Positions 1-12,921 of a stretch of 12,921 nt of DNA are shown piece by piece. How positions within the stretch are numbered: position 1 is the stretch's first letter; the number at the start of each line of letters is the position of its first letter. Source of the DNA: Azolla caroliniana (lineage: Eukaryota; Plantae; Polypodiophyta). A program made the position numbers and the translations under genes. The stretch spans positions 1-12,921 of the forward strand of contig JBHGNT010001015.1 in assembly GCA_043228905.1 (NCBI GenBank), in the 5' to 3' direction. The notes beneath the pieces are model-generated. The model saw only the letters and a program-made list of their open reading frames with translations, had not been told where the DNA came from and did no database searches.

Positions 1-291
1 AAAGACCCCGAGCAAGTAAATTTTATTAAGATGAGGATCCAAGGCATCTGGAATTGTCCCGACCAGGACCAAGAGGTTGGGGCAAAGCATATAAATGAAA
101 CTGAGATGTTTCAGCTGACCTCTAGAGAGCCGATAGAACCTATAGACGAAGGAGGGGACCTTGTCGACCTTGAAGATGCACCAAGGTATGATCAATTACA
201 AGATTCAGTTGAGGAGACAGAACATGTAGATGCAACACAATTGTTAGTTGATCTTGGAGAGCAGCCTATTCCAGACCTCCTAATGGAGTGA
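1..291 (+). other. 3' end of an unidentified reading frame with an acidic C-terminal tail (possibly a DNA-transposon ORF remnant)
   Basis: Frame is open from base 1 (KDPEQVNFIKMRIQGIW...) to TGA at 289-291. It is D/E-rich and followed by T-rich, 3'UTR-like sequence. No domain recognised. Confidence 0.25.
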
Positions 292-1064
292 TTGTATAAT
301 ACTTTGTATTTGTAACTAAAAACTTGTAACCCTAAACTTCTTTTGTCATATAAGATTTTTTTGTTTGAGTACCATTTCTTTACACTATTCGATTGGTGTC
401 TTGAACTTTAAGTGTCTATTATATGTTTGCAAAGGTTGACTCGTAAAGTATGTGGTTAAGTATAATTTTCATTGATAGAAGATGATGAACTATCCCTAGT
501 ATGACAAATGTTGGTTCTAATTGTTTCTTGATTAATATAATTGAATTTAGCTTTATTGTATGATCTATGTTGTCTTTAATCTTGGTTATTGAGTTTCTAA
601 TAAACACAATAATATTAAGTCAACGTTGTTTCTCACTTGATAATACATTCACGTTGTTCATGTATGATTGGGATATAATGTTCATAGTAGTTTTTGGGCA
701 TGTGTGGTATATCGTGAGATATTCATTTCTGAATTTTTTTCAAATTATACCCAAAAATCATATTTACAAATACGATATAACAATCTCTATAAGATTTAGA
801 GACAAATATAGCAACAAAATTGAATTACTAAATTTGTTGTCTTGGATTCGAATTTAACATTGTGTACAATAAAGCATATTACAATTATATCCCCGTAATC
901 TTATCTAAGATTTGGATGAATTTGTATATGAATTGAGAAAATATTGGTTCAATTTGAAATCTTGATAGTATTAATTGTATTTTTGAGTGATATTTTTAAA
1001 AACCGTGTGTGCAATCGTGATAGATTCTTGAAAGTTTGTTCAAAAATGGTAATTCTTAACATCT

Positions 1065-1298
1065 CATGTATTTATCAATAAAGGAATGTGACATATTACC
1101 TGTTTCAAATGACCCAGTGTTTCAATTGCTTTAAAGAATCTTGAACTTCTTAAGGGATCCAATGATCACAAGTCAATGTATGATGACATGATCAAGCGTG
1201 TGGATTTGGATGGTGATGGCCAAGTAAATTTCCCAGAGTTTCAAAAGATGACGGATCTTAGACCGATCGATTTTAGTCCAAGGAGTGAAAGTAGGTGA
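1065..1298 (+). pseudogene. Calmodulin-like (CML) EF-hand gene fragment, C-terminal lobe
   Basis: Frame reads ...ALKNLELLKGSNDHKSMYDDMIKRVDLDGDGQVNFPEFQKMT..., with a canonical 12-residue EF-hand loop DLDGDGQVNFPE at 1203-1238 and a stop at 1296-1298. The upstream partner EF-hand is degenerate with in-frame stops (HVFINKGM*HIT...K*). Absent from the ORF track. Confidence 0.65.
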
Positions 1299-2539
1299 CG
1301 CAATTGATTTTGACGGATCAACTGAAGATCACGATTCTTAGACCCATTTATTTTCATCTTAAGCAATCAAAAGTAGGTGATTTGTGCATGGCTTGATAAA
1401 TTGTAAGGGAAGTGGGTCATGTAGGATAGGGGTTGCCACAAGGTATTGATGCATATTTGTGCATAATAGCTCATTCATTCCCCAGAGGAAAGTCAATTAA
1501 TTACATACATGCATACCCATGTTAAAATACATTTGTACAAACAAGTAATTAGATTATTCCTTGCCATAGGCCTCTAGGTTAATCCAAGTAACTAGATTGT
1601 GATATTTTGGATCAACTTTGCTTAGTTCCATGATGAGGCAAATAGATTTTTTGATGAAATTTACTCATGTGTTCTATTCTATTATGGGGCAAAATGTTTG
1701 TGTATGTATGACATCTCTTTTAACATACATACCAATCATAAATTATTCAAATCCATTGTTGGCTCATAAAATGTATTGGTAAAGTCATAATTCGTGATTG
1801 GTTGTCTCAACGATGAATATGCATGCCTCATGTTGATTAACTAATTATAAGCCCAAACATCTTCATGCCCTTGATGATAAGTTCTTTGCAATATTGAGTC
1901 AATCTAGTTCATGCATTTATTTTTTTGGGCCTGTAGACATCAATCTAAGTTCCACCTATAGATAGATTTCTCAAACTACTCACTTCATGACTAATGCACG
2001 AGAAATAGAAATGGCTCATTATAACTACTGTAATTGTATAGAGTGCATGGAACTTTCCTTGCACAACATTCATGCAAGATAAAACTTGGTTGAATGGAAC
2101 TAATCCGGGGGGAAGTTCATGCAATAGAAGGTATGTTGACGGAACCAACATGCATGAAAGATTATTAAAACTTGATTGAATGGAACCAATTTCATGGGGA
2201 ACTTTTTGCAATAGAAAAAGGCGCATGTCAGTGAAAGGTGCCTAAAAATTTGGAAGTGCAAACTAGAAAGCTCTATATGTTTCTATATATTTAGAAGGGT
2301 ATCTAACCTCGTGAAGCCCTAACCTAACACAATTGATCTACATGATTTGCACCAAATTGGACGTGCAAGCAAAGTGTAAAAGCTATGATCTTGCAATCCA
2401 TGTTTTGTAGCTTCCTTGTTACGAATCCGAGGTTAATCATCCTATTCCAATGAATTCTCATGTCAAGAGCTGTGTTGCAATCTAACGTTGTGGCATCAAT
2501 AATAATTGCTCGCTTCTAGAAATGTTTGGACTCCAGTTA

Positions 2540-2560
2540 CTCTCTCTCTCTCTCTCTCTC
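2540..2560. repeat. (CT)10 microsatellite
   Basis: Direct reading. Confidence 0.95.
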
Positions 2561-2654
2561 GTGATGTTCTATTCATTGCAGATACACATACAATTAATGG
2601 CAATTAATCGACAATATGGACTGAATAACAACCCCCAACACACACAGTATGACT

Positions 2655-2667
2655 AGGCTACCGAAAA
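2655..2667 (+). repeat. Left TSD of the LINE insertion (AGGCTACCGAAAA)
   Basis: 12/13 match to AGGCTACCCAAAA at 10753-10765, just after the LINE poly(A). Lies where the minus-strand ORF2-like frame ends. Confidence 0.75.
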
Positions 2668-2952
2668 AAAATTTCATTTTAGCCTCTTGTTTGCTAAAAA
2701 ATAAGCTTTCATAGGCTCTTGTTCAACTAGTGACTCTAGGAATATAGCACTCCAGTGTAAGCTTTCGAAGCGTAAAGAGTTCCCTGATTCTGAATTCCTC
2801 CCTCTCCATTTTATGTGATGCAATACTTCCTTCCAATGCTATAGAAGCTTTGAGCTAAACGGACATCCTTTGATGTGCCCGTCAAGCTTTCCAAACACTA
2901 CATCCCAATGGTTAGTATCCCATGAGCCAAATGACTCGGTTTTCCAATGATC
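2668..2952 (-). pseudogene. LINE ORF2 post-RT segment, continuing left of the copia insertion
   Basis: Reads DHWKTESFGSWDTNHWDVVFGKLDGHIKGCPFSSKLL*HWKEVLHHIKWRGRNSESGNSLRFESLHWSAIFLESLVEQEPMKAYFLANKRLK. Joins the 5767+ segment once the copia and one TGATC copy are removed. Confidence 0.7.
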
Positions 2953-3550
2953 TGTTAGGATTTTGGTCCCTCCGGATGGGATATGAGTACTCGGCAAGGA
3001 AGACCCGGTGAGAACCAGATGATGAGTACCCGGCAAGGAAGACCTGGTGAGAACCGGATGATGCAAGCCTGGTGAGAACCTCTCACTAGATGAAGGGACA
3101 TATAGGTAAATATGTTTCTGAGAGCCCATTGGGGCTATATTTGTAAATAGTCCTAATGTCATATTAATATAAATATGACCTAGGGCAAACACATATGGTG
3201 TGTTGTCATTATTTGTTGTATAGAGTTATTGAGTGTAACTATTGTACAGAGTGAGAGAGAGATACAGAGCGAGTCTCTGTTGTAACCGCCGCCAGGCAAA
3301 GATTGTGAGCAAGAGGTTGTTGCCTCTGTGTTCACCTGTTGTATTCCTCTCGACATAGTGATAGTTGGAGTTTGTGGACTCCCGTGGTTTTTCCCATTTA
3401 GGGTTTTCCACGTAAACATATTGTGTACCGTCTCTCATATTGTCTGTGTGTACGTGTAGTCACCTCGATTCCCATTCTCGGTGTTCGATTCGAAACGACA
3501 CGGTCTAAGACTCGGTTGTGGCTGAGTAATATTCCACATATTTTGTGTCA
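2953..3550 (+). repeat. 5' LTR of copia element (598 bp)
   Basis: TGTTAGGATT...TTTGTGTCA. My manual alignment to the 3' LTR gives about 28 substitutions in ~520 non-array positions (~95% identity). Confidence 0.96.
2983..3060 (+). repeat. 39-bp U3 tandem repeat, 2 copies
   Basis: Unit consensus ATGAGTACCCGGCAAGGAAGACCCGGTGAGAACCGGATG at 2983-3021 and 3022-3060. Confidence 0.95.
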
Positions 3551-3553
3551 ATT

Positions 3554-3565
3554 TGGTATCAAAGC
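3554..3565 (+). promoter_or_regulatory. Primer-binding site (initiator tRNA-Met type)
   Basis: TGGTATCAAAGC, one mismatch from the canonical TGGTATCAGAGC, 3 nt after the 5' LTR. Confidence 0.9.
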
Positions 3566-3580
3566 GAAACGACACAGAAA

Positions 3581-3697
3581 ATAGAAGATTCGTTGGGAGG
3601 CATGTTCAAGCTCACCGGCTCCAACTGCTCAGTGTGGAAGTCGAAGATGAGGGACATGCTCGTGGTTAAAGATCTTTGGTTGCCGGTTCAGTTCAGG
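3581..3697 (+). pseudogene. gag: Copia gag N-terminal stub
   Basis: (I/M)EDSLGGMFKLTGSNCSVWKSKMRDMLVVKDLWLPVQF matches the copia Gag N-terminal pattern KLxGxNYxxWKxxMxxxL. Confidence 0.8.
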
Positions 3698-5060
3698 GGA
3701 CGTTGGAAATCCACCAAGGTATAAGGCTCGAATCGTGGTGAAGGGCTTCCAACAGAAGAAAGGAGTGGACTTCGAATGACTTTTATCCGGACGGTACTGA
3801 GCATAGCGGCAAGCATGGATCTCAAGGTAGAGCAGTTAGACGTGAAGACAGCATTCCTTCACGGTGACCTTCAAGAGGAGATCTACATGCAGCAACCGGA
3901 AGGATTTGTGAAGAAAGGGAAGGAGCACCTGGTTTGTCAATTGAAGAAAAGCCTATACGGACTAAAGCAGGTTCCCCGGCAATGGTACCAGAAGTTCGAC
4001 TCCTTCATGACGGATCAAGGATACCACAAGACGCAGGCCGATCGCGTGTTTGTGAAGAAGTATGAAGGTGGAGACTTCTTGATACTCCTCCTATACGTGG
4101 ACGACATGTTGATCGTCGGACGAGACCAAGTCAGGATACGGATGTTGAAGAAGGCCCTTAACCGGACCTTCTCAATGAAAGACTTGGGTCCGGCAAGATA
4201 GATACTAGGGATGCACATCATCCGGAACTGGTCGAAGAAGCAATTGTGGTTGTCACAGGAAAAGTATGTGACAAAGGTGCTTCAACGGTTTAACATGTTA
4301 GAAGCAAAACCGGCCGGATCGACACTCCCGGAAAACTGCAGATTATCCGGTAAGCAAAGCCTGAAGACGAAGGCAGAGAAGGTAGATATGATGAAGATAC
4401 CATATGCCTCTGCCGTCGGGAGCTTAATGTACACAATGGTGTGTACCCGACCGGATACGATACGTAGTAGGAATGGTGAGCCCGTTCATGAGCAATCCCG
4501 GCAGAGAGCACTGGAACGCAGTGACGTGGATACTCCGGTACTTGAAAGGCACCTCAAGTATGTGCCTCTGATTCGACTCCGGTAAACCTCAACTTGATGG
4601 TTTCACAGATTCGGATATGTCGGCTGATGCGGACACCAGTCGGTCAACTTCCGGATATGTCATGACCTATGCAAGGGGAGCTGTTTCGTGCTAGTTGAGG
4701 CTGCAAAAGACGATTGCGTTGTCAACCACGTAGGCGGAGTACATGGCAGTCGTGGAAGCCGGCAAGGAAATATTATGGATGAAGGACTTCATCGGAGAGC
4801 AAGGGATCCGGCAAGAGGAATACCGGCTCTATTGCGCTAGTCAAAGTGCCATCCACCTTGCAAAGAACATGGCATACCATTCCAGAACGAAGCACATCTA
4901 GCGCATGTACCACTGGATCCGGGAGCGAGTAGAAGATCGAGAGTTTGTGTTGACGAAGATCCACATGGAAGAGAACGGGTCGGATATGCTAACCAAGGTA
5001 CTGACACCCAACAAGTTGGACATGCCGGAAGCGGATCGGGCTGACGAGGCATCCCATGCC
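3698..5060 (+). pseudogene. pol: Copia pol remnant: reverse transcriptase (RVT_2) and RNase H
   Basis: Motifs RYKARIVVKGFQQKKGVDF, QLDVKTAFLHG, LKKSLYGLKQ, LLLYVDDML, PYASAVGSLMY, GFTDSD, RSTSGYV, ALSTT*AEY, HSRTKHI, DMLTK. Several stops and frameshifts. Confidence 0.95.
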
Positions 5061-5075
5061 GAAGTGAAGGGGGAG
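5061..5075 (+). promoter_or_regulatory. Polypurine tract
   Basis: GAAGTGAAGGGGGAG, 2 nt before the 3' LTR. Confidence 0.9.
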
Positions 5076-5077
5076 TT

Positions 5078-5761
5078 TGTTAGGATTTCGGTCCTTCCGG
5101 ATGGGATATGAGTACCCAGCAAGGAAGACTCGGTGAGAACCGGATGATGAGTACCTAGCAAGGAAGACCCGGTGAGAACCGGATGATGAGTACCCGACAA
5201 GGAAGACCTGGTGAGAACCGGATGATGAGAACCCGGCAAGGAAGACCCAGTGACAACCGGATGATGCAGGCCCGGTGAGAAACTCTCACCGGATGAAGGG
5301 ACATATAGGTAAATATGTTTTTGAGAGCCCATTGGGGCTATATATGTAAATAGTCCTAATGTCATATTAGTATAAATATGACCTAGGGCAAACACATATG
5401 GTGTGTTGTCATTATTTGTTGTATAGAGTTATTGAGTGTAACTGTTGTACAGAGTGAAAGAGAGAGAGAGAGATACAGAGCGAGTCTCTGTTGTAACCGT
5501 CGCCAGGCAAAGATTGTGAGCAAGAGGTTGTTGCCTCTGTGTTCACATGTTGTATTCTTCTCGACATAGTGATAGTTGGAGTTTGTGGACTCCCGTGGTT
5601 TTTCCCATTTAGGTTTTTCCACGTAAACATACTGTGTACCCTCTCTCATATTGTTTGTGTGTACGTGTATTCACCTCCATTCCCATTCTGGGTGTTCGAT
5701 TCAAAACAACACGATCTGAGACTCGGTTGTGGCTGAGTAATATTCCGCATATTTCGCGTCA
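5078..5761 (+). repeat. 3' LTR of copia element (684 bp)
   Basis: TGTTAGGATT...TTCGCGTCA. It is 86 bp longer than the 5' LTR: two extra 39-bp units plus 8 bp in an AG microsatellite. Confidence 0.96.
5108..5263 (+). repeat. 39-bp U3 tandem repeat, 4 copies
   Basis: Units at 5108-5146, 5147-5185, 5186-5224 and 5225-5263. Confidence 0.95.
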
Positions 5762-5766
5762 TGATC

Positions 5767-7415
5767 AAACATATCAAATAGCATTCTTGCCCAAGGCAAT
5801 GTTTGTCAAAAAAAATTGGCAATAAAGTAGCTTTTCTGGCCAACATATGCAAATGCAATTTAAGAATATTTAGCCCTCCACTCAATCGTGGAGTGCATAT
5901 CTTCTCTAGGGATAGGAGTCATATACCTCTATGCGAGTACTTAGAGCACCAAACGTTGCTTATAATTTCTGAGTTAATCTTTTGTATCATGTGTTTCGGC
6001 CAATCAATCATAATTAAGTAATATTGCATGTAAGCCATGAATATAGATTGCACTATATGCAATCTGACATGGAGTGGCCATGTTGCAATCTTCTAATAGC
6101 TTAACTTTTGTCTCACTTTTTGCAGAACCCATTCAACCTTTCTTTTCCCTGTTGCATTCCATCCCAATGGATAGCCAAGATGTCTAACCATTTCATTTGG
6201 GCTAACAACTTGACCTGGCCACAAAAGCTGATGCCAACTATATGGTGTCAAGGGTAGACATTTGGACCTGTTGAAGTTAACATGCAATCTAGCAACTAAT
6301 CCATACAATTTGAGGGCATCCATAATCACCCTCATATCATTTGGATTGTTTTGTGACAGGAATGATGTATCATATGCATATGCCTGAGCCACGAAATCAT
6401 GTTCGCCTTTCATTTGCAAACCGCAAAGTTGACCAATTAATATTAGATGATCCATGTACAATATAGTAGATGAGTTGCCATTGCATACAACAATGCACTT
6501 ATAGGACAATCTTGTAGTACTGATTTGGCTAAGCTCCATGAATTTGTCAATTCACCCTCAATAATGCATGAAGATGTGCTAGACCTATAAAGCCAATAGA
6601 TTACTTGAGACATTTTCGGACCAAATCCTAGTTTGACCATTGTGGCTACCACAAAATCCCATTGGATGGTGTCAAAGGCCTTTTCAATGTCAATTTGCAT
6701 GAGCAATACATCTTGTTTGGTGAATTTGGCATCCTCCATTCCAATATAGGCATTAGAAATATTATCTATAATTTGCCTTCAGGAATGAACCCGTACTAGT
6801 TTATGTGGATGTCTCCCAACAAAGTGCCCTTAATACGATTAGCAATTACCTTTGCAATAATTTTATAGATCACTGGCATGAGAGTGATTGGTCGCCAATG
6901 CAAAAAAGATTCACACAATGTTTTCTTGGGTATTAATTTGATCAAACCTTCTTTCCATGAGATCGGCATATCCCATTGTTGCCAAGCATTATTTGCCATA
7001 GATAGGATTAAATCCTTAAGGACATCCCAAAATTTTGCAATGAACCCTAACGTAATACCATCCCAACCAAGCGCTTTGCCTTTCCTGAGGCCCTTCTGAG
7101 CCTCCAAAAGCTCCTCCATTGTGAATGTTGCATCCAAAGCAATAGCTTTATGAACAAAAATAGTGGCTTGAACTAGTGACAAGAATGTATCTCTGGCCTG
7201 TTTAACTACATCTGTAACAACTACATTGTTCTCAAAGATGTGAGAGAAGTGAGTTACACATTCTTTGGCTAGTTCAAGTCGGTTTGTAGTCCACAAACCC
7301 TCATTAGTTTTGATGAATTTAATGGATTCCTTTTGGCGTATTAAATGCAACCTTTTGAAGAAGGATTTAGAAGAGCATCCTGTGTCTTTCAATGGAACTG
7401 TCTTGACCTAACTTG
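5767..7415 (-). pseudogene. LINE ORF2 reverse transcriptase region (frameshifted)
   Basis: Motifs KGKALGWDG, LIPKK, WRPITLM, YKIIAK, DIEKAFD, LQDCPISALLY, AYAYDT (decayed YADD), VNFNRSK, RHLGYPLG and downstream ICTPRLSGGLNI. Spread over ORFs 6796-7392, 6443-6739, 6093-6539 and 5646-5885. Confidence 0.93.
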
Positions 7416-7637
7416 TGTCAGGAATAGTACTGAGACAGAGAAGAAATTAGTACTAAGAGGAATAGAGGGTGTCGAACACTCAAGAGAAGGAGAGAGAGAG
7501 GGAGGGAGGGAGAGAGAGATCGAGGGAGAGAAAATGATGATGACAACGATATATTATGTGAGAAGAATATACAAGGAAGGCTAGGGGGCTTAAGACTGGC
7601 GTTGAACCGATTTGGTTCGAAATAATGCCTTGTGCCT

Positions 7638-7647
7638 CCTTTTATAG
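7638..7647 (-). promoter_or_regulatory. TATA box of the solo LTR
   Basis: CTATAAAAGG on the minus strand, followed downstream by a CT-rich tract (AG-rich 7484-7530 on plus). Confidence 0.6.
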
Positions 7648-7666
7648 TGTTCTTAGGAGTAGTCCT

Positions 7667-7699
7667 GAAGCTTTTAGAATGTTCCAGAGAAATCTGGAA
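7667..7699. promoter_or_regulatory. Heat-shock-element-like array
   Basis: GAAgcTTTtaGAAtgTTCcaGAGaaATCtgGAA: seven alternating GAA/TTC units in exact 5-bp phase (4 perfect, 3 with one mismatch), 20-52 bp upstream of the minus-strand TATA box. Confidence 0.6.
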
Positions 7700-7757
7700 T
7701 ATATTGTCATTAATTTTCTATAGTAAAACTTAAATAAAAATAATATTCTACGTATTA

Positions 7758-7830
7758 CAATAGATAGTGTAATGGTCAAGAGCTCGACCCATGTAATATA
7801 AGGTCATGGGTTTGAGTCTTGCCATATCAT
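7758..7830 (+). other. Decayed tRNA-like module (Pol III A and B boxes) inside the solo LTR
   Basis: A-box-like TAGTGTAATGG at 7765-7775 and B-box-like GGTTTGAGTCT at 7809-7819, with starts 44 nt apart as in tRNA positions 8 and 52. Also AGAGC after the D-loop, AGGTC variable loop and a T-arm ATGGG-TTTGAGT-CTTGC. Acceptor and anticodon stems do not pair, so it is not a functional tRNA. Confidence 0.6.
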
Positions 7831-7839
7831 GACAACTTG

Positions 7840-9091
7840 CCATTTTTCCAATTTATTTTTGTCATGTAGCATCAATGTGTGTTTGGCCATACATAATGCA
7901 TCGTCTTTATGTAAAGTCAAAGATCTTCTATGTGCTAACTCCGTTAGGGCTTGACAAGTAAATTTGGCTTGTTGAGTGTAATATGTCTGTCTTGAGACAT
8001 ACCACTTCCCATACTCTTGTATTATTGTTTGTAATCTATGTACAAAATGTACCCACGCTATATCAACATCTATGTTGACTTCTACATAAAGAGGAGATAT
8101 TATGTCATAGACCATCATCTTGAAGACTTCATGCTTGAGGTTGTTGTTGTTAATGACCATAAGTCTCTTTCTTTGGAGATGCACTTCATAGTAATGATTC
8201 CCAAAATGAAGGTCTAGCCAGACAGGAGCATGATCTGACAACTGCAAAGCATGATCTATATGCATTGTACATGATCTATGTTGACTTCTACATAAAGAGG
8301 AGGTATTATGTCATAGACCATCATCTTGAAGACTTCATGCTTGAGGTTGTTGTTGTTAATGACCATAAGTCTCTTTCTTTGGAGATGCACTTCATAGTAA
8401 TGATTCCCAAAATGAAGGTCTAGCCAGACAGGAGCATGATCTGACAACTGCAAAGCATGATCTATATGCATTGTACAAGTGAAATTTTAATACCGACTAG
8501 CATGCAACAAATACCATCTATCAAGCCTTGCATAGTATGCAGAGTAGGTGGTGTGATTAAAGGTAAAACCAAGAACATGTGGGTGTGTCATTTGCCATAA
8601 ATCAACCCAATCCAATGAGTTTTGCATATTATACCATTGACCTTGTTCACTAGTGTTATCACCTGCATTTGGAGAGTTGTTGAAATCTCCACATATAAAT
8701 GCATTTTGTGACCATGGATAAGCACACATGTCTTGCCAAAGTAAAGCTCTGTGCCTTGAGGCATTCGGGGCATTCCAACAAAATCATACGTCTCACCATT
8801 TATCATGCATTGTACAACCATCCACCTCCCACTTTGATCATTATAGGCAACCATAGGATTTAGCTCATGTTTTATGATCATAAGCACTCCAGATGTTGTA
8901 CCTTGACCTGCATAGAAGATGTCAAAACCTCCAAATGAACCAACTTGACCATTGAATTCAACTTGTTTATGTTCTTGAACACAAATTACATCTGCTTGAG
9001 AAGAGGTAATATAGTTCTAAAATAGTTTCCATTTACTAGGGTTACAAAGACCCCGTATATTGAAGGAGACACATTTTACTTGTTTATGCAT
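7840..9091 (-). pseudogene. LINE ORF2 N-terminus: APE-type endonuclease and linker
   Basis: ATG at 9091. Motifs SFNIRGL, DVICVQEHK, SGVLMII, SGRWMVV, ICGDFN, DLWQ, FTF, ARLDRWY, LSDHAPV. Stops and frameshifts present. Confidence 0.92.
8068..8477. repeat. 204-bp tandem duplication (8068-8271 and 8274-8477)
   Basis: Copies differ at one position (GAGGAGATAT vs GAGGAGGTAT) and are separated by a 2-nt spacer TG. Explains the twin ORFs starting MHIDHALQLSDHAPVW. Confidence 0.95.
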
Positions 9092-9299
9092 GATTAATAT
9101 GGTTGAAGATATCAAACAAAGCAAAATACTAATCTGATTGCATATTAGTATCACCACCATGCTTATTTGCATAAATACTAATATCTGAATTTGATCCATC
9201 TTTGTAAATGTCCACATATGAACCTCTGCTCACCCTTTCCAAGCTTTTGAGATTGAAGAGAGCATTGAAGCATTAACCTGTAAAAATGAACCTTGATTC

Positions 9300-9845
9300 T
9301 CAAGTGCGTGAGTGTAGTTCCTGAATCCTCACCACCACAGGTGTTTTGCTTCTAATGGATTTCTTAGATATTTGCCATCCTTCAGTGTTCTCTTTGTCCA
9401 CATCAAAGGCCTGTCTCAAATCGTGCATGTTTGATTGCACATTACCAATTGTCTGCGGGACTTCACTTTTCCCTTTGTCTTGTACTCTCAATTTCTGGAT
9501 GGGTTGCATCATAGATTGGTTTGTTGCCTTTGAAGAAGAAACCTGACTATTTTCTTTTAGTGATGCAGGTTTCAACATTGCGGTTTCAAGTGGTTGAATA
9601 GTCAATGTTGGGCATTTTGATTGCATATGACCAAACTTGTTACATGTGTAACATGCACTTGCAAATTTGGCCCATTCCAACTTAAAAGGTCTTGCACCAA
9701 TAGTTGGATCATCCGAGTTGAGGGTGATAACTTCCAAGATCGGAACATCTATGTCCCAAAGAATGCAAAATCTATTAGAAGTACTTGTAGTTTTTGGGGA
9801 GCATACTACTCTCCCCATTCCCCCTGCAATTGTAGGTAATCAATT
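9300..9845 (-). pseudogene. LINE ORF1 C-terminal half with CCHC zinc knuckle (5'-truncated at the inversion junction)
   Basis: CYTCNKFGHMQSKC (CX2CX4HX4C) at 9653-9612, preceded by LPTIAGGMGRVV and followed by a low-complexity tail with an EGWQ motif. Lies directly upstream of ORF2. Confidence 0.85.
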
Positions 9846-10644
9846 CAGATGTGGTAAATGACCAATGTCACTTATTGCACTTCAATGACATGACATGTCG
9901 TTATAGTCTTGGGCCACATCATCGTGTTAACTGGAATCAAGTCACTGAGTTGGTACTTTCCTTAGTACCTGTGCCACCTCTTGATGGAGATCGCAGGATT
10001 CAGGATTGGATGTTACAAAAAGGGAAAATTGTTATTCCAATGCATAACATTACAACACATTCAATGTATATGTTCTTGCAACCTGTCCCATGGTTTCACG
10101 AACATGCAAATGCATTATGGAACCTACACACAACGCAGTCCTGGTGGAAAAACAGGCTTACAAGCTTATGGAGCTTTGTCTTCCACTTAAGCAATGGGTA
10201 TTCCTATGGAGATGCCTATTGGGTATGCTCCCGACTGGATCGAATCTTCAAAAGAGATTGATTGCCTCATCGCATTGTGCAAGATGTGGTGGACGATTGG
10301 AAATGGCCCCACACTTATTATAGGCTTGCTCATTCACTACAACATTTGTACAAAGACTAAGTGCATCTCTTTATCACAGATTTCCTGGCCGAAGGTTTGG
10401 CAAACAGTTTTGGATATTTGGACAAATTCCGTGCGCCCTATCCAACAATGCCTATTTTCTTCAATGGACATGATTTTGGGCACTCTGGACCATTTGGACA
10501 ACCCGCAATAATAAGGTCTTTGATGGAAACCAACTGCATGAAGTTCGCTTTTCTAAGCAATCCCTCAGGCAATCTCTATTTGATTGTCTGCAACTTAGAA
10601 ACATCACACTGCAAATTTACAATCTTTACTTTGAGTGCTTTTAA
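9846..10644 (+). pseudogene. LINE ORF2 C-terminus (zf-RVT/CCHC region), non-inverted segment
   Basis: KQWVFLWRCLLGMLPTGSNLQKR, CARCGGRLEMAPHLL*AC (CX2CX8HX4C, 10276-10329) and WALWTIWTTRNNKVF. Stop TAA at 10642-10644. Confidence 0.88.
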
Positions 10645-10751
10645 GCTCTTTAGTGTCTAATGGACACTTGTATATTTTTCTTTATTCTTTGTGGGTTTCA
10701 CCTCACTTTGAGTTTTCCCACTAGTGATAAAAGTGTTACAAAAAAAAAAAA
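10645..10751 (+). other. LINE 3' UTR and poly(A) tail
   Basis: T-rich UTR ending GATAAAAGTGTTAC followed by A12 (10740-10751). Confidence 0.8.
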
Positions 10752-10752
10752 C

Positions 10753-10765
10753 AGGCTACCCAAAA
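10753..10765 (+). repeat. Right TSD of the LINE insertion (AGGCTACCCAAAA)
   Basis: One base after the poly(A), with a 12/13 match to 2655-2667. Confidence 0.75.
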
Positions 10766-11207
10766 CGCAAAAAGCAACAAAAGCAAAAAGCAAAAAAGCA
10801 AAAATTAAAATGCAGAACAGGGGGTCGCTCTTTTTGCTTCTTTCGGCGAGTAAGATCAATCATCACATGGCGATGGCGAGAAAACTTGATTGCCTGCACG
10901 AAACGACTTTTTCCAGGAGAACATTGATTTCTTCACAAGCCTCCCAAAAAGTAATAGCGCTCCTCCCTTTCTGCTCGTGACCGCAGAGCCCTGTTTTTCA
11001 TCCCCTCCCAATGGTATCCGCCTTTCTTTCCTTCTTCTATGTTGAAATCTGTGTGCTAAATCCTTAACACACTCTTTCTTCCGTACACATTGTATGGAAG
11101 TGATCGTTGACAGTATAGGTGGATGTGAAGCTGCATATTTTGCATCACAGATGTTCATGCTCAAGTGCATTTGCATTTCTTAATGTCCTATTTCTTCACA
11201 TGCATAA

Positions 11208-11229
11208 ACACACACACACACACACACAC
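11208..11229. repeat. (AC)11 microsatellite
   Basis: Direct reading. Confidence 0.95.
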
Positions 11230-11641
11230 TGTATGAGTAGTATTTTTCTAGTATTTGTTGATGTGAGTTGGATATGAAGTTGTGCATAGGATCACGGAAG
11301 TTGATGTAGAAGTAGCTGTTTACCTAATTTTGTTCATATCCATACATATATATAAATGGTCTTTAATCATATATATGGGTGTGAAGATGCATGCTGCATC
11401 ATGTTATCATATTATTGTATGACAGTAAAATAGCCATCTCCTGTGACATCAGGCTGCCTATTATCATGTATAGGATTTGTGTCTTTGACTGTACATATGG
11501 CCATTATGGCACAATGTTGATGTGAAGATATATTTTATGGCATCATGTTATGTTATGTCTCATGTGAGATTACTACAATCCTTTCTCCTTAGAATGTAAT
11601 ATCATGTGTGGTGATTTGTCTGAGCAATCACTGAAAATAGA

Positions 11642-11906
11642 ATGATGACTACAGTGCTCAGGGGAAGTTCTATACTCACATCACCAGCTGTATCCACTAA
11701 GTGGGAAGATGCTGAAAAATGGTTATATGGCCACCACAATTATAACTCCGAGGGTCCTAATGCCAAAAAGCCTCAAGTTTCTATTAAAAGCCAAATACGA
11801 TCATCTTATACTCCAAACAATAATTGCAAATCGGTTTGCTTAACATTATATCCCTATTCAAGCCCTTGTGGTTCAACATTGGTTCATAAGGAATCAAACA
11901 CTGTGG
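11642..11906 (+). CDS. REM: Remorin (group 6-like), coding exon A
   Basis: STKWEDAEKWL matches the PSKWEDAE(K/R)W motif of long-N-terminus remorins. Phase-1 donor GG|GTAATA at 11906/11907 is compatible with the next exon. Whether ATG 11642 is the true start is uncertain. Confidence 0.78.
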
Positions 11907-12382
11907 GTAATAATCATGGATTGCTCACTCATTGAAAAGGATCAAAGCTATTGGTAGTTATTAGTAGTACATGTATGTTTGTTAGTGATACAATGGATAT
12001 GGATATGTCAGCATAAGAACTACATGCTTGTACTAGTTAGCATACGATGTCTATGGATGGTTCGTCATAATAAGTAGATGTATTTGTTACCTTAAGAAGT
12101 ATATTTATGTATTACCATAAGAAATACATGCATGTGTTACCATAAGAAGTATATGTATGAGTTGGTCATAAGAAGTATATGTATGATAAAAGTATATGTA
12201 TGAGTTAGTCCTAGAAGTATATGCTGTGCCTAGTCATAAGAAGCATGTGGATATTTTAGTCAGAAGAAGTATATGGATGCATTAGTGACTAGACTTAAGA
12301 AGAAGTATTATGTATGTGTAACTGTATTGCAATGTCAAATGAGAAAAAAGTTTCTCTTTGATCATTTTGTATGTTTTTGCAG
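11907..12382 (+). other. Spliceosomal intron (GT...AG, 476 bp)
   Basis: GTAATA donor and TTTTTGCAG acceptor ending at 12382. Splicing keeps the frame (junction codon G+TT = Val). Confidence 0.7.
11955..12320. repeat. Degenerate ~25-26-bp minisatellite within the remorin intron
   Basis: Recurrent CATAAGAAGTATATGTATG(A/T)GTT(A/G)GT-like units, clearest at 12090-12280. Confidence 0.75.
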
Positions 12383-12914
12383 TTGATTCAGACGTAGGTG
12401 TCGTGGAGCAAAAGAAACTTTTTGTTGATGGGCTAGCAGAAGGACGGTCAGTTTTGACAAAAGATGCATATACTGAGGTCTCACCTTCAACATCAAAAAG
12501 AGACATGGGTACTCAAATGACCCCATTCTCAAGTTCTTGTTCTTCTCCTGTTAGAAATAGCTCACCCCCACGACATAATACACCGGTCAAGAAGAGGCGG
12601 AATAGTGATGTGATGAAAAAGGATAATATTAGTAGCAATGACAATTCAGTTCTTGATAGTAACGATTACATCAATCATGTGGAGATTTTGGAGGGGTGCC
12701 GCATGTCTAATTTGGCTCTTATGGACCTCCCTTGTGGAAGCAACGTGTCCTTCCAATCCTGTGATGAGCAAGTATGTGCACATAGTCCAATGAATGTAGT
12801 GACCGAGGAGAATTGTCATGCAGTGGAAGGTAAAAACATTTCGGGGTCCTTTACCCTTTTGGAGACCCATACGGCGGCATGGGAGGAAGCCGAACGAGCG
12901 AAATGTATTGCTAA
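12383..12914 (+). CDS. REM: Remorin (group 6-like), coding exon B; gene continues beyond the window
   Basis: Uninterrupted frame with RDMGTQMTP, SPPRHNTP and LETHTAAWEEAERAKCIAK (start of the Remorin_C coiled coil). Probable phase-2 donor AA|GTGGGT at 12914/12915. Not in the ORF track, probably because it has no stop in the window. Confidence 0.9.
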
Positions 12915-12921
12915 GTGGGTT

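What the first reader, a model, noticed from the sequence alone, without database searches (positions are those of the whole stretch)
2655..10765. One plant L1 insertion with a ~3.7-kb 5' inversion (twin-priming architecture)
Seen: what look like two back-to-back LINEs are complementary, non-overlapping parts of one element. The minus-strand part ends at ~2668 with ...FLANKRLK, and the plus-strand part begins at ~9848 with DVVNDQCHLLHFNDM..., a plausible next stretch of ORF2. It then runs to the CCHC finger and poly(A). A 13-bp TSD (12/13 match) flanks the whole 8.1 kb. Known: twin priming in mammalian L1 gives this geometry, with the internal priming point at the left flank and the 5'-most sequence at the junction. 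Inference: the same mechanism acted on a plant L1, where I know of little documentation. After removing nested DNA the inverted arm is ~3.7 kb and reaches into ORF1, against a ~0.9-kb direct arm.
Basis: partly seen in the sequence, partly recalled or inferred. Interest (0 to 1): 0.75.

Follow-up and report, generated by a model that had tools for sequence, protein, structure and literature searches.

The report
Front-flipped LINE copies in a plant
A dead L1-type jumping gene in a land-plant genome has 3.7 kb of its front part pointing backwards between two copies of one 13-base target, and about one in twenty sampled copies of its family has the same layout, likely because both cut DNA ends primed copying of one RNA ("twin priming"), a route documented mainly for mammalian L1.

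Summary
Confirmed and extended. The two back-to-back LINE pieces are complementary parts of one 5.4-kb L1-type family. Nested DNA removed and the front arm turned round, the element aligns as one 4,648-nt block to a full-length copy (91%). The arms are adjacent in 28 of 28 other loci. A 13-bp TSD (12/13) and a 12-A tail bound the unit. A second assembled copy of the locus and one short-read contig carry the junction. New: 9 of 184 resolved family copies are 5'-inverted head-to-head. Eight have 12-18-bp TSDs, and their arms meet within -8 to +19 nt. Junction microhomology exceeds chance (P about 0.006-0.012); priming-site microhomology does not (P 0.10). Twin priming is the best explanation. 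The empty site was not found and L1-clade membership was not tested by a tree. Nine literature searches showed no plant report, but three key papers were not held. This scan has noted the same layout before in RTE, CR1, Vingi and dinoflagellate LINEs of other genomes. Known mechanism, new host group.

The parts
2655..2667 (+). Left target-site duplication (13 bp)
   Evidence: 12/13 match to 10753-10765; same in the C1 copy
2668..2672 (+). A-run extension (3-5 extra A) between the TSD and the LINE tip; the likely internal priming point lies here
   Evidence: Window has 8 A then T, the C1 copy 9 A; the family antisense strand reads AATTGATTTC here. Origin of the extra A not determined
2673..2952 (-). 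Inverted arm, tip: ORF2 just after RT (family ref 4216-4496)
   Evidence: 91.8% to L034; adjacent to the direct arm in 28 of 28 loci
2953..5761 (+). Nested, internally deleted Copia-type LTR element; LTRs 2953-3550 and 5078-5761; 5-bp TSD TGATC
   Evidence: RVT_2 E 3.6e-41; LTRs differ at 30 of 597 aligned bases
5767..7415 (-). Inverted arm: RT region of ORF2 (ref about 2563-4221), frameshifted
   Evidence: RVT_1; 92.8% to L034
7416..7834 (.). Nested 419-bp solo-LTR-like insert, TG...CA, 5-bp TSD ACTTG
   Evidence: an 81% copy lies in L040
7840..9839 (-). Inverted arm: EN-RT linker, APE endonuclease and C-terminal half of ORF1 with zinc knuckle (ref 768-2568); holds a 206-bp tandem duplication at 8068-8477
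   Evidence: Exo_endo_phos, zf-CCHC
9838..9845 (.). Head-to-head inversion junction; 2-nt (AA) microhomology, 3 nt if the source carried the T allele seen in L034; AATCAATT is also represented, with 1-2 mismatches, at the inverted tip
   Evidence: contig X2 record 11 (9772-9875, 0 differences)
9838..10739 (+). Direct 3' arm: end of ORF2 with zf-RVT, and 3' UTR (ref 4491 to about 5395)
   Evidence: 92% to L034; zf-RVT E 7.9e-7
10740..10751 (+). Poly(A) tail, 12 A
   Evidence: sequence; family 3' ends
10753..10765 (+). Right target-site duplication
   Evidence: contigs of runs X1 and X3 bridge tail, TSD and flank with 0 differences

Best explanation
This is a single 5'-truncated, 5'-inverted copy of a 5.4-kb L1-type LINE family, likely made by twin priming at the moment of insertion. 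Shown: one family, two complementary arms joined head to head, one TSD, a poly(A) tail, and the same layout in 9 of 184 copies. Inferred steps: (1) the endonuclease nicks one strand and the poly(A) tail primes first-strand cDNA, which runs about 0.9 kb; (2) the other strand is cut 13 nt away, and its A-ended overhang anneals to the same RNA near family position 4496 and primes a second cDNA, which runs 3.7 kb into ORF1; (3) the two cDNA ends are joined through a 2-3-nt microhomology. Later a Copia element, a solo LTR and a tandem duplication landed inside the dead copy.
For: One colinear block of 4,648 nt to L034 at 91.4%, and likewise to 5 other long copies. Arms adjacent in 28 of 28 other loci, two pairs of which are duplicates. 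Census: 190 distinct copies with a 3' end, 184 resolved, 9 inverted (4.9%, 95% CI 2.3-9.1%). TSDs enclose 8 of the 9: window 13 bp (1 mismatch), L099 14-15 (1), L163 15-16 (2), L202 16, L203 12, L223 13-14, L232 15, L290 14-18, the last five exact. In those eight the inverted arm abuts the left TSD (window: after 3-5 A) and no flank DNA sits at the junction. Arms meet within -8 to +19 nt on a 5.4-kb element. Junction microhomology has mean 1.88 vs null 0.72 (P 0.0056; all ten copies 1.6, P 0.012). Family TSDs are mostly 12-17 bp (57 of 138 non-inverted copies pass the score vs 1 of 138 shuffled pairs). This is the range in which PMC4245944 (passages) found L1 inversions. The junction is present in the C1 copy and in a contig of run X2.
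Against: Microhomology at the priming site is weak: mean 1.25, P 0.10, with 2 of 8 at zero. In primates 95% of inverted L1 have it (PMC2912911, passages). Microhomology lengths were read by eye from alignments. At the window's left junction the A-run makes the priming point ambiguous and leaves 3-5 A unexplained. No empty site was seen, so the TSD is not checked against the pre-insertion sequence. L125 has no convincing TSD and extra bases at its junction; L290 has no junction microhomology. The rate (about 5%) is far below the 31% of recent primate L1 (PMC2912911). The sample is not random, and inverted arms under 28 nt would be missed. L213 shows a different, tail-to-tail rearrangement, so other routes to inversion exist in this family.
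Confidence: 0.88

Rival explanations
1. An ordinary 5'-truncated insertion whose front 3.7 kb was inverted later by double-strand-break repair.
For: The copies are old (about 8% apart) and often rearranged by deletions, duplications and nested inserts. Short microhomology also fits end joining. L213 is a non-twin-priming inversion.
Against: One break would have to fall within a few bases of the 5' TSD border in all 8 TSD-bounded copies. Only one inversion of another kind (L213) was noted, against 9-10 head-to-head ones.
Confidence: 0.06
2. The inversion arose during insertion but not by a second priming on RNA: the first-strand cDNA or RNA-DNA hybrid broke, and the upstream piece was ligated in reverse by host end joining.
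For: It gives the same end structure. Priming-site microhomology is not significantly above chance (P 0.10), and junction microhomology fits end joining.
Against: It needs a long first strand to be made, cut and flipped. All 9 direct arms are 915 nt or shorter, and none of 55 copies with arms of 1,200 nt or more is inverted (Fisher P 0.06). That suits a first strand stopped early by a second primer.
Confidence: 0.04
3. Two independent insertions of the same family, head to head, or one nested in the other.
For: Separate neighbouring copies exist elsewhere (L236).
Against: The minus piece has no 3' end or poly(A) and stops within 8 nt of where the plus piece begins. One TSD encloses both. The two arms show similar divergence from relatives.
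Confidence: 0.01
4. Assembly artefact.
For: The window is a whole small contig duplicated on C1, and the 3 kb around the junction is identical in both.
Against: A 104-nt contig of run X2 spans the junction with no difference. The left junction lies in a region where the two copies differ by about 1%. Eight other loci show the layout.
Confidence: 0.01

Closest known systems
5'-inverted (twin-primed) human and chimpanzee L1 (model of Ostertag and Kazazian 2001, not held; as described in PMC2912911, parts 1-2 of 5 and passages read, and PMC4245944, passages read)
   Same: TSD, inverted 5' segment, direct 3' segment, poly(A), TSD; 5'-most sequence at the junction; long TSDs (10-20 bp); junction microhomology
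   Different: Land-plant host; about 5% of sampled copies vs 30.9% of 2,068 recent primate insertions; priming-site microhomology weak here; no strong TT/AAAA target seen by eye in the TSD list; copies are old and dead
Isolated non-mammalian cases: one Nimb-2_DR 5' inversion in chicken DT40 cells (PMC4245944, passages); an endogenous 5'-truncated/inverted Zorro3 with 1.4 kb inverted in Candida albicans (PMC1965478, passages)
   Same: A LINE outside mammals with an inverted 5' part
   Different: Single events. The Zorro3 passages give no junction analysis and do not name the mechanism. Here there is a family-wide series with TSDs
Plant L1-clade LINEs (ORF1 DUF4283 plus zinc knuckle; ORF2 APE-RT-zf-RVT; architecture recalled, domains)
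   Same: Domain order, poly(A) tail, variable 12-17-bp TSDs, frequent 5' truncation
   Different: 5' inversion was not found described for them in the searched library; no RNase H domain was detected in this family

Membership tests
Twin-primed 5'-inverted LINE insertion | Inverted 5' segment and direct 3' segment of one element, joined head to head, complementary with a small gap or overlap | tested here: met
   overlap 6-8 nt
Twin-primed 5'-inverted LINE insertion | One TSD of about 10-20 bp around the whole unit, with the inverted segment abutting it | tested here: met
   13 bp, 12/13; 3-5 extra A intervene; 8 of 9 inverted family copies have TSDs
Twin-primed 5'-inverted LINE insertion | Poly(A) at the 3' end of the direct arm | tested here: met
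   12 A at 10740-10751
Twin-primed 5'-inverted LINE insertion | Microhomology at the inversion junction | tested here: met
   2-3 nt in the window; family mean 1.6-1.9 vs null 0.72, P 0.006-0.012
Twin-primed 5'-inverted LINE insertion | Complementarity of the TSD 3' end to the internal RNA site | tested here: inconclusive
   AA in the window, blurred by the A-run; family mean 1.25, P 0.10
Twin-primed 5'-inverted LINE insertion | Empty site with a single target copy | tested here: inconclusive
   Both assembled copies are filled and no paralogous empty site was found; no empty-site contig was listed (table cut)
L1-clade LINE | Two ORFs: ORF1 with DUF4283 and CCHC; ORF2 with APE endonuclease, RT and C-terminal zf-RVT | tested here: met
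   Full-length copy L040 (DUF4283 and zf-CCHC are below their curated cut-offs); window
L1-clade LINE | Poly(A) tail and variable-length TSDs without a fixed target | tested here: met
L1-clade LINE | RT phylogeny places it in L1 rather than Tx1 or other APE clades | tested here: inconclusive
   Best PDB match is human L1 ORF2p (E 1e-32) over R2 (E 5e-15), but no other clade appeared among the PDB hits; no tree with named references was built

The most novel reading that the evidence does not exclude
Twin priming is not a mammalian peculiarity but a routine (about 5%) outcome of L1-type retrotransposition in land plants, possible wherever the staggered cut leaves a 12-18-nt overhang. Plant genomes would then hold many unrecognised 5'-inverted LINEs, now annotated as pairs of separate fragments.
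Probability: 0.65. Interest if true: 0.6.

Novelty: new member of a known kind. Interest (0 to 1): 0.5.

Why it matters
In cell assays 5' inversions came almost only from human L1 in human cells, and were put down to both element and host factors, with a long overhang as a proposed requirement (PMC4245944). A plant family with 12-17-bp TSDs and a measurable inversion rate supports the overhang idea. It also suggests the ability is old or general for this enzyme class. It gives a countable, testable trait (inversion rate against TSD length) across plant LINE families, and a caution for repeat annotation. The mechanism itself is known, and the window's copy is dead.

Tried and rejected
Empty site: both flanks are single-copy apart from the C1 twin, and one search listed no contig joining the flanks (tables cut). 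Junction in other runs: at 98% likeness only X2 of 4 runs had a contig across 9838-9845. X1, X3 and X6 showed no cover at 9828-9843; a hole proves nothing, and X2 may be the sample behind the assembly. All runs were contigs, with no long or raw reads. That 9840 might be the family's natural 5' end was rejected: copies run about 750 nt further. L203 first looked like a 741-nt gap without TSD; the next stretch showed a nested insert, a 19-nt gap and a 12-bp TSD. Mixed-strand loci L147, L170 and L236 were dropped as separate neighbouring copies. L213 (tail-to-tail) and L210 (head-to-head, 3' end lost) fall outside the 184. Literature: searches (uninformative) gave no plant 5'-inversion report in their listings. 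PMC6007223, PMC5389967 and PMC11371274 hold the term only in their reference lists. PMC4838847 and bioRxiv 2022.11.04.512097 have no occurrence of 'inversion'. Ostertag and Kazazian 2001, Ichiyanagi 2007 and Kojima and Okada 2009 were not held; they may bear on the host range. No supplements were read.

Full report
Observation. The window is a whole small contig of a 523-Mb genome. The closest named relative of the element's ORF2 is a fern protein at 52% identity, and a remorin gene lies next door, so the host is a land plant. AGGCTACCGAAAA (2655-2667) and AGGCTACCCAAAA (10753-10765) flank 8.1 kb. On the minus strand lie, from right to left, half of an ORF1 with a zinc knuckle, an APE endonuclease and RT fragments. 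On the plus strand lie a zf-RVT finger, a 3' UTR and 12 A. Three later events interrupt the minus part: a deleted Copia element (2953-5761, 5-bp TSD, LTRs 5% apart), a 419-bp solo-LTR-like insert (7416-7834, 5-bp TSD) and a 206-bp tandem duplication.

One element, not two. A search with the plus arm gave 411 candidates, of which 40 were scored and 30 fetched. In 28 of 28 non-self loci the reverse complement of the window's left tip lies directly upstream of the plus arm; two pairs of these loci are duplicates. Five full-length copies of about 5.39 kb define the family. On L034 the inverted arm covers positions 768-4496 and the direct arm 4491-5405. With nested DNA removed and the front arm turned round, the element aligns as a single block of 4,648 nt at 91.4% to L034, and at 89-91% to five others. 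The two arms show similar divergence from the same relatives. About 750 nt of the 5' end are missing.

Junctions. The direct arm begins at 9838 with AATCAATT, followed by a 1-nt deletion relative to the family. The inverted arm ends at 9839, or at 9840 if the source carried the T allele of L034, which gives 2-3 nt of microhomology. At the left end the TSD's four A run on into 3-5 further A before the LINE tip, so the priming point is fixed only to within a few bases. The arms overlap by 6-8 nt.

Is it real DNA? A second copy of the locus on C1, about 99% identical and with its own extra 6.3-kb LTR insert, has both junctions and both TSD copies. The 3 kb around the inversion junction is identical in the two, so this is weak support for that junction. 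A 104-nt contig of run X2 covers 9772-9875 with no difference. Contigs from runs X1 and X3, of two studies, bridge tail, TSD and flank with no difference. No empty site was found.

Family census. I pooled loci from two DNA searches and three exact-pattern searches. The patterns had 137 matches (100 listed, all 100 covered), 100 (98 covered) and 86 (three on small contigs not fetched) (and the fetches). After merging duplicates there were 190 copies with a 3' end, 184 with a resolved 5' side, and 9 of these are inverted head to head: 4.9%, CI 2.3-9.1%. A tenth, L210, has the layout but has lost its 3' end. Inverted arms range from 33 nt to 3.7 kb; L202 has 3.3 kb inverted against 0.14 kb direct. 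All nine direct arms are 915 nt or shorter, and 0 of 55 copies with arms of 1,200 nt or more are inverted (P 0.06). Eight of nine have TSDs of 12-18 bp, five of them exact; L125 has none that convinces. Arm offsets in the eight are -6 to -8, -2, -2, +6, +19, +11, +2 and +1 nt. Junction microhomology, read by eye and counted conservatively, averages 1.88 nt against a null of 0.72 (P 0.0056), or 1.6 over all ten (P 0.012). Priming-site microhomology averages 1.25 (P 0.10). The sample is not random, and arms under 28 nt would be missed.

Mechanism. The layout is that of twin priming as described in PMC2912911 (parts 1-2 of 5 and passages): one target end primes on the poly(A), the other primes internally, and the two cDNAs are joined at a short complementarity. 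Shown here are the structure, its recurrence, the TSDs and the junction microhomology. Inferred are the order of cuts, the second priming and the joining. Later inversion of an ordinary copy would need a break at the TSD border eight times out of eight. Two independent insertions cannot explain arms that meet within a few bases and share one TSD. Flipping of a broken cDNA by host repair during insertion is not excluded, because priming-site complementarity is weaker than the 95% reported for primates.

Comparison. The family has the domain order of plant L1 elements (architecture recalled), and its best solved-structure match is human L1 ORF2p. No tree separates L1 from Tx1, so I call it L1-type. 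In primates 30.9% of 2,068 recent L1 insertions are inverted (PMC2912911). In cell assays inversions came only from L1 in human cells, apart from one Nimb-2_DR insert, with TSDs of 10-20 bp (PMC4245944). A truncated/inverted Zorro3 is mentioned for Candida (PMC1965478). Nine searches listed no plant report. Three papers likely to state the host range were not held, so absence from print is not established. This scan's own notes record the same layout in RTE, CR1, Vingi and dinoflagellate LINEs of other genomes (unchecked); a query naming plant, fern and moss returned none.

Verdict. The feature is real and correctly interpreted, and it recurs in about 5% of the family. It is a known mechanism in a host group where I found no report of it: new member of a known kind, interest 0.5.

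Noticed in passing
window 11624-12921 and L031 4584-4793 (-): A remorin gene (Remorin_C E 2.6e-8) appears to start about 0.9 kb downstream of the LINE's 3' end, so the 8-kb insertion sits in its upstream region; expression effect unknown.
   Followed up: partly
C1 copy (L032-L033), at window 2829-2833: A 6,289-bp LTR element with 1,453-bp LTRs 99.9% identical and a 5-bp TSD is present in the C1 copy but absent from the window: a very young, polymorphic insertion inside the inverted arm.
   Followed up: partly
L163 5701 and L203 5700: Two independent inverted copies start their direct arm at the same family position (ref 4552), inside a 12-bp palindrome; four of nine breakpoints fall in ref 4491-4609. 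Possible pause site for reverse transcription.
   Followed up: no
L213 5563-6220: Sense piece, then a 46-nt antisense piece from the 3' UTR, about 24 unassigned bases, then the last bases of the element and poly(A): a rearrangement that is not classic twin priming.
   Followed up: no
L017 2635-3863: A 246-bp stretch of the LINE is tandemly repeated at least five times in one copy; L189 shows a similar array of about 211 bp.
   Followed up: no
window 1113-1298: Isolated EF-hand (calmodulin-like) fragment, E 7.9e-7.
   Followed up: no
window 11990-12310: Degenerate 25-26-bp tandem repeats, apparently in a remorin intron.
   Followed up: no
window 2983-3063 and 5108-5270: The Copia LTRs differ in the number of 39-bp internal repeats (about 2 vs 4).
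   Followed up: no

What the first reader, a model, noticed from the sequence alone, without database searches (positions are those of the whole stretch)
7758..7834. Solo LTR carries a tRNA-derived Pol III module at its terminus
Seen: the last ~75 bp of the TSD-flanked TG..CA element follow tRNA layout. They contain an A box (7765-7775), AGAGC, a CATGTAA loop at the anticodon position (TGT, Thr-like), AGGTC, and a T-arm/B box (7806-7822) at canonical spacing. All differences from an ideal GCGGG-TTCGAGT-CCCGC T-arm are C>T or G>A changes, as methylation decay would give. Known: Cassandra TRIMs carry 5S-derived Pol III promoters in their LTRs, and from memory tRNA-like LTR sequences were reported for the Helenus non-autonomous group. 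Inference: this is an LTR family that captured a tRNA/SINE head, oriented antisense to the Pol II promoter and pointing out of the element. It could act as a Pol III promoter, a TFIIIC-bound insulator or a source of antisense RNA.
Basis: partly seen in the sequence, partly recalled or inferred. Interest (0 to 1): 0.8.

Follow-up and report, generated by a model that had tools for sequence, protein, structure and literature searches.

The report
Backwards tRNA relic in chromovirus LTR
This is a lone end-repeat of a very abundant, protein-coding plant jumping gene; its first 75 bases carry a backwards sequence likely derived from a tRNA or SINE and predicted to fold as one long hairpin, and nothing yet shows that it is transcribed or does anything.

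Summary
The 419-bp solo LTR (7416-7834, TSD ACTTG) is real. It belongs to an autonomous chromovirus (Gag, integrase, chromodomain, PPT, predicted self-priming; Tcn1-like), not to a Helenus/TRIM element. The LTR reads on the minus strand, so the tRNA-like stretch is the start of U3, antisense, next to the PPT. It is family-wide: a tRNA profile hits it in 9 of 10 related loci (best E 4e-6), A-to-B box spacing is tRNA-like, and the window's B-box C>T is private to this copy. Rfam and ARAGORN call no tRNA. The 'anticodon loop' and much of the A box mirror the T arm and LTR end, so the Thr call fails. Best reading: a tRNA/SINE head captured once, remodelled into a hairpin and copied with every LTR; Pol III activity is untested and probably lost in this copy. 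The scan had no note on this family, but noted antisense tRNA relics in Gypsy elements of two other genomes. New variant of a known kind; interest 0.45.

The parts
7411..7415 (.). left target-site duplication ACTTG
7835..7839 (.). right target-site duplication ACTTG
7416..7834 (-). 419-bp solo LTR of an autonomous chromovirus (Tcn1-like); U3 starts at 7834, U5 ends at 7416
   Evidence: 82-84% identity over the full length to LTRs in L006, L007, L010; PPT abuts 7834 and PBS abuts 7416 in relatives
7758..7824 (+). tRNA-like module, antisense to the element; likely tRNA/SINE-derived; isotype not assignable
7765..7775 (+). A-box-like motif; 7 of its 9 defined bases are also explained by the mirror of the LTR end, G10 and A14 are not
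7809..7819 (+). B-box-like motif; C56 is changed to T at 7813 in this copy only
7772..7793 (.). inner arm of the fold-back (mirror of 7805-7825)
7805..7825 (.). outer arm of the fold-back; the loop is 7794-7804
7753..7760 (+). TATTACAA, identical in 8 of 8 aligned copies, just upstream of the A box; holds a CAA as at plant tRNA start sites (role inferred)
7640..7646 (-). TATA box of the LTR's Pol II promoter (predicted)
7602..7613 (-). predicted self-primer: 12 nt complementary to the family PBS, starting 33 nt after the TATA
7843..7847 (+). first run of 5 T in the flank; would end a Pol III transcript of about 90 nt
6093..9016 (-). decayed LINE into which the LTR element inserted (RT and endonuclease remnants)
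   Evidence: RVT_1 E 1.6e-6, Exo_endo_phos E 1.3e-4, both under the curated cut-offs

Best explanation
This is the solo LTR of an autonomous chromovirus retrotransposon whose first ~75 bases are likely a tRNA- or SINE-derived head captured backwards, since reshaped into a predicted fold-back hairpin and copied into both LTRs at each transposition. Shown: the LTR, its TSD, its link to Gag and integrase-chromodomain ORFs, the PPT, the orientation, the family-wide presence of the module and the mirror symmetry of its two halves. Inferred: the element is transcribed by Pol II from its TATA box and primes its minus strand from its own 5' end, so it needs neither a Pol III promoter nor a primer tRNA; the module sat in U3 of the family's ancestor as a tRNA-like head; its halves were then matched to each other, by template-switch correction of a quasi-palindrome (recalled mechanism) or by selection for a stem-loop directly after the PPT and the pol stop codon. 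What the family most likely keeps today is the hairpin, with the A and B boxes as a relic. This solo copy has lost B-box C56 and is probably silent for Pol III.
For: Parent element: integrase + SH3 + chromodomain ORF ends at the PPT/LTR junction in L004/L007 and L010, and a Gag ORF follows the LTR in L007. PBS does not start with TGG and pairs 12 of 12 with an LTR stretch 33 nt after the TATA in the window, L006 and L010 (3 of 5 copies; 3 of 5000 shuffles; the MFE fold of L007 makes the same pairing). tRNA ancestry: profile hits in 9 of 10 loci and 8 of 10 with an unselected T5-only profile; the 3' half alone scores 16.6 bits in L008; RF00005 is the lowest-E hit on the L008 module (13.2 bits); 18 of the 30 listed (52 total) weak BLAST hits of the L008 module in phages lie on annotated tRNAs of six isotypes; two further stretches (L006:693-750, L010:250-276) resemble the L008 module (7 and 1 of 2000 shuffles), have no mirror, and the first keeps a D arm and anticodon arm (RF00005 16.5 bits). 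Hairpin: RNA z -3.7 to -5.2 in 4 of 5 copies on the tRNA-sense strand; mirror score above all 150 shuffles in 5 of 8 copies and above all 39 real tRNAs; 93% of cells paired and 3 pairs changed on both sides. Against a strict promoter: A-box G10 is changed to A, which improves the mirror, in L004/L007 and in 17%, 43% and 0.04% of contig depth in three DNA runs; only 4 of 9 distinct loci hold both a perfect A box and GTTCRA.
Against: The hairpin is weak or absent in 3 of 8 copies (L002, L003, L008). Covariation is not significant (34 of 500 and 18 of 500 shuffles), two of the three double changes are of the deamination type, and one-sided changes favour neither strand. Several promoter-like bases outside the stem are also constant (TATTACAA 8 of 8; A14; AAGGT in the loop, under 2% variation in three runs; C56 10 of 10 loci), which fits promoter selection as well. 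Only 9 distinct loci were available, chosen by one junction pattern; the contig tables list no variants at all for 7805-7834, so they say nothing on the B box. L007 and L009 have a mismatch in the self-primer. No RT sequence or labelled tree was available.
Confidence: 0.5

Rival explanations
1. The module is a working type-2 Pol III promoter or TFIIIC site kept by selection in intact family members: it would make a short antisense RNA (about 120 nt across the PPT and pol stop codon from 3' LTRs, flank-terminated from solo LTRs) or act as a boundary shielding the LTR's Pol II promoter.
For: Box spacing 35-36 nt in 8 of 8 copies, GTTCRA in 9 of 10 loci, C56 in 10 of 10; the breaks in the mirror fall on tRNA-type bases (G10, A14, T20, G24); L008 matches the other copies at 85% in the A box and 98% in the variable loop against 59% in the anticodon-arm region; constant CAA and an AT-rich stretch upstream, as at plant tRNA genes; a T4 run 37 nt beyond the LTR end in 4 of 5 internal-linked copies checked.
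Against: No expression data. G10 is lost in a high-coverage copy and in large shares of contig depth; B-box identity of L008 (76%) is no higher than distant U3 (79%); the family is methylation-decayed (G>A and C>T dominate); the element has its own TATA box.
Confidence: 0.25
2. No tRNA ancestry: the LTR end was duplicated as a fold-back, and a chance T-arm-like word plus its mirror give the look of A and B boxes.
For: 7 of 9 defined A-box bases and the whole 'anticodon' side are explained by the mirror; Rfam gives no tRNA hit for L010 or L006 modules even on 111-base stretches; only 1 of 5 BLAST hits of the L010 module is a tRNA; the window copy is missed by the T5-only profile.
Against: The 3' half scores by itself and includes loop bases outside the mirror; L008 runs on through an acceptor-like 3' strand to a discriminator position; mirror-free tRNA-like relatives exist in the same loci.
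Confidence: 0.15
3. The antisense stretch is an annealing site in the genomic RNA for a host tRNA, like the U3 half of the bipartite PBS of Ty3, used in RNA folding or packaging.
For: Ty3 pairs the T and D arms of its primer tRNA with U3 sequence (PMC5371799, passages); the stretch is in U3 and complementary to tRNA.
Against: The family is predicted to self-prime; the site is buried in its own hairpin; no CCA tail at positions 74-76; subfamilies differ in the stretch.
Confidence: 0.05
4. The solo LTR comes from a short non-autonomous Helenus-type TRIM that shares the LTR with the autonomous element.
For: A solo LTR cannot show its own former interior; 5-bp TSD as in plant Helenus.
Against: In all 9 loci with 51 or more internal bases the sequence before the PPT is the integrase-chromodomain 3' end; the tRNA is antisense; the LTR (419-434 bp) is longer than any Helenus LTR reported (323 bp).
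Confidence: 0.05

Closest known systems
Tcn1 clade of plant chromoviruses / Tf1-Sushi group (Neumann et al. 2019, PMC6317226, passages; Novikova et al. 2010, PMC2864245, passages and section 6; PMC10085805, passages)
   Same: Integrase with chromodomain bearing the three cage aromatics, non-tRNA PBS predicted to self-prime, PPT, LTR of about 430 bp (SM-Tcn1: 440), 5-bp TSD, T-rich leader before gag.
Helenus / TRIMp3 (Kojima 2024, PMC10886601; main text parts 1-4 and 6 of 6, supplement passages)
   Same: tRNA-like sequence with A and B boxes inside an LTR, no functional tRNA, proposed origin by SINE insertion, 5-bp TSD, solo LTRs.
   Different: Helenus is non-coding, 311-1263 bp and tRNA-primed, with the tRNA in sense in the LTRs I saw; here the parent is autonomous, predicted to self-prime, has a TATA box and carries the module antisense at the LTR tip as a hairpin. 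The paper notes that 'not a few' Repbase LTRs hold tRNA-like parts but analyses only TRIMs.
Cassandra and Ajax (as described in PMC10886601)
   Same: Small-RNA-gene-derived Pol III motif in the LTR.
   Different: 5S-derived, non-autonomous; Cassandra is transcribed from that promoter.
PPT-adjacent stem-loops of Sire LTRs and HIV (PMC3601003, passages)
   Same: Inverted repeat at the 5' end of U3 beside the PPT.
   Different: There U3 pairs with sequence upstream of the PPT and displays the PPT in the loop; here both arms lie inside U3.
Ty3 bipartite PBS (PMC5371799, passages)
   Same: tRNA-complementary sequence in U3.
   Different: Ty3 uses it with a tRNA primer; this family has no tRNA-type PBS.

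Membership tests
Solo LTR | TG...CA ends with flanking 4-6 bp TSD, homologous to LTRs of full elements | tested here: met
Chromovirus (Ty3/Gypsy) | Integrase followed by a chromodomain at the end of pol | tested here: met
   rve E 5e-11, SH3_Tf2-1 E 3e-19, Chromo E 9e-15 in L007
Chromovirus (Ty3/Gypsy) | Ty3-type Gag after the 5' LTR | tested here: met
   Retrotrans_gag, Ty3_capsid, DUF4939 in L007; L007 is likely a collapsed contig joining both ends through one LTR
Tcn1 / Tf1-Sushi | Self-priming: transcript 5' end complementary to the PBS, no tRNA-type PBS | tested here: met
   12-nt complement 33 nt after the TATA in 3 of 5 copies, one mismatch in 2; the start site itself is predicted
Tcn1 / Tf1-Sushi | Chromodomain with aromatic cage | tested here: met
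   Y, W, Y read directly in the L007 and L010 translations; cage positions recalled
Tcn1 / Tf1-Sushi | Placement in the clade by RT/RH/INT phylogeny | not testable with these tools
   no RT in the loci and no labelled reference elements
Helenus (TRIMp3) | Non-coding element under about 1.3 kb with two LTRs, PBS and PPT | tested here: not met
   interior is coding in the loci recovered
Helenus (TRIMp3) | tRNA-like sequence with conserved A and B boxes in the LTR | tested here: met
Helenus (TRIMp3) | tRNA-complementary PBS | tested here: not met
Cassandra / Ajax | 5S rRNA-derived LTR segment | tested here: not met
   no 5S match at E<=10
Functional tRNA gene | Cloverleaf with U33 and paired acceptor and anticodon stems | tested here: not met
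Independent tRNA-SINE insertion | Own TSD, body and tail, present in only some LTR copies | tested here: not met
   module runs into the LTR terminus in all 10 loci
Type-2 Pol III promoter | TFIIIC binding and Pol III transcription | not testable with these tools
   no raw RNA reads offered; the one RNA contig run laid was blank

The most novel reading that the evidence does not exclude
A dominant, autonomous, self-priming chromovirus family carries in every LTR a backwards tRNA-derived Pol III unit that is also a long hairpin, so each of its many insertions is a TFIIIC site or a source of short antisense hairpin RNA across its own PPT: a Pol III-driven self-regulation or insulation device in a protein-coding LTR retrotransposon.
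Probability: 0.2. Interest if true: 0.72.

Novelty: new variant of a known kind. Interest (0 to 1): 0.45.

Why it matters
Small-RNA-gene fragments in LTRs have been described for non-coding TRIMs, where they are thought to drive the element's own transcription. Here one sits backwards in a coding element that does not need it, at the tip of U3 beside the PPT, and has become a hairpin. If only a relic, it shows how a tRNA/SINE head can be fixed and rewritten by LTR copying, and it seeds a plant genome with many B-box-like sites. If active, it would be a testable case of Pol III antisense control or insulation built into an autonomous LTR retrotransposon. It is also a warning for annotation: a fold-back can mimic an A box and an anticodon loop.

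Tried and rejected
No whole genome was held, so copy number, age and a genome-wide survey of copies were not possible. Junction pattern in viral contigs: 0 hits. Integrase as a single query in viral contigs: 0. RF00005 by record handle: records not held. Generic PPT + antisense B-box pattern in viral contigs: 120 loci, none with an integrase hit. Distant chromoviruses (99 loci, 33-55% identity): no antisense tRNA-profile hit within the first 100 bases of any putative LTR start (46 had 80 or more LTR bases), so the module is not clade-wide. C-termini of the 120 listed homologues show a shared PPT/LTR junction in the closest ones but no read-through into a tRNA-like stretch; their DNA was not obtainable. 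RNA run X19: nothing laid, no proof of absence. Contig variant tables list nothing for 7805-7834, probably because differences near contig or alignment ends are dropped, so they were not used for the B box. Rejected: Thr isotype; the GCGGG/CCCGC ancestral T stem (any purine-pyrimidine pair passes that test, and the letters are family-wide); Helenus/Cassandra membership; tRNA primer remnant (no CCA at 74-76). The 39-tRNA profile drew on three phage loci picked through hits to L008, so I repeated it with T5 tRNAs only. Two papers found by search held nothing relevant in the passages shown (PMC13192763; PMC13570524, only cites Helenus).

Full report
1. What is in the window. The element at 7416-7834 is 419 bp, begins TGTCA, ends TGACA and is flanked by ACTTG on both sides. 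It sits in a decayed LINE on the minus strand (RT remnant 6446-6778, endonuclease remnant 8591-9016; both Pfam hits are under the curated cut-offs). The A-box-like word is at 7765-7775 and the B-box-like word at 7809-7819; with recalled consensus motifs this is the best of 6 loose A+B pairs on both strands of the window. ARAGORN and Rfam call no tRNA in the window.

2. It is a large repeat family. No genome was held. Twenty of 22 listed runs hold part of the stretch. In four DNA runs 1946-3619 contigs were laid on 7300-7950, most of the depth on the LTR, and junctions skipping the element show LINE copies without it. Depth is not a copy number.

3. The parent element. A junction pattern found 10 metagenome loci (L004 and L007 are 99% identical, so 9 distinct). 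Full-length LTRs in L006, L007 and L010 are 82-84% identical to the window copy. In all 9 loci with at least 51 internal bases the PPT is preceded by the 3' end of an integrase-chromodomain ORF; it is open for 423 aa in L007 and 299 aa in L010 and stops inside the LTR's first bases. Pfam gives rve, Integrase_H2C2, SH3_Tf2-1 and Chromo, and for the ORF after the LTR in L007 Retrotrans_gag, Ty3_capsid and DUF4939. The bases right after the LTR in L007 are complementary over 12 nt to an LTR stretch beginning 33 nt after the TATA box in the window, L006 and L010 (3 of 5000 shuffles reach this); L007 and L009 have a mismatch there, and the MFE fold of L007 from that point still pairs the 5' end with the PBS. 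Self-priming marks the Tf1/Sushi group and, among plant chromoviruses, Tcn1 (PMC6317226 and PMC10085805, passages). SM-Tcn1 has 440-bp LTRs and a 5-bp TSD (PMC2864245, section 6). So the element works like Tcn1; clade membership by phylogeny was not testable.

4. Is the module tRNA-like beyond chance? For this copy alone, weakly: 8.0 bits with a profile of 39 phage tRNAs (E 0.035 in the window; 0 of 300 LTR shuffles, 1 of 30 window shuffles), and not found at E<=3 by a T5-only profile. For the family, yes: hits at the same place and strand in 9 of 10 loci (not L002), best 22 bits, E 3.9e-6 in 36.7 kb, and 8 of 10 with the T5-only profile (best E 4.3e-5). These copies are homologous, so they are not independent trials. 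GTTCRA is present in 9 of 10 loci and C56 in 10 of 10, so the window's T at 7813 is private decay; the A box is perfect in 5 of the 7 distinct loci that hold it; L001 and L005 have lost it; G18-G53 spacing is 36 in 7 of 8 copies and 35 in L008. Rfam is mostly silent: nothing in the 10 loci searched whole, nothing for the L010 and L006 modules on short stretches, and RF00005 at 13.2 bits (gathering 29) for L008. BLAST of the L008 module against phages gave 52 weak matches; 18 of the 30 listed lie on tRNAs of six isotypes; for L010, 1 of 5. No isotype can be named.

5. The 77 bases fold as one long hairpin, not a cloverleaf: z -3.7 (window), -3.9, -4.4, -5.2 and -0.8 (L008) on the tRNA-sense strand; on the element-sense strand 3 of 8 copies have z below -3.5, two about -2 and three none; DNA folds agree for the window and L007 and not for L008. 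7772-7793 is an imperfect mirror of 7805-7825; the mirror score beats all 150 shuffles in 5 of 8 copies and all 39 real tRNAs. The 'CATG' of the supposed anticodon loop is the mirror of the CATG before the B box, position 33 is A, and the flanks do not pair, so the Thr call fails. In L010, 7 of 9 defined A-box bases are also mirror bases; the breaks in symmetry fall on G10, A14, T20 and G24, all tRNA-type bases (counted after the fact). Over 8 copies 93% of cells pair and 3 pairs change on both sides, which 34 of 500 shuffles also reach: suggestive only.

6. Order of events. Two other tRNA-like stretches turned up in the loci: L010:250-276, which ends in the same terminal word as the LTR, and L006:693-750. 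Both align to the L008 module better than shuffles (1 and 7 of 2000), neither has a mirror, and the L006 one keeps a D arm and anticodon arm that RF00005 aligns at 16.5 bits. They may be older relatives or a donor SINE; with L008's longer acceptor-like 3' end this favours 'tRNA head first, mirror later', on two copies only. Among 99 distant chromovirus loci none shows an antisense tRNA at the LTR start, though one plant-type LTR (L029) holds tRNA-like modules in sense. The capture is therefore lineage-specific, and such captures recur.

7. How it most likely works. The element has a TATA box, a predicted self-primer and a PPT, so its cycle needs no Pol III promoter, and one pointing out of U3 could not make genomic RNA. 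Because U3 is copied from the 3' to the 5' LTR in every round (established LTR biology), anything fixed there spreads to all copies. I put 0.5 on a captured head now kept mainly as a hairpin beside the PPT and stop codon (by template-switch correction, recalled, or by selection), 0.25 on a working Pol III/TFIIIC site, 0.15 on a pure fold-back without tRNA ancestry, 0.05 each on a tRNA-annealing site and on a TRIM origin. For the promoter: constant TATTACAA upstream (8 of 8; CAA motifs mark plant tRNA starts, PMC11700998, passages), higher L008 identity in the A box and variable loop than in the anticodon region, and a T4 run 37 nt past the LTR end in 4 of 5 internal-linked copies. Against it: G10 is lost in L004/L007 and in 17%, 43% and 0.04% of depth in three runs, B-box identity of L008 is not above distant U3, and only 4 of 9 distinct loci have both boxes intact. 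This solo copy lacks C56, which is recalled as critical for TFIIIC binding.

8. Novelty. Kojima 2024 (PMC10886601; parts 1-4 and 6 of 6 and supplement passages read) defines Helenus as non-coding TRIMs and remarks that not a few Repbase LTRs hold tRNA-like parts without analysing the others. Ten literature searches showed no description of an antisense tRNA-like hairpin at the U3 start of a Tcn1-like element; Repbase, most subscription journals and the additional files of Neumann et al. 2019 were not seen and could hold such a note. PMC3350952 was seen only as a search listing. The scan's own index had no note on this sequence but lists antisense tRNA relics in Gypsy elements of two other genomes (unchecked). 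Verdict: a real feature, new variant of a known kind, function unshown; interest 0.45.

Noticed in passing
window 2953-5761: Internally deleted Copia element with two LTRs about 94% alike, TSD TGATC (read), RVT_2 remnant and 39-bp tandem repeats in U3 that differ in number between the LTRs.
   Followed up: partly
window 8068-8477: Perfect 206-bp tandem duplication inside the LINE.
   Followed up: no
window 12343-12921: Open frame ending in a remorin-like C-terminal motif (recalled); Pfam gave no hit on the cut fragment.
   Followed up: partly
window 1140-1262: Short stretch that reads like an EF-hand (calmodulin-like) fragment; seen by eye, unchecked.
   Followed up: no
L029:4831-4895 and about 5000-5057: LTR of a distant plant-type chromovirus holds two tRNA-like modules in sense (RF00005 19.3 bits for the first; profile 20.9 bits for the second).
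   Followed up: partly
L006:693-750 (-) and L010:250-276 (-): Further tRNA-like heads without a mirror, similar to the L008 module; possible older LTR subfamilies or a donor SINE.
   Followed up: partly
L010:872-1696: A RING plus kinase gene (KEG-like, recalled) starts about 230 bases from the LTR end of a family member.
   Followed up: no
L001:1-409: Rearranged copy: the LTR breaks off after 44 bases and the integrase 3' end is repeated.
   Followed up: no
L035-L113: 79 contigs in bacterial and archaeal genome bins encode eukaryotic chromovirus integrases, likely binning contamination.
   Followed up: no
window 7602-7624: The predicted self-primer is itself part of a short inverted repeat in the LTR, which could compete with PBS pairing.
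   Followed up: no
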